Origin: a virus
Reading direction: 5' to 3' (one strand)
DNA length: 64,000 bases
Virus record (IMG/VR): IMGVR_UViG_3300045988_124542
Location: 1-64,000 of that record
Below, in pieces: positions 1 to 64,000 of the stretch. The notes under the pieces were generated by a model. The model saw only the letters and a program-made list of their open reading frames with translations. It was not told the DNA's origin and did no database searches. The translations under genes were made by a program, and so were the position numbers. Within the stretch, counting starts at the first letter, position 1, and every line of letters starts with the position of its first letter.

Positions 1-104
1 TCTGAACTTGTTAGAAACAATAATCAGGAGATGGTGGTAGATAGGAATGCCATTAGAGAACAGTTGTATTCAGAAGATTTGTATTAACTAAAAAATAAAA
101 CAAT

Positions 105-455
105 ATGGGATTTATAATCAGAAAGTCAATCATTTATAATATGATGGACGGCAATCAGTTAGAGTATGAATTTGACAACAGGGATTTAGATCATATCACA
201 TTTAAAGGTGATGGTAAAGAATCTTTTTCATTTAACAGAGCACTTGTTGAAAATTTAATTGAGACATTTGAAATCATGCAGAATATATACTCCGATAATT
301 ATAGGCTTAAGGTTTATACTGGTAATTGCATAATTCAATTGAACGTAAATCCAAAGGACCCCAGTGAATCCTTTTTTGACGTATATGATAGAGATGAGAT
401 GGAATTGATATACGGAATAAAGATCAGTATTCTGAAAGAAATGTTTATCATATGA
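105..455 (+). CDS. hypothetical protein
   Basis: 116-aa ORF, first in + strand block, overlaps next ORF start by 4 nt (translational coupling). Confidence 0.4.
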   Translation: MGFIIRKSIIYNMMDGNQLEYEFDNRDLDHITFKGDGKESFSFNRALVENLIETFEIMQNIYSDNYRLKVYTGNCIIQLNVNPKDPSESFFDVYDRDEMELIYGIKISILKEMFII

Positions 456-769
456 TTACTAAACAAGACATACAAGCAGCAGCATCGTATATTTTCCGAA
501 GCAGTTTTGTCTCGGAGGACCAGGCAAGGAAAGCAATGGTAAAAGCCGGCAATAACGCTACCAAGATCCTCGTCAAGACCTTTAGAGGCAAGTTGTTCAA
601 GAAAGCTTTTGAAAGAGCCCGTAGAGGAAAGGATATCAGTTCTTTTGAAAGACAGGAAAAAGAAAGTGGTTTCAATTTTCTACATAATCCTAATAATGGT
701 CGTATGCAAAGCGGTCATATTATAACAGATGGAATTGGTCTGTTTAAACAAATAATTCATGAAAGGTAA
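452..769 (+). CDS. hypothetical protein (basic)
   Basis: 105-aa ORF coupled to upstream ORF; no recognisable motif. Confidence 0.4.
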   Translation: MITKQDIQAAASYIFRSSFVSEDQARKAMVKAGNNATKILVKTFRGKLFKKAFERARRGKDISSFERQEKESGFNFLHNPNNGRMQSGHIITDGIGLFKQIIHER

Positions 770-942
770 AAAAGTTGATATTCGTTTAGGCAGAGGTCTG
801 GCGAATCAGATTAAGATAAACAAAACCATCCCAGTGTCTCATAAACCAAAAGAAGAACGTCGAATGATGTTTATTTGTGGTGATGATATTGCTTCTCTTA
901 TAAAGCGGTTTGAAAACGAATCAAAGTAATATAAAGTAGGAC

Positions 943-1302
943 ATGTATCTTGTCCGATTTTTTTTATATATTTGTGGCATGGCAAGAGGTTATTATTGGA
1001 TACCACAAACAGATGAAACGTTAAATGGCAGAAGCTATTACGTGGCTAAGATAGTAGGAGATATCACGTTTGATACTAAACGAAAAAGAATCGTATTTCA
1101 AGCTGATAGGTATTTCCCTGTAGGATCTGTTTTCCATTTTACGCACAATTGCTTCAACTATATCATAACTTGCCGACTTCGTAAGCCGGGGCTTTGGTTT
1201 GAAGCCAGGAGAGAAGATTCAGGCTCTATTTGCCCTGAAGATATTGAGCGCTTTGAATCGGGAAGGTTTATACACCGAGATGGGTACATGCATTACATAT
1301 AA
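943..1302 (+). CDS. hypothetical protein
   Basis: 119-aa ORF upstream of giant gene; weak hairpin + T-run follows at ~1355-1395. Confidence 0.3.
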   Translation: MYLVRFFLYICGMARGYYWIPQTDETLNGRSYYVAKIVGDITFDTKRKRIVFQADRYFPVGSVFHFTHNCFNYIITCRLRKPGLWFEARREDSGSICPEDIERFESGRFIHRDGYMHYI

Positions 1303-1444
1303 GCTGAACTTGACGATTTTTCGTCAGATTATAATTTTTTTTCATATTATTTTTAAGCCATCAGACTGAGAAGTTAGGTGGCTTTATTTTTTATGATATG
1401 CTTGATTTTTAACTACCTTTGTCTCATAACAAAAATGTTTTACT

Positions 1445-4400
1445 ATGACATCAACGTGTATTATTAAAAGAGATAATAAAAATAAAGTTGTTTCTGTCTC
1501 TACCAGATCAGGGGACAGGTCTATGTTGTTTGATAAAATAGCATCTATTCCTCTTATGGAGAATAGGGAACGGGCTACTACTGTTTTTAAAACCGTATTT
1601 TCTAATAAGTTCTTAAAGGCTTTTGGTGACTGGAGAAAGAGAGTGCCTATCAACAAACCGGCTTATAATAAGGTAAAATCCAACATCGATCTTATTCCGG
1701 AAGCCTATAGAGAAAGGGTGCTGGATAAGGCGTCTAAGATGAGTAACCCTGTTCTTGTGTCAAAATCAGATGCACCTTATGAAATCCAAGAATCGGGCTT
1801 TGGATTTTACAGCCAAGATCTGGGTGATAATATTATGTTGGTGGATGCTATGGTTCCGTCAAGTATTTCCGTACCGGAAGGACCTGGAATAGACGCCGGG
1901 CAGTATCTACAAGATGCTATATCTTCGGACTTTACTCCCGTATCTATGGTACAGGATAAGGGTGTTAATTATATGGTTATAAAAGACGGTCTTAAGATAT
2001 TTAGCCCAGAAGAGTTACCACAGACAGATTCTAATCCTGTGGGTGTAACGTATCAGACCGGAGAGCCTCGTTTGTTTTTCATGAATGATCGTAATCAATT
2101 ATTTGAAGATTACGGAGAAGCTCTTCGCTCTGGCGGGAATGATATCAGAATAGGATTCTTATCAGGCATCGTTCAAGAATCTACCGTGGATGGAGTGGCA
2201 GACATTACTTACAAGGCTGGAAAGTATGTTCTTAATAATCCCAAGTCTTTTATACCGGTCATGACCGCTTCTGCTTCTACTTCTTTATCAACAAAAGGCG
2301 GTATAATTAACTACCTTATAAAGAAAGGTCTTTTGTCCGGATCCAAGATATTCGATCCGGAAACAAGAAGCTATTATATTACAGGAGAAGGACATACAGG
2401 ACAAATTAGACTTTTCAATTCAGCCTTATCCTACACTGAGCTCCGTAATCATTTTGGTTCCGATGTTTCCATGAACGACCAGGGTATGATAACCATAAAT
2501 TCATTGGATAATAGTAAGGTAACTATGAGACTCGCCACCGGAGGAACAGAAAGAGTTAGCAAGGAGCAGATAAAGAGCGATCTTAAGTCTGGAAGATACA
2601 ATGAATTGGATGCTAAATACGATCACTTTGATGCGCTTGTAGTTTCATTTATATTAGAAGACAATGATCTTTATGCTGATACTAAAGCTAAGATAGTATC
2701 GGATTATAGCCAAGAGGAACGTAATCAACGAAATTCTATTGTTGAGATACTGAAAACGCTGGGCGTTAGTGTCGTTGGCATGACCGATTATATAGAGAAG
2801 TACCAAACTAAATACGGACACGAACCTTCTGCTAAGGCATTGGCGGATATTGCCAATAACGTAATAGCAGTCGGTGAAGATGCTACTTTGTCTGACTTAG
2901 TAGAAGAAACAGCACACTTTCTCGTAGAGGCGTACAGAGATCAGAATGCTGTTGAATCTGTTTTGCAAGATGTAGAAGGCACTGAAGAATGGAATCAGTA
3001 TGCAGGTCAGTATTATAATACATACGGTAAGGTATATGAAGGCTCTGAACTTGATAATGCTGTTAGGAGAGAAATTCTTGGAAAGATCCTCGCCAGGGAG
3101 ATGCAGACCGGCACAGCACAGGCGCCGGTAGAGCCCACCTCCTTCCTGGGGCGCGTCCGGCAGCTTCTCTCTGGAATTGTAAACTGGCTTAAATCAGCTT
3201 TATCAACCCAAAGACAGGATTTGAATAACGTTATTAAAAATATTCGTGATCTTGCTATTACCGACATAGATAAAGGATTTGATACTTCTCTTTTGAAGGA
3301 TAATGATTTTACATTATATTCCCTTTCTTCTATGAAGAAGAACAAGTTTCTTGAGTCTAAGATCCGGGCATTGAGAAAAACGTTAAGAGACTTACGTCAG
3401 ATAAGCTCTGATAGGGCTGTAACTACGTCTATGACCCTTGCCCAGCTTAAGACCATAGAAGATAAGATAAATAAAGTAGAGACCGAAATAGACAAGAATG
3501 AGATGGCGGCTGCCATGAACAGCATGATCTCTACAGCCGAAGCTCAGGTCAGATACTTAAGCAATGTGGTGAACACCATCCTTCATGGTGATACCAAAGA
3601 CGGTAAGCTTCATTTCAATACCAATGATCGAAAGAACGTAGATATTATCAACAATCAGGTTCTTCCGATCATGAACGATCTTCGAGGATATATCCGTAAC
3701 AGAAGTACCGAATTTGATGAGCGTGAAAAGCAGGATTATACAAATAGGATCAATACCGTCATTGCCGACATCAACGGTATTCAGTCTGATATTAAATCAG
3801 TACAAGATCTTGATGAAAGTACGTTGCTTGACAAGTTAATGAACGAACTTCATGTGCCGGCAGATAAGGTAAAGAGAGTAAAAGAGTTCTTTGATAAGGT
3901 TCAACATGATGTGTCCTGGATAAGTAGGTGGTTTGGTATATTAGAACATTCCTCCAGCCCGTTCAATAACGCTCTTGGAGCTATGATTGCCAAAGACAAT
4001 TACAATGCGATGGTGAATGCCCAGCCCGCCATATCCGACTTCCTGGCATATGCTAAAAAGCATGGTTTTAACAAATCTGAATTTGAAAAACTGCTTCAGA
4101 AAGTAGACGGCAAAACTTCTAATTACCTTCGTAGTGCTCTTGATATGGCTAAATACGATCGTAATAAGAAGCTGGCGCAGATGCGAGCGTTTGCGACTGC
4201 CATGAACATAGAGATATCAGAAGAAGAAATTGGTGATGTGGTTGACAATAACCGTAATTACGTATTTAAAAGAGAAGTAGTTGACAAGGATGGAAATACG
4301 GTTACTGAAAACGCTAAATTCAAACCATCGTCTGATAGAGTTAATACCGATATTTTTACCATCGAGCAGGAAAAGATTTATACAGAACAGATGGAAAAGT

Positions 4401-7400
4401 GGGATGCTGAAAATTCGGAACTGGAATTTAGCGAAAGTTATGCCACAAGAATGGAATCCATATACAAAAAGGCTGAAGAAGAATTAGGGTATCCGGTTTC
4501 TCAAACAACCAAAGAATACCTTAATGCTCTATCCAGGCAAAAACGGATATTGAGGCAGCCTTTTATTGATAGCGGTGGTAATTTTGATGAGGTTGCCTAT
4601 TTTAAAAGCAGCAATTACGAAGAAGAAGGACTGCTTCGTAAACAACGTAAGGAAGCAGCTTCAGAATACATATATGTAGGAACCAGGAGAGTGGAAAAAA
4701 CCGGCGACCAACTTAAGATGGCTAAAGAAATACAAGCTATAAATGAAGTTTGGAGAAAGGAATCAAATAATGTTACCAATGCCGTATCAGAATCGTTTTT
4801 GCAAAAATTAAGAACGATTCAGAGCGAGTCGGGAGGAGAAGCTGCGCTGAAGACACTTATGTTGGGAGGTCACCTGTCGTTCAATGATCGGTTTTGGAAT
4901 GAAGTAGAATCGGAACAGTCGGCGCGTACCGAATCAAATAACAAGGCTTCGTATCTTAAAATGGCGCATGATATCATTGGTTCTACGACAAGTGATAGAG
5001 ATGCGACTGACGTGGATTCGATTGTGAAAGATATAGAAAAAAATAAGGCCATTATCAAGGAAATAATCGGAAACAACCGAGATGTGGCTGATATCGGAGA
5101 AATTAACGAAGCGACATTTACCTTATCTGAAAGAGATGCTTTTAGGGCCGCATCTGAAGCTATTGAAGCTGATTACGCTATTTTAATAGATTATGCTAAG
5201 ATGGTGGGTCTTGAAGATATTGATAAGTACCTTACTAAAAGCAGTAAGGCCGAAAACGAAGTAAATCAGTCTTATTTAAATGCTCTTGCTGACTCCAAGG
5301 AAGTGGAATGGAAGTTCGTACAACGTCATACTACGGCGAAGAAAGCAAAAAGGATTCAGGCTTTAAGGGATAAGCTGTTTAAGGCTGCTGATAACCGATA
5401 TCTGTTTACCGTATCTGAAACCAACTACCTGTCAGAAAAGCTTGGTATAAGCAAAGAATTAGACGGTAGAGATTTCAGGAATGCTGTTAATGCTAAGATG
5501 GCCAGCTTGTTTTTAAATAATACAAGAGAAGAGGGTGTAGAAGAAGCTAATGCTATTGTTAATGAATTTGCCAGGGGCCAGGTCTTTTCCTACTATAAAC
5601 GCATGGCGCCTACCGGATATGCGGCTATGATCGACAAAATAGGTCGAGGTGAGATAGATGTGGCGCAGATGGTTAAGGACGTGCAAAACGGTACATCCAC
5701 CCAAGATTATGGCATGAACATATCGTACCTGTCTTTCGATCCTGCAAGGGCATGGGTGGCTGAATCTGAAGCCGAAAATAACGGCCGTAATCCTGATTAT
5801 GTAAAAGATCATGGGTATGGTCATCGAATGCCTAAGAAAAGCCTGTATCGTGATGAATCTTATTTCAATGACTTTGGTATCAAGTATGATGCTGACGGTA
5901 ATGAAGTTGCTACTAAAAACGTAGAGCAGTGGAATATGATTCAAAAACTCAAGGAAATAAAAAGACAATCCCTTGATCTATACAAAGAGCAGAGCCCGAA
6001 CCTGTATGCTATTCCACAGATATCAAAACAAGATATAGAACGTATAGAAGGATTGGGTATTAACTTCAAAAATACGGTTCGTAATTTTGTATCAGATCTG
6101 TGCCTGGACAGAGTAGACGATTCTTTATACGGTAAAACCAGGCAAGGAGAAGTGTATGATCCGGAAGACAGACTTAGGTCTATACCTAAATACTACATAT
6201 ATGAATTGGAGAACCAAGATGATGTATCTCACGATTTTGGCTACTCTTATTCGATGCTTATGATGCAGTCATCGTTATACAACGAAAAGCAGAAGTCTAT
6301 AGAGCTCGCTCAAGGACTGGAGCAGATGTTACTGAATAAACAATTTGAAGGTGGTAAAAAGGCTGAAGCAACCCAAGCATATCAGATGTTCAGGGACTTC
6401 TTCAACGATCATTATTATGGCATTAGGATGAACACCAAAAAACTTACGGTGAACATCGGAGGATATACGGTAGACCTTACAAGAATTATGATGGCTGTTG
6501 AAAGATTTATGTCGGTCATGAACTTGGCACTGTCCCCGTTTGTGGCAGCTACCGGCGCCTTAACAGGTCATATCAACCTCATCATGGAATCTGCCGTAGG
6601 ACAGTATATAAGTAAAGATTCCCTTAAATACGCATCGGCTGAATTTTCACGCCTTGCTCCATCTTGTATAGCAGAAACCGGAGACATAGATAGGAAAAGC
6701 AAATTATATGTCATAGGTGAGAGAATGGGGATATTCAATATCCGAAATCGTATGTATGGTGCCGGATACAATAGAGTGGCCAGGACCTTAATGCGTTCAC
6801 CTATGTATGCTTTTATGGAAATCCTGAACTACCCTCTTGATCCGCAGGTTATGATTGCTACTATGGACAATGTTCGTTATTACAAAGGTCGGTTCTACAC
6901 GTTCCAAGATTTCAAGATGGAAAAAGAACGCAATAAAGAACAGAGTACCATAAAAAGAGAATGGAATGCATTAAAAGATCGTACTTTATGGAGTATGGTA
7001 GACGTCGTGGATGGGAAGGTGGTTGTAAAGCCAGGATCGGGTGTTACTGTTGAGGAAGTTGAAACCCAGATGGCTATAACCAGGAATCAAGTCCGTAGCT
7101 TGTCGCAGATATGTAACGGATCTTTGAATGAAGAAAACCGAACTGCCGCATCGCGCAACTGGATAGCCAGGTTCATGACCGCCCACCGAGGATGGTTGGT
7201 GCTGGCGGCTCAACGTCTGTGGAAAAGACGTGGCTTCAATTTCCAAACAATGCAAGAAGAGGAAGGGTTGTCAATTACGTTAAAGAATATGATAGCCAAA
7301 ACATTTAGCCTGGCTTCCGAGTCTGGTATGAAAAACATCATAGATGCCTGGAACGAAAATAAAGACAATATGAATGAGGTAGAAAAAACTAATCTCAAAC

Positions 7401-7867
7401 GCCTCAGTGTCTATGCCGGCACGTTCCTTATCATGCAAGCCGTATCCATGCTTCTTGCCGGATGGCGTGATGATGATGAAAACGAAGAAAGTTGGCTTAC
7501 TCAATTTGGATCTTACGTTGGATTCAGAACCATAAACGAAATAGCTTCACAGATGCCGTTTATTATGGAGCTTAACGTTGTAGATATCATTAACGACCCG
7601 TTTGTTATGGGAAGGAAGCTGAAGGATCTTACCGATCTTAGGAATTATTCACTTGATAAAGTAACATCCGGTACATACAAAGGAGAGTCTAAGCTATTTA
7701 GGCAACTCGCCAAACAGACGTTTATCAAACAATGGTATAATATCAAGACGCCGGAAGACGTAGCGCGCGCCTATAATTGGTGGCAGCAGACAAACAACAA
7801 GTCAATGATGTTCTTCATCGGCGCTACTCCTGATTCGGAAGGAGACGATGACGTTAGTTACAAATAG
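1445..7867 (+). CDS. giant 2140-aa protein, probable virion/ejected (tail or cargo) protein; function unassigned
   Basis: Uninterrupted 6.4 kb ORF; long charged coiled-coil-like central region; C-terminal hydrophobic helices (LALSPFVAATGALTGHINLIM, VYAGTFLIMQAVSMLLAGW) reminiscent of tape-measure/ejection proteins; no polymerase DxDGD motif seen. Confidence 0.85.
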   Translation: MTSTCIIKRDNKNKVVSVSTRSGDRSMLFDKIASIPLMENRERATTVFKTVFSNKFLKAFGDWRKRVPINKPAYNKVKSNIDLIPEAYRERVLDKASKMSNPVLVSKSDAPYEIQESGFGFYSQDLGDNIMLVDAMVPSSISVPEGPGIDAGQYLQDAISSDFTPVSMVQDKGVNYMVIKDGLKIFSPEELPQTDSNPVGVTYQTGEPRLFFMNDRNQLFEDYGEALRSGGNDIRIGFLSGIVQESTVDGVADITYKAGKYVLNNPKSFIPVMTASASTSLSTKGGIINYLIKKGLLSGSKIFDPETRSYYITGEGHTGQIRLFNSALSYTELRNHFGSDVSMNDQGMITINSLDNSKVTMRLATGGTERVSKEQIKSDLKSGRYNELDAKYDHFDALVVSFILEDNDLYADTKAKIVSDYSQEERNQRNSIVEILKTLGVSVVGMTDYIEKYQTKYGHEPSAKALADIANNVIAVGEDATLSDLVEETAHFLVEAYRDQNAVESVLQDVEGTEEWNQYAGQYYNTYGKVYEGSELDNAVRREILGKILAREMQTGTAQAPVEPTSFLGRVRQLLSGIVNWLKSALSTQRQDLNNVIKNIRDLAITDIDKGFDTSLLKDNDFTLYSLSSMKKNKFLESKIRALRKTLRDLRQISSDRAVTTSMTLAQLKTIEDKINKVETEIDKNEMAAAMNSMISTAEAQVRYLSNVVNTILHGDTKDGKLHFNTNDRKNVDIINNQVLPIMNDLRGYIRNRSTEFDEREKQDYTNRINTVIADINGIQSDIKSVQDLDESTLLDKLMNELHVPADKVKRVKEFFDKVQHDVSWISRWFGILEHSSSPFNNALGAMIAKDNYNAMVNAQPAISDFLAYAKKHGFNKSEFEKLLQKVDGKTSNYLRSALDMAKYDRNKKLAQMRAFATAMNIEISEEEIGDVVDNNRNYVFKREVVDKDGNTVTENAKFKPSSDRVNTDIFTIEQEKIYTEQMEKWDAENSELEFSESYATRMESIYKKAEEELGYPVSQTTKEYLNALSRQKRILRQPFIDSGGNFDEVAYFKSSNYEEEGLLRKQRKEAASEYIYVGTRRVEKTGDQLKMAKEIQAINEVWRKESNNVTNAVSESFLQKLRTIQSESGGEAALKTLMLGGHLSFNDRFWNEVESEQSARTESNNKASYLKMAHDIIGSTTSDRDATDVDSIVKDIEKNKAIIKEIIGNNRDVADIGEINEATFTLSERDAFRAASEAIEADYAILIDYAKMVGLEDIDKYLTKSSKAENEVNQSYLNALADSKEVEWKFVQRHTTAKKAKRIQALRDKLFKAADNRYLFTVSETNYLSEKLGISKELDGRDFRNAVNAKMASLFLNNTREEGVEEANAIVNEFARGQVFSYYKRMAPTGYAAMIDKIGRGEIDVAQMVKDVQNGTSTQDYGMNISYLSFDPARAWVAESEAENNGRNPDYVKDHGYGHRMPKKSLYRDESYFNDFGIKYDADGNEVATKNVEQWNMIQKLKEIKRQSLDLYKEQSPNLYAIPQISKQDIERIEGLGINFKNTVRNFVSDLCLDRVDDSLYGKTRQGEVYDPEDRLRSIPKYYIYELENQDDVSHDFGYSYSMLMMQSSLYNEKQKSIELAQGLEQMLLNKQFEGGKKAEATQAYQMFRDFFNDHYYGIRMNTKKLTVNIGGYTVDLTRIMMAVERFMSVMNLALSPFVAATGALTGHINLIMESAVGQYISKDSLKYASAEFSRLAPSCIAETGDIDRKSKLYVIGERMGIFNIRNRMYGAGYNRVARTLMRSPMYAFMEILNYPLDPQVMIATMDNVRYYKGRFYTFQDFKMEKERNKEQSTIKREWNALKDRTLWSMVDVVDGKVVVKPGSGVTVEEVETQMAITRNQVRSLSQICNGSLNEENRTAASRNWIARFMTAHRGWLVLAAQRLWKRRGFNFQTMQEEEGLSITLKNMIAKTFSLASESGMKNIIDAWNENKDNMNEVEKTNLKRLSVYAGTFLIMQAVSMLLAGWRDDDENEESWLTQFGSYVGFRTINEIASQMPFIMELNVVDIINDPFVMGRKLKDLTDLRNYSLDKVTSGTYKGESKLFRQLAKQTFIKQWYNIKTPEDVARAYNWWQQTNNKSMMFFIGATPDSEGDDDVSYK

Positions 7868-8004
7868 ACGAAGAATATCGGACTTGCATTGTTTTTGTAT
7901 GATTCCAATATGTTATATTAGCATCGTCAAAGAGTAGATTGTACGTTTTTTTGTTCTTACTTGAAAGATTATGTAGGTTTAATTTTTTCTGAAATTGTTT
8001 TCTT

Positions 8005-8047
8005 ACCGGTTCTCAGTCAGAGATGATAGGGAACCGGTTTCTTTTAT
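8005..8047 (+). terminator. hairpin (ACCGGTTC/GAACCGGT, 8-bp stem) followed by TTTCTTTTAT; candidate terminator of giant-gene transcript
   Basis: inverted repeat read directly in sequence; lies inside the annotated 5' extension of ORF 7995-8699, arguing that gene really starts at 8081. Confidence 0.4.
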
Positions 8048-8080
8048 GTTGTCAATTATTGCTATCTTGCAAACAAAAAT

Positions 8081-8699
8081 CATGAGACGAAGATTTCAAA
8101 TAGGGATGGGGGTAAATCCCTCGCTTATAATCAATAAAGGCATATACATCCAACATGTAGATGGAGGATTATATACAAAAGAAAATTGGTCTAATAAAGG
8201 ATATTCCAATGATCTATGCAATGGAATAGCTCTTGTAGATAAAGTGTGTTTTGTTATAGCCACCGAATATATTGGCACATTTCGTTGGGGTAAGGATGGA
8301 GAAATAGACAATATATTTGCACAAGATAGTTCTCATATTGGAACTATTAAAAAGGATTATTGGGGGCGTGAAAATCAGAATGCGTATCTTGAATATGATA
8401 CCAGTAATACAGATTACGCTTTTAATAAAGCTAATAGCTATTTATTTAAAAATGGTCAAAATGGATATGTAGGTGGCGCCGGAGAGTTTTTTTTGATATC
8501 ATTGTATGCTAATGAAATAAACGAATGCCTTTTAATGGTAGGAGGTACGATAATGAGTAATAGAATGTGGACATCCACTCGAAATACAAAATCTACCTAT
8601 TCGTGGTATTATGATATAAACATCCAAGGAGATCATTTGGATACAGGTTCAAGGGGTAGTTCACATTATGTCCGCCCTTTTACTGAATTAATTTTATGA
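8081..8699 (+). CDS. hypothetical protein, MRRRF N-terminus (possible surface/receptor-binding-type protein)
   Basis: ORF track gives 7995-8699; internal start MRRRFQIGMG at 8081 matches N-terminus MRRRFENIK of the next gene and avoids the upstream hairpin. Confidence 0.45.
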
Positions 8700-8703
8700 A
8701 ATT

Positions 8704-9153
8704 ATGAGAAGAAGATTTGAAAATATTAAGACAGTTGCCGGCGTCAAGATCCCTGTTTTTGCTTGTTCGATTTCGGCCCCTACAACCACATGGCGAAATC
8801 CTGTACCTATTCTTGGTTGTAGATACCGATCTAATGGAGCAACTATGGCGGCTTCCTATGTTTTAGATGAAATTAATAATAGCAAGGTATGTACGATGGG
8901 CGGTAATCCTATAAGTTGTACGATATCAAATTCTGGACAATATATCCAGGCTTACTTTAATGAAGGACAGGTAACAGGTGATATTATATTACAGTTTACG
9001 ATTGGAGACGTTTTTTATTATTTCTTTATTACAGAAGGATCCAATCAAGTACCTCAACTGAAATTAAGTCCAAGTACTCACCTTATTCATTCAATATATA
9101 AGATAAGTACAATTGGCAGCTTTGTCCCTATTGATACCTATGTAGAATTATAA
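8704..9153 (+). CDS. hypothetical protein, MRRRF N-terminus
   Basis: 149-aa ORF starting 5 nt after previous stop; shared MRRRF start. Confidence 0.45.
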   Translation: MRRRFENIKTVAGVKIPVFACSISAPTTTWRNPVPILGCRYRSNGATMAASYVLDEINNSKVCTMGGNPISCTISNSGQYIQAYFNEGQVTGDIILQFTIGDVFYYFFITEGSNQVPQLKLSPSTHLIHSIYKISTIGSFVPIDTYVEL

Positions 9154-9218
9154 TAAAAGATATAAAAATAGTACTAAAATGTATTAGTATAAGATAAGAC
9201 GGTTATTAATCATATATT

Positions 9219-9265
9219 ACAATAATCCCCAACCGTACACCTATTGTATGGCCGGGGATTATTGT
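9219..9265. terminator. bidirectional hairpin terminator between convergent genes
   Basis: ACAATAATCCCC...GGGGATTATTGT 12-bp stem between + gene end (9153) and - gene end (9268). Confidence 0.55.
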
Positions 9266-9267
9266 AG

Positions 9268-9516
9268 TTACCATCTTTTCTTGTAACAAGAATCCACTAC
9301 CTTTACCTTTTCTTCTTTGTTCTTACCATAATTAAATTCATACGCATCTTCGAATGAATAAAAAACAGCATAATACGACACGCCAAACATATTATATTTT
9401 ATTCTGTTTTTCCATTTCCCAAAAATGTTTTGATATTGGCACCAATATTCTATTTCCCCATTAGTTAATTTCCTTTCAAATATTCTAATAGGAACATGAA
9501 ATAGATTCCTAAGCAT
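9268..9516 (-). CDS. hypothetical protein
   Basis: 82-aa ORF, first gene of long minus-strand block. Confidence 0.4.
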   Translation of the reverse strand: MLRNLFHVPIRIFERKLTNGEIEYWCQYQNIFGKWKNRIKYNMFGVSYYAVFYSFEDAYEFNYGKNKEEKVKVVDSCYKKRW

Positions 9517-9997
9517 TAGCTTTATGACCTTCCCTATCTGTGAAAACTAAACCAATACCTTCTATAATATATCCTACTACAGGAGCTTTGTCAAATTCCT
9601 CCTTCGTAGCCCAAGTGGCATTATCAGGCATCAGATCCTTAAATGCATCCGAAACATCACCTTGGCACCAGCAGTTATTTGATACAACAATGCCTTTCCC
9701 TTCGATATTGATATACATTTTTCTTCCACCGCATCCAAGGCTGTTCCATCCGCTCGGTACGTTTTCCACCATAGGCTTAAGCACCCAGCTTTCACCGTCT
9801 ATCCTAACCCATCCTGGATCGTCTTTGTGCTTGTCGTACATATTTTGCCAAAAAGAGCATTCGTAGCACCACCCCCTGTCTTCCATGACAGTTCTTATCT
9901 CACACCTTTCAAATCCATCTGCATCCATCGTGTGCGGAGAATGAGGCTGGTGAGGAGTGCCACATTTTGGACATACGAGTTTTAAATTATTTTCCAT
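9509..9997 (-). CDS. zinc-ribbon protein, paralog family member A
   Basis: N-terminal CPKCG...C..C motif; conserved blocks IDGESW and DLMPDNATW shared with ORF 29824-30267. Confidence 0.6.
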   Translation of the reverse strand: MENNLKLVCPKCGTPHQPHSPHTMDADGFERCEIRTVMEDRGWCYECSFWQNMYDKHKDDPGWVRIDGESWVLKPMVENVPSGWNSLGCGGRKMYINIEGKGIVVSNNCWCQGDVSDAFKDLMPDNATWATKEEFDKAPVVGYIIEGIGLVFTDREGHKANA

Positions 9998-10235
9998 ATT
10001 GTTTCACTTTTATGATCTTAATAGAATCTCCTATATTGTATTCCCCTTGGTATCCAACGAATTTTATAAGTCTATTACTGTTAAATATTGAAAATCCTCC
10101 GTCTTCACCATAATACATCACACGCCCACCCTGTAAAGGACGTAAATCATATATAACCCATCCGTTATTAACCTGACTATCATCATGCGAACATGATGAT
10201 AACACAAGTGCCATCAATAAAACAAAATACCTCAT
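9987..10235 (-). CDS. small lipoprotein
   Basis: MRYFVLLMALVLSSC signal peptide with lipobox cysteine. Confidence 0.5.
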   Translation of the reverse strand: MRYFVLLMALVLSSCSHDDSQVNNGWVIYDLRPLQGGRVMYYGEDGGFSIFNSNRLIKFVGYQGEYNIGDSIKIIKVKQYGK

Positions 10236-10242
10236 GTTATTT

Positions 10243-10434
10243 TCAACATAAAAATTTATAACCTGGTTTTACTGCCTCTGCTTCTTCTCTCGTATCAAAC
10301 ATTAAGATAGTAGTTGATTCTGTACCTTCACAAATGTAAGATACTTCCACCCACCACCTAAAAACCCCAGAGCCATAATCATCATAGTACGGCTCAGAAA
10401 GAACTTCTTCTACATACCCATCCAAATAATTCAC
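10243..10434 (-). CDS. hypothetical small protein
   Basis: 63-aa ORF coupled to neighbours. Confidence 0.3.
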   Translation of the reverse strand: MNYLDGYVEEVLSEPYYDDYGSGVFRWWVEVSYICEGTESTTILMFDTREEAEAVKPGYKFLC

Positions 10435-11153
10435 GATCGCTCCTCCTTATTTTTAGATTCAGCCTCTTCAAGTATGCTGATCACCTTATCAACAATATCC
10501 GAATCAGACATTTTCTCAATAAAAATATCCATTGCCTTAGTTATGTCATTGGCTTCTTTTTCCTCAAGAGCTATTTCCCCACCGGTAATAGCATCAGATA
10601 ATGATGTAGATAAGTGTCTTATCTTATCAATGCTCATAAACGTAAATGGATTACCACCTTGACCTCCACCCATTTCTTTCATGATCTGATATCCACCTGA
10701 GATAAGTCTGCCTGATGTCGTGGCCAAGGAGGATACGATTAGGGACAGTACCGCCGCTTCCGTCCGCTCCTCGGACACACCCCTCGACCACACGGCTGCC
10801 CTTATAGCGCCGGCCAGATCGTCTATGTATGGCATGAGGCAATCTTCCATCGCTTGTGTTATATCAGCTATAACCTCACTACGCTCTTTATTTATGTAGT
10901 AGATAGAAGCATTGTACCTCTTTATCTCTTTGTCCATGTCATTTAAAAGACGCTTGATATTGTGCTTATACATAGGACTGGTTTTAATTACTTCCTTTAG
11001 CTTAAGAATGTAATTATAAGCCTGGTCGTTTACGAACAACGTCATGGTCTCAACCGTTGAATGAAGCGTGTTAAGACTGTTAAGAATCTTATCGAAATTG
11101 TTTATCAAATAAGCTTTTCTGGCTTTTGCCGCGTAATTAATCATCGCATTCAA
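10431..11153 (-). CDS. hypothetical protein
   Basis: 240-aa ORF, no motif recognised. Confidence 0.5.
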   Translation of the reverse strand: MNAMINYAAKARKAYLINNFDKILNSLNTLHSTVETMTLFVNDQAYNYILKLKEVIKTSPMYKHNIKRLLNDMDKEIKRYNASIYYINKERSEVIADITQAMEDCLMPYIDDLAGAIRAAVWSRGVSEERTEAAVLSLIVSSLATTSGRLISGGYQIMKEMGGGQGGNPFTFMSIDKIRHLSTSLSDAITGGEIALEEKEANDITKAMDIFIEKMSDSDIVDKVISILEEAESKNKEERS

Positions 11154-11679
11154 ATTTTAGATTTTCAAGTTCGAGTATTTGTAACCTAAGAGACTTAATT
11201 AAATCCGTTCTCTGTTCCTCTGCATGTTTTAAAGCCTCTTCCTTGCTTTCAAAAGCACAATCCCCTATCTGATAAGGGGTGTAACGACCAGGAGTGTCGG
11301 CTAATAAAAGACCACCACAATCTTCTATTCTGGCTTTTACCTTTCTTATTTTCCCATCTTTTAGACACATGTCCGTAACCCATACGAATTTACCATATAA
11401 TTTATCATACTCTTCTAATCTCTCTTCTTGCAATTCATACCATTTAGGCTTAGGAAATCTTAATGTGAATTTAACCTCAGTATCTTTTTCTAAGACATTA
11501 ATATCGTATGCTTCCGGCCACAGCTCTTTTATGCTGTCTTCGTCTTCGGCATACACTACAAGTATGAATGAATCATCGGATTCACCACTACACCAATATG
11601 GATATTTTATAGGCCATTTGACTGGACGGTAGTCGTTACCGCAATCGGATTTTTTAATGTAAAATCTTGCTTTAATCAT
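11137..11679 (-). CDS. hypothetical protein
   Basis: 180-aa ORF overlapping neighbours by a few nt. Confidence 0.5.
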   Translation of the reverse strand: MIKARFYIKKSDCGNDYRPVKWPIKYPYWCSGESDDSFILVVYAEDEDSIKELWPEAYDINVLEKDTEVKFTLRFPKPKWYELQEERLEEYDKLYGKFVWVTDMCLKDGKIRKVKARIEDCGGLLLADTPGRYTPYQIGDCAFESKEEALKHAEEQRTDLIKSLRLQILELENLKFECDD

Positions 11680-12803
11680 GATTCTTTTATTCTTTTAAGT
11701 ATATGTTCAATCACTTTAATAGTCCACCCGTTTCCCAACATCTTGTACTGTTGGGTTTCGCTGCATTCCCATTTATACCAATCTGGTACAGTCTGTAACC
11801 TGGAGCACTCTGTAGGGGTTAATCTTCTTATTTTGAAATCGCCATGTAATGCTCTCTGTATGATAAAATTGTTTCTATCATATGAATTACAAGATAATGT
11901 TGGAGCCTTATCTTCATGAAATCCACCTTTGTTAAATCCTCTTGGTATTTGGGAAATAAGATTATCTTTCTGAACTGTTTTAAGACCATATTCTCTACAT
12001 GTAGGTTTTTCTGGATTCCTACCTCTCGTTGCTACACAAATAAGATCGTACATGTATTTACCCTTTACGGTAACAGTATTGGATTTCTCATCTTTTGTTT
12101 TAATATTAGCTCCATAATAATTTCCCCTGTCGTGATTTATTTTCAAGTGAAAAGTTAAATTGTTTAAAACTTTTTCAGATAAGTAATATTTTTCATCTAC
12201 TTCATATTCCGCTATATCACTTATAGTCAAACCTTCGTCTTTAGGTTGAGGGATAATTCCGCCTTGAATATTAGTCCAATAAATACGTTTCCTGGTTTGA
12301 GCGGAAACAAGCGCTGAATTAATATGATTGCCTTTACACCCTATAGCATCATCAAATACCAGCTCCCATTTCTTTCCCATCTTAACGTTCTCAAGAAGAA
12401 ACAATACCTCGGGATTGGTTTTTCTTGCATCATTCAAAATACGGATAAACTCCCAGAATAAGTAAGACTGACCGGAAAACTCAAATCCTTGTTTTTTTAA
12501 TTCAAGATACTCATTAAGTGATTTGATTTCTATTCCTTCTACGGTAGACAACCCTTTTCTTTTTCCAGAAAAGGACATATCCGTACATGGGCTGCCGGAT
12601 AAAATAAGATCTATGTGTCCAAGATCTTCTACATTCAAATCCCTTACATCTCCTACTTGTATAGTATTAGGGAAATTTAATTGCGTTTGTTTAATAGCAA
12701 ACTTATCTATTTCTGATGCATAATATACTTCAGGTGTGATCCCTATTTCTTTTAGCGCTATTTGACCACATGACATTCCGTCAAATAAACTTAACACTCT
12801 CAT
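11676..12803 (-). CDS. DNA (cytosine-5)-methyltransferase
   Basis: motif I LSLFDGMSCG, motif IV GSPCTDMSF (PC catalytic Cys), motif VI FLLENVK; start moved to internal MRVLSLFDG (ORF track start 12878) to remove 71-nt overlap with upstream gene. Confidence 0.85.
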   Translation of the reverse strand: MRVLSLFDGMSCGQIALKEIGITPEVYYASEIDKFAIKQTQLNFPNTIQVGDVRDLNVEDLGHIDLILSGSPCTDMSFSGKRKGLSTVEGIEIKSLNEYLELKKQGFEFSGQSYLFWEFIRILNDARKTNPEVLFLLENVKMGKKWELVFDDAIGCKGNHINSALVSAQTRKRIYWTNIQGGIIPQPKDEGLTISDIAEYEVDEKYYLSEKVLNNLTFHLKINHDRGNYYGANIKTKDEKSNTVTVKGKYMYDLICVATRGRNPEKPTCREYGLKTVQKDNLISQIPRGFNKGGFHEDKAPTLSCNSYDRNNFIIQRALHGDFKIRRLTPTECSRLQTVPDWYKWECSETQQYKMLGNGWTIKVIEHILKRIKES

Positions 12804-12807
12804 GGCA

Positions 12808-13116
12808 TTATACACATTTTTCAATTTTAATTGATTTTGATGATAGATACATATTCCATGTTCCTCTGCCTCTGTCACCTTTTTCGTTTTGTTTTTGGAT
12901 TGTCAAGTACAGATCTCCGTCTTCACATACTTCAACTTTTTTCAAGAAGCCTATCATTTCATCTCCTGTTTCGTGTAAAATACGGATCTTATCTCCTTCT
13001 TTTAACCCATAATTGGAATCAAAGTATTCTTTTTTGATTCTATCAATATTGTCTTTATGATTTTTTATAGCATAAAGCTCGTTTCTTAATAAATAATTTA
13101 GTTGTTCTATTGTCAT
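12808..13116 (-). CDS. hypothetical protein
   Basis: 102-aa ORF. Confidence 0.4.
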   Translation of the reverse strand: MTIEQLNYLLRNELYAIKNHKDNIDRIKKEYFDSNYGLKEGDKIRILHETGDEMIGFLKKVEVCEDGDLYLTIQKQNEKGDRGRGTWNMYLSSKSIKIEKCV

Positions 13117-13670
13117 TTCTTTTCCTCCTTGTTTAATGGTATCAACCCTTTTCCATGCTTGTCATACCACAGCATAGCTATACAGTTCCATGCACATTGT
13201 GCAAGATGAAAACATCCTGTATCTGAGTCTATTCTTTCCCCTTTCATGTATTCCATTAGGTGTCTGGCAGCCGCAGCACGATACCGTTCAAACCCGTTGT
13301 CAAGGTTCTGCCATTTATTGGGTCCGTACTTCTTTGCACCAGCATGATAGACTTTTACAATGTCCTCAATCTCTTCCATTGGAAGTAAATCCCATCGTAG
13401 TTTATCGTCAATGATGTCATTTTTCACCGATTTGTTTTCTCTGGATACTTTGACAGGAATAATACCCATAATGTCCGTTCCTACGATAAACGTCTCTCCA
13501 TTGCAACAAACCTCAGCATATTCATCATCTACCTCTATGTCTGATACTGCCTCCACTATAGCTCCTCTGGCTATTTCTAATTCGGAACTGATTACATCAC
13601 TTTCCAACATGCGAAAAATAGATCCTTTTGGATAAAGGATGTTTTTAGTATTATTGTCCATCTTTTCCAT
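13113..13670 (-). CDS. DUF550/MazG-like putative dNTP pyrophosphohydrolase
   Basis: GAKKYG...W...RHL...D.DTG.FHLAQCAWN pattern as I recall for phage dATP/dGTP diphosphohydrolase N-terminal domain; from memory only. Confidence 0.4.
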   Translation of the reverse strand: MEKMDNNTKNILYPKGSIFRMLESDVISSELEIARGAIVEAVSDIEVDDEYAEVCCNGETFIVGTDIMGIIPVKVSRENKSVKNDIIDDKLRWDLLPMEEIEDIVKVYHAGAKKYGPNKWQNLDNGFERYRAAAARHLMEYMKGERIDSDTGCFHLAQCAWNCIAMLWYDKHGKGLIPLNKEEKK

Positions 13671-13714
13671 TGTTTTATCGTTGTTTTAATTATTTGATAT
13701 AATAATATAGTCCA

Positions 13715-14080
13715 TCATTTTTCTTTTGCAAAGCGGTCAAATTCTTCTCCGCTCATGACAATGCGGTTAATGATAATTATGCCGTTATTGCTATAACTAT
13801 CATTTTTAACTCCCATGTCATCAAGCTCCTTCTTTAAATCTTCAAATGTAGGGCCTTTCTTGTCTTTAAAAAATAAAGTAGCATGCACAACCCTTCCGTT
13901 GTTTAGTTTTACTCTCACGGTATAGAGATATCCTTTTTCTTCTTCATCCTTTTTATTGATACCATCAAGGATGCTATTTATCATATCCTTGTCCTCACGT
14001 GATAGGTTGGATATGGCTATTCTGCCCTTTAATCTAAATATTTCGTTTTCGTTCATGACTTTCTGTTTTATTGTTTTCAA
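13715..14080 (-). CDS. hypothetical protein
   Basis: 121-aa ORF. Confidence 0.4.
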   Translation of the reverse strand: MKTIKQKVMNENEIFRLKGRIAISNLSREDKDMINSILDGINKKDEEEKGYLYTVRVKLNNGRVVHATLFFKDKKGPTFEDLKKELDDMGVKNDSYSNNGIIIINRIVMSGEEFDRFAKEK

Positions 14081-14339
14081 AATATTGTCTTACGGCTTCT
14101 ATGGCTTTATCATCATCAAAAGCTTCTTCAAACTCCGTGTAGAACCTATCTCGCTCCATGCAGAATGTGTTTTTCCCTTCCGGTATAGGACGGAACACAA
14201 CCACCCTCTCTTTGTCGTGATTGGTTCCTATTATGTTATTATCTAAGATAATAGAATACCTTCTTGAACTTTTGTTGATAACAACATCATGTTGAAGACC
14301 ATACAATTTAAGTATTTCCCTTAATTCATTTGTTTTCAT
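14034..14339 (-). CDS. hypothetical protein
   Basis: 101-aa ORF; 47-nt overlap with downstream gene suggests later start. Confidence 0.35.
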   Translation of the reverse strand: MKTNELREILKLYGLQHDVVINKSSRRYSIILDNNIIGTNHDKERVVVFRPIPEGKNTFCMERDRFYTEFEEAFDDDKAIEAVRQYFENNKTESHERKRNI

Positions 14340-14696
14340 TTATATTACTCCTTCCAAATTTACTTTAATAGAACCATTTATGGTTTTAATGCTCCCATCT
14401 ATGGTTGAAATCACATCATCTATATCATTTATAATACTTTCCATGTCATCAACCACCTCCTCCATATCAGTTACAGCCTGATCTGATTCCCAATATCTTT
14501 CTGAGTCTTGTAACGATTCCGGTATATTATCTCTCGCCTCAGTCTCTTCATCTAAAATCATATCAACATCATCTTTGGCTGAATTTATGTTGTGCTTCAA
14601 CTCCGACAACTTTGATTTGATGTATTCAAAATCTGTTTTATACTTATTTACGTTGTTAATAACATCCGATATTTTTTTTCTTCTCTTGTTGTTCAT
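14340..14696 (-). CDS. hypothetical acidic protein
   Basis: 118-aa ORF, Asp/Glu rich. Confidence 0.4.
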   Translation of the reverse strand: MNNKRRKKISDVINNVNKYKTDFEYIKSKLSELKHNINSAKDDVDMILDEETEARDNIPESLQDSERYWESDQAVTDMEEVVDDMESIINDIDDVISTIDGSIKTINGSIKVNLEGVI

Positions 14697-16114
14697 GCCT
14701 TTATCTTATTATAATATTCGATAATCTTTTCTTTCCTGTCTCCTGGTTTTACTGCCATATTCTCAGCCAAGAACCTAAAATACGACACTGGTATGTCCTT
14801 GAATCTAATTCCTTCATATTTTCCAAACCACATTATTATACTGTCAAGATCGTCTTCTCTCCTACCATCTCCATTCACAGATTTAAGCGAGGCTGCCCGG
14901 CGAAGGATCTCGTCTTTGGTAATAATATCACCCATCCTTATATTAGACAGAAGTTGATCTCCGGCAAACATACACCAGCCCTTAGAAGGGAATTGTTCGA
15001 TTGTCAAGTCTTCTATCCGGCCGAAACGCCTCATGTTGTCGCAGCAATCAACTATCAGCGCCTCTTTCTTGTCAGGATGGATGCGGACGGCGCGGCCTAA
15101 TATTTGGTAATAAGTTGAATATGAGAAAGTTGGGCGACCAAACATCACACAATCAAGTTCAGGAAAATCAAATCCGGTAGCAAGCGTTGAATAATTAAAC
15201 ACGACCTTTAACTTACCTTCTTTGAAATCGGATATGATTTGCTCTCTTTTCTTTTTGGTTGTTAGCGATGTTACGACACCGGTTATGGCTCCCATCCTGG
15301 CATTCATGAACTCTGATATTCTATTACATGATTCGATAGAATCCATACAGACCAAAATGGCTTTACGTTCGTTCATAAGTTGAAGAAGGCGCTTGTAGAT
15401 AGAGTTGTTTAAGCCGTTTCGTACAATACTTTCTTTAATAGATTCGTTGGTGTATTCAGCCCCGGTACTGTTTAACATCAGAGCCGATTCATCAAACGAC
15501 CATCGTTCGTACTTAAGTGGACACCAAAACCCTTGAGAGGTTAGTTCTTGTATTTGAGTTACATGAACTATTTTCTTGAAGAAGTTATGCTCGTCTTTCG
15601 TCAGCATATTGAGCTTGCTATAGTTTCCTTCCAGCATGGAACTGTAGGTTCGGAGGCGGCAGGGAGTGGCGGTGAAGCCCAGCACCTTCGCCTCTGGGAA
15701 CCTGTTCATAAACTCCATAAATTCAGAACCTTCTTCAGGAGAATATCCTGAATGACATTCGTCTATCAATAAGGTATCTATCCCTATATCCTTCAACCTC
15801 ACCACATCTTTCTTTATGCTCTTTAATGTTGCATAAGTCATAGCCGACAGCTCCTTTATACCACATGAAGCAGAATATATAGTAGGTTTAGAACCGAATG
15901 ATACGGCCTTTGCATAATTCTGCTCCAGAATCTCTTTTGAGGGCTGTAATACTAATGTCGGTCTATTTATTTCATGTGCTATCTTGGATATCAGAAGGCT
16001 CTTTCCACATCCGCATGGGGCTACGATTATGCCAGGCTTCTTAGATCTTCCTGTAAGAAACTTAAGCCCGGCATCTACCGCCTCTTTCTGGTAAGGTCTA
16101 AGTTCAAAGCCCAT
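14693..16114 (-). CDS. SF2 DExH-box helicase
   Basis: Walker A VAPCGCGKS, motif II LLIDECHSG, motif III FTATP, motif VI QILGRAVR. Confidence 0.85.
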   Translation of the reverse strand: MGFELRPYQKEAVDAGLKFLTGRSKKPGIIVAPCGCGKSLLISKIAHEINRPTLVLQPSKEILEQNYAKAVSFGSKPTIYSASCGIKELSAMTYATLKSIKKDVVRLKDIGIDTLLIDECHSGYSPEEGSEFMEFMNRFPEAKVLGFTATPCRLRTYSSMLEGNYSKLNMLTKDEHNFFKKIVHVTQIQELTSQGFWCPLKYERWSFDESALMLNSTGAEYTNESIKESIVRNGLNNSIYKRLLQLMNERKAILVCMDSIESCNRISEFMNARMGAITGVVTSLTTKKKREQIISDFKEGKLKVVFNYSTLATGFDFPELDCVMFGRPTFSYSTYYQILGRAVRIHPDKKEALIVDCCDNMRRFGRIEDLTIEQFPSKGWCMFAGDQLLSNIRMGDIITKDEILRRAASLKSVNGDGRREDDLDSIIMWFGKYEGIRFKDIPVSYFRFLAENMAVKPGDRKEKIIEYYNKIKA

Positions 16115-16490
16115 CGCAATCTATTATATTATTTTTTGAAAGTTCTATTATCGCCTCTTTCAACATCTCCCTTGCCTTATTCTCATTATCTTCAAACAGG
16201 CATACACTGCATGTAGCACCTTTGGAGGGGTAGTCTCTGTAGGCTTCTGCTCTTTCTACAACGTATTCACAACAATAGTCGTGACTCATGTCTTTTGCTA
16301 TACTTATAAAATGATCTTCTCCATCCATCAACACGCAATATTCAGCATCGTTTTCACATGCAATAACACCTTTGTTTTTTAAAATGGATAGCACTTTATT
16401 TCCAAAAAGTCCAATATAGACCCATATATCTTTCCCTGCATTTTTGTAAAAAATATCCATCCCTTCTTTGATTGTGACTTTCTTTTCCAT
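16104..16490 (-). CDS. hypothetical Cys-containing protein
   Basis: 128-aa ORF. Confidence 0.4.
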   Translation of the reverse strand: MEKKVTIKEGMDIFYKNAGKDIWVYIGLFGNKVLSILKNKGVIACENDAEYCVLMDGEDHFISIAKDMSHDYCCEYVVERAEAYRDYPSKGATCSVCLFEDNENKAREMLKEAIIELSKNNIIDCDGL

Positions 16491-16496
16491 AACCCC

Positions 16497-16820
16497 TTAT
16501 TTTATATCAGTAATTAAAATATATTTTTTAACAATATCTTCAAGACTCTCAGAAGAACGTATATATAGTTTTTCTTCGTACTCATATAGAGCGTACCCTT
16601 CTTTTATGTCTAATATTTTAATCACATGCTTGCCTCTTTCAAATGGATCCTCAAAGTAGTTCTTATGTTCGTATCTTTGACTTACTTTGATTTTGTCAGT
16701 TTTCTTCTTCATCTTATAACGATCTACTGCTTCACCTGTTTTTATGAAAATTGTCGTGAGCAAGTATAATAAAACTAAAAACAAAAGGATCGCTACTCCA
16801 CATATTAGATCTTCTTTCAT
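16497..16820 (-). CDS. hypothetical membrane-anchored protein
   Basis: N-terminal hydrophobic helix AILLFLVLLYLLTTIFI. Confidence 0.4.
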   Translation of the reverse strand: MKEDLICGVAILLFLVLLYLLTTIFIKTGEAVDRYKMKKKTDKIKVSQRYEHKNYFEDPFERGKHVIKILDIKEGYALYEYEEKLYIRSSESLEDIVKKYILITDIK

Positions 16821-16986
16821 TGCACTTCCTTTAAGTAGTTAAACCAAATAGCCTCAAGTTTCTCCTGGAACTCAAACGCCTTTTTAAAATTTCCGCACCG
16901 TACCGCCACGTTCCTCATCTCTTCAAGATATATGACTTCCGGATCTTGCCGGTATTTTGTTCTTAACTTTTGAACGTCCTCGTATT

Positions 16987-18006
16987 TCATCGATTTATCT
17001 TTTTAGACGGATCCCAATCTGAAGAGAAAGGGCATTCGTTTTTGTTATGTAATCCAAAGTCACAATAATAACACAGTGCCGACGGGCAGGGTAGCTTGTT
17101 TTGCGAAACAGGCTGGCTTAGGGTGGCACGCCGCTTGCTATACCTGGCTCCTTCTGCTCCCTGGATGTACGCTTGAAATGATTTTACACTATTATCTTCA
17201 AAATCATACATTTTAGATAAAGTGTCATTTAGCATCTCTATAGATTTTGTTTTACGTTCCTCATCCACCTTAACCTTTTGGTACTGCCTGGTTCTGGTAA
17301 AGAAATAGATGTTCATATCTGGTAGAACCCCACCATATTTTCTATAGATGTAAAACGAATATATAGGATGCTGTAAATTCGTTTCCAACTTCTTAGAATC
17401 AAAAACCTTATTCCCTGATTTCCAATCTATGACATAATGGTGAATTACGTTCTTGCTCTTTATAGCCAGATGAAGGTCTACTGATCCTACTATGTACACA
17501 TGGGTATGAATTACCCCATTTATGTCAACTGGCTTAGGAAGGCGGTACGGTAGCACAAAATCTTCTTCGACTCCAACTATAGCGCCGTGTCTGATAAGTT
17601 TCTCACAAGGATTAAGATCACTATCAGCTATCATAAACCTATTGCCGTCTTTTTTAAACAGATCCACAATCCAAGCAAGAAGCTCCCCAGATTGTTTCAT
17701 GGCTATCATCATATTTTCCGGTGATTGCCAAGGTATGTCTTCTTGGTAAGCATAGTAACTTATTGCTTCTCCAAGGTCTTTGCCAGAAGGCTGCCTTCCG
17801 TTCTTGAAGAAGTATTCCAGTGTCTTATGAATAACCGTACCATAAGACGTAGCTTCTTGTTTTTCTGTAGACCTTTTGCCCTCTACGTAAGTCTTATACC
17901 ATTTCATTGGACAAGTAAGAAACGTATCTATCTGGGAATAAGAAATGGCAAGACGTTTCACACCATTAAACTCCTTATATGGCAAATGCGTTTCCGGGAC
18001 CATCAT
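16987..18006 (-). CDS. Cas4/RecB-like PD-(D/E)XK exonuclease with Fe-S cysteine cluster
   Basis: N-terminal Cys (FLTCPMKW), motif III VIDWKSGNK, C-terminal CPSALCYYC...C cluster. Confidence 0.7.
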   Translation of the reverse strand: MMVPETHLPYKEFNGVKRLAISYSQIDTFLTCPMKWYKTYVEGKRSTEKQEATSYGTVIHKTLEYFFKNGRQPSGKDLGEAISYYAYQEDIPWQSPENMMIAMKQSGELLAWIVDLFKKDGNRFMIADSDLNPCEKLIRHGAIVGVEEDFVLPYRLPKPVDINGVIHTHVYIVGSVDLHLAIKSKNVIHHYVIDWKSGNKVFDSKKLETNLQHPIYSFYIYRKYGGVLPDMNIYFFTRTRQYQKVKVDEERKTKSIEMLNDTLSKMYDFEDNSVKSFQAYIQGAEGARYSKRRATLSQPVSQNKLPCPSALCYYCDFGLHNKNECPFSSDWDPSKKINR

Positions 18007-18362
18007 AAGCTATCGTCTTTAAATCCTTCTGGGTAATATACAACATATTTCTTGCCATCCTCCGGCGTCATGGCGAATTGCATGTAGTTATTACGATTAC
18101 GATGTTTGCCATCCAATCCTCGTTTCCAATACAGTATCCCGTCTATATCCACATAAGATCGGCCTCGGTCGGCTCTAACTACGTCCGTGTGCAGCAGATA
18201 CCCGTCGGAAGACACGATCCACACTTTATCCCCTTTGTTTAAATAGGATATTCTTTTTCTTACAACAACCTTTTTCTTATTATCTAATGCAAATTCCTCA
18301 TCAGTCATACTCTTCATCCTCCTCTTCTTCTGTTTCAAAATCAATTCCATAACACTGATCAT
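18003..18362 (-). CDS. hypothetical protein
   Basis: 119-aa ORF. Confidence 0.4.
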   Translation of the reverse strand: MISVMELILKQKKRRMKSMTDEEFALDNKKKVVVRKRISYLNKGDKVWIVSSDGYLLHTDVVRADRGRSYVDIDGILYWKRGLDGKHRNRNNYMQFAMTPEDGKKYVVYYPEGFKDDSL

Positions 18363-18515
18363 AATGCTTGGTCAGTTCTTCTGGTTCTAAATCTTGTCCA
18401 AAATCCATGTTAAAAATATTGTAATTAGTAAAGCACTGTCCCTGCCGGTAGGAAATCTATAAATGCTGCTTTTGCTTCTTCAATTAGGCCCAAGTGTAAC
18501 CTTGGGCCATTGTAT

Positions 18516-20222
18516 TTATTTTTTGTCATCTCCTTTTAACTTCTTTAAAGTATCTGCAATCGGAAGCTGATCAATGACTCCCAATGCCGGAGCAACGGCC
18601 TTAACAACATTGTTAAGGAAATTACCGGTGCTGTTCTGACCGCCGTCAAATACCGTGATATTTCCGAGATTGATGTGCTCGAACGCCTTAACCTGTTCTC
18701 CAGCAATTTCTTTCCACTGATTAACCATCTTGTACTGGATGGCGATCTGAGGATTGGATTCTGCTGCTTCCACCATAGCCTTAAATCCGTCGGCTTCTGC
18801 CATCAACGACTTTTTCTTACCTTCGGCTTCCGCTTCCAGCTTCATCTGAATAGCTTTTGCTTTTGCTTCCGCCTCTGCTTTTGCCAAATGTGCTGCTGCT
18901 TCAGCATCGGCCCGGCGTTTGATCTTCTCGGCCTCGGCATCAGCTTGCAACATAGCCTCCTGCTTCTGAATTTCAGCCGGCACAATCTTTTCAGCTTTAA
19001 GCGCAGCTTGAACCTTCTTAGCTTTAGCTTCTTCCACTTCTTTATCAGCAAGCTCTTTTGCCGTTTTCACAGCCGCTTCCGATTTAACTTTCTCTTCTCC
19101 GGCTTTCTTTTCTGATTGAGCTTTGATAACCTGCAATTCTGATTCTGATACAGCAACCTCTTTCTGGGCATTGTTGTAGCCTACAGAAGCATTTTTCTCA
19201 GCCTCAGCTTTCTTAATCTGAGCTTCAGAGTCTTGTATTGCTATAGCTGCTTGTTTGTCAGCTTCAGCTTTATTCTTTCCAACTTCTTCCATTCTTTCGG
19301 CTTCAGCTTTGTTTACTTCAAGTTCCGCCTTAGATCTTGCAATCGCTGATTCCTTGTCAGCCAAAGTCTTTGCTATAGCCGCAGCCCTATCTCTATCGGC
19401 TTGAGCTACACCGATCTGTTTTTCTTTATCGGTTAAAGCCAAAGCTACTTCTTTTTCTTTCTTTGTTTCAGCTACTACCGTTTCTTTTTCTTTTTCAGTA
19501 TAGGCAATTTGAATCTCTTGTTCTTTTTGGGTATTAGCTACAGCCGTTTCTTTTTCCTTCTGTTGTACAGCAATCTTAATAGCACCCAGCTTTTCCTGTT
19601 CTTCGATATTAGCCTGTGCTTCGTTCAGAGCCTTGCTTTCAGCCTCTTTACCAAGATTCATGATGTAGCCGGCTTCATCTCTGATGTCACTGATGTTAAT
19701 GTTCAAAAGATAAAGACCCAATTTATTAAGTTCGTTATCAATGTTTTTTCTTGCCTTATCCAAAAACTCATCCCTATCAGAATTAAGTTTTTCGATTGTC
19801 ATTTCGGCAATAATCAAACGCATCTGACCGTAAACGATGTCTGTAATAAGATTTTCAGTAGATTCGGTATCCATCCCCAAAAGTCTTTCTGCTGCATTTT
19901 GCATGATTTCAGGATTTGTACTGATAGCTACTGTAATAGTTGTAGGCACATCTACTCTAATATTCTGAGATGACAAAGCACCGGTAAGCCTACAATCTAT
20001 TTGCATAGGCTCCATAGATAAAATATCATAGCTTTGGATAATAGGCAACACGAATGCTGCTCCACCATGATATAATTTCGCCGATTTCTTCTCTCCACCT
20101 GTCTTACCATAAACGACCAAGACCTGATTAGGCTTACATCTACGATACCTTGATAAGACTCCGATGATTGTCAAAATAATCACTACAGCTAAGATGGCTG
20201 ACACGTACATAATTGTTGTCAT
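18516..20222 (-). CDS. flotillin-like SPFH/band-7 membrane scaffold protein
   Basis: N-terminal TM helix, SPFH-type core, long Ala/Glu-rich repeat tail (AEAEAKAKAIQMKLEAEAEG) typical of YqiK/FloT flotillins. Confidence 0.8.
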   Translation of the reverse strand: MTTIMYVSAILAVVIILTIIGVLSRYRRCKPNQVLVVYGKTGGEKKSAKLYHGGAAFVLPIIQSYDILSMEPMQIDCRLTGALSSQNIRVDVPTTITVAISTNPEIMQNAAERLLGMDTESTENLITDIVYGQMRLIIAEMTIEKLNSDRDEFLDKARKNIDNELNKLGLYLLNINISDIRDEAGYIMNLGKEAESKALNEAQANIEEQEKLGAIKIAVQQKEKETAVANTQKEQEIQIAYTEKEKETVVAETKKEKEVALALTDKEKQIGVAQADRDRAAAIAKTLADKESAIARSKAELEVNKAEAERMEEVGKNKAEADKQAAIAIQDSEAQIKKAEAEKNASVGYNNAQKEVAVSESELQVIKAQSEKKAGEEKVKSEAAVKTAKELADKEVEEAKAKKVQAALKAEKIVPAEIQKQEAMLQADAEAEKIKRRADAEAAAHLAKAEAEAKAKAIQMKLEAEAEGKKKSLMAEADGFKAMVEAAESNPQIAIQYKMVNQWKEIAGEQVKAFEHINLGNITVFDGGQNSTGNFLNNVVKAVAPALGVIDQLPIADTLKKLKGDDKK

Positions 20223-20254
20223 AACTTTTAAAATTTAATTGTTGATAAAAAAAA

Positions 20255-20749
20255 TTAGATAATTAATTCTCCTTCTTCGTATTTTATATTCACCTTGTCA
20301 CCGTTTTTGTAAGTTTTTCCAGACAAGCATCTTACTCTCATTTGCTCCTGTCTTCCATTTTTCGAAATATTTACCATATAATGATTCTTCCCTGATCTAA
20401 ACACTATCTCCACCTCTCTGCCATTTAAATCTTCCGGACATTCGTACACCATTTCTTGCTTTAACTTAAGAAGTAACTTATATACGTAAAACAAAACGAT
20501 AAAGAAAAACGACCCTATCACAACCCCTACTAAATGGGAACCCGAAAAGTAGGTAGTCCAGCTATATCCAAGAATAAAATGTGTTATGCCCTTGAATGAT
20601 ATGATGTCCGACAAAGACATACTTAAATCAGAAGCATCATCAATATCAATATCCGTATCCAGATCAGATCCTAATATCGACAACAAAAACTGTATAACAA
20701 AAGCAAATGACGCTATTAAAGCCATGCATAAAATTATGTCACTTCCCAT
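20255..20749 (-). CDS. NfeD-like (YuaF/YqiJ-type) membrane protein, SPFH partner
   Basis: three hydrophobic helices then beta-rich C-terminal ~60 aa; immediately downstream of flotillin gene as in bacterial SPFH-NfeD operons. Confidence 0.55.
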   Translation of the reverse strand: MGSDIILCMALIASFAFVIQFLLSILGSDLDTDIDIDDASDLSMSLSDIISFKGITHFILGYSWTTYFSGSHLVGVVIGSFFFIVLFYVYKLLLKLKQEMVYECPEDLNGREVEIVFRSGKNHYMVNISKNGRQEQMRVRCLSGKTYKNGDKVNIKYEEGELII

Positions 20750-20990
20750 ATCCTTCTGTTATTATTTTGTAAACAAGATCAGTCATATCTTTGATGGTCT
20801 CCATATCATAATCATTAATAACAATATTGAATTTTTGTTCCACCATCATTTCCAGTTCAATTTGATCGATAGAATCTAATCCAAGTTCTTTAAACGTCAC
20901 ATCTTCTTCATGAACTATATCTATTTCCGAATTAAGAAACTGAGTAATAATTATATCCTCTATTATCTTTCTGATTCTTACTTTTTCCAT
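20739..20990 (-). CDS. acyl carrier protein-like
   Basis: 83 aa, acidic, LGLDSIDQIELEM phosphopantetheine-attachment (DSL-like) motif. Confidence 0.75.
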   Translation of the reverse strand: MEKVRIRKIIEDIIITQFLNSEIDIVHEEDVTFKELGLDSIDQIELEMMVEQKFNIVINDYDMETIKDMTDLVYKIITEGYGK

Positions 20991-21691
20991 TGCTTTCTAA
21001 TTTTGTTAAATAAATACGTTTTTATGTTTTTCAATCGCTCTTTGTCTGTTTCAGAACTTCCGGTAAACAAATAATCCGGATTGCCTTTAGCCGGCGGCGT
21101 AGGCAATTTAGATACGGCAAACAACCAATCCATTTCCTTATTCTTCTTAGACTCCAAATAAGGCTCGGTAGCGATCTTAAATTTTTCAGCTATTAAGTCA
21201 AAGAGCTTTGAATTTTTAAGGTTCATATGGACCGAAAAGGCCTGAGAAGGCGGTTTCCATATGAAGTTACATAAGCTCATTGTATAATCTCCTGACTCTG
21301 CTATATAAGATTCCGTTACCTGAAGTATGACCTCTTTCTTGAATGAGGTGTTACCCATAAACCAACACAACCTGGATTCCGCTTCTTTTCTGCTGACACC
21401 TATGTCTTTTGAATACGATTCGTACATTCCTATCATAATCTTCAACGTTTCCAGAACCTCGTCTGTCATCTCCGGTGTCTCTATATAATTCACAAAAGAC
21501 GTTCCTTTGTTGGTCAATCTCATCACGCCTGATTTTAATTTCTCAACCAGGCCAAGCTCTATATACCTCCCAGCATCTTTTTCCAGCATGGCTTCGATCA
21601 TAACCGTATCCTTCTGTCTTATAGCAAGAAGATTAGCCAGATCATTAGGAGTCATGTCTGATGCTGCAAGTTGTCTGAAATTGATGTACAT
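20978..21691 (-). CDS. hypothetical protein
   Basis: 237-aa ORF. Confidence 0.5.
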   Translation of the reverse strand: MYINFRQLAASDMTPNDLANLLAIRQKDTVMIEAMLEKDAGRYIELGLVEKLKSGVMRLTNKGTSFVNYIETPEMTDEVLETLKIMIGMYESYSKDIGVSRKEAESRLCWFMGNTSFKKEVILQVTESYIAESGDYTMSLCNFIWKPPSQAFSVHMNLKNSKLFDLIAEKFKIATEPYLESKKNKEMDWLFAVSKLPTPPAKGNPDYLFTGSSETDKERLKNIKTYLFNKIRKQWKK

Positions 21692-21693
21692 GC

Positions 21694-21903
21694 CTAATCA
21701 GCTTTAATAAAAATAACATCCTTACCATCCTCCCTCTCTACGTGATTACACGGGCCTGCGACTACATCTACCGACCCGCATGTAATGTGGTCATTAAATA
21801 TACATCCTTCACATCCTAAGTCTGGCTCTGGAGCATCCACACATTTTAATCTCACAAGTCCGGCATCAAACACTTCTCCTACTTTAAATTCCTTCTTTTC
21901 CAT
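21694..21903 (-). CDS. hypothetical Cys-rich small protein
   Basis: 69 aa with CxxC pairs. Confidence 0.4.
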   Translation of the reverse strand: MEKKEFKVGEVFDAGLVRLKCVDAPEPDLGCEGCIFNDHITCGSVDVVAGPCNHVEREDGKDVIFIKAD

Positions 21904-21918
21904 ATTTCCTCCTTGTTT

Positions 21919-22521
21919 TTAACTGTTGTACCCTTCTTTGATAATCGAATTTCTACCGGTAGATACCGACTGTCGAAGATCGTCATGTACAGAATCTACC
22001 GTAGAATACTTGTTTCTGGTTGTAAAAATCACTTCCAGCATCTCCTTGTAATCACCTAAAGCTACTTCATATCTCGGATCTACTTTGGCTTTTCTTTCGG
22101 CCTCGGCATTACTCTTAGCCAGCTCTCGGTCAAGAAGATCTTCTTTGATTCGGTCAGCAATCATATCAAGTTCTTTTTTTATAACTTCTCCTGCTGCCCG
22201 AAGTTGACCTTCTACGTCGCCAAGCTGATCTTGGACGGTTCCTATTTCTTTCTTTAGGCGATCGTATTCGTTAATCATACCCATATCACCTGCATAGCCG
22301 GAAAAGTCCTTGATTATTCTGGTTCCTTCTTTAAGGAGTTCAATAACTCGTCTTTTACGTTCTCTGCTTATTAAAGACGGAAGACGATAATTCATATCCG
22401 CCACCGCCTTATCATGTATGGAGTTGATTAAAAACATCTCTCTTTCATCCCCTGCAAACTCAGTAAGAACCAAAAGGAACTTACTTATCAGGTATTCGTT
22501 TTCTTCTACTGTTAGTCTCAT
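21919..22521 (-). CDS. hypothetical protein
   Basis: 200-aa ORF, coiled-coil-like. Confidence 0.5.
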   Translation of the reverse strand: MRLTVEENEYLISKFLLVLTEFAGDEREMFLINSIHDKAVADMNYRLPSLISRERKRRVIELLKEGTRIIKDFSGYAGDMGMINEYDRLKKEIGTVQDQLGDVEGQLRAAGEVIKKELDMIADRIKEDLLDRELAKSNAEAERKAKVDPRYEVALGDYKEMLEVIFTTRNKYSTVDSVHDDLRQSVSTGRNSIIKEGYNS

Positions 22522-22536
22522 GGTTCTTATTTTTTT

Positions 22537-23670
22537 TTAATACAATGACTGTTCTTCCTTTGTCTCTTGTTCTTGATCTTGATTGTTCGTAACGTCTTCC
22601 ACAGTATAGAGCTTGGGCGGCGTCGGCGGCTGGTTGGGGTTCACGAACTTCGTCCCGCCCTCCCCGTACATCCATCCATGTCCCGGCAGTATCTCTGGGT
22701 GGATTGTATTAGTAAGCTCTTCCATACTAACTTGCCTTACCTTCAGTATATGATGAAACACCAGTCCGGCTGTCCTGAATGATGTTTTGTTTTCAGTTTT
22801 AAACCTATCAAGAGTCTGATACCAATCTTTCCCAAATATCATATACTTATCCAGCCCGTACCTACGAGGATTGTGCAAGCCTATCATTAACGTACATAAC
22901 TGACCCAGCGTATCAGACTGGTAAAAATCAGAAAGACGCGGAGGCTGCTCTTGTGGGCTTTTTATCCTTCCTTCTATTTCTCTGTTGAATTGGGATATGA
23001 TGAGGAAAAATATGTTTTTATATACTAATTTAGCTTCGTTCATAACCGCCACCAAATCATCTATAGCCGACTTAGGATCTAATCCCATTCTTTTTATCAA
23101 AGCAATATGATCGACTTTAAATATTATAAGACGTTTGTCTTTATGTTTGGTAGCTATATGATACACAGCCGCCTCAAACTCTTTTACCGTACACGGAGCA
23201 TCGATGTATATTATATTATTTCTGATTTCACCTTGAAGGATTTCAAACATCCTCATCTCTTCTACTGTATTAGAATCTTGCCTTCTTAATATTTCAGGAG
23301 CCCGCTTTTTCATATCCTGGCTCATTCTGCGAAGAAGAAGATCTTGAGGATTCATTTCGAACTCGCAATTAACAAGAAAATAATCTTCTGCTTGCGGGTT
23401 GATCATCGGATTCATCACATTTTCCAATATCTTTTGGGCCACATACGATTTACCTACAGATGGCCGGGCTCCTATGGCAATAGCATGCTGAGGGAAAATA
23501 CCTCCAAGCAAAGCCTCATCAATATAATCGTATCCGGTTTTAGCGGGGATAAGCTCTCCCCGCCTGTATTTCAAGATATTCTCATACGCCTCTTCCATAA
23601 CTTGTTTAGAGGTCTTGAATATCCTTCTTATATCTATCCTATTTGCTATCTCCTCTTGCATTTTTGTCAC
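22537..23670 (-). CDS. dnaB: DnaB-like replicative helicase (RecA-fold domain)
   Basis: Walker A GARPSVGKSYVA, LIISQFNREIEGR resembling DnaB ISQLNR..E.R motif. Confidence 0.75.
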   Translation of the reverse strand: MTKMQEEIANRIDIRRIFKTSKQVMEEAYENILKYRRGELIPAKTGYDYIDEALLGGIFPQHAIAIGARPSVGKSYVAQKILENVMNPMINPQAEDYFLVNCEFEMNPQDLLLRRMSQDMKKRAPEILRRQDSNTVEEMRMFEILQGEIRNNIIYIDAPCTVKEFEAAVYHIATKHKDKRLIIFKVDHIALIKRMGLDPKSAIDDLVAVMNEAKLVYKNIFFLIISQFNREIEGRIKSPQEQPPRLSDFYQSDTLGQLCTLMIGLHNPRRYGLDKYMIFGKDWYQTLDRFKTENKTSFRTAGLVFHHILKVRQVSMEELTNTIHPEILPGHGWMYGEGGTKFVNPNQPPTPPKLYTVEDVTNNQDQEQETKEEQSLY

Positions 23671-23917
23671 CTTTCGTATCCGACTTGGATCCCCTATTAG
23701 CTTTTACTGATTTATACCTAAGACCGTTCTTGGTATGAGAACAATCCTTGCCTTTCCTCCAGCCCTTGCCCTTCTTCTTGTCCGTTTCGTAGTTTTTACG
23801 ACCAAGCTCCCGGCGTTTGGCTTTCTGTTCCGGTCTGGCATTTATCTCCTTGTCCTTTTTAGCCTTTTTCTTCCTGGCTTCTGGATGAGTCCTGTAGTAC
23901 TCTGTTGATCTGCCCAT
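23639..23917 (-). CDS. hypothetical highly basic protein
   Basis: 92 aa, Lys/Arg rich. Confidence 0.4.
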   Translation of the reverse strand: MGRSTEYYRTHPEARKKKAKKDKEINARPEQKAKRRELGRKNYETDKKKGKGWRKGKDCSHTKNGLRYKSVKANRGSKSDTKGDKNARGDSK

Positions 23918-23969
23918 GTGCTTATATTTTTTTTGATTAATAATAGCACAAAGATAGGCAATTCGCGCC

Positions 23970-24536
23970 CTATTTCAACCTGCCGTAGCTCATATCAGGA
24001 TCACACCAGACATACCCATCTTTCTCATCATGGAGATACTCAGGACATCCTCTACATGCGCTACTTCCTGACACTATTTGATTGTTCTTATTAGGGCACT
24101 TATCTCCAGGCTTATGCCATTCTATTCTCGAACCTGATCGTTCTTTGTTTACATGACAGAACTGAAAGACTTTTCCCATCGTCTTCTCGCCAAACATACC
24201 TATATGTGTGTACTCTTCCGGTATAGATAGAAATTCAGATAAATCTTTATACATCCTTTCCCGTTCCTCCGGCGTAGACCATAATCTGTCAAGTTCGGCA
24301 TGGACTCTTATCTTAAGAGACCTCAGTGATGGCCCCGCAAGCCGGCCTTTAGCTTTTCCCTTATTCGGCCCTGATTCATGAACACCGACATAAGCGTTGC
24401 ATGGTTTGCACATCATAACCATCCCTAAGCCTTTTCTGCTATATATTTTATCGGCATTTACCAGCTCAGTTTCTCTTCCGCAATAAGGACAAATTTCGCC
24501 TCTTAAAACCCGTTGTTGGCGCTCATTAAGTTCCAT
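23970..24536 (-). CDS. hypothetical zinc-finger protein
   Basis: CPYCG...CKPC and CRGCPEY motifs. Confidence 0.5.
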   Translation of the reverse strand: MELNERQQRVLRGEICPYCGRETELVNADKIYSRKGLGMVMMCKPCNAYVGVHESGPNKGKAKGRLAGPSLRSLKIRVHAELDRLWSTPEERERMYKDLSEFLSIPEEYTHIGMFGEKTMGKVFQFCHVNKERSGSRIEWHKPGDKCPNKNNQIVSGSSACRGCPEYLHDEKDGYVWCDPDMSYGRLK

Positions 24537-24778
24537 ACCCTATTCTTTTGTTTTTCTTTAAACTTTTCATACAAACTGCTTTCAGTTTCCATTTCTGAGA
24601 TCTCTACCTCTACGTCCTCTCTTTTGAAAATTACTTTCTTGGCTGTCGGATACGCACATTTAGAGATACGAATAGCATTACGAATAGCGTAAACAAAATA
24701 CGTTTCTGGTGACGATTCGATCACCACTACCTCATTTAAAGTATTTTTATAATTTTCCATATTATCTGCTTGCTTCAA
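24503..24778 (-). CDS. hypothetical protein
   Basis: 91-aa ORF. Confidence 0.35.
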   Translation of the reverse strand: MKQADNMENYKNTLNEVVVIESSPETYFVYAIRNAIRISKCAYPTAKKVIFKREDVEVEISEMETESSLYEKFKEKQKNRVWNLMSANNGF

Positions 24779-25115
24779 TTATATAACCCGGATGATCTTC
24801 ACACGCCTCTTTGTATTTGATAAGAAACTTAAGAAATGAATCATAAGACCCCCATCCGTTTTCTGGTTCGTATCTCAAAAGACTCTTTCTCTTGGAGATC
24901 ATAATATATATACCTTTTGTGAGTATCTTCACCATCTCCTTAGTATCTATTTCCCTGCCCAATTCTTCCGGTCTCCAAACATAATCGTATAGTGTTTCTT
25001 TGTTTTCTGATACGAATATTTTTTGTGCCATCTTGTTCATGTTGTGGGTGATGTTTGCAACCCATTTACGATCCTCTTCTTTCTTCTTGCTCTTAATATA
25101 AACGTCCAGGCTCAT
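24762..25115 (-). CDS. hypothetical protein
   Basis: 117-aa ORF. Confidence 0.4.
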   Translation of the reverse strand: MSLDVYIKSKKKEEDRKWVANITHNMNKMAQKIFVSENKETLYDYVWRPEELGREIDTKEMVKILTKGIYIMISKRKSLLRYEPENGWGSYDSFLKFLIKYKEACEDHPGYIIEASR

Positions 25116-26106
25116 AATATTTCTCTTTTACTTTGTTATTAATTATCAAATCTGCCACATCATCTCCGTCCCCTACATTCTCAACACTCTGAAGATAGTC
25201 CGATACTTTTATCCTTGACTTCATCATCATCCCATCTATCTTTTTACTCCATGTGTCAAATGCTTGTCCTTTGTCCGGAAAAGCTACAGTCTTTCTATCT
25301 TTTAAAACATCTATCACTTCCGGTCTTAAGTTCTGCAACCCACCGGTAGCTACAAACAACTCATCTGGTTTATTCACGGCGCATATAATAGCCGTCTTTT
25401 CTGACTCCACCAAATTAACTACCTTATCTGGATACTGGCTTAGAAGATGTTCTCCAAACAGGCATTGTCTAAACAAGAAGTCTCTTGCATGCAACGAGTG
25501 ATAAAACATGACATGAGGTCGCTCATTGTCACCGTCTTTTTCCTTCACTCTTTTTACATCAATCTCATTCCCCTGGCTGTCGGTCTTTATATAAAAATCC
25601 ATAATCTTGCCGGTTCTGCATACAAAGTCCTTATCTATCTGCCAGAATATACAACACCCTTTCCATCCCCATAAGTCCATTGTTCCAACATGATACCTTC
25701 TAAATACGTCAGATACCCTTTCTTTTCCCCATAGAGACGATAAAAATCTAAATACGGTGTTTCTATCGTCTGGAACTACAGTCCTCTCAAACTCGCTAAA
25801 AGGTATGTAATTTACAACGTCAGGATTTACAGGAGGACGATAAGCTCTTATGCACTTATTTCCCGAAATCCAAAGATCTTTGTCACCTACATCCTTGCCG
25901 GTAGGTCGTTTATCATAACCGCAAGTTCGTTCATGATCGCATCTTCCAAACTCATTGCCAACGACCTGACCGGTCGCCACATCAATATAAGGGGTAAGGC
26001 ACCGGCTTTTCCCGCAAGCCGGGCAGGTTAGCTTCAGTCGGCTCCTGCCAGGCCTGCGGTCAAGTTGAAACCGAGGTACGTTTTCGTATTTTCTAAAATC
26101 AAGCAT
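25093..26106 (-). CDS. putative DNA primase (zinc-ribbon plus Toprim-like region)
   Basis: N-terminal CPACG...C..C zinc ribbon; acidic DxD-like patches; located 1.4 kb from DnaB-like helicase. Confidence 0.4.
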   Translation of the reverse strand: MLDFRKYENVPRFQLDRRPGRSRLKLTCPACGKSRCLTPYIDVATGQVVGNEFGRCDHERTCGYDKRPTGKDVGDKDLWISGNKCIRAYRPPVNPDVVNYIPFSEFERTVVPDDRNTVFRFLSSLWGKERVSDVFRRYHVGTMDLWGWKGCCIFWQIDKDFVCRTGKIMDFYIKTDSQGNEIDVKRVKEKDGDNERPHVMFYHSLHARDFLFRQCLFGEHLLSQYPDKVVNLVESEKTAIICAVNKPDELFVATGGLQNLRPEVIDVLKDRKTVAFPDKGQAFDTWSKKIDGMMMKSRIKVSDYLQSVENVGDGDDVADLIINNKVKEKYYEPGRLY

Positions 26107-26128
26107 CCTTAGCTCCTCTCATTGCTTT

Positions 26129-27457
26129 TTATATCATGAACCTTTTAGATATTTCCTCTGCAATATCATATACAACCGTATGATCCTCTTCATTGTATGG
26201 TTTATTGATATTCAACACTCCTTTTCTCACTTTGAATTTCTTATCTTTTCTAAGGTGATTCAACATACCTTGTTGGAACACACAGTCCGCCTTTTCAAGT
26301 GCTACACTGTCTTCTGTCCATTCTTTCAGCGTATATCCTTTACTGCTCGTGCTTTTTGGAGAAAAGTTCATAATACGTGCATCAATGCCATACCATGCTT
26401 TAACCATTCTTCTTTCAGCTTCCAATTGGAATGCATATGATTCCCATATTCCTCCCGATTTAAAGTCAAGAATGACCACTTCTTCTTTTTCCACTTCTCT
26501 TACTTCCTTCTTCGGATCACCTTTTTTGAACTGTCCGGTAGCCCTTTGATACACGGCTCCAAAATAACCTTCTTCTTTGTATTTGAATGTCATTTTAACC
26601 ATCGCATCAATAGGTGTTGCTACAAGGTAATCCTCTAAAGAAAGGATTCTTTCTATCATCATCGGTTTCACCTTGTAATCAGAACAGAATTTGGCAAACT
26701 TCATGACCCTGACAATCATATCGTCAAGATCATCTATGCTATTAAAGAACCGATCAAGATTTTTCTTAGATATCTTCAGCTTGCCTTCTTGCACTGTCTT
26801 AACCACAAAGCTTCGATTTAAGACCATATCTCTACCTGTTAGGTACAATCCGTATAAGTAGTGCATGATCGTTCCCTTATCGGCTTCATACTGCGCTACC
26901 TCTTCTGGATTGCGACCAAGCATCTTTATCTCTTGCTTCCATTCCTGAAGTGCTGTCTTATCATCTACATACCCATCTTTGATTAAAGTTGTTACCGAAG
27001 CATATATCTTAGCCGTCCCATCATCCATCTTTCTTACATAAAAACGATTATCGTCTAATGTCAATCTTACGAATTTGGGGGTCTCAATCTTCTTTAACTC
27101 ATCACAGATATAAAACGGCTCTAATGTTTCCTGATTTTCTGTAAACGGATTCGAATCTTCTTCTCCAGGGTTAGGAGCGGCTTCCTCCGCCTGAGCTTCC
27201 GGTTCCTCCTTCTGGACCGGCTCTGGCTCAGGCGCCGGCTCTTTAACTACTGGAACCTGTCCGCCTCTTTCTGCTATGTCTCTGTTCTTTATTAAAGACA
27301 TAACCTCCTTCTTCAACTGCTCTGGTGTTTGGTTAGGATCTGACACCGACATCACAACATCGTTCATTCTAAACAACGTATTTCCCTCTCCTTTCACCAT
27401 AGGTACAAACCCTAAATCTATTAATATTTTAATCTTTTCTTCTATCATACCTATCAA
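26129..27457 (-). CDS. PD-(D/E)XK family nuclease (RecB/Cas4-like core without Cys cluster)
   Basis: motif VVILDFKSGG resembling hhhDYKTG; Pro/Glu-rich linker. Confidence 0.4.
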   Translation of the reverse strand: MIGMIEEKIKILIDLGFVPMVKGEGNTLFRMNDVVMSVSDPNQTPEQLKKEVMSLIKNRDIAERGGQVPVVKEPAPEPEPVQKEEPEAQAEEAAPNPGEEDSNPFTENQETLEPFYICDELKKIETPKFVRLTLDDNRFYVRKMDDGTAKIYASVTTLIKDGYVDDKTALQEWKQEIKMLGRNPEEVAQYEADKGTIMHYLYGLYLTGRDMVLNRSFVVKTVQEGKLKISKKNLDRFFNSIDDLDDMIVRVMKFAKFCSDYKVKPMMIERILSLEDYLVATPIDAMVKMTFKYKEEGYFGAVYQRATGQFKKGDPKKEVREVEKEEVVILDFKSGGIWESYAFQLEAERRMVKAWYGIDARIMNFSPKSTSSKGYTLKEWTEDSVALEKADCVFQQGMLNHLRKDKKFKVRKGVLNINKPYNEEDHTVVYDIAEEISKRFMI

Positions 27458-27947
27458 TTATTTCAATAATCAACCTACCTCTTTCCTTGATCATTCCTCT
27501 GCTTTCCATATCCAGTACCTTCTTTACCGCATACTTCCACACAAAAGGAAATTCTGTTTCAAGTTTATCAAATTCCATCCGGTCAAGATACATGTCGAAT
27601 ACCGTATGCTCCGATTCATGAAGGAAAACTATATTATCCCTGCAAGTAGCAACTGACTTATATATCCTTTTCGGAAGTATGTGACAGACGTTACATACTG
27701 TAGGAAAATGAATAGCCTTACCGGTCATAGACATCCGACTATTATTTAACTCTTCCAGCATAAGACGAAAAAACCCGGATAAATCCGGGTTCTCTAACTT
27801 TTTCTTCTTGCTGCTGTTTTTAATGGATGTAATTCTGTCTTTTTTCTTCGGAGTCAACTCTTTACTCCTGCAAGCCTGGCATAAGCCATGACTTCTTATC
27901 ATCACTTTTCGTCCGCATCTTTCGCAGACGTACAATTTCTTTTCCAC
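27429..27947 (-). CDS. putative HNH-type endonuclease / zinc-ribbon protein
   Basis: CERCG...CQAC ribbon; CNVCHILPK...NIVFLHESEH resembling HNH. Confidence 0.35.
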   Translation of the reverse strand: MEKKLYVCERCGRKVMIRSHGLCQACRSKELTPKKKDRITSIKNSSKKKKLENPDLSGFFRLMLEELNNSRMSMTGKAIHFPTVCNVCHILPKRIYKSVATCRDNIVFLHESEHTVFDMYLDRMEFDKLETEFPFVWKYAVKKVLDMESRGMIKERGRLIIEIIDRYDRRKD

Positions 27948-28132
27948 TCTCTATATTTCAATACAAGTGATATAATTGAAAAGGATACTGCCGTTAAAGA
28001 TAACGTATATGGTAAGTTCATTAACCATCTCGGTACCTCTTCGGTCTTAATCACTATCAACAAAGTAGCACCTGCTACTACCAATAATACAATTGCCGTC
28101 GCAAGTGCTACACGGGAAACAACATCACTCAT
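27902..28132 (-). CDS. small two-TM membrane protein
   Basis: 76 aa with two hydrophobic helices. Confidence 0.4.
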   Translation of the reverse strand: MSDVVSRVALATAIVLLVVAGATLLIVIKTEEVPRWLMNLPYTLSLTAVSFSIISLVLKYREWKRNCTSAKDADEK

Positions 28133-28595
28133 CAGTTTTCTTTTCTCCCAATTTTTCTACACCTTTTTGCAGATCGTATTTAAACACTTCAATGATCTTT
28201 GTTTCAGCAATAGACTCGCAATTCCAGTCTCCCAACGTACCCTGCATACCTTTAGTCAACACAGCTTCGGCGTCTTTAGGATTGCCGGCTTGGACATACA
28301 TATAGCATGGCGTTTTCTTTTCTTTACCTTTCTTTTCATCCAGTGTAATGTAATTCACCTTGCACTTATACCAGTACTCAGCTTCTCCGTTGAAAAAGAT
28401 TTCTGACACTTTAATAGGGTTAATTTTTACAACCTCGAAAGAATTGTACAAATCCTTAAAGATCTCCAACGATCTTGATTCTGCCTCTGTATAAGACAAG
28501 GCATCCACCAAATACTTTTCAGTTACTTTCTTTTTTTTGCCGTTCTCGATATTATCAATCTCGGCTTTTACCGTAATTTCAAACCAGCGATTCAT
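28125..28595 (-). CDS. hypothetical protein
   Basis: 156-aa ORF. Confidence 0.5.
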   Translation of the reverse strand: MNRWFEITVKAEIDNIENGKKKKVTEKYLVDALSYTEAESRSLEIFKDLYNSFEVVKINPIKVSEIFFNGEAEYWYKCKVNYITLDEKKGKEKKTPCYMYVQAGNPKDAEAVLTKGMQGTLGDWNCESIAETKIIEVFKYDLQKGVEKLGEKKTDE

Positions 28596-28606
28596 TGTAT
28601 TAATAT

Positions 28607-28915
28607 TTAATTAGTTGATTTCTTTCCTTTCTCTATACTATTTTTAAATCTTTCAGAACACCACTGCAAAACGTCCATCATCATCATCTCATTATTAGAT
28701 AAGATACCTTTTATAACTAACGCCAATTGATGCTGTGACATTCTTTGGCTCATATCAAATCTTCTTTCCTCTTCATTTACTATCGTAGCCACGAAATACT
28801 TACACCCCTCTAAGTGCGTCAGGGCTTCAATCATAGCTTCTTTTATCTCTTTTTCTTCCATTATGTTTGTTTTTTTTGGGCAAAGATATGTCTTTTGATA
28901 ATAAAAAAGATTCAA
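28607..28915 (-). CDS. hypothetical protein
   Basis: 102-aa ORF. Confidence 0.45.
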   Translation of the reverse strand: MNLFYYQKTYLCPKKTNIMEEKEIKEAMIEALTHLEGCKYFVATIVNEEERRFDMSQRMSQHQLALVIKGILSNNEMMMMDVLQWCSERFKNSIEKGKKSTN

Positions 28916-28935
28916 AATGATTTAATTTAGCTTAA

Positions 28936-29604
28936 TTACTGCTCTTTTGATTCGTCCGGTATAGGCATGTCAAACTTTTTTCTGATAAACGACTCTGTTT
29001 CTTCATTGAATGGATAGGCTTCCTTAATAAAATTCATAGCTACCTCCATATCACCGTCTGCTATATCTTTATACCTTTCAAAGATACCAACCAGGTCATT
29101 GTTATATGAACGCTCTTGTTTTATGTTGTACACGTATTTCAACACCCTGTCTTTAATTTCATTGGCTTTTTTCACGGTGTCATTGAAGGTATTTATACTT
29201 GTCAATTCAGGGTTTTTATTTTTCTCATCTATCTTATCAAACTCTTCCTTGCTATATCCTGTTTCTCCTTTAACAGCCGGGCAAACACCCTCCTTCATGA
29301 TCCAAAACTGTTCATACGATCCTGCCAGATATCTCGATTCTGTTTTAAATGCATTATACTTGACAAGCAAATTAGCCACCTCAGTTGCACCTTCTATGGT
29401 TCTAAAACCGATGCCGATATCTTTTAACATAAATACCGGAACTCCAGTTCTTGGATACACGACTTCTTTTTTGTTCTTTATATTCCAGTTTTTAGCTTCA
29501 ATTGGAATACCTTTATTAGCAAGCTCTTTGTCTATATACAGACTTATGTCTTCGTCTGTCAATGCCACAATCTCATCTCTGCTTAAATCAAAAACTGTTT
29601 TCAT
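28936..29604 (-). CDS. hypothetical protein
   Basis: 222-aa ORF. Confidence 0.5.
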   Translation of the reverse strand: MKTVFDLSRDEIVALTDEDISLYIDKELANKGIPIEAKNWNIKNKKEVVYPRTGVPVFMLKDIGIGFRTIEGATEVANLLVKYNAFKTESRYLAGSYEQFWIMKEGVCPAVKGETGYSKEEFDKIDEKNKNPELTSINTFNDTVKKANEIKDRVLKYVYNIKQERSYNNDLVGIFERYKDIADGDMEVAMNFIKEAYPFNEETESFIRKKFDMPIPDESKEQ

Positions 29605-29804
29605 TTTTCTTTATTTATTAAATTAAACAACTTACTTCTTTGTTCAGGCTCCGTATATTCTACCCATATATCGGCCGCCACATTTCTAAGAAATTCCATA
29701 AAGTCTTGATGATCCCTGTATTCAGCAGAATCAACTTTTCTCACAAAACTTAGAATTTCCTTTAACATCTTATTGTTTTCTTCAAGAAGTTCTCTGTCGG
29801 TCAT
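29601..29804 (-). CDS. hypothetical protein
   Basis: 67-aa ORF coupled to upstream gene. Confidence 0.4.
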   Translation of the reverse strand: MTDRELLEENNKMLKEILSFVRKVDSAEYRDHQDFMEFLRNVAADIWVEYTEPEQRSKLFNLINKEK

Positions 29805-29823
29805 AACCTTTCATATTTTCTTC

Positions 29824-30267
29824 TTAACTCATTTTTACCCATTTGGCATTATCAGGTATTAAATCCTTAAATTCTTCTGGGATTTTCCCTTGATGCCACC
29901 AATCATTGGAAATGATTTTTCTCCCATCATTTGAAATAGCCTCCATCATTCTTCCTCCCATACCCATGAATCTTCGTGTTTTGTTGTTTGTATTGGGAAC
30001 AAACGGATTAGCTATCCATGATTCTCCATCTATAATCAACCAATTGGGATTATTCTTATTCTCTTCATATAGTCTGATCCAAAACGCACAAGAATAGCAA
30101 ACTCCATCTCGTTCCATAATAGACCGTATAGGACATTTACAAAAATGTTCTGGATTCATGCTATGTATATTATTTTGCCCCGACCCATCTTCGCAGCCGC
30201 ATTTGGGACATATTTTCTTCTTTTCGCTTTCCATATTGCTTATGCTGTTTTTAAGGTAATAGATCAT
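29824..30267 (-). CDS. zinc-ribbon protein, paralog family member B
   Basis: CPKCGC...C..C; IDGESW and DLIPDNAKW blocks shared with 9509-9997. Confidence 0.6.
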   Translation of the reverse strand: MIYYLKNSISNMESEKKKICPKCGCEDGSGQNNIHSMNPEHFCKCPIRSIMERDGVCYSCAFWIRLYEENKNNPNWLIIDGESWIANPFVPNTNNKTRRFMGMGGRMMEAISNDGRKIISNDWWHQGKIPEEFKDLIPDNAKWVKMS

Positions 30268-30511
30268 CTAAATAAGCCCATGATTCCATTTCATCTAATC
30301 TGTATAAAATACATCCTGGACGGCTGGATATAAAAGTTTTGTTCTCTTCCAATATACCCATAATTGGACTCTTTGATCCTATTGTTGATTTCTTGGGGAG
30401 AAACACAATAAAACGGTGGCAATCTGGAATTACTGTTATAGAATGCCACACGCTGTTAATGCGCCACTCTGCACCAGCTTTAAAAAGAGGAATAGCATAT
30501 TCTTGTTCCAT
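30251..30511 (-). CDS. hypothetical protein
   Basis: 86-aa ORF. Confidence 0.35.
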   Translation of the reverse strand: MEQEYAIPLFKAGAEWRINSVWHSITVIPDCHRFIVFLPKKSTIGSKSPIMGILEENKTFISSRPGCILYRLDEMESWAYLDDLLP

Positions 30512-30517
30512 GTCTAT

Positions 30518-30973
30518 TTAGTTTTGAATTAATGTGAAAAGAGCAATTATAGCCGCAACTGATATAATAGATAAAATAACGTTTGCCAATGCATGCTTTA
30601 AGAGGCGCCTTTCGAGATTTGCGATATGCTTTCTTAGTCCTTCGCAATGTTTTTTTGTAGATTTGGATTCTTTGAGTTCTTTGTTGTATTTTACCATATT
30701 TTTGTCGCACCATTTCATTATATCAGCACTTGCTTTGTTAAGCATATCTCTGATTTTTTCATCATCATAGAATGGTATTTCAACATCAACACAAGTATTT
30801 GGCCTGTATAATAATCCGTATGTATCAAAGCACACTTTCAATGTGACAACTTCAGGCTTAGCCATTTCTTCGGCTTGTTTCTTTATCTGCTCATCTGTTG
30901 CTTCGGCTTTAGCTTTAAGCTCATTGTAGTCTTCTATATTCAGCAAAGCCATGTTTTCAAATTCTGTATTCAT
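30518..30973 (-). CDS. hypothetical C-terminally membrane-anchored protein
   Basis: C-terminal helix VILSIISVAAIIALFTLI. Confidence 0.45.
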   Translation of the reverse strand: MNTEFENMALLNIEDYNELKAKAEATDEQIKKQAEEMAKPEVVTLKVCFDTYGLLYRPNTCVDVEIPFYDDEKIRDMLNKASADIMKWCDKNMVKYNKELKESKSTKKHCEGLRKHIANLERRLLKHALANVILSIISVAAIIALFTLIQN

Positions 30974-31159
30974 ATCTACTATTTCTTATTTAGAGTGAAT
31001 GTTTGCCAAATGCTTTATCCCAACGCCTGCTTGCTATCTGTACACATACTACCAACGCATCACGATATTTACGGGATTAGATGGTTCTTATGTGGCGGAT
31101 GTTGATAATCCTAACAACGCATTCGTACTGATTTTTGCAAACTGTTCACTCAATTATTT

Positions 31160-31411
31160 TTAATTTTTAATTAATTCAACTCCTATAATATCTTCGTAAT
31201 CAATATAGTTCATCATTGAAACACCGTTGTCATCATTAGCCATTATTTCAACACAAGCAGAACATCTATTGAATGCACCTTCGATTGTTATACCTGTTAA
31301 TTGCCTAAAGAATCCTAAAAATTTCTTTGGCCTGATAATCCTAATACGGACAAGATCATTCCAAGTTATTCCTTTATATTCACAAATAGATTTAAACTTC
31401 TCGGCTGTCAT
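31160..31411 (-). CDS. hypothetical protein
   Basis: 83-aa ORF. Confidence 0.4.
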   Translation of the reverse strand: MTAEKFKSICEYKGITWNDLVRIRIIRPKKFLGFFRQLTGITIEGAFNRCSACVEIMANDDNGVSMMNYIDYEDIIGVELIKN

Positions 31412-31430
31412 AATTCGATTATTTTAGCTG

Positions 31431-31715
31431 TTAGTCATTTTTTGGAATCCAGTTATCCGTATCACAGTGAAAGCAATATCCGGTTTTAGGATGCTCCGCA
31501 CCGTCTTTAGCTCCGCAGGTTCCGCAATAATATTCCTTATCATATTCTGGGGAAAGACCTTTATTTCGTTCTTTGATAACAGCTTTTCTTTCTTCGAGCA
31601 TCATCATTTTATCAGGATTACGACTCAAATAAAACTTTCTGACTTTATGTATTTGCTTATCAAACAGATCATCGGACTCGGCAATTTGTTTTGCTGTATA
31701 TTTACTCATGCTCAA
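31431..31715 (-). CDS. hypothetical zinc-ribbon protein
   Basis: CGTCG...CFHC. Confidence 0.4.
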   Translation of the reverse strand: MSMSKYTAKQIAESDDLFDKQIHKVRKFYLSRNPDKMMMLEERKAVIKERNKGLSPEYDKEYYCGTCGAKDGAEHPKTGYCFHCDTDNWIPKND

Positions 31716-31868
31716 TTATTTTTAAAGTTTATCTATTATTTTATCACCCATTTCCTGCCATTCATCACTCACGCTTATAACCAATCCTATGACAGTGAAT
31801 GATAATAGCAACGTAAAAATAAGCCATAACAGAAAGCAGATAAAAACACATACATACCTCATGATTTT

Positions 31869-32615
31869 TTAGTTGTTAGATAAAAGCAAAATCGGTTCAT
31901 TTGACTCCGCAATTGCTTTTATTTGTTCTGGATTGACAAAACTCTTAACTTGTTCGCTTATATTACAAATGGACTTGATCATATCAACGAATAATTTCGA
32001 GGTACATTCGTTACACTCCACTTCCATTACCTGTTTATGTCTATTGTATGATATGCTCGTTACACAATTCAGCCAGTGCGCATAAGTTCCTTTTTCTGTA
32101 TTTAACCTGCCGTATTCTACTTTTGTCTCTCCATTTCCATATTCAATTACTCTTTTTAGAAATGGTTTTGCATAAACACTAAAACCGAAAGGTTGGGTGT
32201 TTAAGGCATCTAAACGGGAAGTTCCATCTCTCCATTTTCCATTTTCATCGCCTCCTGTCCATTCCTTAGAGGGGTTAGGGACAATATTTCCGTTTTTGTC
32301 ATAGGAAAACACGCAATTCGTTTCCAGTTGATACTTAATAACAGGCACTTCTTCTACTATTTTATAACTCAAACATCTCTTCAGAACTTCCCTGATTTGA
32401 CTTTCCAAATCAGAAAGTGCTATACTATTGAAATATCCTTCGTTGCCTAATCTGTTTGTAGGTAATTTGATCCCATAAGAATGAATCTTGTCCACATCTT
32501 CTTTTGACAAGGTAGTGGTAAACACTCCTTCTTTGGTGACATTCACTTTAGCAGTTACAGACAAACTGTTATTAGCGTTCTTTTCCGTTATATTTAGTGT
32601 TGTTAATGCTGCCAT
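31869..32615 (-). CDS. hypothetical protein
   Basis: 248-aa ORF. Confidence 0.5.
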   Translation of the reverse strand: MAALTTLNITEKNANNSLSVTAKVNVTKEGVFTTTLSKEDVDKIHSYGIKLPTNRLGNEGYFNSIALSDLESQIREVLKRCLSYKIVEEVPVIKYQLETNCVFSYDKNGNIVPNPSKEWTGGDENGKWRDGTSRLDALNTQPFGFSVYAKPFLKRVIEYGNGETKVEYGRLNTEKGTYAHWLNCVTSISYNRHKQVMEVECNECTSKLFVDMIKSICNISEQVKSFVNPEQIKAIAESNEPILLLSNN

Positions 32616-32633
32616 AATCAGATCTTTTTAAAA

Positions 32634-32885
32634 TCAATTCGAATAAATATAATACATTCCTGCTTCATATACCTTATGTACATCAGGGTCATTCTTGTCT
32701 TCCGGTTCCAATTCACTCTCTTCACAAGTATAATCCCATTCAGAGTTGTAGTACATATCCTCGTCTGTTTTCTCCAAGGAACAATCTTTCATTAGATTCA
32801 TATTTTCTCCCCAGACTGCAACTTCTTTCTGTTGCTCTTCTTCTGTCATAAGAGATATTTTGTCTTTCAATTCTTTCCAGGTCAT
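32634..32885 (-). CDS. hypothetical acidic protein
   Basis: 83-aa ORF. Confidence 0.4.
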   Translation of the reverse strand: MTWKELKDKISLMTEEEQQKEVAVWGENMNLMKDCSLEKTDEDMYYNSEWDYTCEESELEPEDKNDPDVHKVYEAGMYYIYSN

Positions 32886-32909
32886 GATTTTTAAAAGATG
32901 ATTAATAAT

Positions 32910-33293
32910 TCATTCTACATCAAAAAGTTGATCTAACACCAATAATTCGGCATCCATATCTTCATCTTTCGGGAAACGAACTTTTATATTTCCAAACTTA
33001 GATGTCTTAAACAAGATGTAGGGGTTCATATCTTCGGCAGTCACCGGCTTATATTCCTTAACTTCCGACATCTTGAGATACCAGTCACCTATTTTTACAA
33101 ACCCAGAAAAGATAGAACACAGATGCGCTTTTACAGACTGTATCTCCTTTTTATCTTTGAAAGGTATAATTTCGTCCTTTCCCCTTATCCTGATTGACAA
33201 GAAAGGACGAATGTTATCTGTTTCATTTTGAAATTTGAAGCCTGTTATGGCTTGCTTGGGGATTCTTCTTCCCATTAATATAAAATAGCTCAT
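32910..33293 (-). CDS. hypothetical protein
   Basis: 127-aa ORF. Confidence 0.45.
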   Translation of the reverse strand: MSYFILMGRRIPKQAITGFKFQNETDNIRPFLSIRIRGKDEIIPFKDKKEIQSVKAHLCSIFSGFVKIGDWYLKMSEVKEYKPVTAEDMNPYILFKTSKFGNIKVRFPKDEDMDAELLVLDQLFDVE

Positions 33294-33604
33294 TGTGATA
33301 AGTGATTTTGTTTTATATCAGGTAAGTAATTTGTAATAACATCAAGTGATATCCATAACTCTGGCTCTATGCTATTTTTTATTCTATCACTGAAAAGAGA
33401 ATTATCATCACAATCACAATGAGAGATTGTGATATAACAATCTTGATAATCCCACCAATGAGCCGATTTAAAATCGTCTCCTCCATTCCAAAACCCTATT
33501 CTTATACCTCTTGGGTTGAAATCTTCATCTATCCAACTTGGGTGATAAGCCAACACTTCTTCTCCCTCTGAAGGTTTTTCCTCTTTGAATTTCTTCCAGT
33601 TCAT
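33290..33604 (-). CDS. hypothetical protein
   Basis: 104-aa ORF. Confidence 0.45.
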   Translation of the reverse strand: MNWKKFKEEKPSEGEEVLAYHPSWIDEDFNPRGIRIGFWNGGDDFKSAHWWDYQDCYITISHCDCDDNSLFSDRIKNSIEPELWISLDVITNYLPDIKQNHLSQ

Positions 33605-33704
33605 CTCACCTTTAATTAATTAGACACAAATATACAAGTTTTACTAAGATGCCCTTCTGTCATCTCTTTGACATACTCCCACACCTAAAGTTCGCGGTAG
33701 TATG

Positions 33705-34058
33705 TCAATCTATTGATTTCTTCCCAATCTTTTTAATCTTTGTTGGTCTTGACAATCGATAATCCTTTTCTATCGGCCTATCGAATACGTCATTCCTATA
33801 TCCTTTATATCCTTTCTCGTAAATACTAACCCTTGCACAAAACTCAACCACGTCGCCTGGTAATAAATCGGCGCTTTCGAATCCTTTTGTCAAATCAAAC
33901 CACAAATGATCTGTTACTATTTTATCATCGAGTAACACGTCTTGTAAAAGTATTGTCTTTACAGGTCCTTTATACCCATCCCTGAATCCAAAACGAATGA
34001 ATGTCGCTGTAAATACGTGCCGTTCTCTTGATCCTATTATTTTCAGTTCTTTTCTCAT
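33705..34058 (-). CDS. hypothetical protein
   Basis: 117-aa ORF directly downstream of ATPase gene. Confidence 0.45.
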   Translation of the reverse strand: MRKELKIIGSRERHVFTATFIRFGFRDGYKGPVKTILLQDVLLDDKIVTDHLWFDLTKGFESADLLPGDVVEFCARVSIYEKGYKGYRNDVFDRPIEKDYRLSRPTKIKKIGKKSID

Positions 34059-34064
34059 CCTCTT

Positions 34065-34871
34065 TCATTTATTTGTTTCACTTATGAAATTGACAACATC
34101 CTTTAGATATCCTTCTGTCATCTCTATGAAATTAACACAATCTAATTTGCTTAACTTGTAAATCAATGCCGGATTGTGTATTATGGCTATAATTTGTGTT
34201 TGTGGTTTATGGAATGACAATACATTATAAATTTGCATTATGTTATCAATATCAAGATTCCTGTCTGGCTCATCCATGAGAACCGTGTATTCAAAACTGC
34301 TTTTTGTTAATGCTATGCGGTTTCTTTTATAATACTTCAACAGGTTATCAATTCTTTTAATCCAAAACGCATTTGATTTTTTCTTGTATTCTACAAGATC
34401 TTGTATTGGAAATGTATAATCCTTTTGACCGAACATTAAATTGAAAAGTGATTCCAATGATAACACCACTTTCTCTCCATAAGATCTTCGAATATTATTC
34501 ACATACAAATCTAAGTTGCTGATGTTTTTCAATACGCTATCTCGATTCATCTCCGCCGATGGCAATAAACGGAATACTTTCCCTGCATAATCGGATGATA
34601 TGTCAATCCCATCAAAAACCTTATCATCGTCATCAAATATAGGTGGAAAATCCAGTGCCTCGGTCGGCATTTCAGAGCACATGGATTTCTCGCATAACGC
34701 ATACATTGATATGATGTTAAGCAAGGTTGATTTTCCGCTACCGTTTTTACCTATAATTACATTCACTCCTGGCTTGAAAATAAATTCTCTGCCATTTTCA
34801 AATGCTTCTATATCCGAAACATATTCAAATGGAGTTTTTGTATTGTCTTTTATTTTTACTGATGTTATCAT
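34065..34871 (-). CDS. ABC-type (AAA_15/21-like) ATPase
   Basis: Walker A GKNGSGKST, Walker B/D-loop VLMDEPDRNLD, H-loop IIAIIHNP; no nuclease domain fused. Confidence 0.7.
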   Translation of the reverse strand: MITSVKIKDNTKTPFEYVSDIEAFENGREFIFKPGVNVIIGKNGSGKSTLLNIISMYALCEKSMCSEMPTEALDFPPIFDDDDKVFDGIDISSDYAGKVFRLLPSAEMNRDSVLKNISNLDLYVNNIRRSYGEKVVLSLESLFNLMFGQKDYTFPIQDLVEYKKKSNAFWIKRIDNLLKYYKRNRIALTKSSFEYTVLMDEPDRNLDIDNIMQIYNVLSFHKPQTQIIAIIHNPALIYKLSKLDCVNFIEMTEGYLKDVVNFISETNK

Positions 34872-34882
34872 TGTAATCCTTT

Positions 34883-35719
34883 TTAAAAATCAATTACCGT
34901 CCGAACCATGTCTCCGATGTGCTTGTTGCCGGTGCCCGTGAGGCCACTGGAGAAGACCACGTACCACGCGACGGCCTGGCTGCTCTCAGTACTGGACCAA
35001 TACCACGTCGAGGAGAGGGGAGATGCCGAAACATAAGTGAATGCTTTGTTTAGTTCGTCCATATAATGGGCCATTAAATTTAATTGACCAAGAGATGGTA
35101 TATACTCGCCATCTTCCAGCAGATTTCTCAATTTTGGATTTCTGGCTACAAGGCGTTCCGTATTGCCGCGTCCGTCAATGTCAAACAGCGCATCACATTC
35201 ACGTTCGTAATATGTCCCACTTCCGGATTCTTCACGGCTATCATCGTCAAGCAATTGTACGATATCATGCTCCGTCAGTGAGATTGCAAATGACATGTAT
35301 CTGTGCTTCAACCCAATGTATCGTACACAATCTTTGGAGTTATCGCCGGTAAACGGCTCAGCGTGTCCATTTCCGTAGATTAGATACAAACCATCTTTTT
35401 TTGATGGTACTCTATTTTCACATACGCATCTTTCATTTTTGGGACTTACAATTATGTTCAACCCATTCAACACATGATCTTTTATAACCTCCTTACATAT
35501 TCTTCTTACAAAATCATAATCTCTTTGTTTAAGCTCATCTGCTACCATACATCTGATCCAATGTTCTATCTGATTGTTTCCTCCGTATGTATTAAGCATA
35601 CACTGTTTTACGAGTTTTTCCAATAATGGCTCTATGTTTTTGATTATATCTTCTTTGGTAAGGTGAAGTTCATTTAATATATAGTTCCTTACTGCCTTGT
35701 ATTCTTTACTTGTGCTCAT
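34883..35719 (-). CDS. hypothetical protein with C-terminal DUF1566-like (WSST...vRtV) region
   Basis: C-terminal YWSSTESSQAVAWYVVFSSG...MVRTVIDF resembles the Bacteroidota DUF1566 pattern as I recall it. Confidence 0.45.
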   Translation of the reverse strand: MSTSKEYKAVRNYILNELHLTKEDIIKNIEPLLEKLVKQCMLNTYGGNNQIEHWIRCMVADELKQRDYDFVRRICKEVIKDHVLNGLNIIVSPKNERCVCENRVPSKKDGLYLIYGNGHAEPFTGDNSKDCVRYIGLKHRYMSFAISLTEHDIVQLLDDDSREESGSGTYYERECDALFDIDGRGNTERLVARNPKLRNLLEDGEYIPSLGQLNLMAHYMDELNKAFTYVSASPLSSTWYWSSTESSQAVAWYVVFSSGLTGTGNKHIGDMVRTVIDF

Positions 35720-35875
35720 AATATATCTACTTAATACTGTGAATTATATTTTTTTTCTCTCTCCCACTATCTTCCCCTATAGGATTATTCCATCCGTATT
35801 TTACAGCCGTAGCTCTAAATAGAGGAAGTCTATAAAATCTATAATCATTCTCAAGATGAGCATATACTGTTGATT

Positions 35876-36538
35876 TCATTTCAGTTCTTTAATTAAAGCA
35901 TCCGCATATATTACAGCTAATTCAGCCGCCTTATCACACGCTTCCAATATTAATTCACCGTGAGGTCCACGTCCTGATACGGATGTGATCGGAAGCATGG
36001 TTTTTGCCATCTCGTATCTACGTTGTTCCCAATCTACATGGGTGCTACACGGTTCTTGATTGACCTGTATATATCTTCCTTCAATATTAGAAGATCTTAA
36101 TATTTCCGCATTCTCTTCGCCGAATGCAACCAGAATAGACCCACATCCTGGACTTTCACCTATTGTTCCATCTTCTCTGTGGAATTTTATCCTTCCTTTC
36201 ATGAACAATATACCTTTTGCTTTCGGGAATACAACATCCTGAAACATCTTATTGTCAAGACGATTAAAAAGAAGAGCTATTCCGTTATTGTGCTCTACCA
36301 TACGAGTAATAAAATGCTCTATAGTCGGTCTTGAATAAGGTGGGTTTAACCATACCCTTCCTTCCCATTTTTGTTTTAATCCATCTTGCTCTTTGTTATA
36401 CATAACCCTGGCTGTCCTCCATAACGGACGCATAGGCGCACATGGATCTAAATCAAATTCCCCTAAAGCGTCTATAATTTCTTTAGGTGTGTACCATTCA
36501 TCTGTACTGTTTTTAGATTTCTCAAATGATGTATTCAT
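35876..36538 (-). CDS. DNA N6-adenine methyltransferase (phage Dam-like, NPPY type)
   Basis: catalytic motif IV WLNPPYSRP. Confidence 0.75.
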   Translation of the reverse strand: MNTSFEKSKNSTDEWYTPKEIIDALGEFDLDPCAPMRPLWRTARVMYNKEQDGLKQKWEGRVWLNPPYSRPTIEHFITRMVEHNNGIALLFNRLDNKMFQDVVFPKAKGILFMKGRIKFHREDGTIGESPGCGSILVAFGEENAEILRSSNIEGRYIQVNQEPCSTHVDWEQRRYEMAKTMLPITSVSGRGPHGELILEACDKAAELAVIYADALIKELK

Positions 36539-36556
36539 ATATCTATGTTTTATAAG

Positions 36557-37219
36557 TTAATCCCATCCTCCAGTAGTGTACAAAGATACATCTTCCTCCT
36601 CTACGTTTACACCTTTAATAGCCTGTAGAAGTTTTTTCTTTGTCTCTCGGCACATATTGTAACCATATCCTTTATACCGATATGAGCGCTCCCATGTGCT
36701 TACTGGAAAAGGAATATTTTCGTCAATGACCAGCCTCTTCATATGAAGATGTTCGAAGAATTTCTCATGATAGAGTAGTTTGTACTCGTATGCTACTATA
36801 CTTGCAGATGAGAATGGAAAATAATCATCTTCCTTTTCTTCGTATTTAGGCTCCTTATAGTAGGCCATTTTTGCTACAGTAAAGTCGAAGCTCCTGAGAA
36901 TCTCTTCTGGCTTTCCAAACTCTGACTCTATGAACTCTATCCATGCCTTTTCTCCCTCTTTCTGGAACGCACATACCTTCTCATTTCTGTACTTAAATTT
37001 CCATCCTTCTTTCTGATGTTTTTCATCATTGAACAAATCAACAGCTTCCTGAAAATCGTCTTCGCTTTCAAAGAAAATATCAATATCTTTTACTCTTTCT
37101 CCGGAAAGGATATTCTTAAAACATCCACCAGCTATGAACCCCTTGTGACCTTCCATATATTTGTCAAGCCATCTTATTTGCCAGAAATTATCTGGAGTAT
37201 CTATTATAAAATTGTTCAT
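36557..37219 (-). CDS. Pol-beta superfamily nucleotidyltransferase, class-II CCA-adding-head-like
   Basis: IAGGCFKNILSGERVKDIDIFF = hG[GS]x9-13DhD, closely resembling GGaVRD...DvDh of CCA-adding/poly(A) polymerase heads; possible third Asp in SFDFT. Confidence 0.5.
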   Translation of the reverse strand: MNNFIIDTPDNFWQIRWLDKYMEGHKGFIAGGCFKNILSGERVKDIDIFFESEDDFQEAVDLFNDEKHQKEGWKFKYRNEKVCAFQKEGEKAWIEFIESEFGKPEEILRSFDFTVAKMAYYKEPKYEEKEDDYFPFSSASIVAYEYKLLYHEKFFEHLHMKRLVIDENIPFPVSTWERSYRYKGYGYNMCRETKKKLLQAIKGVNVEEEDVSLYTTGGWD

Positions 37220-37237
37220 ATTGTTTGTATTTTACTG

Positions 37238-37492
37238 TCACCAAGCGAGATAAAAATTCCGCTTTACTATAACACAGTGGGTATAGTTATCCAGATCAAC
37301 CCCATTTTCTTTGAATGTATCCAGAACCCTCTTTTCCACATGTTTCAATTTTACTATTATTCCCTTCCTAAACTCTTCTATTAACTTCCCGTTACATTCA
37401 ATAGGCCCAATAAAACAGTACCTATTTGAAGAACTGTCACATATGCAATATGTATCACACCCAAACATATTGCTTAAAATATCCTCGTTCAT
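37238..37492 (-). CDS. hypothetical protein
   Basis: 84-aa ORF. Confidence 0.4.
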   Translation of the reverse strand: MNEDILSNMFGCDTYCICDSSSNRYCFIGPIECNGKLIEEFRKGIIVKLKHVEKRVLDTFKENGVDLDNYTHCVIVKRNFYLAW

Positions 37493-37526
37493 AATTTCTC
37501 TATTGTTTTAATAATGATACTCTTTA

Positions 37527-37826
37527 TTATATTTCTTCTTCACACCATTCATCCTCCCCTATCAATTGTTTATAATATTCGCTATGCTCTATCGCCAAAA
37601 CATCTTGAGACAAATATTCTTGTAGCTCCAATTTGCGCATTGGAGCAAGGCAATCCAGATGCTTAGTGTCCATTTCTTGCCTATCTTCATCTACCCACAC
37701 CAACGTGTCGTATCCATAACATTCTGGACATTGGTCAGCTCCACGTGGAAGAAGCATTTGTACTCCACATTGAGTACATCTCACCCAGTCTCCATGCTGC
37801 ACCCCTTCGTATGTTCTTGTTTTCAT
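37527..37826 (-). CDS. hypothetical zinc-ribbon protein
   Basis: CTQCG...CPEC. Confidence 0.45.
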   Translation of the reverse strand: MKTRTYEGVQHGDWVRCTQCGVQMLLPRGADQCPECYGYDTLVWVDEDRQEMDTKHLDCLAPMRKLELQEYLSQDVLAIEHSEYYKQLIGEDEWCEEEI

Positions 37827-37828
37827 AT

Positions 37829-38023
37829 TTATTGTTTATCATTTATAACATTTACTTCTTCGCTCCACAAATGTCTCTTATATATCGGAGTGATGCCGAT
37901 CAGAATACCACTATCTTCGCCCCAATACTGAAGTGTTTTAGGCTCAATTTTATGATGCAATTCTTGTATTCCTCCTTTGTTTCTGTCATAAGGAGAAAAA
38001 TCAGATAATTTTACCGTTTTCAT
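37829..38023 (-). CDS. hypothetical protein
   Basis: 64-aa ORF. Confidence 0.35.
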   Translation of the reverse strand: MKTVKLSDFSPYDRNKGGIQELHHKIEPKTLQYWGEDSGILIGITPIYKRHLWSEEVNVINDKQ

Positions 38024-38754
38024 TTTTCTGGATTTTCAGCAGTTCCTAAAAGATATTCATTGCCCTCAAAAGGAATGCAATAAACATACACTGTTCCATT
38101 CAAGCATTCATATTTAATCTCCCCATCCTGATCGTCTGTAATTGTTCTTATGAATAAACTGGCCTCCCAATTATCGTCCTCATAATATTTTGCTAACACT
38201 TTGTCAAACGGCTTAAACTCATATTTCGTCCTTTCTTCAATTCCGAAGAAGCGTTTTAGATATTCTTTTGCTTTAGGATTTTTGCTTTTCTTTAACGCTT
38301 TAATCATCTTCTGTTTTTCCGAATCTGTTGCAAGTCTATAACATTCTATGTGGTTTTCGTGTGCAGCCAAATTATCCGATATATTAAGACTTTTTCCCGC
38401 TGCAAGACTCGCATAAAAAGATGTTAAATATTTCCCATGCGTATTTAAAATAAAAATATAACTTCCATCTTTGCTGCTTAACACATCTCCATCTTTAAAT
38501 GTAGTATATTCCGGGACTTCAAGAAGGAGGCGATTTTCGCTGCTAAATGCTTTTCCTGTAGCAGAAAACCAATCTGCCGATACAGAAATAGAATGAATTA
38601 CAACCAATAACGGACAAATTGACGAATTGTCTTCATATACTATTTCTGCTCTATTTCGTCCTTTCTCTGTCACAATCTGACCTACTCTTTCCCCTATGTT
38701 TATTTTTTTCGCCGTTTCTAAATCAAACGGGATTGTTACCATTTTATATTCCAT
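38020..38754 (-). CDS. hypothetical protein, tandem paralog 1
   Basis: shares IPFDL.TA.KI N-terminus and FKPF..VL...W...LF....DG.KYECL.G....CIP.EGNE.LLGT C-terminus with 38759-39550. Confidence 0.6.
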   Translation of the reverse strand: MEYKMVTIPFDLETAKKINIGERVGQIVTEKGRNRAEIVYEDNSSICPLLVVIHSISVSADWFSATGKAFSSENRLLLEVPEYTTFKDGDVLSSKDGSYIFILNTHGKYLTSFYASLAAGKSLNISDNLAAHENHIECYRLATDSEKQKMIKALKKSKNPKAKEYLKRFFGIEERTKYEFKPFDKVLAKYYEDDNWEASLFIRTITDDQDGEIKYECLNGTVYVYCIPFEGNEYLLGTAENPEK

Positions 38755-38758
38755 AATC

Positions 38759-39550
38759 TTATTTGTTTTTATTGGTTCCTAAAAGATGTTCGTTCCCTTC
38801 GTATGGGATACACTGACTAAATCCTACCCCTCCTAAGCATTCGTATTTATTATCTCCTACTGATTCTCTGGAAAATAGATGCAATTTCCACCTCTCTTGG
38901 TTAGTTCTTCTCACCAGCACTCGTTCAAATGGTTTGAAGTCACGTTTCGGCATCTCATCTAATAGATACTCATATTCACTTAAATATCGTTTTATTATAT
39001 CTATTTTTCTACTGTCTTCGGCTTTTATAATCTTTTCTGCTAAAAATTTCTTCTCTTCTTCTATAGCCTTTCTTACATGCCGTTTTTTATCTTCATCATA
39101 CACATCAGTCCATAATCCGCTATGATCAAACTTAATATCTCCAGATGTTACCATTCCACATATACTTCCCATTACCCCTTTGGTAATAAGTCCATCATAT
39201 ATAAATTGACATCCTTTAGTGCTTGTTAATACATCTCCTTTCTTAAAATACGCTCCAGCCTCTACCCTCAATTCCAGAGTGGTGCCGCCAATAATACAAC
39301 CTTCCGTGTTGGCATATATAGCACTTATCCCATATCCATCTTTTTTTACAAAAAGCAAATTATAAGGACCTGCACAGTCTTTCGACTCATATACAAATTC
39401 TATTTCAATATTATCAATTAATACCGAACCTTCTATTTCTCCGCTTTTAATTTTTCTCGCCGTATTTAAATCAAACGGAATAATAATTGCATTTTCCATA
39501 TTTTTCTTGTTTTTAGTTGTTATAAAATAAGATGGGTTACTTACGCCCAT
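38759..39550 (-). CDS. hypothetical protein, tandem paralog 2
   Basis: see paralog 1. Confidence 0.6.
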   Translation of the reverse strand: MGVSNPSYFITTKNKKNMENAIIIPFDLNTARKIKSGEIEGSVLIDNIEIEFVYESKDCAGPYNLLFVKKDGYGISAIYANTEGCIIGGTTLELRVEAGAYFKKGDVLTSTKGCQFIYDGLITKGVMGSICGMVTSGDIKFDHSGLWTDVYDEDKKRHVRKAIEEEKKFLAEKIIKAEDSRKIDIIKRYLSEYEYLLDEMPKRDFKPFERVLVRRTNQERWKLHLFSRESVGDNKYECLGGVGFSQCIPYEGNEHLLGTNKNK

Positions 39551-39789
39551 CCCAGTTGCTTTGCAATACTTTCCATCTCACTATACGCAATACGATGACA
39601 TCCGGCTGTCAGTATATCGTTTTCATACCGGTTTATGCTCCACTTATTGCCACCCACGTCCTCTACCAGGCCATGCCGGAACTGGCCTCCCCGGTGCAAC
39701 AGTGACACCATCTGCCACATCCTTCTGGCTTCTTCTATCCCGATTTTTATTTGTTTGCTCGTTTCAATAATTCCCCCTTTTATGCGCAT
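39541..39789 (-). CDS. hypothetical protein
   Basis: 82-aa ORF. Confidence 0.4.
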   Translation of the reverse strand: MRIKGGIIETSKQIKIGIEEARRMWQMVSLLHRGGQFRHGLVEDVGGNKWSINRYENDILTAGCHRIAYSEMESIAKQLGWA

Positions 39790-39855
39790 CCAAGCATTTA
39801 CGTCAGCACAATCAATAAAATAAGGTGATTATATACAACTTTACACCATCTATAT

Positions 39856-39901
39856 AAAACAGAAGCCGGATAATGATTAACGTATATCCGGCTTCTGTTT
39901 T
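39856..39901. terminator. perfect 17-bp-stem hairpin (AAAACAGAAGCCGGATA...TATCCGGCTTCTGTTTT) flanked by A/T runs
   Basis: read directly; lies between two minus-strand genes, immediately downstream of the transposase-associated small ORF. Confidence 0.6.
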
Positions 39902-39907
39902 ATATGG

Positions 39908-40096
39908 TTAAAATTCTTTTTCGTTACCACCTTTTTTAGAGGTGGTTTTATCAAAAAGAGGGTCGTTAGGATCTGTTTTGGGATTATAGCTAAATATACT
40001 TTTAGCTATTCTCTTCATATCCTTCTCTAATTTTCCACTTTTACTACTTCTGATCGTAGTAGTGGTTGATATTGTGAATTTCTTATTTTTTTTCAT
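39908..40096 (-). CDS. hypothetical small basic protein, coupled to transposase gene
   Basis: 62 aa; start overlaps transposase stop by 4 nt. Confidence 0.4.
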   Translation of the reverse strand: MKKNKKFTISTTTTIRSSKSGKLEKDMKRIAKSIFSYNPKTDPNDPLFDKTTSKKGGNEKEF

Positions 40097-41016
40097 GCCG
40101 TAATTTTCTTTAGTTGTGAATACCTTAATCGTCGTTTGGTATTCTGCAAAAATACATCGAATCTTTCAGATTCCGATAGATGTTTCGTGTTATATCTGAA
40201 AGATTCGCAATCTACATATCTTTGAAGATGTTTTCTCGACACCCAGAAATGGGTTCCAGAAATCATTTTCTTCAAATGGCTCCAATATCCTTCGATTGTG
40301 TTTGTTGATCTTCTGCCTATTACATACGCTCCCTTTTTGTGATATACTTTTTGATGATCAAACTTTTCTTTGTTGATCCCGTTATACGCATACCATTCGT
40401 CAGAATATATGGTAGAATTAGGATGAACGGTATTGTATATCAAAGGAAGTAAGGTTTTACCTTTTGTGTCTGTAACGACATAAGCGACAACAAATCCTTC
40501 TCGTTGGAGTGTCCCAAACACAGGGGTTTTATCTTTTAAAGATCTCCCCTGTGCATCTTTAACTTTATCCTTACTATGTCTATTCTTGTTTTTGCCACCA
40601 ATATAAGTTTCATCCACTTCAATCTCGCCTTTCAAACACGGCTCTTTTATTTCAATACTAAAACAATTATGAATACGTTGAAGCATAAACCAAGCCGTTT
40701 TCTGTGTTACTCCCACGATTTTAGACAACTGTAAAGATGATACTCCTCTTTTCATTTCAACAACAAAATAACAAGCCAACATCCATTTTCGTAATGAGAC
40801 TTTCGAATTTTCAAAAATCGTTCCTGTACGAACATTGAAATATTTACCCGTGTTTTTACACTTGTATCTATTTCCTTTGCATTTATACACCTTAGATTCC
40901 GGATCAAAAGGAGAAACAACGTGATCTCCCCACCTTTCTTTTTCAAGAAAGGTTATACACGCTTGCTCATCAGGGAACAATTTTGAAAATTCGGGAAGTG
41001 ATTTAAAATCGAACAT
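40093..41016 (-). mobile_element. IS1595-family (ISXO2-like) DDE transposase gene
   Basis: N-terminal zinc ribbon + HTH (KCKGNRYKCKNTGKYF...TQKTAWFMLQRI) and hallmark GEIEVDETYIGGK DDE block; terminal inverted repeats not identified by eye. Confidence 0.8.
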
Positions 41017-41183
41017 ACTTCTTATCTTTATATTGGATTATAAAAATACAAAAATATATTCATATAACCAACTAAAAATCAATTAAATTCATCGAATATC
41101 TGATTTTGAATTATTTTTTTTGTTGTTAAATTTCTAATTCTTTTCTATTTTTGAGGATTGTCTAACTTAATTGTAATAATATC

Positions 41184-41360
41184 ATGGAAAAGAAAATAGA
41201 ACACAAAAAAGACAAAGTGGAACTTTACAAAGACAAAAACGATAAATGGCGATGGAAAAGAATAGCTCCAAACGGAGAAGTAGTTGGTGCTTCTACCCAA
41301 GGATATGCCAATAAAAGTTACTGTAAAGAGAATGCAAGGAGAAATGGGTGTGATATATAG
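41184..41360 (+). CDS. DUF1508/YegP-like small protein (not in ORF track, 58 aa)
   Basis: MEKKIEHKKDKVELYKDKNDKWRWKRIAPNGEVVGASTQGYANKSYCKENARRNG matches the YegP-repeat pattern. Confidence 0.6.
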   Translation: MEKKIEHKKDKVELYKDKNDKWRWKRIAPNGEVVGASTQGYANKSYCKENARRNGCDI

Positions 41361-41366
41361 ACAATG

Positions 41367-41531
41367 CTAATCATTTGGAATAATCCCCACTACTTCTTCT
41401 GTTGTAGCTCTTTGTTTAACAAAATCTTCTGCTTCATTCCAAGAAGTAGCCCATATTTCACCAGCGTATTTTCGCCCGTTGATTTCAAATTCTGTCAAAA
41501 ATTTCTTTTGTTTTTCTTCTTTTGTTTTCAT
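41367..41531 (-). CDS. hypothetical small protein (54 aa, not in ORF track)
   Basis: MKTKEEKQKKFLTEFEINGRKYAGEIWATSW...; more protein-like than the overlapping + strand ORF 41364-41564. Confidence 0.35.
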   Translation of the reverse strand: MKTKEEKQKKFLTEFEINGRKYAGEIWATSWNEAEDFVKQRATTEEVVGIIPND

Positions 41532-41575
41532 AATTACAATTTTAAAAAGTTAATAATTAATTGATTTATAAAAAG

Positions 41576-41607
41576 AAAGCGGTGATAAACTAAGTTGCCA
41601 CCGCTTT
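41576..41607. terminator. hairpin AAAGCGGTG...CACCGCTTT + T-run, bidirectional
   Basis: read directly; just downstream of lipoprotein gene stop (41629). Confidence 0.5.
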
Positions 41608-41628
41608 TACTGCTTACTATTTTGTATA

Positions 41629-42024
41629 TTATTGTATCCTGTACATTGAAAAGTCTTCAAAATCTCCAGATACACAATCAAGTTTCAGCCAACCTTCTGA
41701 CACCTTTACATCATAAACAATAGGTGGCTCAGGGTCACTATCAAATACAATGACTAATTTCATTGTATTTTTATCAAAAGAGTATGTGAAAGGATCTGGG
41801 CTTTTCTTTTTGCCTTCATTGTAATATACAGTCATTACGCCTGTATCGTCATTATAAAATGTGAGTTCGAAAAATTCATCTGCGGGGAATTGCTCTCCCC
41901 ATGAACCTATTAATATGCTGTTATTGTCATTATTCACATTATCATCGTTACACGAAAATGTGAATAAAAGTAGCAAGGTTAATAATATATGTAGTACTTG
42001 TTTCATGTTATTGTTAAAATTCAT
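41629..42024 (-). CDS. lipoprotein (Bacteroidota-type signal peptide/lipobox)
   Basis: MKQVLHILLTLLLLFTFSCNDDN... Confidence 0.6.
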   Translation of the reverse strand: MNFNNNMKQVLHILLTLLLLFTFSCNDDNVNNDNNSILIGSWGEQFPADEFFELTFYNDDTGVMTVYYNEGKKKSPDPFTYSFDKNTMKLVIVFDSDPEPPIVYDVKVSEGWLKLDCVSGDFEDFSMYRIQ

Positions 42025-42718
42025 ATCCGACCTTTATACTAAATCCGTTCATGTCACCACTTCCATCTCCCCATTCTTCATCAAATGATACCTTTTGTAT
42101 AGAATATCCTATACCTAAATTAACAGCTTGTTTTTTAGTGGTCATAAACCGTACGCCAATAAAAGGGTTACAATACAATCCACCTTTTTTTGCATGTCTT
42201 GGTGCTTCTTTTGTATTGAACTTATACCCTATTCTTAATGCAATAAAAGGAGATATTGGACCATTCAAGGCATATCCTCTCACATCCGCAAATACAGGTA
42301 TGCTTACTGTTGAATAATCGGTCATATAGTGTATGCCGGTTCCACCTCCTACAAATAAATATTGATTGATTTGGCTTCCATATGTAAAATATAATTCTGG
42401 GCCTTTGTATCCACCTGCCCAGTATCCGAGATCAATCATAAATCTACTCCCTGTCAAATCGTACTTTTCATTGGATATTTTAAATGGAATTTTAGATTCT
42501 TTCTCTTCTTTGGTTATTTTACTGATATCTTCCATAGGGTACACAAACGTACTACCATCAGAAGTGCGAATAGTAATTTGCTTGTCTGGTATCTGCTCGA
42601 TAATAACCCCTTTTATAACACTTCCATTTTTTAAATGAATAGCTTCAACCATTTTGTTCTGTGAGTAAGCGCATACACTACCCAATAGAACAACTAACAA
42701 TAATAGATACTTTTTCAT
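42014..42718 (-). CDS. outer-membrane beta-barrel protein (Bacteroidota OMP-like)
   Basis: signal peptide MKKYLLLLVVLLGSVCAYSQ, alternating aromatic/Gly beta-strand pattern, C-terminal ...VGYEF. Confidence 0.65.
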   Translation of the reverse strand: MKKYLLLLVVLLGSVCAYSQNKMVEAIHLKNGSVIKGVIIEQIPDKQITIRTSDGSTFVYPMEDISKITKEEKESKIPFKISNEKYDLTGSRFMIDLGYWAGGYKGPELYFTYGSQINQYLFVGGGTGIHYMTDYSTVSIPVFADVRGYALNGPISPFIALRIGYKFNTKEAPRHAKKGGLYCNPFIGVRFMTTKKQAVNLGIGYSIQKVSFDEEWGDGSGDMNGFSIKVGYEF

Positions 42719-43213
42719 ATGAAATAATTTTGCTCTTTCTGCCTCCTTCGAAAGATTAACAAAAAAAAGAAGCGTGGAGACTATTGGATACTACCACATT
42801 GAGGTCTTGGACTACCCTTCGCACAATAGTAAACAATAGCCCCACGCCTTATGTCAGTATACTATTATCCCTCTTGTATAATCAGAATGCGTATACAACA
42901 ACATAGGCGTAGGAGCTGTATGTCTATTATCTTGTGCGAATGAAAGTGTCCAAGTTTCAATGCAAGATAATATCTTAACGCTTCTACGTCTTTATTCTAA
43001 TACGTGAGGGCAAAGATAGTTATTCTATCTAATATTTTAAAACGGCTTAAAAGGATTTAATTTGATGTAAAATGAATATTGGGAATTTTAACAGTTCGTA
43101 TTTTTGCATAAACAACAAAATATCTAAGATCATGAACAAATGCAAAAAGCCATCAAGAAAAACAGCCAGTAAAGCAGGCAAGTTATTAAGAAAGAAGATA
43201 TCTTCCAAAGATG

Positions 43214-43558
43214 TTAAAACTCTTGCAGGTTACACTTTACAAGCCGCTTCCCGTCGTGGAAAAAGTAAGAGTGGTTGCCAAAAGAAAGGAAAATAAGTTC
43301 TTTAATACAAGCTTTTGGTATGGTCATTATACCAGAAGCTTGTTCTAATGTATTGGAATTACCAACAGCATAATGACCAGCTACAGATATAGATCTCTCA
43401 TTTTCATGTACAACAATACCATAGCTCTCTATTTCTGATATATCTGTTTCGTAATCCTCCAGATCTACCCATGTTCTTTCTGATAGGTTGGAATCTATCC
43501 ACTTAACTAATACCCGCTTGTTTAAAAGCGATTCTTTTTTATGTCTATTCTTTTTCAT
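43214..43558 (-). CDS. hypothetical protein
   Basis: 114-aa ORF. Confidence 0.4.
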   Translation of the reverse strand: MKKNRHKKESLLNKRVLVKWIDSNLSERTWVDLEDYETDISEIESYGIVVHENERSISVAGHYAVGNSNTLEQASGIMTIPKACIKELIFLSFGNHSYFFHDGKRLVKCNLQEF

Positions 43559-43672
43559 AACTTGTTATATTGATTTTTTTAGTAAACGAAAAGAGATTGT
43601 GCCAGCATTTTGACACAATCTCAATTATATGGGAATAATACTAAGGAAAAGTGTAAAGTGGTATATAATTAC

Positions 43673-43957
43673 CTAATTTAAAAGCCTATACCAGCCTTTT
43701 CCCTGACATGTCTCAAAATTCCATTTTCCAACAAGCCTTCTGTATCCTCTTACTGGTATTTTCACTATTTCCCTTGGCACGATTTCAATATACTTTCCTT
43801 CTCCGATTGGTATAGTCATATTACCTGCCTCTTCCGTGCAAAAGTATTCTATTTCAGATGCCATGTCTTTATATACATAGAACCGGTATAGGTTCCCGTC
43901 AGGGTCTACCCGATCCATGTAATATAATATCACTTTGTCTACTTTTATCGTTTTCAT
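43673..43957 (-). CDS. hypothetical protein
   Basis: 94-aa ORF. Confidence 0.4.
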   Translation of the reverse strand: MKTIKVDKVILYYMDRVDPDGNLYRFYVYKDMASEIEYFCTEEAGNMTIPIGEGKYIEIVPREIVKIPVRGYRRLVGKWNFETCQGKGWYRLLN

Positions 43958-44298
43958 TCCTTTATTCTACTTATCTTTAAATTGTTATTCTTACAGTATT
44001 CCTTCAGCCAACTATCCGTTAGATAACGATTGACTCTATCATATTTCTTTTTCGAACCCTTGCTCCAGAATTTCCATTCGTTTGTGATATCATACCCATA
44101 TTTATCAAACCAATAGATATAATACACTACGTTACCGTATAAATCTACTCTTTTTCTTTCCTGTATGACTACCTCGTAAGGTATCTTCTTGTCTCTTTTC
44201 TCCATCTTTGTCCTCCTTTCTTGAATAAAAAAAAACGGCACCTGTCTTCGCAGACCAGTGCCGGTAACTAACTCGCATGGAAAACTACTTAACCTCAA
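43954..44298 (-). CDS. hypothetical protein
   Basis: 114-aa ORF. Confidence 0.4.
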   Translation of the reverse strand: MRLSSFPCELVTGTGLRRQVPFFFIQERRTKMEKRDKKIPYEVVIQERKRVDLYGNVVYYIYWFDKYGYDITNEWKFWSKGSKKKYDRVNRYLTDSWLKEYCKNNNLKISRIKE

Positions 44299-44695
44299 CT
44301 AATTCTACAGAGCTGTAGAATTTAGTGAAGCTACCAACAAATTCTCTTATATTTTTATATTCTTCTGGTCGTTTTCTGTTACCGTCTTTTATGTAATTCA
44401 CCCACAGTCTATCCTCTATGTTCTTAATCGCACTCTCTATAGTAAATTCGTCGCTGACACACATTAAGCACGAAGACCCGGTTTTCTTATGTGGTTTATA
44501 CACCCTTGAAAAAGACCACATTTTTATCCTGTCGTATATATATCCGTTGTTGGGATAAACGAATCCTATTCGTTTATCACCTTCTTTGGCGTAAAATACA
44601 CCCGGTTCCTTTCCTCCCTTTCTATATACCACAAATCCTTTTTCTTTTAGGATCTTAACTACTTTATCTAATTCATTTTCTACGTTCATTTTCAT
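44285..44695 (-). CDS. hypothetical protein
   Basis: 136-aa ORF. Confidence 0.45.
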   Translation of the reverse strand: MKMNVENELDKVVKILKEKGFVVYRKGGKEPGVFYAKEGDKRIGFVYPNNGYIYDRIKMWSFSRVYKPHKKTGSSCLMCVSDEFTIESAIKNIEDRLWVNYIKDGNRKRPEEYKNIREFVGSFTKFYSSVELVEVK

Positions 44696-45146
44696 GCAAA
44701 AATTTAAAAACGACCTTCATTACATTTCCAAAGTTCTCCACCTTAACCCACTCATGAGCTACTGCTCTAAGTACGGATGTCTCGTATGTCGGAATATCGT
44801 CTTCTTCAACCACCTTACAAGAAGCCAGAACTCCTTCGGTCGGCTTTAGTCCTCGGTCATGCAGCTCGCAGAGACCGTCCGGCTGGCGGAATGCGCACCA
44901 CCCGTCTTTCACTGTTGGCTGGATCATCGCTATTGGTTTTTCTTTCACTGCAAGATACCCTACCATCCACATTGTTTCTTTTAACCTGTCAGCGTATCCG
45001 GCATCTATGATAGCCTCTATGTCTTTTGGCGTACCAATACAAGGAACCTTACACATGTTTTTACATTTATCACATGCACAAGGTTGCTCCCATCTGTTAT
45101 GATCTATGCCTACCAACTTCTTTATCCGTTCTACTTCTTCTTTCAT
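44673..45146 (-). CDS. hypothetical Cys-cluster protein
   Basis: CACDKCKNMCKVPC cluster. Confidence 0.45.
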   Translation of the reverse strand: MKEEVERIKKLVGIDHNRWEQPCACDKCKNMCKVPCIGTPKDIEAIIDAGYADRLKETMWMVGYLAVKEKPIAMIQPTVKDGWCAFRQPDGLCELHDRGLKPTEGVLASCKVVEEDDIPTYETSVLRAVAHEWVKVENFGNVMKVVFKFLHENERRK

Positions 45147-45415
45147 ACTTCTTTTGTTAGTTCATCATAATATGCTTTCAATTCTGGTGAGGCGTATTTC
45201 ATAAATGCTTCAAATAAATATGGTACTTCTACTATCGTGTATATAGTATTCCCTATTGAAAGCTGATTAAGATCATTGCTGTACAAACACGTAACACGAG
45301 AATCGAATATATACAAATCCATCCTCACGTATTCTATACATGAAGACAACGCATCAAACAAATTCTTTACGTCATTTTTGTCAAAAAGTTCTACAAAACC
45401 TCTTAATTCTCTCAT
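45143..45415 (-). CDS. hypothetical protein
   Basis: 90-aa ORF. Confidence 0.4.
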   Translation of the reverse strand: MRELRGFVELFDKNDVKNLFDALSSCIEYVRMDLYIFDSRVTCLYSNDLNQLSIGNTIYTIVEVPYLFEAFMKYASPELKAYYDELTKEV

Positions 45416-45795
45416 TCCACTACCCTTTCCACGTGTTTAATTAATACTACTGCCATCCCCTTACCGGTTTTTATCGCACATTCCGATCCTTTTATCCATT
45501 CTACACATCCTACATACTTTTCTGTAGAATGAAAACCTGGATTGTATTTCCCAGATGTACTGAACTCTACCGTATCCCCTACCTTCAGATCATCAAAAGC
45601 AATAGACCATGTGGTCCAAATTCTATCATGTCTCCCAGGCTGAATGGCTCCGATTACGCCTTTTTTACGACCGTTTTTTATCGCCCTTAGTATTATCTTC
45701 CTATCACCTTCGATAAGGCTGCAAAAGCACCCGTAAAAGGTCAAATCAACCTGTTTTCCTCCTATTTCTTCTCTTATTTTTGTTATTCTGTTCAT
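45412..45795 (-). CDS. hypothetical protein
   Basis: 127-aa ORF. Confidence 0.45.
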   Translation of the reverse strand: MNRITKIREEIGGKQVDLTFYGCFCSLIEGDRKIILRAIKNGRKKGVIGAIQPGRHDRIWTTWSIAFDDLKVGDTVEFSTSGKYNPGFHSTEKYVGCVEWIKGSECAIKTGKGMAVVLIKHVERVVE

Positions 45796-46039
45796 TTTCT
45801 GATTTTGTTTTATTTTTTTCTTTGTTTTTTCTATCTTCTATAGAAGATGATAATAACATTATCTTTTCTATGTTACTTTTTGATTGTAAAAAAGAATCGC
45901 ATTTCATTACTACTACCACCTTCTTAAGTTCCCCATTATCGTATAGCGATACACGCATCATGTTTGGCACCTCGTCCACTATCAGACCTGGAGTAGTCTT
46001 AGCCATTTTACGTAGCTTGTTATACTCCGGTCTTTCCAT
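45746..46039 (-). CDS. hypothetical protein with basic C-terminus
   Basis: 97-aa ORF. Confidence 0.35.
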   Translation of the reverse strand: MERPEYNKLRKMAKTTPGLIVDEVPNMMRVSLYDNGELKKVVVVMKCDSFLQSKSNIEKIMLLSSSIEDRKNKEKNKTKSENEQNNKNKRRNRRKTG

Positions 46040-46304
46040 TTCCTCTGTTTATTACTCTATAGTATTTATCCTTATCCCCTTCTTTCAACTTCTCCAGATA
46101 GAAAATTCCATCATGTAAATGAGACAAACAAAACCTGTATCCGTATTTCTGTACTCTTCTTACATGATCCCTCAGTCTTATCTCTTCACTTTTGTCTTGT
46201 ACTTTGATTTTAATACTGTCTCCTTCTTTGATTGTGTATAAAATAGTTTGAATCTCTTCTTTTTTCATCTTATAAAATATTTTAACGGCAGCACCTATAC
46301 TCAC
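46020..46304 (-). CDS. hypothetical protein
   Basis: 94-aa ORF. Confidence 0.4.
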   Translation of the reverse strand: MSIGAAVKIFYKMKKEEIQTILYTIKEGDSIKIKVQDKSEEIRLRDHVRRVQKYGYRFCLSHLHDGIFYLEKLKEGDKDKYYRVINRGNGKTGV

Positions 46305-46331
46305 GCACCACTACTGCCTTATGTTTAACAA

Positions 46332-47141
46332 TTAAATACTTAACTCTTCAATGGTCAAGCCTTTTTCTTTTGCCCACTTTAGCATCGCGCATAATTCTGT
46401 TTCTGACTTATATTTCGGATCACGCCACGCCCATCCGAATTTATCCAGGACATGATGATATAATTCGTCGGCCTTTGCCGTGTAAATGTCTTTGAATAAA
46501 TGCTCCGAACCTTCCGGTATAAGCATCTCTGTTGTTGCAAAATCGGAATACGATAAACATCCGTAAGCATATTCTGTTATTTCACTCCATGCTTCTCCGG
46601 CTTTAAATCCAAATTCTTTTACAAAAGCCAAAGTTAGATACATATTTAATAATATTGTTACATCATATCCGGAATCCGACTTTCTTTCTATTATTTCCTT
46701 TTCAAATTCCTTTAAATCTTCAGGCCCTAAAAAGATGTATCCTGATACCGACCGGTAATTAGTCTCCGCATACTTCTTGCATTTATCATCATTGACAATC
46801 TTACTAATGTTAGATAACATCTTTTGCCTCCATTCATCACAAAACTCTACCTCTACGTTCATCCAATCAGTACCATAATTATATTCTTTCGGATATCCGA
46901 CCGATGTTACCTTTATACTATTCACGCCATATCCGTAAAGGCGTTCACTTACCTCATTCGCCCATTCCTGTACAAAAGGAATAAACTTATTGTAATAAGA
47001 ATCAAAATCAAAATCCGATTCCTCCTCATATTCTGGCATCTCTTCATAATCCTGTTCAAAGAAATGACGAGGATCTGCTATTGTTTCGTAGAAACTTACG
47101 TTAATGAAACAAAACTCGTTGGTTGTCGTTTTTAATATCAT
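46332..47141 (-). CDS. hypothetical protein
   Basis: 269-aa ORF. Confidence 0.5.
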   Translation of the reverse strand: MILKTTTNEFCFINVSFYETIADPRHFFEQDYEEMPEYEEESDFDFDSYYNKFIPFVQEWANEVSERLYGYGVNSIKVTSVGYPKEYNYGTDWMNVEVEFCDEWRQKMLSNISKIVNDDKCKKYAETNYRSVSGYIFLGPEDLKEFEKEIIERKSDSGYDVTILLNMYLTLAFVKEFGFKAGEAWSEITEYAYGCLSYSDFATTEMLIPEGSEHLFKDIYTAKADELYHHVLDKFGWAWRDPKYKSETELCAMLKWAKEKGLTIEELSI

Positions 47142-47392
47142 AACTTTTTGTATTTACGTACATTTTTCTTGCCATAGAATCTACACATGGCACGAATCTG
47201 ACTATAAAATACTTTTGTCCTCCTGGCCTCAAAGTATTTAAACATTTCTTCATTCTTTGTTTCCCAAACGTAATCCGTTTGGGAACTCATGCGATCTTTC
47301 TCCTTGCGTGAATAATGGTAATATGATACCACAACACGTTTCATACCATTCTTTACAGGTACGATATTTACGTCTATACTATTCTCTGTCAT
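47138..47392 (-). CDS. hypothetical protein
   Basis: 84-aa ORF. Confidence 0.4.
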   Translation of the reverse strand: MTENSIDVNIVPVKNGMKRVVVSYYHYSRKEKDRMSSQTDYVWETKNEEMFKYFEARRTKVFYSQIRAMCRFYGKKNVRKYKKL

Positions 47393-47413
47393 ATTATTAT
47401 TGTTTTATGTTAT

Positions 47414-47797
47414 TTAATGGTAATACTGATCCCATTTATGTGTCAGATGATAATTAAACATGGTGTAAAGTTGTATATAACCACCTTCTAATTCTTTTAT
47501 AATATCTTTCACAATATTCAGCCTTACCTCCTTCGTTTCTGGACTAAGACAACCAAACCACCCATAAAACGTTCTTGTTTCCTCTGGTTCTGTGGCCATA
47601 CTTATCTTCTCCTCCAATTCCGGGAAATATATTCTCACCATTTCGTCTGAACGAAACTCATAGATATTTTTATGTGTTTTGAAATACATAAACACTACAT
47701 TTCTTAACGCAACACATATGTATTCCCCATCCTCTAACCTATCAATCATCTCATATACCTTTTTCCATATGAATAATCGCTCTTCTTTTGTAAACAT
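47414..47797 (-). CDS. hypothetical protein
   Basis: 127-aa ORF. Confidence 0.45.
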   Translation of the reverse strand: MFTKEERLFIWKKVYEMIDRLEDGEYICVALRNVVFMYFKTHKNIYEFRSDEMVRIYFPELEEKISMATEPEETRTFYGWFGCLSPETKEVRLNIVKDIIKELEGGYIQLYTMFNYHLTHKWDQYYH

Positions 47798-47805
47798 ATC
47801 TTTCT

Positions 47806-48153
47806 TTATTTTTGTGGTATTATTTGACTGTACGCAGACTTTTCCATGTACACAATACTATGCTCCTGTCCAAGTATTTTCTTTGCTGCTTCTTTCTTTA
47901 TCGCGCAATATCTCCCTGTACGATACGGATTCTTTTGATCTGATCCATCCTCAACTTCGATAATAAAACAACCTCCGTCATCTATTATCTTTTTGCAATT
48001 GTCACATATTTCTCCCGTGCATATATGATGCGGCGCCTGCCCTTTGATGTTATTCCCTAATAAAGCAATCCCCATCTCTTCACCGCATACTATGCATAGT
48101 TCTATGGATGGATTCAACCCATGCTCTGGATGCAATACAATACCGTCTTTCAT
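47806..48153 (-). CDS. hypothetical zinc-ribbon protein
   Basis: CIVCG...CTGEICDNC. Confidence 0.45.
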   Translation of the reverse strand: MKDGIVLHPEHGLNPSIELCIVCGEEMGIALLGNNIKGQAPHHICTGEICDNCKKIIDDGGCFIIEVEDGSDQKNPYRTGRYCAIKKEAAKKILGQEHSIVYMEKSAYSQIIPQK

Positions 48154-48554
48154 TTTCTATCCTCCTTTATTAATTCTATTATAAACTTTTTATCTTGTTC
48201 CCACAATGGCAGCCCTTCTTTTACTGTGTATGCCACTGTTTCCCTCTCTCCTATTAATCGCACGGCAATCTCTCTTGCTTTCAAGTCATCCTCCTCATGC
48301 GATTTGTTTATTAAATCATAGGCACATGATTCCACCTTTTGCCTTTCGATTATTATCGAACCCATTAACTCGCTTATATGCGATCCTAAAAACGATAAGA
48401 CATTAATAGCTTTCCCAATATCATTTGAAATAGCACTTGCTAAATACATCTTATCCATATACTCCGGCAAAGCCTCGTATGCCGTTTCTATGTTTTTATA
48501 CTGATTTTCGTTTACCTCCCTTTTAATCAGTTCTTCAAATTCTTCTTTTAACAT
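48150..48554 (-). CDS. hypothetical protein (start trimmed to MLKEEFEEL)
   Basis: ORF track start 48701 is GTG and its first 49 codons overlay a tRNA-like element; ATG at 48552-48554 more plausible. Confidence 0.4.
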   Translation of the reverse strand: MLKEEFEELIKREVNENQYKNIETAYEALPEYMDKMYLASAISNDIGKAINVLSFLGSHISELMGSIIIERQKVESCAYDLINKSHEEDDLKAREIAVRLIGERETVAYTVKEGLPLWEQDKKFIIELIKEDRK

Positions 48555-48891
48555 GTTCTTCCCTATTTTAATGTTGTGTGAGATCGCCGGAATCGAACCG
48601 ACTTGCTGCACCATGAATCCCATAAAGCAAATGCTCCGATCTTCGCAGATGGGAGCATTCTGTCTAAAGCATAAGAAAATTAATGAAGAAATTTTTCTCA
48701 CTTACGCCATAGCATCTAAAATAGCTATCAGCACTATTTCTATGACAAACATAATAGAAAATATCTTAAATGCCTTTTTCATATCGCTATCTCCTCCTTT
48801 TTATTTTTTTTTTAGTTCCACAATAAACTGTTCCGGCTCTGCTCCGACCTACGTTCCACCTACAACCGCAGGCCTTAGCCCAAGGCGCCGC

Positions 48892-49161
48892 CTACTCCCC
48901 CTCTATGGCAGCCTGTTCGTACCTACAAATCCAATCTCCATCTATACAACTATCACTACGCGATAATAAACATTTATCCTTATAACAATCATAAAAAATA
49001 CACCTATCACAACTGTAATCCTTAACGTCTACACAGCTAACTACCTTAGCATATACTATTCCATCACTGCCTTCTATTCCTTTTACCCCGAAAATAGAAC
49101 CTTCTACCTCCTTACTCAAATCTAAGTCAGGCGCAAAGTCATATACGTTCATACCATCCAT
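48892..49161 (-). CDS. hypothetical Cys-rich protein
   Basis: 89-aa ORF. Confidence 0.4.
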   Translation of the reverse strand: MDGMNVYDFAPDLDLSKEVEGSIFGVKGIEGSDGIVYAKVVSCVDVKDYSCDRCIFYDCYKDKCLLSRSDSCIDGDWICRYEQAAIEGE

Positions 49162-49250
49162 ATTTTAATTGTTAAACATCCCGCTTAAAAAAAAATACTC
49201 ACATAATGCAGTCCTCAACCCTTAATCTGTTGGAAGGAACCTATATAATG

Positions 49251-49336
49251 CTGTTTTAAACCCTTATCATATTGAATTTTGTGGAAATGATCTACAGAAC
49301 ACTGTTTTAAAACGCTTATCTATTGAATTTTGTTGG
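49251..49336. repeat. two ~35-bp direct repeats (CTGTTTTAAA.C..TTATC.TATTGAATTTTGT.GG) 16 bp apart
   Basis: read directly in intergenic DNA. Confidence 0.7.
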
Positions 49337-50064
49337 TAGGGAGTGCCCTCCCTCTCCCCCTCTCCAACTCCCGCTAATCCTCCGGCTTTCCGCATAGAAC
49401 CCACGCCCTACCGCCTCACTACCGGCATACGGAGAGCGCTACAAGCTTATACTCTGGCATGGAGTATGGGGGATTTGGAGATAATATCATTCCATAGAGA
49501 GAATAGAGAGACTTCAGCCCACGCCCTACCGCCTGCTCCTCCTATCAAGATAGATATTCAGACCTATAATCAAAGCCAAAAACGAAAAGCAAAAAACCAT
49601 CACAATATTATACTGATCTGGTCCGTACTCTAACATAGACCTTACTCCAACCGATAAAAAATACAGGTCAGCTACTAATAAAAACCACCACATAAAATAA
49701 AAAATTTACAATAAGTGTGTCCGAAAATACGGGTATCATAAAACCTAACTAATTGATAATCAAGCATACCTTATTTTTAAGAAAAGTACAATAAGACTAA
49801 TTTTCAATCCATAGAGATGAAAAAGGCGGCATCCGACACCCTATTTTGGGTCAGAAAACCGCCTCAAGTTTCGTTTTAGACCAATTTTAACGACATGATA
49901 TAGACAAAATACCGGAATTATATCCGAACGCTCCTATTTTAGTTTCGTTTTAGACCAATATGGCTCACATCCGACGTTCACTCTCAGAATATCCTACCCA
50001 TGAATATAAAGAGTAAGATACAAAAATAGGGCTGCTCCGATATTCGAAACAACCCTATTCCTAT

Positions 50065-50271
50065 TTAAATGCTGTTTATGTTTTCCTTCACGTATGTTCG
50101 TGATGTATGGACTTTGCGTTTGCATTTGTCCTTTCCTGTATCGGCATGATACGCTTCTTTGAGATCACGATACAACATAAATTCACGATACGCTCTTTTT
50201 CGCTTTTCTTTAGCTTCTTTCCTGGACAGACCGCGGACGTCTACCATATGAGATTTAAATTTCCTTTCCAT
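50065..50271 (-). CDS. hypothetical small basic protein
   Basis: 68-aa ORF in otherwise noncoding region. Confidence 0.35.
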   Translation of the reverse strand: MERKFKSHMVDVRGLSRKEAKEKRKRAYREFMLYRDLKEAYHADTGKDKCKRKVHTSRTYVKENINSI

Positions 50272-50294
50272 TTTCTTTATGCTTTAATTATGAT

Positions 50295-50464
50295 TAACTC
50301 CATCTATTAAGTGCTTCAATATAGAAACTCTCCGCCTCTTTATACTCATTTTCACTAAGTGTTTCCACCGTCTCGATATAGTTACGCAATGTTATTTTTA
50401 CGCAACTGTTTTTAGATTTATTGAACGCTTCAATTAAAGCGTTGATCATTGCTTTCTTTTCCAT
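50295..50464 (-). CDS. hypothetical small protein (56 aa, not in ORF track)
   Basis: MEKKAMINALIEAFNKSKNSCVKITLRNYIETVETLSENEYKEAESFYIEALNRWS; ATG start, tandem with 50065-50271. Confidence 0.3.
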
Positions 50465-51046
50465 GCTATTATATTATTTATAATTTAGAGGTTGCTCCGG
50501 AATCGAACCGGACACGCATTCCTATCCTATAGAGATTTTATGCTACAACCAACAGCCCGTAATTAGTACGTAGTTCTTTCGTACAGGCTCGTACTATGTT
50601 GTTATTATATTTTCCGTCTGCTACACTATTTCGCCACACATAACGGCATAGTGTCCTTGCGTTTTGATACGGCACGTCCCTACATGGTAGGCTACATGCT
50701 TGTACCCTGTAATTTAATCTACAGCCTTGTTCTATTTTTCGTGTAAGCAAGTAAGACACGTTTCGATCTGGAGACGAACCTCGTACAACGGTATGCTTTC
50801 TAAACTATACTTACATACCTAACATAAACCGCGCTTATTCAACGTAGTTCATGCAGTAATACCAACCCTTTGACTGCCAACGGCAAGGGCCGGTATATCT
50901 ATCCCCAATATATAAAAGAACTTTTTGTTTTGGTAGCTTCTGTCTAAAGCATTCGCGGGACGTGCACCCACTACCAATGGCGAACAGGCGCGTTAAGGTA
51001 CGCGCCGAACCTTTGGCGGACTTAACGGCGTCCCCCCCCTACCTTG

Positions 51047-51586
51047 TTACTGCTGAGTGCTTTCGTGTGCAAGGTATTCACTTACACACTTTGCCACAGT
51101 GCGAATAGAATAAGATTTGATCTTAACAGCCACATAAGTAGCTTTATACTCGTCGTTTTCTTTTATCAACCATTTAGTGCTTTTTTTGGTCTCCAATGAT
51201 TCGGCAGTAGTAAAACCAAATGATTTATATTCGCTACCGTAAACCACATTCTCAGCGCACCAATCAGCCGTTTTAGCCTCAACGCCTTTCTCTTTGTCTG
51301 CATTGGTATCCTTATACACTTTAGAGTATAAAGCAAATTTAACAAATGTATCGTCAACTTTCGGTAACATTTGGCTACACACAGCTACCAGGCGTTTTTT
51401 ATCCTTGGCGAGGGCTGCAACCTTTACGGCGTATTCTGCCGGTATTTCCAAGGCCTTGCAAATAGACTTAAGATCAGCACCATTAGCAAATAAAGCGTTG
51501 TATAACTTTACAGCACCAACCAAATTTGCAGCATTTTCTTTGATAACAGCGTTCTGTAGCTTGTTAATGTTTTTTTTCGTAATCAT
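51047..51586 (-). CDS. hypothetical protein
   Basis: 179-aa ORF, only substantial gene in the 49.2-52.2 kb noncoding region. Confidence 0.55.
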   Translation of the reverse strand: MITKKNINKLQNAVIKENAANLVGAVKLYNALFANGADLKSICKALEIPAEYAVKVAALAKDKKRLVAVCSQMLPKVDDTFVKFALYSKVYKDTNADKEKGVEAKTADWCAENVVYGSEYKSFGFTTAESLETKKSTKWLIKENDEYKATYVAVKIKSYSIRTVAKCVSEYLAHESTQQ

Positions 51587-52065
51587 AACATTATGTATTT
51601 ATTTGTTAAACAAGTGATATTCAATTCAATAGCCCACAACGCAAGCTATTAACAGATACAGATATAGCGTTATCCAACGGATATACTATATAGGTTCATC
51701 ATGTCAGCATGTGTTATCGCTTTAACACATTGCAAATATACTACTTTTATTGTTACTACAAATATATATACTATCTTTTTTTTGTTAACTTGTATTAATT
51801 TCGATTCTATCATCTGATTATCAGCAATTTACAAAACATACAAGAGCAGTATTATGCGCGTACATTAATATGTGGGATATATGTTTATTTAAGTAGCTTA
51901 TAATCAATAGGTTACAATAATACATTGATTATCAATAATTTAAATAAACTATTGATAATCAGCGAGTTTGTAGGTTTGAGGTAAAAACGCGTTTCCGGTT
52001 TTCCAGCGAAGGGGGTGTGGGGGAGAAAACGCGTTTCGGGGGCGGGAGGTTCGTGATAGGTACCC

Positions 52066-52182
52066 CCTCTCTCTCATCACATAAATATTTTTTCTCATAT
52101 CTCTCATCACATAAACCTCTTTCTCATATCTCTCCTATCACATAAACATTTCACCATTCCTCTCCCTCATCACATAAAAGTA
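52066..52182. repeat. four tandem iteron-like repeats (C)TCATCACATAAA with 30-32 bp period
   Basis: copies at ~52073, 52103, 52133, 52165; interleaved TTTCTCATATCTC copies. Confidence 0.75.
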
Positions 52183-52210
52183 TGGGGAACCTATCCAAAG
52201 TTCCCCATAC
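52180..52210. terminator. perfect 11-bp-stem hairpin GTATGGGGAAC...GTTCCCCATAC; terminator for minus-strand gene ending at 52229
   Basis: read directly; T-run on minus strand follows. Confidence 0.6.
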
Positions 52211-52228
52211 TTATTTTACGACCAGTAA

Positions 52229-52621
52229 TTATTTACTTTCCCATATTAGTTTATCTTCGGCTATTCCGATCTTTACTTCCTCGCACTTTCTTCCTATCCA
52301 TCCATTGAGATACGAGAATGGTTCTGAGTTTTTTACTTCTTCTCCTAAGAAATTAAAAGCTTCAGTAGAAACATGGGATGCTTCATGGCAAACTGTTTCA
52401 AAATCAATTATTTTCTTATTAATAAACCATATCAAAAATCCCGTATTAGGATTTAATTTACACCCTCCGTATGGAACGGATACAGTTACAGCCTTGCTAT
52501 TATATACGTAACTAAAATCGTTATTGAAACATTCTACCATGCCAGATACGTCTTTTCCTACGTATATCCACAGATTAAAAGGATAGACTTCCGGATAGAA
52601 CTGATATAATTCACACTTCAT
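52229..52621 (-). CDS. small HExxH-motif protein (putative zinc metallopeptidase-like)
   Basis: CHEASHVSTEAFNFLGEE (HExxH + downstream Glu); last gene of 4-gene operon. Confidence 0.35.
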   Translation of the reverse strand: MKCELYQFYPEVYPFNLWIYVGKDVSGMVECFNNDFSYVYNSKAVTVSVPYGGCKLNPNTGFLIWFINKKIIDFETVCHEASHVSTEAFNFLGEEVKNSEPFSYLNGWIGRKCEEVKIGIAEDKLIWESK

Positions 52622-53586
52622 TTCGATAAAAGTTTTTTACTTTCAAGGAAGTCCTTAAACTGGTCACTTGATACGTCTATAACGAATCCAGCAGCACCAG
52701 CATGTCCTCCACCACCAAATCTCTTACTTACCTCACAGCAATCTACGCCGTCTTCCACGCATTCATAAAGAGAGAACCGGACTTTACCACCTGGCATAAT
52801 ACAAAATGGCATCAGGGCTTTAATTTTTCTACCATCTAACCAGTCAGGTGTAAGAGAATCAAATACTTTGGAACTAAATTCTGTAGTATTCATCGCCACG
52901 ACCTTAACCTCGTCTACGTAAGCTTCGAACGAGCACGCACTTACCTCTTGTTCGTTTTTGCCGGCCATGTAGTTAATTATAGCACGTCCTTCTTTAGCGA
53001 GATCATAGAAAATTAAATCCACCTCATTGTCCTTCATATTTTCTTTAAAATGGTCATACAAATACGACAATGCTATTAACACATTGAGTCTTATTTTTGA
53101 TCTCAAGGCATACTGGACGGCTACCACCGTATCCCAGCCTAAACCGGATTCTTTATTCCACACATCGTAGTCTGATAAGCACCTGACTATCGCCGGCACC
53201 TTCCCCATCAGCAGGTCCGAGGCCAGTGCGCACGCACCGGTACCGACTCTCCTCAACCCTGGAACTACGAACCCCCATGTCTTACTATCTTCGATAATTC
53301 CCTTGTGATGATCTATCCACATCAGGCTCTTTCCTTCATCAAGCCATTTCTTGAAAATCGTTTTAGAATCGGCTCCGAAAGACACGTCAAGAACGTAAAC
53401 AACCCCACATTCATCTACTTTATCAATAACTTTCTTTACATCATCTTCATACGAATACGGGATATAAATAACATCCTTGTTTTTACTGTTTTCGTACATG
53501 GTTGCGATGGCTGCCGACACAACGCCATCTAAATCCGATTTATGATAAACTATCGCCGTTTTATTCACCTTCATAATATTGCACAT
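52618..53586 (-). CDS. DHH-DHHA1 phosphoesterase (NrnA-like nanoRNase/pAp or cyclic-oligonucleotide phosphodiesterase family)
   Basis: motif I IVYHKSDLDGVVSA, DHH motif WIDHHKG, DHHA1 GGGH motif FGGGGHAGAAG; 322 aa. Confidence 0.75.
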   Translation of the reverse strand: MCNIMKVNKTAIVYHKSDLDGVVSAAIATMYENSKNKDVIYIPYSYEDDVKKVIDKVDECGVVYVLDVSFGADSKTIFKKWLDEGKSLMWIDHHKGIIEDSKTWGFVVPGLRRVGTGACALASDLLMGKVPAIVRCLSDYDVWNKESGLGWDTVVAVQYALRSKIRLNVLIALSYLYDHFKENMKDNEVDLIFYDLAKEGRAIINYMAGKNEQEVSACSFEAYVDEVKVVAMNTTEFSSKVFDSLTPDWLDGRKIKALMPFCIMPGGKVRFSLYECVEDGVDCCEVSKRFGGGGHAGAAGFVIDVSSDQFKDFLESKKLLSK

Positions 53587-53598
53587 AACTACCTAAAA

Positions 53599-54159
53599 TT
53601 ATTTACCAACAAACGTGATAACGTCCATATAGTCAATACCGGCATTCTCAGCACATACCTTATCCGAATCAGAGAACTGCCCTGGCAGACCACTGGCGTC
53701 TCCGACCATCAACGAACATCCCTTAAGTTGACTAAAGTTCATACCACGCATTACCGTGTCTTTACACTTCATAAGAATATCATCAATCATGCCCGTGTTA
53801 GGCTTCCTCATCGGATTTTGTTCGTCATTTGAATAACACAACCTTTTTTCATATAGGACGCCTCTTATGCCACGTTTTACCGCCAGATCATGTACGGACC
53901 TCAGTACGTATTCTATCTTAGCTTCAATATCAGCTCCAGAAACAAACCCAGCTTCTACTCCTCCTTGATTGCTTACGATAGCAAACACCTTAACGCCGTT
54001 CTCCTGCATGAGGTCAAGAGCCTTATTCACCACATCCATCTTAATCCTCATATCTGTCAAGTCTGTAGCGAACGTATTCCCAGAAGCGGTTTCTATAAGC
54101 GTCCCGTCAAAATCGAATAGCAGTATTCTTTTGTTTTTAATATCCAAATCGTTCATCAT
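53599..54159 (-). CDS. HAD-superfamily polynucleotide 3'-phosphatase (PNKP-phosphatase-like)
   Basis: motif I FDFDGTL, IVSNQGGV, KPNTGM, MVGDASG: the four PNK 3'-phosphatase-family motifs. Confidence 0.7.
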   Translation of the reverse strand: MMNDLDIKNKRILLFDFDGTLIETASGNTFATDLTDMRIKMDVVNKALDLMQENGVKVFAIVSNQGGVEAGFVSGADIEAKIEYVLRSVHDLAVKRGIRGVLYEKRLCYSNDEQNPMRKPNTGMIDDILMKCKDTVMRGMNFSQLKGCSLMVGDASGLPGQFSDSDKVCAENAGIDYMDVITFVGK

Positions 54160-54566
54160 TTTTCACTCCTACTCTTTTTTATTACCCTAAGCTGAAGACG
54201 GAATAGATTACTGTCTTCTTTTATAATATCATACACAGCATAAGAATTTTCTCCTATATCCCATCCAAGATAATCGAGCAGGTCTTTTAAGTAAACTCTC
54301 TTGTATTTTACACCAAGGTTATTTACCTTAAACGATCTCTCGTCTTCAACATCAGAAGCAGCCAGATAAAAGACCGTATTTTCAACTCCTTCAAATATCT
54401 TCCCTTCTTCTAAGCCGATAACAACCGCATCCGTTACCCCCATCCAATTCAAATTATCGACAGAGATAGTCATTATCTTACTTTTGCTGATTGACAACTT
54501 CCGGATCTTGCTTTCTTTAGTTTTAGATCCTAAAAAATCCTTACTGTTAAAAAAATCTACTTTCAT
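54156..54566 (-). CDS. hypothetical protein, first gene of DHH/phosphatase operon
   Basis: 136-aa ORF with 4-nt overlap to next gene. Confidence 0.45.
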   Translation of the reverse strand: MKVDFFNSKDFLGSKTKESKIRKLSISKSKIMTISVDNLNWMGVTDAVVIGLEEGKIFEGVENTVFYLAASDVEDERSFKVNNLGVKYKRVYLKDLLDYLGWDIGENSYAVYDIIKEDSNLFRLQLRVIKKSRSEK

Positions 54567-54712
54567 GGTTATAATGTTTTATATTGATGTTGCAAATATA
54601 CATAATAAATAATCAACAAAGAAATAAATAGGATTAAAACACGATAAAAAAACCCATAGCACTACGTATTTAATAAAAATAAATCAATGACGTAAGAGAA
54701 TAAAAATAATCA

Positions 54713-54720
54713 TATATTTG
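54713..54720 (+). promoter_or_regulatory. candidate Bacteroidota -7 promoter element TATATTTG (TAnnTTTG)
   Basis: ~30 nt upstream of + gene start 54752 in AT-rich divergent intergenic region. Confidence 0.3.
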
Positions 54721-54751
54721 TCGGTATCTTAATCAATTAAAAATAAATGTC

Positions 54752-55407
54752 ATGGCAGAAATGAAAATAGGTTTTGTAACCTTCAATCCGGGATCAGGTG
54801 ATGGTGATCAGGCGGTTACCGTATCAGGTGAAAAATACGAAGGTCGTGTACAACGCACGCAACAAGTAGAATTTGGTGCCGAATCAGGGGGTGTTAAGAA
54901 AAGTGCTACCATCAACCAATCTCCGGTAGCTGAGTTCGTAAAAATAGATCCTACTGCATCTGTAGGGAAGAAGGTGGTACTGTAACAATCAACGGTACAA
55001 GTAACTCAACTAAATTAACGTTCTCCTTAACTCCGGACGAAACTCATCCTCTGACGTTGGAAATACCTACCTCCTATCAGGCGGCAGGTAAGGCTACCAA
55101 CAACGGCGCTGTTATCGCCGACGACCCTGGTGCAACAGGAGCCTTTGCTTTCAGTATCGTATTCTCCGATATTGCTGCGAACACTGATGTAAACGATCTG
55201 GTAAATACTCTTAAGGTGACGGCCGCCGGAGGTCAGACGGCTAATACGGTTATTACCCAGACAGCAGGTGATCCGTTCTTGGAAATAGACAAGGAGGTAA
55301 TTAACTTGGATGCAAACGGTACTCCTCAGACTATCAACGTTAATGCAAACATCAGGTGGACTATCACTCAAGCTGTTTCTAAGTTGGTAAGGAAAGTAAT
55401 GAAATAA
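54752..55407 (+). pseudogene. Ig-like/BACON-like surface-type protein gene split by a frameshift (ORFs 54752-54985 and 54934/55057-55407)
   Basis: both halves are Gly/Thr/Val-rich with similar beta-repeat character (DQAVTVSGEKYEG vs GGTVTINGTSNST); second reading frame is open from 54934 and only has a TTG start at 55057. Confidence 0.45.
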
Positions 55408-55426
55408 CAATTACTTACAGAAAAAG

Positions 55427-55455
55427 AAAAGGGGCGTCTATTTGGCGTCCCTTTT
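55427..55455. terminator. bidirectional terminator AAAAGGGGCGTC-TATTT-GGCGTCCCTTTT
   Basis: 12-bp stem (with G.U pairs) flanked by A- and T-runs between convergent genes. Confidence 0.65.
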
Positions 55456-55707
55456 TTCTATGCATTGTATGTAGTATTTATCTTTTTGCCTACTGACAAA
55501 AATCTTTTTAAAAATCATCTGTTTTATGATATGGACTCTTTTCCCGTCATCTAATTCCCTCCATATTTCATTAAAGATCAAATCTATTAATTCCATGACC
55601 TTCTTATCAGAGACAAGATTCTTTCTACCGGGGCTGACCCATCCATCATCAGTCATCTTACTGGCTATTTTATTAGCTATCCTGCTTAATTCACGTGGGG
55701 TGCTCAT
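55438..55707 (-). CDS. hypothetical protein
   Basis: 89-aa ORF. Confidence 0.4.
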   Translation of the reverse strand: MSTPRELSRIANKIASKMTDDGWVSPGRKNLVSDKKVMELIDLIFNEIWRELDDGKRVHIIKQMIFKKIFVSRQKDKYYIQCIEKRDAK

Positions 55708-56396
55708 TTTAATACGTTTTTAAATATTCTACCTTTTTCACACTGAAGTATGCAGTCTCTCATGGGATGATCTTGTTCATGATCGTCACACATCGGAAAT
55801 TCTTTTCCATAGGGAAAAGCGATGTGCGGGCACTGCGCCCTGAACGCATCCCAGGCCGACTTCCTTACAGCCTCAGCTCCGGCACGCACGCCCTTCTCTC
55901 TTTCCTTGGCTGGGTCAGCATACACGTTTGAAATAGCTCTTTTCTTCCAAGTAAGCATATTGTAGTAAAACTTATCCACCAGTTTCCTGCCCACTACATC
56001 AAACTTCTGTCTATGAATTAAAGGTGCGGCCTTAACGATGTTCTTCCTATTTTTACTAACATCGACATAAATCAGTCCAGCATAAGACGGAACTTCACTT
56101 ACGTCAATCATATTAGGCGGACAGGCGTAGTAGAAATAGTTTGGAGGATAGCTTATGACACCACCTACCTTAATAATGCCGTCTTTAAGAACCTTATGTT
56201 TTTTATCCTTTTTGAAGTCGTTAAAGAAATCTTGTTTAGACATCTTGACCTCTACTTCATAAGCGTACAATGATCTTGTTATGGCCAGGAAGTCAGATTC
56301 CCAATCATATATATGAAGATTGTTAATAACATACATCGGATTACTTAACAGATCCCTATTAAGGATCTTAAGCATTTGTTGCTCTGGGTAGTTCAT
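55704..56396 (-). CDS. hypothetical protein with C-terminal Cys/His cluster
   Basis: 230-aa ORF. Confidence 0.5.
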   Translation of the reverse strand: MNYPEQQMLKILNRDLLSNPMYVINNLHIYDWESDFLAITRSLYAYEVEVKMSKQDFFNDFKKDKKHKVLKDGIIKVGGVISYPPNYFYYACPPNMIDVSEVPSYAGLIYVDVSKNRKNIVKAAPLIHRQKFDVVGRKLVDKFYYNMLTWKKRAISNVYADPAKEREKGVRAGAEAVRKSAWDAFRAQCPHIAFPYGKEFPMCDDHEQDHPMRDCILQCEKGRIFKNVLK

Positions 56397-56413
56397 TGTC
56401 TTACTTTTTTTAG

Positions 56414-56485
56414 AGGCTTGTGGCGGAATCGAACCGCCCTACGAGATTTTGCAGATCCCTGACTAAACCACTCATCCAACAAGCC
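56414..56485 (-). tRNA. tRNA-Cys (GCA)
   Basis: cloverleaf folded by hand: acceptor GGCTTGT/ACAAGCC, T-arm GGCGG-TTCGATT-CCGCC, anticodon loop CTGCAAA; no encoded CCA. Confidence 0.7.
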
Positions 56486-56488
56486 ATG

Positions 56489-56560
56489 TAGCCCATGCCT
56501 GAATCGAACAGGCAACTTTTGATTAGGACTCAAGGGTTTTATCCGTTAAACTAATGGGCC
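56489..56560 (-). tRNA. tRNA-Arg (CCT), slightly atypical
   Basis: acceptor GGCCCAT/ATGGGCT, T-arm GCCTG-TTCGATT-CAGGC, anticodon loop GTCCTAA; one C.A mismatch in anticodon stem. Confidence 0.5.
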
Positions 56561-56630
56561 ATTTAATGTTTGCTATGTTCACACACCACAAACACTTAGA
56601 TAATTAACACTTTACACAAAATATGTACCG

Positions 56631-56701
56631 TTATCCAAGGAGGATTCGAACCTCCGCTAACAGAACCAAAATCTGTTGTGCTACCACTACACCATTGGAC
56701 A
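56631..56701 (-). tRNA. tRNA-Gln (TTG)
   Basis: U1-A72 acceptor start typical of bacterial tRNA-Gln, T-arm GGAGG-TTCGAAT-CCTCC, anticodon loop TTTTGGT. Confidence 0.65.
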
Positions 56702-56702
56702 G

Positions 56703-56775
56703 TGGTCCCGGAGGGATTTGAACCCACGATCTCGATGTTATGAGCATCTTGCTTTCACCACTAAGCCACAGGACC
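56703..56775 (-). tRNA. tRNA-Met (CAT) (elongator Met or Ile2 type)
   Basis: acceptor GGTCCTG/CGGGACC, T-loop TTCAAAT, anticodon loop CTCATAA. Confidence 0.65.
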
Positions 56776-56781
56776 TTAAAA

Positions 56782-56813
56782 ATATGCAGGAGCCTTCACA
56801 GACGCCTGCATAT
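56782..56813 (-). terminator. hairpin ATATGCAGG...CCTGCATAT followed by T-run on minus strand
   Basis: downstream of gene ending at 56921. Confidence 0.5.
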
Positions 56814-56920
56814 AACAGCTAAATTTTTAACCAATAATTATCCTAAAAACTCTCTCAACGCAAAGTTAAGTACTAACCCATAATATGGCAAACATTAAAA
56901 TATAAAAAGGATTAAAATAC

Positions 56921-57679
56921 CTACTTCTTTTTTTTCTTCTTCTTTTTAGTGTCTTTTACTCGTTCAGCTTCGTTTTCGGGCTCCACAATGTCACCTGCTT
57001 CTTCCTGAATCACATCTGTATCAAGAAGCGTATTGTATTTAACTTCCTTATTTTTATCAAATTTCTCCGATTCTGCCACATCCTTATCTGACTCCTCATC
57101 TTTATCCAATTCCGGCTCAGCGACATTGTTTTTATCTTTCCCGATTATACCTATTTGGTAGCCTCTTAATTCTACTTGCATTAATTTCAGCTTCGATTCT
57201 AACTCTTGTATTGTTTTGGACCCAACCGAAACCTCGTTTTCCAAATCTCCGATTCTGATCCTGGCTTCAATCAATGCATTTGATTTCTTTTTTAATTCAG
57301 ATGAGATACTGTTTTTCTTTTCTTCCAAGTTTCTGATTTTGTAATTAGCCTCATCAAGATCAGACCTGGCTTTGTCAAGATCGACATTGACAGCATCAAG
57401 TTCTTCCGTTTTCTTCTTGACGCTTTTTATCAACTTTTTCTGATTTTCCTTCAAGGCGTCAATCTTTTCCTTAGACTCAGAAAGATCTTTGCCAACAGAT
57501 AAAATCTCTTTATCCTTTGAAGCGATATCTGACTTGAGTTCGGAAAGCCTTTCCTTGTAAGAAGCGGCCTTATCCTGCATTTCCTCAATTTCCTTTGCAA
57601 GATTTTCGGATTTAATAGCTTTCTCCCTGTACATTGACAGCTTGCTGTCTGTGATGAATGTAAAACCTAACATGCTCAT
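56921..57679 (-). CDS. coiled-coil protein with poly-Lys C-terminus
   Basis: 252 aa, heptad-like charged repeats, ends KKKKKKKK. Confidence 0.5.
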   Translation of the reverse strand: MSMLGFTFITDSKLSMYREKAIKSENLAKEIEEMQDKAASYKERLSELKSDIASKDKEILSVGKDLSESKEKIDALKENQKKLIKSVKKKTEELDAVNVDLDKARSDLDEANYKIRNLEEKKNSISSELKKKSNALIEARIRIGDLENEVSVGSKTIQELESKLKLMQVELRGYQIGIIGKDKNNVAEPELDKDEESDKDVAESEKFDKNKEVKYNTLLDTDVIQEEAGDIVEPENEAERVKDTKKKKKKKK

Positions 57680-57697
57680 TTTAAAAATATTTAAACA

Positions 57698-58369
57698 TTA
57701 CTTAACTCCAGAACTACCAAGACCTTTTTCTCCACGTTCATTCCCGTCTTCTACCTCAATATCTGTTACTTCTTCCAATACCATTTTGTATTGTGGAACG
57801 ATTTCCATCTGAGCTATTCGATCGTTTTTGCGGATTACGGTCGGTTTTTTATTGATTTTAGTAAGATTAACCATATACTCTCCTTTGTAGATAAATTCGC
57901 ATTTGCCAGGAGCGTTAGTAACTACCACTCCCTCGTCAAAAGAGAATCCAGATCTTCCTTCCACATTCACACACCAACCTTCTGGTATATTCAACTTGAA
58001 TCCTGTTCCGATTCTAACAGAATAACCTTGATATAAGGTAATTGATTCAAAATCGGAAGGAACATCTATTTCTACTCCCATGTCATTCATCATCTTCACT
58101 ACTCTATATGCACGAATATCACAACAGGCATCACCATCATGTTTGTATTCAGGTGCCACGACATCAGGATACAGCTTCTTAATACCTACCTGAACAGTCT
58201 TCTGATACCCTGGAGTCAAATACGATTCAGGTATTTTATTAACGACCTTATCCTCTTTTTTATGTTTGTTGTTCTTTTCAGAAACAGTATCCTTCTTATT
58301 ATCTTCTTTTTCATAAAGAAGTCTTTCAATATCTTCTAACTTATCCATAATCATATTTTTATAGTACAA
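57698..58369 (-). CDS. dUTPase-family protein (divergent motif III)
   Basis: motif I GDACCDIRAY, II GRSGFSF, III GKCEFIYKGEY (Asp residues replaced), IV DRIAQM, V ERGEKGLGSSG; ~60-aa N-terminal extension. Confidence 0.65.
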   Translation of the reverse strand: MYYKNMIMDKLEDIERLLYEKEDNKKDTVSEKNNKHKKEDKVVNKIPESYLTPGYQKTVQVGIKKLYPDVVAPEYKHDGDACCDIRAYRVVKMMNDMGVEIDVPSDFESITLYQGYSVRIGTGFKLNIPEGWCVNVEGRSGFSFDEGVVVTNAPGKCEFIYKGEYMVNLTKINKKPTVIRKNDRIAQMEIVPQYKMVLEEVTDIEVEDGNERGEKGLGSSGVK

Positions 58370-58608
58370 TAAACAATACCTTCTTTTTTTATGTCCTTCG
58401 TTGATTCATAGCACTCACGAAAAGTACTTATGTCTGCATCATTAGGATCATCGACCCACTCATCTCCTTGCTTATATTTTTCTCTGGTTTCTGAGTAGAT
58501 CATACATAATTTATCCCCATGCTTCGCCATAATCCTTTCTTCTGTCACTTTCCTACGAAGCTTAATAAGGGGAAATCTTGTAACTATTTCTACTGTCATT
58601 CTACACAA
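58351..58608 (-). CDS. hypothetical protein
   Basis: 85-aa ORF. Confidence 0.4.
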   Translation of the reverse strand: MCRMTVEIVTRFPLIKLRRKVTEERIMAKHGDKLCMIYSETREKYKQGDEWVDDPNDADISTFRECYESTKDIKKEGIVYCTIKI

Positions 58609-58654
58609 TCTTTAAAAGCCCAAGAGATGTTATTCTCCTGGGCTGATGTTTATA

Positions 58655-59623
58655 TTAAAATGGAAGGTCATCTTCTTCCATAGGAGGAAAGTTCGGCATC
58701 TGTGCTTGCGGCTGTGGCTGCGTCTGATGCTGAGGCTTGGTGCTCCTTGTAGCAGGCGCCGGGGCAGGTGCAGCAGGCTGAGCAGTCGGCTGTGGCGTAT
58801 AAGCCGGTGCCTGATACTGTGCTGGCTGTTGAGCAGGCTGTTGATAATTCTGATACGGAATAGCACTCGGAACAGACTGAGGTTGTTGAACCTGTTGAGG
58901 CGCGGCCGGCTGCTGGGGATAAGTCTGAGGAGCTGTAGGATCTTGCTGAGCATTTCCTCCTAAACCTAATTTAGCCATTATACCTGCTCTGATATCTTTA
59001 ATAGAAGCATTGAATCTGTTTGAATATTCAGTAATCTTCTGATAAGTGAAGTTGTTTTGAGCTGAATAATCAAGGCTTTTCTTGCCATCAAATCCTGTAA
59101 CTTCAACAGGGTCAGGCCAACCATTTACGCCTTTTTTATAAAAACGTTCAACAAGCTGATCGTTTTCTCCGTCTACTCCGGCATATGCGATAATAAGTTC
59201 CGAAGATCCAAACTCGTCATCTTTCTTCTTCTTAAAGACATTGAAATAAATTTCACGACTGAAATCGATGTTTTCGTAGTATTTTACGAAGCTCTTAACA
59301 AAGCCCTTGATATTTCCTTTTTGATTGACGAGAGGTATGGAAATACAATAGTTTTCATTAAGCTCGTAATCTTTTAATACGATAAGGAAATTAGTAACAG
59401 TATTTCCATTAGAGAAAGAGCTTGACTTTAACCCGATGTAGTTAATGTATCCAACTACTCCATTATAATACTCTTTCCAATATCCCGCCGGCTGACCGCT
59501 ATTAGGATTTATGTGCTGAACAAAACCTTCTTTTGGTTCGTTACTTTTTTCATACAAGTTACCATCTGAATTAATATACAGATAATAAGTTGTACCAAAA
59601 CTTCTGTTTTCTCTAAAAGCCAT
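58655..59623 (-). CDS. SSB-like protein with Gln/Pro-rich linker and acidic C-terminal tip MEEDDLPF
   Basis: C-terminus mimics bacterial SSB DDDIPF tail; N-terminal domain not a recognisable canonical OB by eye. Confidence 0.5.
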   Translation of the reverse strand: MAFRENRSFGTTYYLYINSDGNLYEKSNEPKEGFVQHINPNSGQPAGYWKEYYNGVVGYINYIGLKSSSFSNGNTVTNFLIVLKDYELNENYCISIPLVNQKGNIKGFVKSFVKYYENIDFSREIYFNVFKKKKDDEFGSSELIIAYAGVDGENDQLVERFYKKGVNGWPDPVEVTGFDGKKSLDYSAQNNFTYQKITEYSNRFNASIKDIRAGIMAKLGLGGNAQQDPTAPQTYPQQPAAPQQVQQPQSVPSAIPYQNYQQPAQQPAQYQAPAYTPQPTAQPAAPAPAPATRSTKPQHQTQPQPQAQMPNFPPMEEDDLPF

Positions 59624-59635
59624 ATTATTAATTGT

Positions 59636-60745
59636 TTATAGATTATACAATGTTTGATTTAAGACGTATGTTGATTCGTATTTAGGATTGAACATCTTTA
59701 TCATCTTATACTGATCAGACCAATCCATGACAGTATCTCCTTTTATAAGTGATTTTACGGAAGACAGTATATTTTCCTTACCGATAGAAAAATTAAAACA
59801 CGGACCTTCGAGCGCATTCAAAGGCATTGATTCCATTATCTTTTTTCTATTTCCAAAATCCTCAGACATTACCGTTATGCCGTTTTCTTCATCTACCTTG
59901 ACATTAACAACATTATCCACCAAAGTCATGGAATTAAGAACCGATATAAGTAAATCCCGGTCAAACTTAACTCTCGACGATTTTTCGAATTTGCTACATA
60001 CGTATTCGTAGTTAGGATACTGTTGTTCTACGTTCATATCCGATATAATTACATTATCAAAGCATAAGAACGTCCTAACTCCATCTGTAGAAATACTGAT
60101 CTCCGTATCTTTATCAGATAGAAAGCGGTACAAGATAGAAGCCGCAACCTCGCTTAGCATAATCGACCTTTCTTCTGATGCATTAGCATACTCTTTCCTG
60201 TTTATAAACAGACGGAACATATCAGTAGAAACAATGTCAATATAGTCCTTCTTCACATTAAGAAGAATCGAGCATATAGCTGGTCTAAATTCATCCGATC
60301 CAACAAACGCAAAAGATCTTTTCATAGACTGAATGAAAGACGAACTCATAACACGAATACCGTCACCTACAGGATAAAAGAAATCAGGGAAAGCCTTATC
60401 CTCAATCCAAGTAGAAGAAAAAGATCCTCTATCGTATTTAAAAACGATACTGTAATCATTTTTAATCTCTATCTCTATATCCTGGTTATGATTTTTAAAA
60501 AATGAAATAAGAGTCCCGGCATCTACTAAAAGAGAAAACTTCTGGTCACAAGAAATATCAGTATTCACATCGAAAATATCATCCGTATATGTTATACGTT
60601 CGTTCATGGCTTGTATCCGGATATGATCAAAATATAAAGTAATTTTTATATTCGATGTGACACAATCCTTTAGAACCTTATCAAACATCTTTGAAATGTT
60701 TGAAAGTTTCTCATTCATTAGTATGCCAGGAACTCTTACTTTCAT
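59636..60745 (-). CDS. possible DNA polymerase sliding-clamp-like protein
   Basis: 369 aa (beta-clamp size), position between SSB-like and RuvC-like genes; no decisive motif. Confidence 0.3.
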   Translation of the reverse strand: MKVRVPGILMNEKLSNISKMFDKVLKDCVTSNIKITLYFDHIRIQAMNERITYTDDIFDVNTDISCDQKFSLLVDAGTLISFFKNHNQDIEIEIKNDYSIVFKYDRGSFSSTWIEDKAFPDFFYPVGDGIRVMSSSFIQSMKRSFAFVGSDEFRPAICSILLNVKKDYIDIVSTDMFRLFINRKEYANASEERSIMLSEVAASILYRFLSDKDTEISISTDGVRTFLCFDNVIISDMNVEQQYPNYEYVCSKFEKSSRVKFDRDLLISVLNSMTLVDNVVNVKVDEENGITVMSEDFGNRKKIMESMPLNALEGPCFNFSIGKENILSSVKSLIKGDTVMDWSDQYKMIKMFNPKYESTYVLNQTLYNL

Positions 60746-60841
60746 TTTTTAAAACTTACGATTATGACTATCTAACACTGCAAATGTATTATTTTAAAAT
60801 CTAATTACTAATTAATTTGATTTAAAATGATTTAAAATAGA

Positions 60842-61375
60842 TTAAATGGTTCTTCTTGCTGCCTCTGCTATAAGCATTGCATCAACTATACCGTCATGGG
60901 CTGTCTTACATCTTTCGTTTTTAACGAACGTATCGTTTGGCCACAGCCTTTTAGCGCAAGCCAATGACGTTTTCTTAGTATTTACCTTACTGGCTTCCAT
61001 AACCTTATCAGAATGCGTCCAAACCAATTTCTGCCATGTTTTAGGGGCTATGAAATTAACGGAGCAACTTATGTCCGGAAATGCCATACAGAGGGATAGG
61101 AACAGCCCATGCAGTTGGCCTTTGTTCTCCATGAGAGAAGCTGTAGAGGACGTGCTGACCCCGTACAGGGCGTGGACGTCCTCTATGACAAACACTACCC
61201 TATCAGGATTGTTTTCTACGATCATATCCCGGCAAAAAACATATTCTTTAGTCAAGTCTACCGGCCCTGAAGCTGATATTCTTGGAGTGGAGATTCTTGA
61301 TATTAGTTTACTGTCTTGATCGATGCAGGCTATGGCTCCATCTTTTCCCGGATCTGCTGCTATATATAACACCAT
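60842..61375 (-). CDS. ruvC: RuvC-like Holliday junction resolvase
   Basis: N-terminal LYIAADPGKDGAIACID (RuvC motif I) and C-terminal HDGIVDAMLIAEAA. Confidence 0.6.
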   Translation of the reverse strand: MVLYIAADPGKDGAIACIDQDSKLISRISTPRISASGPVDLTKEYVFCRDMIVENNPDRVVFVIEDVHALYGVSTSSTASLMENKGQLHGLFLSLCMAFPDISCSVNFIAPKTWQKLVWTHSDKVMEASKVNTKKTSLACAKRLWPNDTFVKNERCKTAHDGIVDAMLIAEAARRTI

Positions 61376-61382
61376 ACCTACA

Positions 61383-61817
61383 CTAATTTAAATTCATGTC
61401 GATTTTACCAATGCTGTCATCATCTTCAAAACCTCCATTGTCAGTAAGTTCGTAATCAATAGCCACAGAGCCGTTACTAAGAATATAAAAGCCTTTAAAC
61501 ATCTTTCCTATTTCAATAGGATACACGACATTCACGTCCCTTCCAATATCCTCAAACGGCATAGCGATATCTTCTGATTTAGCTTCCTTTTGTTTTGCTA
61601 ATACACCAACGGGTATATTTTTACCTTTTATAGATGCGTATGTAACCATATACAGAATATCGTTATTGACAAACGCCCTATCACTACTCACCTTATCCAA
61701 GCTGACATATATAATATGTTTTATAAAACTATTGATATCTCCACATATGTTAATAGCTTCTACCTCTTTAGGAATAACGACTTCCACTTCTTCTGGTTTT
61801 ATATTTTTCTTTTTCAT
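61383..61817 (-). CDS. hypothetical protein
   Basis: 144-aa ORF. Confidence 0.45.
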   Translation of the reverse strand: MKKKNIKPEEVEVVIPKEVEAINICGDINSFIKHIIYVSLDKVSSDRAFVNNDILYMVTYASIKGKNIPVGVLAKQKEAKSEDIAMPFEDIGRDVNVVYPIEIGKMFKGFYILSNGSVAIDYELTDNGGFEDDDSIGKIDMNLN

Positions 61818-62062
61818 TGCATTAATCTTTTTGTATTTTGTTTTACTTCTTCAACAAGATCCTGATCTTTCATCATCTCTTGCTTAAGTTTCTCATTCTC
61901 CTTAATTCTTTTCACCCTATCGGCAAGAATCTTCTTATATTTCTTATCCGATATTTTAATAAACCAAGGACAGTTCCTTGATGGAATCCTTTTACATGGA
62001 TAGTCAGTTAGACCGTTAGGTCCAAACTGCTCGCATCGGTTACATTTTTCTTCTCCTGTCAT
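61814..62062 (-). CDS. hypothetical Cys-rich protein
   Basis: CNRC...CKR...NCPW. Confidence 0.4.
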   Translation of the reverse strand: MTGEEKCNRCEQFGPNGLTDYPCKRIPSRNCPWFIKISDKKYKKILADRVKRIKENEKLKQEMMKDQDLVEEVKQNTKRLMQ

Positions 62063-62130
62063 TACATCATATTTTAGGGAAACATTCTTCCAGCTCTCTA
62101 TAAGAGCACTCTACTACAACAGAGTCTCCT

Positions 62131-62370
62131 TTAGGGAGAAATACCAAAATAGAATCGATAGAAAAAAACACTATCTACTTTTCTTACAAGTTGGCCATGT
62201 TTGTAAGAAGACATGACCAACCTAATTCCATATGAATCCGAATAAGATCCTTTCCTACATGGAAGTATGTTTTCAACAACATAATTAAAACCTCCTACAT
62301 TAACTTCATCTCCGGCATTGATTTCCATGATAGGAACCATCTTAACCCTTCGATCTATACTTATTTTCAT
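62131..62370 (-). CDS. hypothetical protein
   Basis: 79-aa ORF coupled to ThyA-like gene. Confidence 0.35.
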   Translation of the reverse strand: MKISIDRRVKMVPIMEINAGDEVNVGGFNYVVENILPCRKGSYSDSYGIRLVMSSYKHGQLVRKVDSVFFYRFYFGISP

Positions 62371-63308
62371 TTCGCTACTTCGAATTTGATTTGCTCCTTT
62401 GGTTCATAATTCCATACCTCAAAATCATCCGGAGTGAAATCATAGAATCCTTTCCCTTCCATACGAGACGAGATAGTAACCTGCGGAACCGGCCCGAATA
62501 GGGATCGACGAAGGAGCTCGTTTGCCTGTTCTTCGTGACGATCATACACATGCATATCTTGGATGAAGTGCGTAAAAACAGCCGGCTTCAGACCCGCGTC
62601 GTGAGCAAACATCATCATCAACGCCGCGTACTGTGCTACATTCCATAGGCCGGCAACAATAGCATCCTGGCTACGTTGATAAAGCGTCATATAAAGCTCA
62701 TCTCCTTTAACAGATAAATTAATCTGGAACGCGCATTCTTGAAGAGGTTTAACAGAATTAGTAACAGGGTTAAACATAGATGCTATGATACGTCTTGATG
62801 ACTTATCATTTTTCAACGACCATAGAATAAAATCTGTTTGATTTTCAAATCCATACCCTTCATAAGCACGACCTACTATTTCATTTCCATTAATAAAATA
62901 ACCATTCTGGTTAATTATGTAAGTATCGTTTTTAGCATCATCTAATATAACGGGAGTGTTAATCATATCACCATAACATCCTTCAATCTTCCCATTTTTA
63001 TCAGCCCACTGATCCCAGATATGGAGACCAAGTTCTTTAACATCTACTGATCTTTTTTGCCAAATCCACAAAATTTCTTTTATGGAGTTTTTAAGATTAG
63101 TAGGTCTAAGTGAACCAAGAGGAAATTCCCGACGAAGATCGTACTGGTTGCATACTTGCAGGATACGCTTCACCTTTACGCCTGTCCCGTCACCGTAGAC
63201 CGGTCGCTTTACCTCTTCCAACGGCTGGCTCATTATAAGAGCCAAATTGTCTTGAAATATTTTATCTACTCTTGACATGTTTATATTTTTATAAATTAAA
63301 CTCTGCAA
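62367..63308 (-). CDS. thyA: thymidylate synthase family protein (ThyA-like; dUMP methyl- or hydroxymethyl-transferase)
   Basis: FPL...ELLWF-like block (EILWIWQ), SRRIIASMFNP, catalytic Cys in LQECAFQ, LYQRSQDAIVAGLWNVAQYAAL (Asn retained = dUMP-type), FTHFIQDMHVY; the YGFQWR loop is replaced. Confidence 0.7.
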   Translation of the reverse strand: MQSLIYKNINMSRVDKIFQDNLALIMSQPLEEVKRPVYGDGTGVKVKRILQVCNQYDLRREFPLGSLRPTNLKNSIKEILWIWQKRSVDVKELGLHIWDQWADKNGKIEGCYGDMINTPVILDDAKNDTYIINQNGYFINGNEIVGRAYEGYGFENQTDFILWSLKNDKSSRRIIASMFNPVTNSVKPLQECAFQINLSVKGDELYMTLYQRSQDAIVAGLWNVAQYAALMMMFAHDAGLKPAVFTHFIQDMHVYDRHEEQANELLRRSLFGPVPQVTISSRMEGKGFYDFTPDDFEVWNYEPKEQIKFEVAK

Positions 63309-64000
63309 AATCTATTTCAGATCCGGTTGACAAATTGATCATTGATTTTTCAAGCTCTTCCATTGGAATAGGTTCAACGATTCCTTCGTTTGAAAGTGTT
63401 TTATTATAGAAATCAATAACCACCGGATCACTTGTCTTTACCATTTTAGGGATAGGTTGACGAAGATACATTCCATCTAAGCTTTTCACTCTGGAAAGTG
63501 CCGTATATAACTGTCCTGTTTCAAAAGAGTTCGATACGTCCATCATGGCAGCATCTAACGTAAGACCTTGGCAGCGATGAACAGTTATCGAATAACCGGC
63601 TTTTATCGGATACTGAACAATAGAACCAATAACTTCAGATTCTACCTTGTACCCATTTCTGACGTATTTTACCTTATCAAACGAACATGGTGTGATAATA
63701 ACCTTAACATGCTCTTCATCTTTAGGACGATCAAGAACTACTTCAATCTCCCCATTTTTAATAGAAGACACAACGCCAAGAGATCCGTTTACGTACTCTC
63801 CTCCGTTTCTGGTAATCATAACCCTGGAACCTTCTTTTATAAGAAGCGTCTTTTCAACAGGAGCTTCTTTAGGATAATCACCTTTTATAATAGCTTCGAA
63901 TTTTCTTAATGATCCAGGTACGGAATTTATCCTCATTTCATTAATGGCCGTAGCCTTGGCATTAGTCGTAACAATCTCAACATATCCTGCGCCATTTTCA
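63289..64000 (-). CDS. RecD/Pif1-like helicase, C-terminal part (gene continues beyond window end)
   Basis: TVHRCQGLTLD = helicase motif VI (TvHksQG) near C-terminus; reading frame stays open upstream of the annotated Met to position 64000. Confidence 0.6.
   Translation of the reverse strand, partial: ENGAGYVEIVTTNAKATAINEMRINSVPGSLRKFEAIIKGDYPKEAPVEKTLLIKEGSRVMITRNGGEYVNGSLGVVSSIKNGEIEVVLDRPKDEEHVKVIITPCSFDKVKYVRNGYKVESEVIGSIVQYPIKAGYSITVHRCQGLTLDAAMMDVSNSFETGQLYTALSRVKSLDGMYLRQPIPKMVKTSDPVVIDFYNKTLSNEGIVEPIPMEELEKSMINLSTGSEIDFAEFNL

What the first reader, a model, noticed from the sequence alone, without database searches (positions are those of the whole stretch)
18516..20990. Phage-borne flotillin (SPFH) - NfeD - acyl carrier protein operon
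Three consecutive overlapping minus-strand genes encode a 568-aa protein with a membrane anchor, band-7/SPFH core and a long AEAEAKAK-type flotillin tail; a 164-aa three-helix membrane protein with a beta-rich C-terminal stub (short NfeD/YuaF/YqiJ architecture, the canonical SPFH operon partner); and an 83-aa protein with an ACP phosphopantetheine motif (LGLDSIDQIELEM). SPFH-NfeD pairs organise bacterial membrane microdomains and are not standard phage equipment. Embedded between a Cas4-like nuclease and the DnaB-like helicase, the trio suggests the phage builds or remodels a host membrane platform (replication-factory anchoring, lipid modification via the ACP, superinfection exclusion or lysis timing).
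Basis: partly seen in the sequence, partly recalled or inferred. Interest (0 to 1): 0.7.

Follow-up and report, generated by a model that had tools for sequence, protein, structure and literature searches.

The report
Host-derived flotillin cassette in gut phage
An abundant human-gut crAss-like phage carries a flotillin gene and its small membrane partner, copied from Bacteroidales bacteria, as an optional add-on that about 40% of sampled genomes have deleted or truncated; the neighbouring acyl-carrier-like gene is separate cargo, not part of the same unit.

Summary
The three minus-strand ORFs are real and correctly identified. The 568-aa protein is a flotillin (Pfam Band_7 2.5e-25, Flot 4.4e-9). 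The 164-aa protein has three membrane helices and a C-terminal OB barrel whose best structural matches are NfeD domains. The 83-aa protein is an ACP-family protein with the DS motif.

The window is phage: 96.9% nucleotide identity, collinear, with epsilon crAss-like phage crAssE-Sib. GenBank already labels these genes "acyl carrier protein", "transmembrane protein" and "flotillin family protein".

The three-gene functional operon is not supported.
- Six Bacteroidales chromosomal loci carry the pair [165-170-aa partner][flotillin], at up to 61% identity, with no ACP.
- Sister phages carry an ACP-like gene, with Ser replaced by Asp, followed by a DNA methylase and two radical-SAM genes instead of flotillin. 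Others have the slot empty.
- Among 78 related phage contigs, flotillin is full-length in 45, truncated in 7 and deleted in 26, with 8 junction classes. ACP is retained in 77.
- Intact flotillin is under strong purifying selection (pN/pS 0.02-0.08). ACP is relaxed (0.44).

Best reading: a host-derived flotillin-NfeD2 membrane-scaffold cassette sits in a variable cargo slot and is conditionally useful. Its role in infection is unknown.

The parts
18516..20222 (-). Flotillin (SPFH2 / FloT-YqiK type), 568 aa. It has an N-terminal hydrophobic anchor (about residues 5-24), an SPFH domain (30-211), a long Glu/Ala/Lys-rich helical region and a C-terminal Flot domain (452-561).
   Evidence: Pfam Band_7 and Flot. 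NCBIfam FloT model 4.5e-42 but far below its equivalog cut-off. PDB flotillin-1/2 hits. Identity is 24% over the full length to E. coli YqiK and 45-61% to Bacteroidales chromosomal flotillins. pN/pS is 0.017 (residues 1-200) and 0.079 (201-440).
20255..20749 (-). NfeD2-like flotillin partner, 164 aa. Order of elements: TM1, a conserved acidic DxDxDxD loop, TM2, TM3, then a C-terminal OB-fold barrel (about residues 112-163).
20739..20990 (-). Divergent acyl-carrier-protein-like gene, 83 aa, with the motif LGLDSID (Ser40). It is separate cargo, not part of the flotillin cassette.
   Evidence: Pfam PP-binding, 32.6 bits. PHROG ACP family. PDB ACPs. All NCBIfam ACP models score below cut-off. Ser40 is present in 151 of 152 locus copies, with a few premature stops. 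pN/pS is 0.44-0.47. It is retained in 77 of 78 contigs.
20978..21691 (-). Conserved 237-aa protein at the upstream edge of the cargo slot. It has an N-terminal MarR-like winged-helix domain and a helical C-terminal domain. It is not a phosphopantetheinyl transferase.
18003..18362 (-). Conserved 119-aa protein at the downstream edge of the cargo slot.
   Evidence: It is present in all related loci, including those that lack flotillin. A homologue directly follows the 237-aa gene in L183.
16987..18006 (-). PD-(D/E)XK (Cas4/RecB-like) exonuclease. It is a conserved replication and recombination gene downstream of the slot.
   Evidence: Pfam PDDEXK_1 1.6e-20. PHROG exonuclease.
18414..20252 (.). 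The segment absent from the commonest flotillin-less genomes. It runs from just after the stop codon of the 164-aa gene to about 100 nt beyond the flotillin stop codon.
   Evidence: blastn junctions 20252|18414 and 20250|18417 occur in 16 contigs, and six other junction classes were found.
18487..18508 (.). G+C-rich 8-bp-stem hairpin (GGCCCAAG...CTTGGGCC), 8 nt downstream of the flotillin stop codon. It may be a transcript-end or stability element of the cassette.
   Evidence: Terminator-like scan and sequence reading. There is no T-run on the coding strand, so a terminator function is not shown.

Best explanation
The locus is not one three-gene unit. It is two kinds of cargo sitting in a variable slot of the replication-gene block of an epsilon crAss-like phage, between a conserved 237-aa winged-helix protein and a conserved 119-aa protein plus PD-(D/E)XK exonuclease.

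Cargo 1 is a two-gene cassette acquired en bloc from Bacteroidales: an NfeD2-like partner followed by an SPFH2-type flotillin.

How it would work, inferred from homology to flotillin, HflK/C and QmcA assemblies:
- The flotillin anchors by its N-terminal hydrophobic segment and SPFH domain to the cytoplasmic face of the host inner membrane.
- It oligomerises through its long helical region and C-terminal Flot domain into a dome or cage over a membrane patch.
- The partner contributes three TM helices in that patch and a cytoplasmic OB domain that docks on the flotillin.
- Made by the phage alongside its replication genes, it would add to or replace the host's own flotillin assemblies and so alter membrane organisation, fluidity or integrity during infection.

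It is an accessory, conditionally beneficial function. It is strongly constrained when intact but repeatedly deleted or truncated in nature.

Cargo 2 is a fast-evolving ACP-like protein that is gained, kept and lost independently of the cassette.

Shown here: gene identities, bacterial origin, slot variability, presence/absence polymorphism and selection pattern. Inferred: cage assembly, partner docking, topology and the physiological benefit.
For: Identity.

Phage context: 96.9% nt identity and collinear with crAssE-Sib. The same gene order is annotated there.

Bacterial origin of the pair:
- In L004, L005, L006, L008, L093 and L097, a 165-170-aa family member lies immediately upstream of a 523-659-aa flotillin among housekeeping genes, with no ACP.
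- The closest bacterial flotillin is 61% identical (P0169).

Conservation in diverged phages: in L094, flotillin is 73% identical; in L095, flotillin is 83% and the partner 61% identical.

Variable slot:
- ACP-like, methylase and two radical-SAM genes in L178, L179 and L184.
- Unknown small ORFs in L180 to L182 and L186.
- Only the 119-aa homologue in L183.
- Empty in L185.

Polymorphism: of 78 contigs found with the neutral 237-aa anchor, 45 have a full-length flotillin, 7 a truncated one and 26 a deletion, with 8 junction classes. ACP is present in 77 and the partner is intact in 72. The flotillin-less contigs are scattered across the flanking-gene clustering.

Selection (pN/pS): flotillin 0.017 and 0.079, partner 0.07, ACP 0.44-0.47, neighbouring genes 0.02-0.07.

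Definition of NfeD2 as the weakly conserved, structurally recognised partner of SPFH2: PMC2636767.
Against: - Assembly, topology and any effect on the host were not tested.
- Most contigs (62 of 78) come from one IMG/VR data set, so the frequencies are not independent samples, and some variants could be assembly errors.
- Truncated alleles of 478-502 aa may retain activity.
- The phage is uncultured and its host is only inferred.
Confidence: 0.72

Rival explanations
1. One reading: ACP, NfeD and flotillin form one functional operon, in which the ACP supplies or modifies lipids for a phage-built membrane platform that anchors replication.
For: The three genes are adjacent, co-directional and tightly packed. 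The order is kept in three diverged phage lineages: crAssE-Sib, L094 and L095. In B. subtilis the yuaF-floT operon carries a third gene, the acetyltransferase yuaI (PMC2636767).
Against: - No ACP lies next to the pair in six bacterial loci.
- An ACP-like gene occurs with different cargo, and with Asp in place of the carrier Ser, in L178, L179 and L184.
- ACP is kept when flotillin is deleted, in 19 or more contigs.
- The selection regimes are very different: 0.44 against 0.02-0.08.
- No acyltransferase, synthetase or PPTase is annotated in the 151-kb genome. The adjacent 237-aa protein is a winged-helix protein, not a PPTase.
- The whole roughly 50-kb block is co-directional with overlapping genes, so tight packing is not specific to this trio.
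- Loss in about 40% of genomes argues against an essential replication anchor.
Confidence: 0.07
2. The cassette is a conflict module. One version is superinfection exclusion, blocking genome entry by competing phages at the inner membrane. The other is counter-defence, stabilising or repairing the membrane against host abortive-infection effectors that depolarise or perforate it.
For: - It sits in a cargo slot that in sister phages holds a DNA methylase and two radical-SAM enzymes, typical of DNA-modification or anti-restriction cargo.
- Presence/absence polymorphism combined with strong purifying selection on intact copies is the pattern expected for genes whose value depends on the host strain or on competitors.
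- Bacterial SPFH proteins are linked to membrane-stress responses (abstracts of PMC8581546 and PMC7360373).
Against: There is no match to any PADLOC defence model. No SPFH-based exclusion or anti-defence system is known to me. Nothing in the sequence distinguishes this role from general membrane homeostasis.
Confidence: 0.2
3. The cassette tunes a host membrane protease such as FtsH, as HflK/C does for lambda CII, and so biases a lysis-lysogeny or persistence decision in these repressor- and antirepressor-encoding phages.
For: SPFH proteins HflK/C and YbbK/QmcA interact with FtsH (PMC2636767). Epsilon crAss-like phages encode repressors and antirepressors (abstract of PMC11054128; annotation).
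Against: The protein belongs to the flotillin (SPFH2) branch, not the HflK/C or stomatin branches. The QmcA match is weak (8e-6). There is no evidence of a target protease or of lysogeny in this phage.
Confidence: 0.06
4. The cassette is a functionless passenger: recently captured host DNA that is simply decaying.
For: Frequent deletions, frameshifts and premature stops.
Against: - pN/pS is 0.017-0.08 at synonymous diversity of 0.13-0.24.
- It is retained with the same synteny in lineages whose partner protein has diverged to 61% identity.
- The partner remains intact and constrained (pN/pS 0.11) even in flotillin-less genomes.
Confidence: 0.04

Closest known systems
Bacterial SPFH2 flotillin-NfeD2 operons (B. 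subtilis yuaF-floT, E. coli yqiJ-yqiK), as defined by Hinderhofer et al. 2009 (PMC2636767)
   Same: The gene order is small partner then flotillin, with a short spacer. The flotillin has an N-terminal anchor, a Band_7 domain, an EA-rich helical region and a Flot C-terminal domain. The partner has three hydrophobic helices and a soluble all-beta OB domain, and is recognisable by structure rather than by sequence.
   Different: It is encoded by a phage. Identity to YqiK is only 24% and there is no significant sequence similarity to YqiJ. The partner belongs to a Bacteroidales-centred family not covered by Pfam NfeD or YqiJ models, and it has a conserved DxDxDxD loop after TM1.
Chromosomal [165-170-aa partner][flotillin] pairs of Bacteroidales (loci L004-L008, L093, L097)
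   Same: These are direct homologues of both genes in the same order. Flotillin identity is 44-61% and partner identity 32-39%.
   Different: They have chromosomal housekeeping neighbours and no ACP. Flotillin length varies (523-659 aa) through the helical region.
Annotated genes of phage crAssE-Sib (OR575929.1; Babkin et al. 2024, PMC11054128)
   Same: Same phage species and same three genes, already labelled 'acyl carrier protein', 'transmembrane protein' and 'flotillin family protein'.
   Different: The paper does not mention these genes. The NfeD-type assignment, the bacterial origin, the cargo-slot context and the presence/absence polymorphism are not described there.
Flotillin family protein of Vibrio phage KIT04 (T5-like, LC487410.1)
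   Same: It is another cultured-phage flotillin annotation, 34% identical over the SPFH domain.
   Different: It is in an unrelated phage. tblastn found no NfeD-like or ACP homologue in the 8.5 kb around it, and its gene context differs.
Phage-encoded acyl carrier proteins (PHROG 5934; Yersinia jumbo phage fHe-Yen9-04 g153)
   Same: They are small PP-binding-family proteins with the DS motif.
   Different: The gene here is a lone ACP-like gene with relaxed constraint. Its sister-lineage orthologues have Asp in place of the carrier Ser.

Membership tests
SPFH superfamily, flotillin (SPFH2 / FloT-YqiK) branch | Band_7/SPFH domain above the Pfam gathering score | tested here: met
   PF01145, 90 bits against a cut-off of 23.6, residues 30-211.
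SPFH superfamily, flotillin (SPFH2 / FloT-YqiK) branch | C-terminal flotillin domain after a long helical EA-rich region | tested here: met
   PF15975 Flot, 36.9 bits against a cut-off of 27, residues 452-561. The best PDB matches are flotillin-1/2 rather than HflK/C or stomatin.
SPFH superfamily, flotillin (SPFH2 / FloT-YqiK) branch | N-terminal hydrophobic membrane anchor | tested here: met
   The sequence MTTIMYVSAILAVVIILTIIGVLSRYRR aligns with the YqiK N-terminus. This rests on sequence reading only; no topology prediction tool was run.
SPFH superfamily, flotillin (SPFH2 / FloT-YqiK) branch | Equivalog of B. subtilis FloT (NCBIfam NF058507 cut-off) | tested here: not met
   144.7 bits against a cut-off of 700. 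It is a flotillin-family member, not a FloT orthologue.
SPFH superfamily, flotillin (SPFH2 / FloT-YqiK) branch | Assembly into a membrane-attached oligomeric cage | not testable with these tools
   Inferred from homology to 9bq2 and 9l3g only.
NfeD2 (YuaF/YqiJ-type short NfeD partner of flotillins) | Three N-terminal hydrophobic helices followed by a soluble all-beta C-terminal domain | tested here: met
   The AlphaFold model has helices at 2-25, 52-69 and 72-101 and strands at 112-163. The criteria are from PMC2636767.
NfeD2 (YuaF/YqiJ-type short NfeD partner of flotillins) | C-terminal domain structurally like NfeD OB domains | tested here: met
   [not shown]
NfeD2 (YuaF/YqiJ-type short NfeD partner of flotillins) | Gene immediately upstream of, and co-inherited with, an SPFH2 flotillin gene | tested here: met
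   True in the window, in diverged phages and in six Bacteroidales loci.
NfeD2 (YuaF/YqiJ-type short NfeD partner of flotillins) | Significant sequence match to Pfam NfeD (PF01957) or YqiJ (PF07290/PF21001) | tested here: not met
   The window protein has no hit. hhalign against YqiJ gives probability 1-3%. A family profile against PDB finds no NfeD. There are indirect links only: 1 of 69 relatives hits PF01957 at 6e-5, and a 34%-identical viral relative carries the NfeD-like name.
NfeD2 (YuaF/YqiJ-type short NfeD partner of flotillins) | Physical interaction with the flotillin | not testable with these tools
Acyl carrier protein (PP-binding) | PP-binding domain above the Pfam gathering score | tested here: met
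   32.6 bits against a cut-off of 20.8. 89 PDB ACPs at E<=0.01.
Acyl carrier protein (PP-binding) | Conserved Ser of the DSL/DSI motif at the start of helix II | tested here: met
   Ser40 in LGLDSID is present in 151 of 152 locus copies. Orthologues in the sister lineage (L178, L179, L184) have GFDDLD, with no Ser.
Acyl carrier protein (PP-binding) | Equivalog of the fatty-acid-synthesis AcpP (NCBIfam cut-offs) | tested here: not met
   The best model scores 37 bits against a cut-off of 71, and all 16 models fall below cut-off.
Acyl carrier protein (PP-binding) | Phosphopantetheinylation and a cognate acyl-handling enzyme | not testable with these tools
   No PPTase or acyl enzyme is annotated in crAssE-Sib. 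The adjacent 237-aa protein is a winged-helix protein.
   The bacterial pairs lack an ACP. ACP-like genes occur with other cargo. Flotillin is lost independently of ACP.
Epsilon crAss-like phages (crAssE-Sib species group) | Near-identical, collinear genome | tested here: met
   96.9% identity over 25 kb. The window wraps around the record ends.

The most novel reading that the evidence does not exclude
The phage-made flotillin-NfeD cage is a membrane conflict device. Either it shields the inner membrane of the infected Bacteroidales cell against abortive-infection effectors that perforate or depolarise it, or it blocks genome entry by competing phages. Its patchy presence would then track which hosts or competitors a phage lineage meets. 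A further possibility is that the partner protein, which is retained and still constrained in flotillin-less genomes, plugs into the host's own flotillin assemblies.
Probability: 0.18. Interest if true: 0.75.

Novelty: new member of a known kind. Interest (0 to 1): 0.42.

Why it matters
Flotillin-type scaffolds are rare in phages: 9 of 50,697 phage records match and no PHROG family hits.

This one sits in a very common human-gut crAss-like phage and exists in nature as intact, truncated and deleted alleles. That gives a ready-made comparison for asking what a bacterial flotillin-NfeD assembly does in a cell, which is still unclear even for FloT and YqiK. It also lets one ask what a phage gains by supplying one.

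The work also:
- defines a large, unannotated Bacteroidales family of flotillin partners (433 clusters);
- identifies a cargo hot-spot in epsilon crAss-like genomes;
- corrects the idea that the ACP-like gene belongs to the module.

Tried and rejected
- **Sequence routes to NfeD for the 164-aa protein.** All were negative or insignificant: Pfam, PHROGs, NCBIfam and PADLOC, phmmer and a profile search against PDB, and hhalign against E. coli YqiJ. Only structure and gene order support the assignment.
- **Defence-system membership.** No meaningful PADLOC hit for any of the three genes.
- **The 237-aa neighbour as an Sfp-type phosphopantetheinyl transferase.** Its size and its overlap with the ACP gene suggested it. 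Rejected: it has a MarR-like winged helix plus a helical domain.
- **A search for ACP-using enzymes in the phage.** None is annotated.
- **Promoter and terminator scans.** Counts equal the shuffled expectation, so they are uninformative for Bacteroidales-type promoters.
- **Tandem repeats as the cause of flotillin length variation.** Only a weak 27-nt, two-copy repeat was found.
- **Technical failures.** The 69-sequence alignment was too divergent for the genome scan, and the afdb50 fold library was unavailable.
- **An ascertainment problem, corrected.** The first loss estimate came from loci found with the 164-aa protein itself. It was redone with the neutral 237-aa anchor.
- **Literature.** No paper links flotillin with crAss-like phages.
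Full report
**1. Observation**

- The ACP and 164-aa genes overlap by 11 nt.
- The 164-aa and flotillin genes are separated by a 32-nt AT-rich spacer, so they do not overlap.
- The upstream 237-aa gene overlaps the ACP gene by 13 nt.
- The whole region from about 10 kb to the end of the window is one co-directional minus-strand block. Tight packing is therefore not special to this trio.

**2. Identities**

*The 568-aa protein is a flotillin.*
- Pfam Band_7 (2.5e-25, residues 30-211) and Flot (4.4e-9, residues 452-561).
- NCBIfam FloT model at 4.5e-42, far below its equivalog cut-off.
- The best solved relatives are human flotillin-1/2 from the cage structures 9bq2 and 9l3g. QmcA is only a weak match.
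- It aligns end to end with E. coli YqiK at 24% identity.

*The 83-aa protein belongs to the ACP family.*
- Pfam PP-binding, 32.6 bits against a cut-off of 20.8.
- PHROG ACP family.
- 89 PDB ACPs match, with the Ser of LGLDSID aligned to the carrier Ser.
- It misses every NCBIfam ACP cut-off, so it is divergent.

*The 164-aa protein is NfeD-like by structure and gene order, not by sequence.*
- It has no HMM match in Pfam, PHROGs, NCBIfam or PADLOC.
- An AlphaFold model built on five homologues (pLDDT 74; 83-89 in the C-terminal part) shows three TM helices, a disordered acidic loop after TM1 and a C-terminal barrel.
- Ribosomal uS17-type OB folds score nearly as well.
- A profile search of 1.84 billion representatives shows a sizeable unannotated family: 433 clusters, typically 160-175 aa, with a near-invariant DxDxDxD and SFKG.xHF signature.
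- One of 69 members hits Pfam NfeD. A 34%-identical viral member is named "NfeD-like C-terminal domain-containing protein" in BFVD/UniProt.
- hhalign against E. coli YqiJ and a family profile against PDB are not significant.
- This fits how Hinderhofer et al. defined the NfeD2 partners of SPFH2 flotillins: three hydrophobic stretches, an all-beta soluble domain, about 21% identity to other NfeDs, and recognition by structure and operon position (PMC2636767).

**3. It is a phage, and the genes are already annotated**

- The window is 96.9% identical and collinear with the epsilon crAss-like phage crAssE-Sib (OR575929.1, 151 kb, human gut).
- GenBank labels the same three genes "acyl carrier protein", "transmembrane protein" and "flotillin family protein".
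- The paper describing that phage never mentions them.
- No paper in the library links flotillin to crAss-like phages.
- Flotillin-type proteins are rare in phages. Only 9 of 50,697 phage records match, several of them tiny unannotated fragments. The one clear cultured case is the T5-like Vibrio phage KIT04.
- No PHROG family matches the flotillin.

**4. Origin of the flotillin pair**

- Six bacterial loci carry a 165-170-aa member of the partner family immediately upstream of a 523-659-aa flotillin. They are L004, L005, L006 and L008 (Dysgonamonadaceae, Prevotellaceae and Tannerella MAGs), L093 and L097.
- Their neighbours are housekeeping genes such as phosphoglycerate mutase, LysRS, TruA and chorismate synthase. 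None has an ACP beside the pair.
- Flotillin identity to the phage protein is 44-61%, and partner identity is 32-39%.
- The spacing and order match the phage arrangement.
- The simplest reading is en-bloc capture of a Bacteroidales two-gene operon.

**5. The slot and the ACP**

I used the conserved 237-aa neighbour to find more distant epsilon-like phages. The region between it and the 119-aa protein plus PD-(D/E)XK exonuclease turns out to be variable:

| Lineage (loci) | Content of the slot |
|---|---|
| Window, L094, L095 | ACP, partner, flotillin |
| L178, L179, L184 | ACP-like, DNA methylase, two small ORFs, two radical-SAM proteins |
| L180, L181 | Two unknown ORFs |
| L183 | Only the 119-aa homologue |
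| L185 | Nothing; the 237-aa gene abuts the exonuclease gene |
| L182, L186 | Other small ORFs |

- In L178, L179 and L184 the ACP-like protein still passes Pfam PP-binding. However, its motif reads GFDDLD, with Asp where the carrier Ser should be.
- The 237-aa protein is a MarR-like winged-helix protein with a helical C-terminal domain, not a phosphopantetheinyl transferase.
- No PPTase or acyl-handling enzyme is annotated anywhere in crAssE-Sib.
- The ACP-like gene is therefore independent cargo, older in the slot than the flotillin pair. It is possibly not a carrier at all in some lineages.

**6. Population pattern**

A first look at loci found with the partner protein itself showed contigs without flotillin. 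To avoid ascertainment bias I repeated the survey with the 237-aa anchor. Of 78 contigs covering the whole slot:

| Flotillin state | Contigs |
|---|---|
| Full-length ORF (557-597 aa) | 45 |
| Premature stop or frameshift (ORF of 276-502 aa) | 7 |
| Gene wholly or largely deleted | 26 |

- Among the 26 deletions, 19 keep ACP and the partner intact. One loses most of the flotillin only. Five also remove part or all of the partner. One removes all three genes.
- There are eight junction classes. The commonest two run from just after the partner's stop codon (window 20250-20252) to about 100 nt beyond the flotillin stop (18414-18417).
- Flotillin-less contigs are scattered across a clustering of the flanking genes.
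- Independent protein-database entries show further chimeric ORFs that fuse the partner's N-terminus to the flotillin C-terminus at different points.
- ACP is present in 77 of 78 contigs.

Intact copies are nevertheless strongly constrained. pN/pS values:

| Gene or region | pN/pS |
|---|---|
| Flotillin residues 1-200 | 0.017 |
| Flotillin residues 201-440 | 0.079 |
| NfeD-like partner | 0.07 |
| Neighbouring genes | 0.02-0.07 |
| ACP-like gene | 0.44-0.47 |

- The partner's pN/pS is 0.11 within flotillin-less genomes.
- Synonymous diversity across these genes is 0.10-0.24.
- In the ACP-like gene, the most variable residues lie in helix II just after the Ser (positions 41, 43, 47, 48) and around positions 59-63. 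A few copies carry premature stops and one has Ser replaced by Tyr.

Caveats: 62 of the 78 contigs come from one IMG/VR data set, contigs are not independent samples, and read-level validation was not possible.

**7. Mechanism**

*Shown:* a host-derived flotillin plus NfeD2-like cassette lies in a cargo hot-spot of the phage's replication-gene block. It is dispensable yet constrained.

*Inferred from homology:*
- The flotillin forms a membrane-attached dome on the cytoplasmic face of the inner membrane.
- The partner's TM helices sit in the enclosed patch, and its OB domain binds the flotillin. The Lys-rich stretch after TM3 suggests the OB domain is cytoplasmic.
- The phage thereby supplements or re-programmes host flotillin microdomains during infection.

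Which benefit this brings cannot be decided from sequence. Candidates are membrane homeostasis, exclusion or counter-defence, and protease control. I favour a general membrane-scaffold or homeostasis role. The conflict-module reading is the main rival, because of the slot's other cargo and the patchy distribution. An essential replication anchor is unlikely given the frequent loss.

**8. Verdict**

The three-gene operon and the ACP-lipid link are not supported.

This is a new, phage-borne member of a known bacterial operon type. It is already partly annotated in GenBank but not discussed in print. It comes with an informative natural presence/absence polymorphism. Interest is moderate.

Noticed in passing
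window 20739-20990 (-); loci L009-L177: The ACP-like gene evolves much faster than its neighbours (pN/pS 0.44-0.47 against 0.02-0.08). The most variable residues are in helix II just after the Ser (positions 41, 43, 47, 48) and at positions 59-63, which are surfaces that ACPs use to bind partners. A few copies have premature stops (L048, L118, L055/L155) and one has Ser40 replaced by Tyr (L072).
   Followed up: partly
L178 5675-5938, L179 5675-5938, L184 5675-5938: In sister epsilon-like phages the ACP-like protein still passes Pfam PP-binding, but its motif is GFDDLD, with Asp in place of the phosphopantetheine-bearing Ser. In that lineage it cannot be a classical carrier.
   Followed up: partly
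L178 5941-8946, L184 5950-8956: In those phages the same slot holds a DNA cytosine methylase, two small ORFs and two radical-SAM proteins. This may be a DNA-modification or anti-restriction cassette. Its function was not examined.
   Followed up: no
proteins P0020, P0027, P0028, P0031, P0032, P0013; locus L117: Several database ORFs are chimeras that join the N-terminal part of the 164-aa protein to the C-terminal part of the flotillin at different points. Five are in frame and one is out of frame. They are independent deletion alleles or assembly artefacts.
   Followed up: partly
window 21919-22521 (-): The 200-aa coiled-coil protein between the DnaB-like helicase and the 237-aa protein is almost invariant across about 160 loci (99-100% amino-acid identity, pN/pS 0.02). 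It has no family assignment.
   Followed up: no
[not shown]
   Followed up: partly
proteins P0050-P0169; loci L094, L095: Flotillin length varies widely among phage and bacterial relatives (about 478-659 aa for apparently complete proteins), through insertions and deletions in the helical EA/K-rich region. In SPFH cages this region forms the wall.
   Followed up: no
L125 and L173 (about 356 nt inserted next to window position 18350); L128 and L139 (about 360 nt of unrelated sequence): Some contigs carry an extra segment of about 360 nt, with no counterpart in the window, just upstream of the 119-aa gene. This is further evidence that the slot is a recombination hot-spot.
   Followed up: no
L179 592-1812 (-), L183 7044-8628; crAssE-Sib record 58986-60125 and 64190-65413: IS605/TnpB-type (OrfB_IS605, Cas12f-like) genes are scattered through epsilon crAss-like genomes, including close to the replication block.
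   Followed up: no

Follow-up and report, generated by a model that had tools for sequence, protein, structure and literature searches.

The gene at positions 36557..37219 of the window (the whole stretch of DNA that was analysed, 64,000 nucleotides) encodes a stand-alone nucleotidyltransferase (NTase) of the Gad2 family. The best explanation, with a probability of roughly 0.55, is an optional counter-defence or host-interaction enzyme that lies outside the tRNA and translation equipment of the phage. The parts of this reading differ in strength: the protein is very probably an active Gad2-family NTase, a counter-defence role, argued by analogy, has about an even chance, and an action specifically against Gabija is doubtful. 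The original prediction had described an NTase ORF with a head like that of CCA-adding enzymes. This observation was confirmed overall, and its interpretation was partly supported.

36557..37219, minus strand: NTase ORF, 220 aa, stand-alone Gad2-family protein (PF26128 / phrog_4400) with a class-II CCA/PAP-like head and a partial neck

The ORF is a real conserved gene. In the reading-frame check, the plus-strand reading of 36557..37219 was interrupted by stops throughout. It belongs to a 90%-identity cluster of 2,997 proteins, and the exact protein was found on 130 contigs. The family profile recovered 2,369 clusters (50% identity) at E ≤ 1e-3 and 185 at ≤ 1e-30; the best 150 family representatives of the 2,369 clusters were mostly about 200–220 aa long. 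Purifying selection on the gene is strong (dN/dS 0.10; 0.098 over 55 distinct alleles from related gut-phage contigs), and G31, G32, D45, D47, D112, R178 and Y182 were unchanged in all 55 alleles. A copy with 95.5% identity had already been deposited in phage csAssE-Sib under the label 'polyA polymerase'. Literature searches for PF26128 and csAssE returned nothing relevant. A six-frame scan found no other class-II head motif elsewhere in the window. The promoter and terminator scan was uninformative, with fewer promoter-like sites than in shuffled sequence.

In PHROGs, the NTase belongs to phrog_4400 (E 3.6e-65), which has no assigned function. The Pfam family PF26128, named 'Gad2', was precomputed for nearly all listed homologs, both for proteins 76–100% identical to the NTase and for divergent ones. 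Our own search of the Pfam and NCBIfam models gave no family for the NTase; the Pfam set used did not contain PF26128, and genuine Gad2 was likewise unmatched.

Gad2 (Gabija anti-defence 2) is ORF_159 of SPbetaL7, a predicted NTase of 400 aa (Yirmiya et al., bioRxiv 10.1101/2023.05.01.538930; Nature 2024). According to the same preprint, deletion of Gad2 makes SPbetaL7 sensitive to Gabija, a 394-aa Brevibacillus homolog blocks Gabija and is non-toxic, and the SPbetaL7 copy is toxic to cells. The reference sequence of Gad2 was taken from Supplementary Table 7 of that preprint. A Gad2-family NTase of phage Emajogi is also toxic. The cases of SPbetaL7 Gad2 and Emajogi suggest, by analogy, that such NTases may have a cellular target.

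Homology of the NTase to the N-terminal NTase half of Gad2 follows from BLASTP (E 6e-8, 21% identity over 170 residues), from hhalign of the family profile against Gad2 (98.4%, E 7e-15, Gad2 residues 18–179) and from reciprocal PHROG matches (Gad2 to phrog_4400, 8e-27; NTase to phrog_18122, the PHROG of Gad2, 6e-10). G31, G32, D45, D47 and D112 were aligned with the same residues in Gad2. Both proteins have the motif set AGG...DxD, FDFT, F..H...R.L and FP...R..(R/K)Y, and both are phage-encoded, accessory and found at variable loci. They differ in their PHROG (4400 versus 18122) and in length, as the NTase lacks the C-terminal ~200 aa that the two validated Gad2 proteins (400 and 394 aa) possess. 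Moreover, the NTase has an extra acidic hairpin (residues 122–145), which is missing from Gad2 in the pairwise alignment.

A split gene, with the C-terminal domain of Gad2 coded separately, was considered and rejected: no homolog of the C-terminal half of Gad2 was found among the 632 ORFs of the window. A phmmer search of these ORFs with Gad2 gave no match, and BLASTP retrieved the NTase alone. Foldseek against viral models returned relatives of both kinds, short (~200 aa) and long (350–450 aa), in many phages. Short Gad2-like proteins with a single domain form thousands of clusters, compared with ~170 long Gad2 homologs first reported. The experimentally tested Gad2 proteins are long forms only (394–400 aa).

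At the level of single sequences, the relationship to CCA-adding enzymes was faint. The NTase sequence returned nothing relevant from the PDB sequences, and the Pfam PolyA_pol head (PF01743) scored 13.9 bits (E 0.069), below the gathering threshold (cut-off 23); a homolog of the NTase reached 14.7 bits. With a profile of 85 sequences, all top matches among PDB sequences were class-II CCA-adding enzymes or poly(A) polymerases (E 0.02–0.5). Motif A was aligned in this search, and RRDFTINAMAM was matched to FDFTITKFAL.

An AlphaFold2 model built from 20 close homologs (pLDDT 74.5, poor C-terminal half) was replaced by one built from 85 diverse homologs (pLDDT 93.4, pTM 0.88). The fold matches were 3h37, a CCA-adding enzyme (score 13.4), 4wby (12.9), 3aql, a bacterial poly(A) polymerase (12.4), 3wfo (11.9), 9kma (11.3), 1miv (10.7), TENT5B (9.8), 1ou5 (8.5) and 2la3, a 191-aa stand-alone head-domain protein (8.2). 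About 175 NTase residues corresponded to the head and neck of targets 344–517 residues long. The predicted fold thus comprises the head and a portion of the neck that are known from class-II CCA-adding enzymes and poly(A) polymerases. The head-domain fold is common to the NTase and to class-II CCA/A-adding enzymes and bacterial poly(A) polymerases (3h37, 4wby, 3aql, 3wfo, 9kma, 1miv, 1ou5; PF01743). The comparison of the predicted structure with CCA-adding head and neck domains agrees with the CCA-adding-enzyme-like head of the original prediction, with class-II CCA-adding enzymes as the best structural matches. Neither MNT nor aminoglycoside NTases (KNTase, Lnu), CD-NTases or MenT-AbiEii proteins were the best structural or profile match. 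The statement that the NTase has about half the length of these enzymes was also correct (220 aa versus 412 aa for E. coli Cca and 465 aa for PcnB).

Two other groups of small proteins were compared. PDB 2la3 (NP_344798.1) is a 191-aa stand-alone protein called 'CCA-adding enzyme head domain' in the depositors' title, with 13% identity to the NTase. The NTase family profile did not find it in PDB sequences even at E 10, which makes it a separate family. The MenT / AbiEii (DUF1814) toxins and the minimal NTases of the MNT/KNTase type are, like the NTase, small Pol-beta-superfamily NTases in phage-host conflict; MenT enzymes are reported to add nucleotides to tRNA 3' ends.

Four segments of the protein were distinguished:

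37070..37135, minus strand: motif A, residues 29–50, IAGGCFKNILSGERVKDIDIFF, with the GG turn and the catalytic DxD (D45, D47)
36860..36892, minus strand: motif B-like segment, residues 110–120, SFDFTVAKMAY, with Asp112 and Thr kept and the RR of 'RRDFTIN' lost
36785..36856, minus strand: variable-length acidic beta-hairpin insertion, residues 122–145, with gap-rich, length-variable alignment columns
36659..36760, minus strand: neck-like segment, residues 154–187, FFEHLHMKRLVIDENIPFPVSTWERSYRYKGYGY, at the position of class-II pre-D/motif D

The predicted GGxVRD...DxD head motif was found as motif A. It reads GGCFKN (31)...DID (45) here, compared with the class-II Cca/PcnB pattern GG.VRD...D.D, and it aligned with GGAVRD...DRD of E. 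coli Cca, GGGVRD...DFD of PcnB and the human and bacterial CCA enzymes. G31, G32, D45 and D47 were invariant in the 85 diverse homologs. The motif B-like segment aligned with RRDFTINSLYY (PcnB) and RRDFTINAMAM (PDB 6ibp). Of motif B, RRD(F/L)TxNA, only D-F-T was left (SFDFTVAK), and both arginines were missing from the family consensus. In the same 85 homologs, D112 was invariant and F111 and F113 were nearly invariant. The aspartate of SFDFT had been proposed as the third catalytic carboxylate; it never varies, but it aligns with the aspartate of motif B. In the AlphaFold2 model, the hairpin consists of strands 118–128 and 139–151, and the pLDDT was lower in the block 131–140.

The neck-like segment was compared with Cca and PcnB by regular expression and spacing. 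Its pre-D part, HLHMKRLVIDENIP, is similar to the class-II pattern DL....(I/L)R.(I/V)(G/S).P. At motif D, the class-II pattern EDP.R.LR..RF corresponds to STWERSYRYKGY (174), in which both arginines, the invariant R178 and R181, are retained and the templating Glu-Asp is replaced by Ser-Thr. EDxxR occurred nowhere in the NTase protein; STWER sits at the equivalent position, with the Arg alone retained. This correspondence of motif-D residues is a probable one, drawn from pattern and spacing rather than from structural superposition. F155, R178 and Y182 were invariant in the 85 diverse homologs, and the segment is conserved in Gad2 as FLKH..RILKFN...FPIVSLLRVQKY. Hhalign of the family profile against single sequences of E. 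coli Cca and PcnB gave weak probabilities (4% and 24%), which served for motif registration only. In class-II enzymes, the ribose is recognised by RRD, and the choice of C and A is made by EDxxR, which acts as an amino-acid template. The loss of the RRD-type arginine pair and of EDxxR argues against CCA specificity.

The NTase gene lies in a tightly packed minus-strand array, with a gap of 18 nt on either side, within a variable region:

35720..43675: hypervariable accessory island, ~8 kb, which contains the NTase gene and has conserved genes on either side
35876..36538, minus strand: Dam-type DNA N6-adenine methyltransferase (PF05869, E 6.8e-15; phrog_111, E 4.7e-42), directly downstream of the NTase gene
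37238..37492, minus strand: upstream 84-aa ORF, 18 nt from the NTase start

The island is bounded by a DUF3988-like gene and an ATPase gene on one side and by the ORF 43676–43966 on the other. The presence of island genes ranged from 2/81 to 77/81 loci. The island block was wholly replaced in three loci (L157, L159, L160) and partly deleted in four (L103, L104, L108, L161). The deletion in L103 adjoins an IS1595 element that is 100% identical; the best genome matches of the IS1595 transposase were just 55–56% identical. Alternative island cassettes elsewhere held uncharacterised proteins and a TnpB-type gene. The Dam cassette was present in just 28 of 81 related loci, and its slot held Dam, another insert of ~470 nt or nothing. 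The mean identity of the NTase across related loci was 96%, compared with 70–94% for its neighbours.

Loci fetched via the NTase are circular evidence for its presence, so sampling was repeated via the neighbouring ATPase gene, which gave 73 loci with enough upstream DNA. The NTase was present in 56 of these sibling loci and absent in 17. Several absences were clean; in L104, L151 and L172, the upstream 84-aa ORF directly adjoined the DUF3988-like gene. Decayed copies were also seen: allele L036 has a nonsense codon (TGG to TAG) at position 13, and the gene is split in two in the S. thermophilus phage P0095.

NTase and 84-aa ORF were both present in 50 loci and both absent in 14, with the NTase alone in six and the ORF alone in three. 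The 84-aa ORF had no Pfam or PHROG match, and no homolog of it was found beside the NTase gene in eight other phages. It is thus usually co-present in this lineage and is not a family-wide partner. Recoding of stop codons was considered because some database gene calls fuse this ORF to the NTase (311 aa). It was rejected: the two ORFs are parted by TGA and TAA here, and the read-through statistics were unconvincing.

The loci found with the family alignment came from the same phage lineage only; wider contexts were therefore taken from annotated phage records and contig look-ups. There the gene is found in sets of early or accessory genes, next to genes of replication, recombination and nucleotide metabolism. 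In phage 9871, it stands between RecT/exonuclease genes and SSB; in SW9, it follows the primase; in P35, it is close to the right end of the genome; and in Basilisk, Molly and TR-TP1, it is surrounded by small uncharacterised genes, with ThyX and an NTP pyrophosphohydrolase nearby in TR-TP1. In Bacteroides-type phages, it is part of a block with SNF2, carbamoyltransferase, two thymidylate-synthase-like genes and dUTPase. A conserved partner was looked for and rejected, as no neighbour gene was common across the phages compared. Variable positions without a conserved neighbour are typical of accessory genes that move horizontally, and the NTase gene is such an optional gene in a hypervariable island.

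With the two-metal DxD (D45, D47), the GG turn, D112, R178 and R181 kept, the NTase is predicted to be catalytically competent. It lacks the body and tail that bind tRNA, the EDxxR template for the base and the RR sensor of the ribose. The enzyme would use an NTP or dNTP to add a nucleotide to a hydroxyl acceptor; judging by the fold relatives of the NTase, this acceptor would most probably be the 3' end of a nucleic acid. Its purpose may be to blunt host defence, as Gad2 does for Gabija; this is proposed because Gad2, the only experimentally tested relative, counters Gabija. Recent work has Gabija acting at phage DNA ends without RecBCD activity, and the Gabija-related P2 Old nuclease cuts tRNA anticodon arms. 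Together, these two points make a nucleic-acid 3' end an attractive, though speculative, acceptor.

Whether Gabija itself is the target was checked in S. thermophilus, where about 53 phage records carry the short-form gene. At least 11 of the 14 listed Piorkowskivirus genomes are carriers, and so are STP1 and SW16. Among the Streptococcus matches, there was none for phages 2972 and 9874. In one study, the Gabija of S. thermophilus was almost without effect, and only STP1 and SW16 were slightly affected (0.5–1 log; PMC11514479); both of these phages carry the short-form gene. The Gabija-positive strain ST64987, with the same Gabija, is the host of 9871–9873 and reportedly also of 9874 (PMC11514479); 9871–9873 carry the short-form gene, and 9874 gave no match. 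From a low-copy vector, the same Gabija gave broad protection in another study, where every one of the 14 phages tested was affected; these came from five genera, Piorkowskivirus among them (PMC12322248). These circumstantial data speak weakly against the idea that short forms are strong inhibitors of Gabija. The Gabija resistance of SPbetaL7, which has full Gad2, is itself only partial.

As an alternative, the NTase might be an enzyme of replication, recombination or nucleotide metabolism that, for example, tails or caps phage DNA ends without a template or takes part in DNA base modification, with any defence evasion as a by-product. The RecT/exonuclease-SSB neighbours in Piorkowskivirus, the primase in SW9, the nucleotide-metabolism genes of the Bacteroides-type block and of TR-TP1, and the adjoining Dam methyltransferase here are consistent with this. 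Moreover, loss of the RR ribose sensor could allow the use of dNTPs, and phage DNA ends are now regarded as the site of Gabija action. However, no partner gene was conserved across the phages compared, siblings with the same replication genes do without the NTase gene, and the fold search gave no DNA-acting class-II-type NTase. We consider this alternative unlikely.

Slightly less likely again is a host-takeover enzyme that would tail host RNAs for decay in the manner of a poly(A) polymerase, or disable tRNAs, and act as a mild toxin instead of inhibiting a defence. The protein has neither the EDxxR template for the selection of ATP/CTP nor a C-terminal region that binds RNA, and the Brevibacillus Gad2 homolog is non-toxic and still blocks Gabija. 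The synthesis of a signalling or decoy nucleotide against CBASS, Thoeris or type III CRISPR had been the alternative suggestion of the original prediction; phages are known to encode NTases that produce competing nucleotides, and we regard this role for the present protein as very unlikely.

The remaining alternative concerns the tRNA genes of the phage itself.

56413..56775, minus strand: four tRNA genes (Met, Gln, Arg-CCT, Cys), found by ARAGORN, with no encoded CCA

As predicted, none of the four genes is followed by CCA. In many bacteria and most phages, tRNA genes normally lack CCA, and their products are served by the essential CCA-adding enzyme of the host.

Loci with the tRNA cluster were fetched by the exact Met/Gln junction sequence. 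Five contigs (IMGVR_UViG_3300045988_093755, _108509, _113203, _110852 and _117668) had the same four tRNAs, again with no encoded CCA, and lacked the NTase at the syntenic site. No NTase-like gene was found within the retrieved loci of these five ~150-kb contigs. Conversely, tblastn found the gene in 97 phage records, including 54 of Streptococcus, 14 of Bacillus, eight of Maribacter, six of Bacteroides and five of Listeria phages, and four of the carriers were without tRNA genes. These were the complete genomes of Listeria P35, S. thermophilus SW9 and S. thermophilus 9871, and Bacteroides phage BF503P1, for which 50,000 of 51,901 bases were scanned in a partial-genome record. Hence, unlike the class-II CCA-adding enzymes and poly(A) polymerases, the NTase showed no association with tRNA genes. 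It also differs from them in its halved length, in the missing body and tail (tRNA-binding) domains, in the absent RR of motif B and in the absent ED of EDxxR.

A minimal CCA-adding or tRNA 3'-end repair enzyme for the CCA-less tRNAs of the phage, as the original prediction proposed, is in keeping with the best structural matches, the recognisable motifs A and B, the four tRNAs and the labels 'CCA tRNA nucleotidyltransferase' or 'polyA polymerase' that homologs bear in some databases, but it is largely refuted and highly improbable: five siblings without NTase keep the same tRNAs, four homolog-bearing phages have none, the gene is an accessory one (absent from 17/73 siblings), and the protein stops at 220 aa, without body and tail, EDxxR or motif-B RR and below the PolyA_pol threshold in Pfam. 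The carriers free of tRNA genes, the retention of the tRNAs in five NTase-less siblings and the missing tRNA-binding domains together make maturation of the phage's own tRNAs a very unlikely role. The evidence does not justify the labels 'polyA polymerase' and 'CCA tRNA nucleotidyltransferase' of the homologs.

The optional Gad2-family NTase described here is another member of a catalogued, mechanistically unsolved family (Pfam Gad2, phrog_4400). A review of February 2026 still gave the mechanism of Gad2 as unknown (PMC12904381), and our literature search found no paper that gives one. Few anti-defence proteins are predicted to be enzymes, and Gad2 is one of them. Here its NTase domain stands alone as a gene that is strongly conserved, yet dispensable, in a human-gut phage of very high abundance, and the natural sibling genomes with and without the gene are a ready comparison.

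The short Gad2-like proteins might, in a more far-reaching and improbable reading, form their own class of phage 3'-end-modifying enzymes. A stripped CCA head would then tail or cap DNA termini or host tRNA/RNA and so evade end-sensing or RNA-cutting defences of the OLD family (Gabija, P2 Old) or others. If this were true, the mechanism of Gad2 would be explained, the C-terminal domain of long Gad2 would only add targeting, and the idea of a tRNA or 3'-end function would be partly right, for defence rather than for maturation. If the single domain is not sufficient for counter-defence, the Pfam label 'Gad2' would be stretched too far, over thousands of proteins whose role is another one. If it is sufficient, the NTase would be a minimal model for the mechanism of Gad2-type enzymes.

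An accessory island of ~8 kb (window ~35720-43675) was hypervariable, while the rest of the ~150 kb gut-phage lineage was conserved. Among the siblings, presence of the island genes ranged from 2/81 to 77/81. Alternative cassettes of the island consisted mainly of proteins without a family, together with one TnpB-type gene (L154, a related locus, 3852-5084). The features of the window concerned here, inside and outside the island, are the following:

1430-7864 (+), very long open reading frame of about 6.4 kb (>2,100 aa), dominating the left part of the window
34065-34871 (-), stand-alone ABC/SMC-type ATPase, 268 aa, with PADLOC matches
35876-36538 (-), Dam-type N6-adenine DNA methyltransferase, immediately following the nucleotidyltransferase (NTase) on its downstream side
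37219-37240, junction between the upstream 84-aa ORF and the NTase (proteins P0001-P0007 and P0004; related locus L036, 6659-7318)
38020-38754 (-) and 38759-39550 (-), adjacent paralogs without a Pfam or PHROG family
39908-40096 (-), small ORF accompanying the IS1595 transposase
40093-41016 (-), IS1595-family DDE transposase (PF12762, E 2.9e-42)

The two paralogs were 32% identical across 250 aa (E 2e-28), and neither had a family match in Pfam or PHROG. Both were strongly variable among siblings (~70% identity).

The IS1595 element looks like a recent insertion in the phage genome, as the transposase was carried by only 2/81 related loci. The nearest bacterial copies of the transposase were just 55-56% identical. 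In the related locus L103, a 100%-identical IS1595 copy adjoined a deletion that had taken out the NTase block.

In near-identical phages, many database gene calls were 311-aa fusions of the 84-aa ORF and the NTase, with the stop codon read as glutamine. This stop was TAA or TGA in related loci. In one sibling (L036), Trp13 of the NTase was replaced by TAG. No convincing evidence of stop-codon reassignment was found within the window.

In Bacteroides-type phages (L092 2456-8489, L005 38441-42638 and L006), the Gad2-like gene was embedded in a gene block that encodes SNF2, a carbamoyltransferase, a P-loop protein and a dUTPase and also includes two thymidylate-synthase-like genes. The block resembles a pathway for DNA base hypermodification. 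In another gut-phage contig, a TnpB/Cas12f-like gene (OrfB_IS605 + TNB domain; L093 2965-4080) was located ~3 kb from the Gad2-like gene; IS605-type elements were thus seen near this gene in two cases, L093 and L154. The homolog of Streptococcus phage P0095 (NC_071059.1 30073-30715) is probably a pseudogene, because it was broken into two ORFs of 108 and 111 aa. This split copy is a further indication that the Gad2-like gene is dispensable.

The ATPase was kept throughout the lineage. In PADLOC it best matched the ATPase components of defence systems, with mad3 (E 1.4e-17), AriA, PtuA and GajA among them, mostly across the Walker-A region. The Dam methyltransferase was a variable cassette, present in 28/81 loci and elsewhere replaced by a 145-aa uncharacterised gene or an empty slot. 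The position of Dam, an anti-restriction gene, next to the Gad2-like gene is in keeping with a counter-defence hotspot.

Follow-up and report, generated by a model that had tools for sequence, protein, structure and literature searches.

The window is the whole stretch of DNA that was analysed, 64,000 nt of IMG/VR record IMGVR_UViG_3300045988_124542, and its source is an epsilon crAss-like phage whose nearest record is crAssE-Sib (OR575929), a near-identical genome. Within the interval 49162-52228 protein-coding genes were recognised by codon-periodic substitution, for which 66 relatives were compared with the window and diversity was determined per codon position. Genes were found in this way at 49526-49693, 50065-50271, 50294-50464 and 51047-51586, together with a fifth coding ORF just outside the interval (48892-49161), and all five are located on the minus strand. 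The gene at 49526-49693 encodes 55 aa (diversity at the three codon positions 0.059/0.012/0.146), is hydrophobic by inspection of its translation and has CDS 150800-150985 at the equivalent place in crAssE-Sib. The 68-aa gene at 50065-50271 (0.024/0.005/0.106) has a DNA homologue in lineages L083 and L084, and the 56-aa gene at 50294-50464 (0.032/0.037/0.084) is covered by gaps in about a fifth of the close relatives and is lacking in L084. The 179-aa product of 51047-51586, ORF179, has a predicted fold without a match among solved structures. It had been proposed in the first-pass annotation as a candidate initiator; family and fold searches revealed no match to Rep, initiator or helix-turn-helix proteins, and a role of ORF179 as initiator or repressor was dropped for this reason. 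No relative of P0126 was found in IMG/VR.

Codon periodicity is absent from ORF 50538-50759 (CDS 556-843 of crAssE-Sib) and from the plus-strand ORF 49343-49633, and ORF 51949-52110, at the site of crAssE-Sib CDS 1938-2105, was rejected as a gene because its diversity is about equal at the three codon positions. The annotation of crAssE-Sib can be corrected accordingly, as CDS 556-843 falls within the structured RNA described below and CDS 1938-2105 lies over palindromes. The interval had been called largely noncoding, with one substantial ORF and two tiny ones; these three are indeed coding, but the gene at 49526-49693 was missed and the description as largely noncoding is partly wrong. The non-coding blocks reach 91-99% identity among relatives, the same level as the genes.

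The left side of the interval begins with a tandem array (49251-49338), noticed before as ~35-bp direct repeats at 49251-49336 and present in the window as two gapped copies of ~37 nt. In relatives its unit is GTTGAATTTTGTTGGTAGGGA (21 nt) in up to 5 or more copies; the copy number is variable and 14 independent contigs end inside the array. It is followed by a conserved non-coding block (49340-49525, minus strand), which lies downstream of the 55-aa gene, is rich in G on the minus strand, shows 91-95% identity among relatives and is free of codon periodicity. This block carries the duplicated 17-mer, which is exact as claimed (CCCACGCCCTACCGCCT at 49400 and 49518) but poorly conserved, the first copy being found in this form in 25 of 66 relatives. 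Between the 55-aa and the 68-aa gene, the reported duplication of ~75 bp (49830-49960) corresponds to two exact 19-mers AGTTTCGTTTTAGACCAAT at 49867 and 49941 (49867-49959), 74 nt apart, after each of which, on the minus strand, come a hairpin and a T-run; the first copy is identical in 56/66 and the second in 40/66 relatives. At 50018-50062 (minus strand) a 21-bp hairpin followed by UUUUUG represents an intrinsic terminator of the unit of ORF179, RNA and small ORFs (-27.3 kcal/mol, z = -7.5), the pairs of which are preserved through changes in relatives.

On the right side, upstream of ORF179, the stretch 51501-52000 has a GC content of 0.29, the lowest value in the interval, in agreement with the AT-rich DNA described earlier. 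The Bacteroides-type promoter consensus is TTTG ... TAnnTTTG, and a candidate of this type was found by a regular-expression match at 51733-51762 (minus strand), ~150 nt upstream of ORF179; TGTTTAACAA, present upstream of two start codons, was considered as a phage promoter motif and rejected since it is unenriched in the window. Operator-like palindromes extend over 51815-51961 and comprise TGATTATCA at 51815 and the 36-bp palindrome TGATTATCA...TGATAATCA, which is indeed present at 51926-51961. The motif TGATWATCA occurs 4 times in the whole window, each time within the interval, and its boxes are conserved in relatives. The adjoining block at 51975-52064, C-rich on the minus strand, shows 99% identity among close relatives and includes two AAACGCGTTT palindromes 42 nt apart, which are found nowhere else in the window; the mirrored G-rich tracts seen before are here as AAAACGCGTTTC at 51984 and 52026. 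Both the AAACGCGTTT boxes and their spacing are preserved in L083 and L084, and the block can be folded as a 13-bp hairpin with one compensatory change in L083 and one mismatch in L084. Beyond it lies the iteron array (52066-52182), with four 20-nt copies (52066-52178) spaced by 30, 31 and 32 nt, as the annotation had stated, and at least 7 copies in some relatives. Its core CATCACATAAA, with up to 1 mismatch allowed, has 6 occurrences across the 64 kb of the window, of which 4 belong to the array, against 2.2 expected per window; 11 contigs end inside this array and its copy number is variable. The region is bordered by the terminator hairpin of the upstream gene block (52178-52212, minus strand), a 13-bp perfect inverted repeat followed by UUUUAUG (z = -5.4), and the alignment of many relatives to the window stops at ~52178. 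All repeats listed in the first-pass annotation were thus present and non-random, and its suggestion of a regulatory hub or regulatory RNA is supported by the conserved non-coding blocks, by palindromes exclusive to the region and by covariation in the RNA.

The stretch 50489-51012 (minus strand) lacks codon periodicity and encodes a structured non-coding RNA of ~520 nt with a fold supported by covariation. Its core is pseudoknotted, two of its motifs are single-stranded and invariant, and at its 3' end it carries a tRNA-like element without anticodon arm; the strand of the RNA is fixed by many G-U pairs. Among close relatives RNAalifold predicted 147 pairs, of which 18 are compensatory. When distant relatives are included in the alignment, the 3' domain exhibits compensatory changes in 36 of 72 pairs, and its cells are paired in 95.9% of cases against 33-43% in slid controls, a result reached by 0 of 500 shuffles. 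In the 5' domain 99.5% are paired (26-46% in slid controls), with double changes in 6/66 pairs, a count that was reached by 115/500 shuffles; the support of this domain consists mostly of one-sided changes in close relatives. Because alignment A4 had been fitted to the model, the pairs counted in it are biased towards the structure. The core contains an H-type pseudoknot (50727-50760) with stem 1 CGUGU/ACACG, where double changes occur in 5/5 pairs, and stem 2 UUGCUU/GAACAA, where they occur in 4/6. The two near-invariant motifs (50614-50668), AUCAAAACGCAAGGAC at 50668-50653 and GUGUAGCAGACGG at 50626-50614, are separated by a covarying hairpin and are near-identical between lineages with 35-39% protein identity of ORF179. 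An optional hairpin (51015-51042, minus strand), situated after the stop codon of ORF179 and ahead of the RNA, is absent from about half of the relatives, and where present its stem covaries (GGCGGAC/GUCCGCC versus GGAGAGC/GCUCUCC). The GC-rich structured element previously placed at 50940-51046 is therefore real as a structure but wrongly delimited, being only the 5' end of the RNA with the optional hairpin; a covariance comparison with relatives, one of the checks that had been proposed, supports a much larger structured RNA.

The tRNA-like element occupies 50489-50551 (minus strand) and is composed of a closing stem of 6-7 bp, one internal arm and the T-arm UCCGG-UUCGAUU-CCGGA. A T-arm of the tRNA type (GGUUCGAnUCC) and an acceptor-type stem are both present, the T-stem (helix 13) covaries, and three sequence variants share one three-way fold according to folding prediction. 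In a distant lineage the closing stem has another sequence with the pairing kept (GGCAUAC/GUAUGCU); in the lineage of the window it starts with a U-U pair and shares 3-4 nt with the adjacent helix. It should be mentioned that MAFFT placed the two tRNA-like versions by sequence and not by structure. The 7-nt anticodon loop is absent, and neither ARAGORN nor Rfam RF00005 called a tRNA at 50489-50551 or at the distant loci. Several known RNA classes were considered and rejected. As tmRNA the molecule found no match with ARAGORN or the Rfam tmRNA models and has no G3-U70 pair, and a tmRNA-type closure of its ends (AGGUU/AACCU) is unsupported in L084. It resembles tmRNA in its size, in the T-arm GGUUCGAUUCC, in the acceptor-like stem and in the lack of an anticodon arm, but here this stem closes only the last ~63 nt and not the whole molecule. 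The idea that a group I intron splits a tRNA here was dismissed because the 5' tRNA half is absent: AGGTTCG and GCAACCT remain unpaired at positions 6-7, and position 6 varies without compensation. Rfam Intron_gpI gave no match at E up to 10 and no flanking tRNA halves were found. An intron of ORF179 was likewise discarded, as every lineage has the end of ORF179 at the same position while the gene that comes next is not the same one throughout. In a search of Rfam 15 the RNA matched no family at the gathering threshold, which was passed only by four tRNAs at 56.4-56.8 kb. On comparative sequence evidence, 50489-51012 encodes a new, previously undescribed family of structured RNA.

In five lineages the RNA accompanies ORF179 homologues, with protein identities as low as 35%. 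All ORF179 homologues with 30-44% identity and enough downstream sequence have behind them a gap of roughly 560-780 nt without genes, with the exception of L085, in which a 64-aa gene call shortens it to 310 nt. Covariance-model matches were located within this gap in L088 (E = 3e-33), L083, L084, L090 (1e-18) and L086/L087 (1e-8), and in L085, L089, L092 and L093 the same models detected no RNA homologue in the gap. In L084 the RNA retains 73% DNA identity over 172 nt and the ORF179 gene gives only short matches of ~71%; judging by such alignments, the RNA is conserved more strongly than either flanking gene. The core motif was found in 112 stretches from IMG/VR and 119 from metagenomes, with one copy per contig, and a single match turned up among 185,579 species genomes of bacteria and archaea; the RNA is confined to phage contigs and essentially absent from bacterial genomes.

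Taken together, the interval is probably a module of ~2.8 kb that is conserved in epsilon crAss-like phages and organised as a single minus-strand expression unit with tandem arrays on both sides. Read along the minus strand, the proposed order would be the terminator of the upstream genes, the iterons, the C-rich block with its two AAACGCGTTT palindromes, the TGATWATCA palindromes with the AT-rich promoter region, ORF179, the ~520-nt structured RNA, the two small genes and the strong intrinsic terminator; past the latter (50018-50062) would come the site of the crAssE-Sib genome start, the two 19-mers, the 55-aa hydrophobic gene and the second array. Iterons and palindromes are putative protein-binding DNA sites which would control this expression unit, and they may have a part in replication or packaging. 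ORF179 and the RNA are probably co-transcribed; in relatives without the optional hairpin the RNA begins only ~8 nt after the stop codon. The RNA could then be freed by tRNA-processing enzymes, with an RNase P cut 5' of the tRNA-like element and subsequent 3' trimming, much as MALAT1 is cut at mascRNA. RNA and ORF179 would work as a pair of RNA and protein, most likely in the early phase of infection.

The same arrangement can be read in other ways. The RNA might be a cis-acting part of the messenger of ORF179 and the small ORFs, that is a structured spacer for stability, processing or downstream translation, which would suit its position inside an apparent operon, flanked by genes and with no space for its own promoter, an internal tRNA-like element apt as an operon-processing signal, and downstream genes that vary between lineages. 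Nevertheless, an RNA of 520 nt whose multi-domain core is pseudoknotted and which has two near-invariant single-stranded motifs goes far beyond the needs of known spacer or processing elements, the RNA is better conserved than both of its neighbours, and the 56-aa gene behind it is dispensable, as its gaps and its loss in L084 indicate; a spacer is quite improbable. The replication origin favoured by the first-pass annotation found no support, as a skew inflection, a DnaA-box cluster and an initiator-like adjacent protein are all missing. The GC-skew sign, which had been suggested as a check, is constant (negative) throughout the region, and the cumulative skew is lowest ~17 kb away, where genes diverge at ~17.4 kb of crAssE-Sib, and highest at window ~9 kb; phage skew follows gene orientation, which makes this a weak test. 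DnaA boxes form no cluster in the non-coding DNA of the interval, and a perfect inverted pair at 41930/41959 was set aside since it is located inside an ORF. What could still be an iteron-type origin is 51600-52182, where an initiator would bind the iterons, the AT-rich DNA would melt and the GC-rich palindromes would serve as a clamp or auxiliary site, and the RNA could be an origin transcript or primer. Iteron-type origins such as phage lambda ori, RK2, R6K and P1 share with this region the phased repeats, the AT-rich and GC-rich segments and the variable copy number. Four phased iterons whose number varies between strains, as is often the case, adjoin DNA of GC 0.29; the GC-rich block, 99% conserved, is retained in distant relatives, which have short tandem repeats with an ATGTG core just upstream of it. 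Moreover, helicase, clamp and SSB genes lie on the same strand within 17 kb, and this is the largest non-coding stretch in the examined part of the genome, the 17.4-kb divergent junction having only 54 nt of intergenic DNA. In contrast to the origins named, however, neither a recognisable initiator gene nor DnaA boxes nor a change of skew sign is found here, and the iterons, situated between a terminator and a promoter region, fit transcriptional control equally well, which leaves an origin unlikely.

Packaging, named as an alternative in the first-pass annotation, receives some indirect support. The genome start of crAssE-Sib was predicted by PhageTerm as a single "starting point" with p = 1.5e-22 (PMC11054128), and the first and last bases of its record correspond to 49983 and 49982 of the window. 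A pac or terminase site near 49983, with the 19-mers or arrays as binding repeats, or a long direct terminal repeat of ~2.8 kb, in which the module would carry early genes as in T5, SPO1 or N4-type phages, was considered. The second 19-mer is 24 nt away from this start, which lies ~40 nt beyond the terminator, small genes with a non-coding RNA are typical of a terminal early region, and both arrays collect contig ends. Among other crAss-like phages, crAss001 has short terminal repeats and crAss002 pac-type headful packaging (PMC8042965). On the other hand, variable-copy tandem arrays alone explain contig breaks, most contigs read straight through 49983 and both arrays, the module is present once per full-length contig, and one starting point, not two termini, was reported for crAssE-Sib. 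In a sample restricted to ORF179-carrying contigs, and biased for this reason, no contig ended at 49983 and ends inside the arrays fell at differing repeat copies; the clustering of ends was thus rejected as proof of a 2.8-kb terminal repeat. A packaging site or terminus is somewhat unlikely on balance.

The RNA can be compared with other large RNAs. ROOL and GOLLD are RNAs of phages and prophages, several hundred nucleotides long, multi-domain and pseudoknotted, typically found beside tRNA genes. The RNA described here is likewise large, multi-domain and pseudoknotted, but its tRNA-like element is fused at the 3' end, it belongs to crAss-like phages of Bacteroidales and is tied to one 179-aa gene, and the Rfam models of ROOL and GOLLD do not match it, whether scored by the gathering threshold or with E allowed up to 10. 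A 3' tRNA-like element on a long non-coding RNA is also known from MALAT1-mascRNA, MEN-beta and MHV68, and by this likeness the element could recruit RNase P and set the 3' end; those RNAs come from eukaryotes or herpesviruses and mascRNA has the complete cloverleaf, whereas here the anticodon arm is absent and processing is putative. For the crAss-like phage phi14:2, non-coding RNAs that are abundant, appear early and persist have been described from two long intergenic regions close to the start of the genome (10.1101/2020.03.07.982082). They resemble the present case in their long gene-free regions (g004-g005 and g005-g006) and differ in having no published structure; within phi14:2 1-9000 covariance model R1 gave noise only, no sequence homology to its non-coding region was found, and g004 is unrelated to ORF179. 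The RNA may account for these abundant early transcripts of phi14:2.

The module was found in hundreds of assemblies, with up to 2,680 sequences in one of the 90%-identity clusters of ORF179, and its two variable-copy arrays split assemblies so that it appears as an orphan contig of ~2.8 kb. The crAss-like phages count among the most abundant human gut viruses, with the epsilon group widespread there, and little is known of their replication, packaging and early regulation; the RNA provides a concrete target for direct experimental work. It is conceivable, if slightly more doubtful than probable, that a large RNA class paired with ORF179 by the packaging start could be a new phage ribonucleoprotein engaged in replication, packaging or host takeover; if this is true, it would rank with ROOL, GOLLD or the phi29 packaging RNA.

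The window comes from an epsilon crAss-like phage, and every gene around 49162-52228 is carried by the minus strand. Among GenBank phages, 49000-52400 matches only OR575929 (151,256 bp; ~88% identity), the organism of which is called "phage csAssE-Sib" in GenBank, a spelling without full-text literature match, and crAssE-Sib in its paper. A four-tRNA cluster on the minus strand at 56413-56775 (Cys-GCA, Arg-CCU, Gln-UUG, Met-CAU) is annotated in crAssE-Sib too. A search with the 179-aa ORF at 51047-51586 (ORF179, minus strand) yielded 80 IMG/VR loci with 88-99% protein identity. The first-pass annotation had seen in this region a largely non-coding, repeat-dense candidate replication origin or regulatory hub, and its observation is real, as all the repeats on its list were found present. 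These include the iterons at 52066-52178, spaced 30-32 nt (the iteron core has 6 matches in the 64-kb window, 4 of them within the array, where 2.2 are expected per window), two copies each of an exact 19-mer (49867, 49941) and an exact 17-mer (49400, 49518), two AAAACGCGTTTC boxes and the palindrome 51926-51961. The two copies of AAACGCGTTT and the four of TGATWATCA are absent from the rest of the window.

The description as largely non-coding holds only in part. Nucleotide diversity was taken by codon position in a 66-sequence alignment, with a third-position peak as the coding signal, and five ORFs exhibited it: 48892-49161, 49526-49693 (a hydrophobic product of 55 aa, previously overlooked), 50065-50271, 50294-50464 and 51047-51586. 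On the other hand, 49340-49525, 49700-50064, 50480-51046 and 51600-52230 are aperiodic, and their 91-99% identity matches the conservation of genes. Two hypothetical proteins are annotated in OR575929, WOZ57218 (556-843) inside the structured RNA and WOZ57220 (1938-2105) over the palindrome and C-rich block; codon periodicity was not found in the window equivalent of 556-843, and both calls are therefore likely spurious. In many relatives 49400-49440 reads GCGCTCTC...GAGAGCGC and forms an 8-bp hairpin. The window and 24 relatives carry a copy of the downstream 17-mer in place of the 5' arm, as if gene conversion had put it there and destroyed the hairpin.

The main non-coding element is a structured RNA on the minus strand (51012-50489), located after the stop codon of ORF179 and before the small gene that follows, and assigned to that strand because G-U pairs are frequent. 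RNAalifold on 59 close relatives predicted 147 pairs, with compensatory changes at 18. ORF179 has only 37 clusters at 50% identity among 1.84 billion proteins, and its predicted fold is without match to any solved structure. The loci of nine ORF179 members at 30-44% identity served as the distant set, and in all those with enough downstream sequence a gene-free gap of ~560-780 nt directly follows ORF179; in L085 the gap is 310 nt, shortened by a 64-aa gene call. A covariance model trained on the RNA 3' domain of close relatives (R1) matches inside this gap in L088 (E = 3e-33), L083 (E = 4e-29), L084 (E = 1e-27) and L090 (E = 1e-18), the tRNA-like part gives a separate match in L088, L084 and L083, and a second model of the core (R2) brings in L086 and L087 (E = 1e-8). 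In a 25-sequence alignment, which was fitted to the model and is thus biased towards structure, 95.9% of cells are paired vs 33-43% with partners slid by 1-3 columns, double changes occur in 36 of 72 pairs, and none of 500 shuffles attained the observed values. The same helices covary as well in the earlier MAFFT alignment, made before the model-fitted one. The 5' domain is 99.5% paired vs 26-46% in slid controls, with changes that are mostly one-sided.

Within this RNA an H-type pseudoknot is formed at 50760-50727 (minus strand), stem 2 of which is UUGCUU/GAACAA in the window, UAGCA/UGCUA in L090, and UGAUCU/GGAUCG, UUGUCC/GGAUAG or UACUC/GAGUA in other lineages. Two motifs, AUCAAAACGCAAGGAC and GUGUAGCAGACGG, are near-invariant. 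The tRNA-like 3' element (50551-50489, minus strand) lacks an anticodon arm and is built from a closing stem, a single further arm and a T-arm with a UUCGAUU loop; L083, L084 and L088 have GGCAUAC/GUAUGCU as closing stem and UAGGG/CCCUA as T-stem, and three sequence variants share one three-way fold. No Rfam 15 family matches the structured RNA, whether the cut-off is the gathering threshold or E up to 10, and ARAGORN called neither tRNA nor tmRNA in it. The core motif has a single copy per contig in 112 stretches from IMG/VR and 119 from metagenomes. A collection of 185,579 species genomes of bacteria and archaea yielded just one hit, on NZ_DXLG01000138.1, a 3943-nt contig of a "Veillonella sp." MAG; this is probably a mis-binned phage contig, because the 3' end of its RNA is almost the same as that of the window over the ~115 nt compared. 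About half of the relatives have a 28-nt hairpin straight after the ORF179 stop codon (51015-51042), with a stem that covaries among them, while the others show a clean absence.

Relatives lacking this optional hairpin have just ~8 nt between the ORF179 stop and the RNA, therefore in the simplest reading the two would be transcribed together and the RNA then processed out. A putative promoter, matching the Bacteroides-type pattern, lies at 51762-51733 on the minus strand; on the same strand terminators close the unit (50062-50018; 21-bp hairpin and U-run, z = -7.5) and the upstream genes (52212-52178; perfect 13-bp hairpin, z = -5.4). The AAACGCGTTT box pair, with its 42-nt spacing and flanking C-run, is retained in L083 and L084; both loci encode ORF179 proteins of the P0131 type, with ~38% identity to that of the window. 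The boxes are able to pair as a 13-15-bp hairpin, in which L083 shows one compensatory change and L084 one mismatch, and may represent either a hairpin or paired binding sites. Just upstream of this block, distant relatives carry short tandem repeats with a common ATGTG core.

As to a replication origin, the skew is negative throughout the region and gives it no support; the cumulative skew of crAssE-Sib is lowest at ~17.4 kb, at the junction between replication genes on the minus strand and structural genes on the plus strand, and highest at ~9 kb of the window, although phage GC skew tracks gene orientation. A DnaA-box cluster was looked for in the non-coding DNA of the region and not found. 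The origin interpretation is unproven and, with both results against it, weakly disfavoured, and the alternative of a regulatory RNA or packaging signal, also raised initially, comes closer to the mark. Elsewhere, 41000-42100 has the lowest GC of the window (0.30) and GC skew near zero, ~600 nt of it (41016-41629) holds small ORFs only, and a 131-aa ORF contains the DnaA-box-like TTATTCACA as a perfect inverted pair, at 41930 and 41959. Base 1 of the crAssE-Sib record aligns with window 49983 and its final base with 49982, a start picked by its authors from PhageTerm, p = 1.5e-22 (PMC11054128). Among crAss-like phages, crAss001 has short terminal repeats and crAss002 packages by a pac-type mechanism (PMC8042965). 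Contig ends of relatives concentrate at ~49272-49350 and ~52092-52178, which was rejected as evidence of terminal repeats: they sit within tandem arrays of strain-dependent copy number and reflect an assembly effect. At the most-expanded end among relatives the left array has five or more copies of GTTGAATTTTGTTGGTAGGGA, and the right one at least 7 iteron units in some relatives; the ~2.8-kb module between the arrays is therefore often an orphan contig of ~2.75-2.95 kb in Logan and SPAdes assemblies, and is single-copy in each full-length contig. In many relatives alignment to the window breaks off at ~52178 and restarts at ~52630, and these strains seem to have different sequence in place of the 130-aa gene lying there (52229-52621; PHROG 1365, function unknown), thus recombination has a boundary at the iteron array.

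In text searches of two papers on epsilon crAss-like genomes, neither the region nor any RNA there was mentioned. Two long intergenic regions close to the start of the genome of phi14:2, also a crAss-like phage, are the source of non-coding RNAs that are abundant, appear early and persist, with a function that is unknown (10.1101/2020.03.07.982082); they serve as an analogy only, and no homology between them and this RNA was found. The two phi14:2 RNAs flank a small gene, which recalls the three-part layout of the distant loci L092 and L093, where ~0.8-1 kb upstream of the ORF179 homologue (2997-4001 and 3186-4001, respectively) has either no called ORF or a single tiny one. The layout of non-coding stretch, gene and non-coding stretch therefore predates detectable RNA homology. 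The main result, supported by covariation, is a new large phage RNA that ends in a tRNA-like tail and is partnered with ORF179.

Follow-up and report, generated by a model that had tools for sequence, protein, structure and literature searches.

A pseudoknot-rich phage RNA of about 525 nucleotides with a tRNA-like domain at its 3' end

Large, intricately folded RNAs of bacteria and phages are, to our knowledge, rare, and those that are known mostly perform unusual chemistry or form unusual assemblies. Long RNAs that carry a tRNA mimic are found in other settings: 1) in plant RNA viruses, whose 3' tRNA-like structures (TLS) are preceded by pseudoknot domains; and 2) in vertebrates, where a cut by RNase P on the 5' side of the mascRNA mimic generates the 3' end of the long RNA MALAT1. 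For RNase P, RNase Z and the CCA-adding enzyme, a minihelix composed of an acceptor stem and a T-arm suffices as a substrate. Among phage RNAs the closest described systems are ROOL (RF03087) and GOLLD (RF01998), which occur near tRNA islands (PMC5737381, PMC12286853) and, in the case of GOLLD, sometimes with covalently linked tRNAs (PMC12286853).

Here we describe an RNA of about 525 nt encoded in a 64,000-nucleotide stretch of phage DNA (IMG/VR record IMGVR_UViG_3300045988_124542, positions 1 to 64,000; hereinafter the window), which we read as a new family of large non-coding RNAs in phages that is absent from Rfam 15. Like ROOL and GOLLD it is phage-borne, exceeds 500 nt, contains several pseudoknots and is associated with tRNA, and it is comparable to them in kind, though not homologous. 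ROOL and GOLLD, which also occur in prophages, have multistem junctions besides their pseudoknots; the present RNA combines three pseudoknots with a fused tRNA-like unit. It shows no detectable similarity to them in sequence or structure (at E<=10 for the RNA alone and at E<=1 for its distant members). Its tRNA-like part is a truncated mimic and not a working tRNA, and the hosts probably differ too, as the present RNA belongs to human-gut phages, one of which, csAssE-Sib, has a neighboring gene annotated as Bacteroides-like. With the plant-virus TLS and MALAT1 it shares a general plan, in which a long RNA finishes with a tRNA mimic on its 3' side and pseudoknots come before the mimic. Those are RNA-virus or eukaryotic systems, whereas the present mimic is that of a DNA phage and has a substrate-like geometry; moreover, it has a canonical T-loop and lacks a D-arm or any analogue of an anticodon loop.

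The window comes from a relative of csAssE-Sib, a 151-kb human-gut phage (85.6% identity over 1 kb), and its source lineage is one of very abundant human-gut phages; the protein clusters of the gene adjacent to the RNA have 1,000-2,700 member sequences. All the genes near the tRNA-like element are on the minus strand, and the RNA occupies the gap between a 179-aa ORF (ORF179; 51047-51586, minus strand), which always lies directly upstream of it, and a 56-aa ORF (50294-50464). The same arrangement is seen around the RNA in 80 IMG/VR contigs, and in comparison with csAssE-Sib the gap is better conserved than both of its flanking genes. The limits of this conservation, together with 22 helices, delineate a structured non-coding RNA spanning 50489-51012 on the minus strand. 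Its 5' limit (51012) is the onset of conservation directly after the stop codon of ORF179, from which the RNA starts at a distance of 0-35 nt in every relative, and its 3' limit is a discriminator-like U (50489) past the acceptor strand. About half of the relatives have an optional hairpin between the stop codon and the RNA (51015-51036, minus strand), formed by GGAGAGC/GCUCUCC in some of them and by GGGCGGAC/GUCCGCC in others; it is missing from csAssE-Sib and others and is probably not part of the mature RNA. The ORF-poor stretch of about 400 nt that a first-pass annotation of the window had delimited at 50560-50950 is real and even longer, extending to 51012. The one long ORF reported there (50538-50759, 73 aa) is spurious, as that annotation had supposed, because it is open in just 10 of 74 relatives and its variable columns (27/32/18 by codon position) show no third-position bias. 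No other reading frame is conserved in the RNA either: among 48 variants, indels and stops break all three frames.

In an alignment of 74 distinct copies, covariation yields a fold of 22 helices and 131 pairs with three H-type pseudoknots. In this alignment 98.6% of the cells at paired positions are paired, a share that drops to 29.6-43.5% once the 3' partners are shifted by 1-3 columns, and 29 pairs are altered on both sides, as against 1-6 when slid; the observed values for pairing and covariation were reached by 0 of 500 shuffles. Mean pairwise identity among the 66 full-length copies is 0.923 over the RNA (51012-50490) and 0.959 over its 3' third. Invariant G-U pairs at alignment columns 70-106, 71-105, 86-119, 343-350 and 357-395 would become C-A on the opposite strand, and hence only a transcript of the minus strand can adopt this fold. 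The tRNA-like element is under strong selection for RNA structure, which speaks for a new RNA rather than nothing, and the stretch 5' of it is likewise truly structured, as had been surmised.

The 5' domain (50930-51006, minus strand; helices 1-4) opens with a hairpin GGCGCG/CGCGCC (51006-50987), which is followed by pseudoknot A (50986-50930). Here UGUUCGC (50986-50980) pairs with GCGAAUG (50956-50950), while the crossing stem joins UUGGUAGU (50977-50970) to GCUACCAA (50937-50930); the pseudoknot holds a GGG-UGCACGU-CCC hairpin and the loop CUUUAGACAGAA. In the distant lineage L207 it is kept with unrelated stems (UGUACAC/GUGUGUA and GUGCAA/UUGCAC). The UGCACGU hairpin loop (50966-50960) is nearly invariant and self-complementary, and is the sole hint in the sequence that the RNA might form a homo-oligomeric, RNA-only cage. 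The domain also contains a 15-mer, AUGCUUUAGACAGAA (50938-50952, minus strand), an exact copy of which recurs in a second tRNA-like element of the window (element 1, below). A 'D-arm-like' GCUU/AAGC hairpin around this 15-mer was given up for pseudoknot A, whose stems covary and are found again in L207. Helices 5-9 make up three variable arms (50790-50894, minus strand): 1) ACC-GCCCUU-GCC...GGC-AAGGGU-GGU (50894-50861); 2) a hairpin at 50853-50823; and 3) the hairpin GGUAUG/CAUACC (50819-50790). In this region an entire stem has been exchanged, from GUUGCCCUU/AAGGGCUGG to GGUAUCGAA/AAGAUACGG. Pseudoknot M (50726-50760, minus strand; helices 10-11) comprises CGUGU (50760-50756) paired with ACACG (50744-50740) and a crossing stem of CUUG (50751-50748) with CAAG (50729-50726); its compensatory swaps are UA to CG in 11 sequences and UA to GC together with GC to AU in 7.

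Further towards the 3' end, the middle helices (50666-50724, minus strand; helices 12-13) consist of the hairpin CUGUAG/UUACAG (50724-50707) and a long arm closed by GGUAC/GUAUC (50706-50702 with 50670-50666), which includes GCAUGU/ACGUGC and CCUAC/GUAGG; UA to CG and AU to GC swaps occur here in L067 and L080. They adjoin the most conserved core of the RNA (50610-50668, minus strand; helices 14-15), in which the strands AUCAAAACGCAAGG (50668-50655) and AGCAGACGGAAAA (50622-50610) flank the hairpin ACACUAU/AUAGUGU (50654-50623). Both strands are invariant from the clade of the window through the distant lineages L205, L207 and L211, and the hairpin between them covaries. Pseudoknot Z (50550-50601, minus strand; helices 16-18) lies within a short helix of CAAC (50601-50598) and GUUG (50553-50550) and is built from the stems S1, UAGUACG (50596-50590) with CGUACUA (50570-50564), and S2, GCCUGUA (50588-50582) with UACGGGC (50561-50555). 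S1 and S2 each show double compensation in L029 and L049 as well as in L205, L207 and L211, and the loop carries AGAACUACG, which is invariant in the window clade and in the same three distant lineages. The long-range pairings CCUUGC/GCAAGG, GCACGU/ACGUGC and GGGAU/AUCUC were also tried, and each was contradicted by variants.

The RNA ends in a tRNA-like three-way junction (50489-50550, minus strand; helices 19-22, with additional compensation in L205 and L207). From 5' to 3', the acceptor strand GGUUGU (50550-50545) and a single A (50544) precede arm 2, GCAU-AAA-AUCU-CUAUA-GGAU-AGGA-AUGC (50543-50516); GUG (50515-50513) then leads into the T-arm UCCGG-UUCGAUU-CCGGA (50512-50496; helix 22, with CG to UA in 3 sequences), the acceptor 3' strand GCAACC (50495-50490), the U at 50489 and the trailer CUAAA. 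The first-pass annotation had recognized the T-arm and the acceptor-like strand after it on the minus strand, and had sketched a minihelix without a D-arm from the local partner GGUUGU and a GCAU...AUGC stem; the strings are all found as described, and that minihelix is the very fold that covariation supports. In this unit the acceptor stem stacks on the T-arm, a single further arm completes the junction, and there is neither a D-arm nor an anticodon stem-loop, 7-nt anticodon loop or U33. Acceptor and arm 2 are spaced by 1 nt, and the loop of arm 2 has 4-5 nt, with closing pairs that covary. The T-arm proper is a covarying 5-bp stem with a 7-nt UUCRANY loop beside the acceptor 3' strand. When L205 and L207 are included, both sides have changed in 3 of 5 acceptor pairs, 6 of 8 pairs of arm 2 and 2 of 5 pairs of the T-stem. 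The acceptor stem of the RNA has 5-7 bp, and in the window 5-6 bp; stacked on each other, acceptor and T-stem amount to 11-12 bp, with 7+5 bp in L205. On the 3' side conservation ends right after GCAACC: divergent copies differ in the following base and in the trailer, and the discriminator U is variable even within the window clade. The earlier notion, in which the tRNA-like element and a structured non-coding RNA belong together, holds in this form, the element being the 3'-terminal domain of the ~525-nt RNA.

The T-arm, acceptor 3' strand and trailer have their nearest match in the phage's own tRNA-Cys (56413-56485, minus strand). A local alignment of the tail with it (CGGUUCGAUUCCG...CAA(G)CCUCUAAA), which includes the trailer CCUCUAAA, scores 34; the null mean is 13 (z = 9.2), and none of 500 shuffles scored as high. 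The two have an identical T-loop (UUCGAUU), a similar acceptor 3' strand and the same discriminator and trailer (U-CUAAA), and neither encodes a CCA. In contrast to the tRNA-Cys, the tail is without a D-arm and an anticodon stem-loop, its acceptor has 5-6 bp, and ARAGORN and the Rfam tRNA model (RF00005) are silent on it. This resemblance suggests that the tail may have originated from the tRNA-Cys. The phage tRNAs (Met, Gln, Arg and Cys) are found at 56413-56775 by ARAGORN and at the Rfam gathering thresholds; this four-tRNA cluster is 5.4 kb from the RNA. The core said to be common to both tRNA-like elements and tRNA-Cys is a 14-mer, CCGGAATCGAACCG, located at 48587, 50497 and 56423, the last copy having one mismatch; these are 3 matches in the window against 0 expected (100 shuffles). 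Its copy at 48587 is in element 1 (48575-48705, minus strand), a module of about 125 nt with the 15-mer, a T-arm (GUCGG-UUCGAUU-CCGGC) and a long hairpin that covaries and is capped by GCGA. The 15-mer AUGCUUUAGACAGAA has exactly two perfect copies in the 64 kb, in the RNA and in element 1, both on the minus strand, and element 1 and the tRNA-like RNA are paralogous modules. We rejected two other roles for the shared strings. As a promoter the 15-mer is disfavored by TATGCTTTA, which is not enriched in the window (37 against 31 expected). As for antisense targeting, complementary 11-mers number 29 in the window against ~16 expected, and the excess consists of the paralogous copies.

To place the RNA beyond its own clade we used ORF179, for which a full-library HMMER search recovered homologs at 23-42% identity. 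Ten of the distant loci extend far enough for a verdict, and in every one the homolog is followed by a gene-free 310-1064 nt; in three distant lineages (L205, L207/L208 and L211) the RNA is recognizable there. Nhmmer and a covariance model of the 3' domain gave, respectively, 3e-30 and 42.4 bits (3e-9) for L207, 8e-27 and 57.7 bits (3e-13) for L205, and 5e-11 and 22.4 bits (4.5e-4) for L211, the covariance-model matches all being at the expected position. Three further lineages (L203/L204, L213 and L214) share the core motifs alone, and in L209, L210 and L215 nothing recognizable of the RNA follows the homolog. Even with ORF179 homologs that are just 35-39% identical, the RNA sits in the same place and its acceptor, arm and pseudoknot stems are fully compensated. 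The L205 acceptor is a perfect 7 bp (AGCAUAC/GUAUGCU) adjoining the T-arm UAGGG-UUCGAUU-CCCUA, and its arm 2 keeps the shape with a different sequence; the L207 acceptor is GCAUAC/GUAUGC. Once these two lineages are included, the 3' domain has 16 of its 29 pairs changed on both sides and 99.6% of cells paired, against <=42% when slid, in an alignment that was fitted to the model and so favors the structure somewhat. L211 retains the three-way junction, with GUCGGUU and not a T-loop in the loop of the third arm; tRNA mimicry is therefore not universal in the family. A separate 14-mer scan of viral contigs returned mostly chance matches, among which nhmmer found close relatives only.

Known families do not account for the RNA. 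The check proposed at the outset, with covariance models for tRNA, tmRNA and group I intron, came back empty at E<=10, and no Rfam match at that threshold to tRNA, tmRNA, intron, RNase P, ROOL or GOLLD was obtained for 49500-52000 or for the RNA alone (50475-51020); among the distant members no relevant Rfam family appeared at E<=1. ARAGORN calls neither a tRNA nor a tmRNA at the RNA, and in the window just the four tRNAs at 56413-56775. RNase P RNA was also considered and set aside, as its conserved P4 strings are absent and Rfam is silent. Of the first-pass suggestion of an interrupted or intron-containing tRNA, a tmRNA or a tRNA-like non-coding RNA, the last stands, while the split tRNA and the tmRNA fall for the reasons given below. 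We found no prior description of the RNA or of the non-coding RNAs of csAssE-Sib, in a comparison outside which lay the 10,006 candidates of a phage RNA survey (PMC10690425).

Our preferred and, on balance, probable reading is that the flagged piece is the 3' domain of a stand-alone, trans-acting RNA of ~525 nt (51012 to 50489, minus strand), whose tail probably recruits host tRNA-maturation enzymes. The RNA would be co-transcribed with ORF179: a scan for sigma-70-type signals found neither a promoter nor an intrinsic terminator flanking the RNA, promoters specific to Bacteroidota or the phage being beyond its reach, and placed a promoter-like site upstream of ORF179 and none between ORF179 and the RNA. 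It follows that the RNA is probably part of a longer transcript. Recurrent Logan contigs of ~2.75 kb were considered as transcripts of the region; one of them ends near the repeat tract at ~49.3 kb, so that they more likely reflect an assembly that breaks at repeats. In the scheme we propose, the acceptor/T-arm minihelix would be recognized by the host tRNA-maturation enzymes, with RNase P cutting on its 5' side, after which 3' trimming and CCA addition would take place; such processing might fix the ends and so stabilize or release the large RNA, much as a tRNA-like module serves MALAT1. All four genuine phage tRNAs lack an encoded CCA, so that host processing and CCA addition are already needed for them. 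A conserved AAGGUU at the 5' end of the RNA is complementary to the 3' strand (AGGUU/AACCU), with analogous complements in L203 and L205; on this account a tmRNA-like closure of the two ends, or a switch between pairings, may occur. Besides this alternative pairing, the short acceptor of the window, the variable discriminator U, the L211 loop and the constant linkage to ORF179 weigh against our reading.

The position of the RNA behind ORF179 can also be explained by a cis-acting 3' UTR of the ORF179 mRNA or by an RNA subunit of an obligate ORF179-RNA complex, which we hold to be rather unlikely. Such an RNA could control the stability, translation or activity of ORF179, with the tRNA-like end as a 3' stabilizer, by analogy with the plant-virus TLS. 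This would fit its constant start within 0-35 nt of the stop codon, the gene-free stretch after the homolog at 10 of 10 distant loci, the presence of the RNA in three distant lineages and of its core motifs in three more beside ORF179 homologs, and the lack of a promoter-like site separating the two. However, a length of about 525 nt, three pseudoknots and single-stranded cores that do not vary go far beyond what known bacterial 3' UTR stabilizers need, and the RNA is conserved well beyond the gene, with an identity of 0.923 against 0.871 for ORF179 overall and 0.708 at its third codon positions. Furthermore, none of the distant ORF179 homologs has an annotated RNA-binding domain. A confident AlphaFold2 model of ORF179 retrieved no structural relative from fold libraries other than afdb50. 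ORF179 is a possible protein partner of the RNA.

In architecture the RNA also resembles tmRNA (RF00023 clan), sharing with it a 3'-terminal T-arm and acceptor, several pseudoknots, of which one directly precedes the tRNA-like domain, and a possible 5'-3' pairing. A phage tmRNA or tmRNA-like molecule would use the 5' AGGUU and 3' AACCU as its acceptor, arrange its pseudoknots around a tag frame, and be charged for ribosome rescue, and the conserved 5' AAGGUU with its counterparts in L203 and L205 is what such a molecule would have. We nonetheless regard this as very improbable. The 5' strand of the acceptor lies nearby, 45 nt upstream of its partner and not at the 5' end of the RNA, and in L205 and L207 it covaries perfectly with the 3' strand; L207 is without the far 5' complement. 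The G3:U70 pair for alanine identity is missing, as a C or A occupies position 70 in both registers, and neither ARAGORN nor Rfam (E<=10) has a match. Nor is there a tag frame: indels of 1 and 2 nt and differing stops break every frame, and the 'tag' region consists of fully compensated helices. A candidate frame ending in a UGA/UAA hairpin loop (50851-50836) was discarded on the same grounds, since no frame there is conserved and helices make up the region.

The similarity of the 3' part to tRNA-Cys likewise invites the view of a tRNA-Cys-like gene split by a ~470-nt self-splicing group I intron or another insertion, in which strings with a loose likeness to the R and S elements of group I introns (GUGUAGCAGACGG, AACAUAGUAC) can be picked out. 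This view is, in our estimation, highly improbable as well, as no 5' exon is found upstream (both the D-arm and the 5' strand of the anticodon stem are missing) and the tRNA-like unit is self-contained, folding alone with an arm loop of 4-5 nt that offers no U33 or anticodon. The supposed S element is a strand of pseudoknot Z that covaries with a downstream and not an upstream partner, and Intron_gpI (RF00028) and the group II models find nothing at E<=10. A search by eye for P/Q/R/S elements and for domain V of a group II intron ended in the same way, with the look-alike strings pairing otherwise. Finally, a functionless, decaying tRNA fragment or att-site remnant lying by chance beside unrelated noncoding DNA, which the confinement of the resemblance to the tRNA 3' part typically duplicated at tRNA-targeted integration sites might evoke, is hardly credible and is ruled out as a decaying fragment by the covariation, the unit being 0.959 identical and its stems compensated even where the neighboring protein is only 38-39% identical, while the T-arm and acceptor 23-mer occurs in 0 of 185,579 bacterial and archaeal species genomes (GTDB), the sole 20-mer match there being a non-tRNA chance match, and the annotation of the 9 kb surrounding the homologous csAssE-Sib site includes no integrase.

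As to what a stand-alone RNA of this kind might do, we tentatively suggest that so ornate a phage RNA could be an RNA machine, namely a ribozyme, a self-assembling scaffold that engages host factors for tRNA handling or translation via the tRNA mimic, or a complex with ORF179, with the core strands AUCAAAACGCAAGG/AGCAGACGGAAAA as its active or binding site. The RNA joins a pseudoknot-rich body to a tRNA mimic that resembles the phage's own tRNA-Cys, and, with its helices, three pseudoknots and invariant core mapped, it is a compact target for RNA structure work. If the link to ORF179 is functional, the two would constitute a new RNA-protein pair. More generally, it raises the prospect that a DNA phage may use tRNA mimicry to process or stabilize a long RNA.

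The 179-residue ORF lying directly upstream of the structured non-coding RNA (ORF179; 51047-51586, minus strand) yields a confident AlphaFold2 model, and neither by structure nor by sequence does it show a relative of known function. In other phages, every homolog (loci L203-L215; 23-42% identity) has 310-1064 nt of gene-free sequence downstream of it. Separately, the 3' end of the homolog in L213 (3676-3712) gave a sub-threshold match to the DUF805b RNA in Rfam (26.3 bits, E = 0.0015).

Between the stop codon of ORF179 and the RNA lies an optional covarying hairpin (51015-51046, minus strand); roughly half of the relatives have it, and csAssE-Sib, a related 151-kb human-gut phage, is among those without it. 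Its stem reads GGAGAGC/GCUCUCC in some relatives and GGGCGGAC/GUCCGCC in others; the window copy has a run of eight Gs on the 5' side, as against at most six elsewhere.

A second conserved module of about 125 nt, element 1 (48575-48705, minus strand), is flanked by a 27-codon ORF and a 134-residue ORF. It shares the 15-mer AUGCUUUAGACAGAA with the RNA, contains a long hairpin, covarying and capped by a GCGA loop, and has the T-arm GUCGG-UUCGAUU-CCGGC, to which its tmRNA match in Rfam is confined (9 bits). The ORF-poor tract at 49250-49960 carries exact direct repeats of 17-19 nt, with CCCACGCCCTACCGCCT and AGTTTCGTTTTAGACCAAT each occurring twice. Near 49.3 kb many IMG/VR contigs stop, as does one Logan contig of 2.75 kb, and the linear csAssE-Sib record terminates about 1.3 kb past the end of its RNA homolog, i.e. 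near this tract. The tract may represent a terminus of the genome or an origin, or just a repeat that breaks assemblies.

The four phage tRNA genes (56405-56775, minus strand) uniformly lack an encoded 3' CCA, and the trailer U-CUAAA is common to tRNA-Cys and the tRNA-like unit that ends the RNA. Genes of the RNA-end-healing type, coding for a 186-residue protein with a PNK3P polynucleotide 3'-phosphatase domain and a 322-residue DHH/DHHA1 phosphoesterase, are situated in the interval that separates the RNA from the tRNA cluster (52618-54159, minus strand).

In the distant L205 copy of the RNA, the 5' end (1815-1835) carries GGGUUCGAUU, which repeats the T-loop region in the same sense, followed by AGCAUAC. 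The latter duplicates the acceptor 5' strand and could base-pair with the RNA's 3' end. The hairpin loop UGCACGU (50960-50966, minus strand) holds the self-complementary UGCA and ACGU and is almost unchanged across the clade; L182 has UGAACGU. Being both self-complementary and nearly invariant, this loop could form a kissing-loop contact between RNA molecules.
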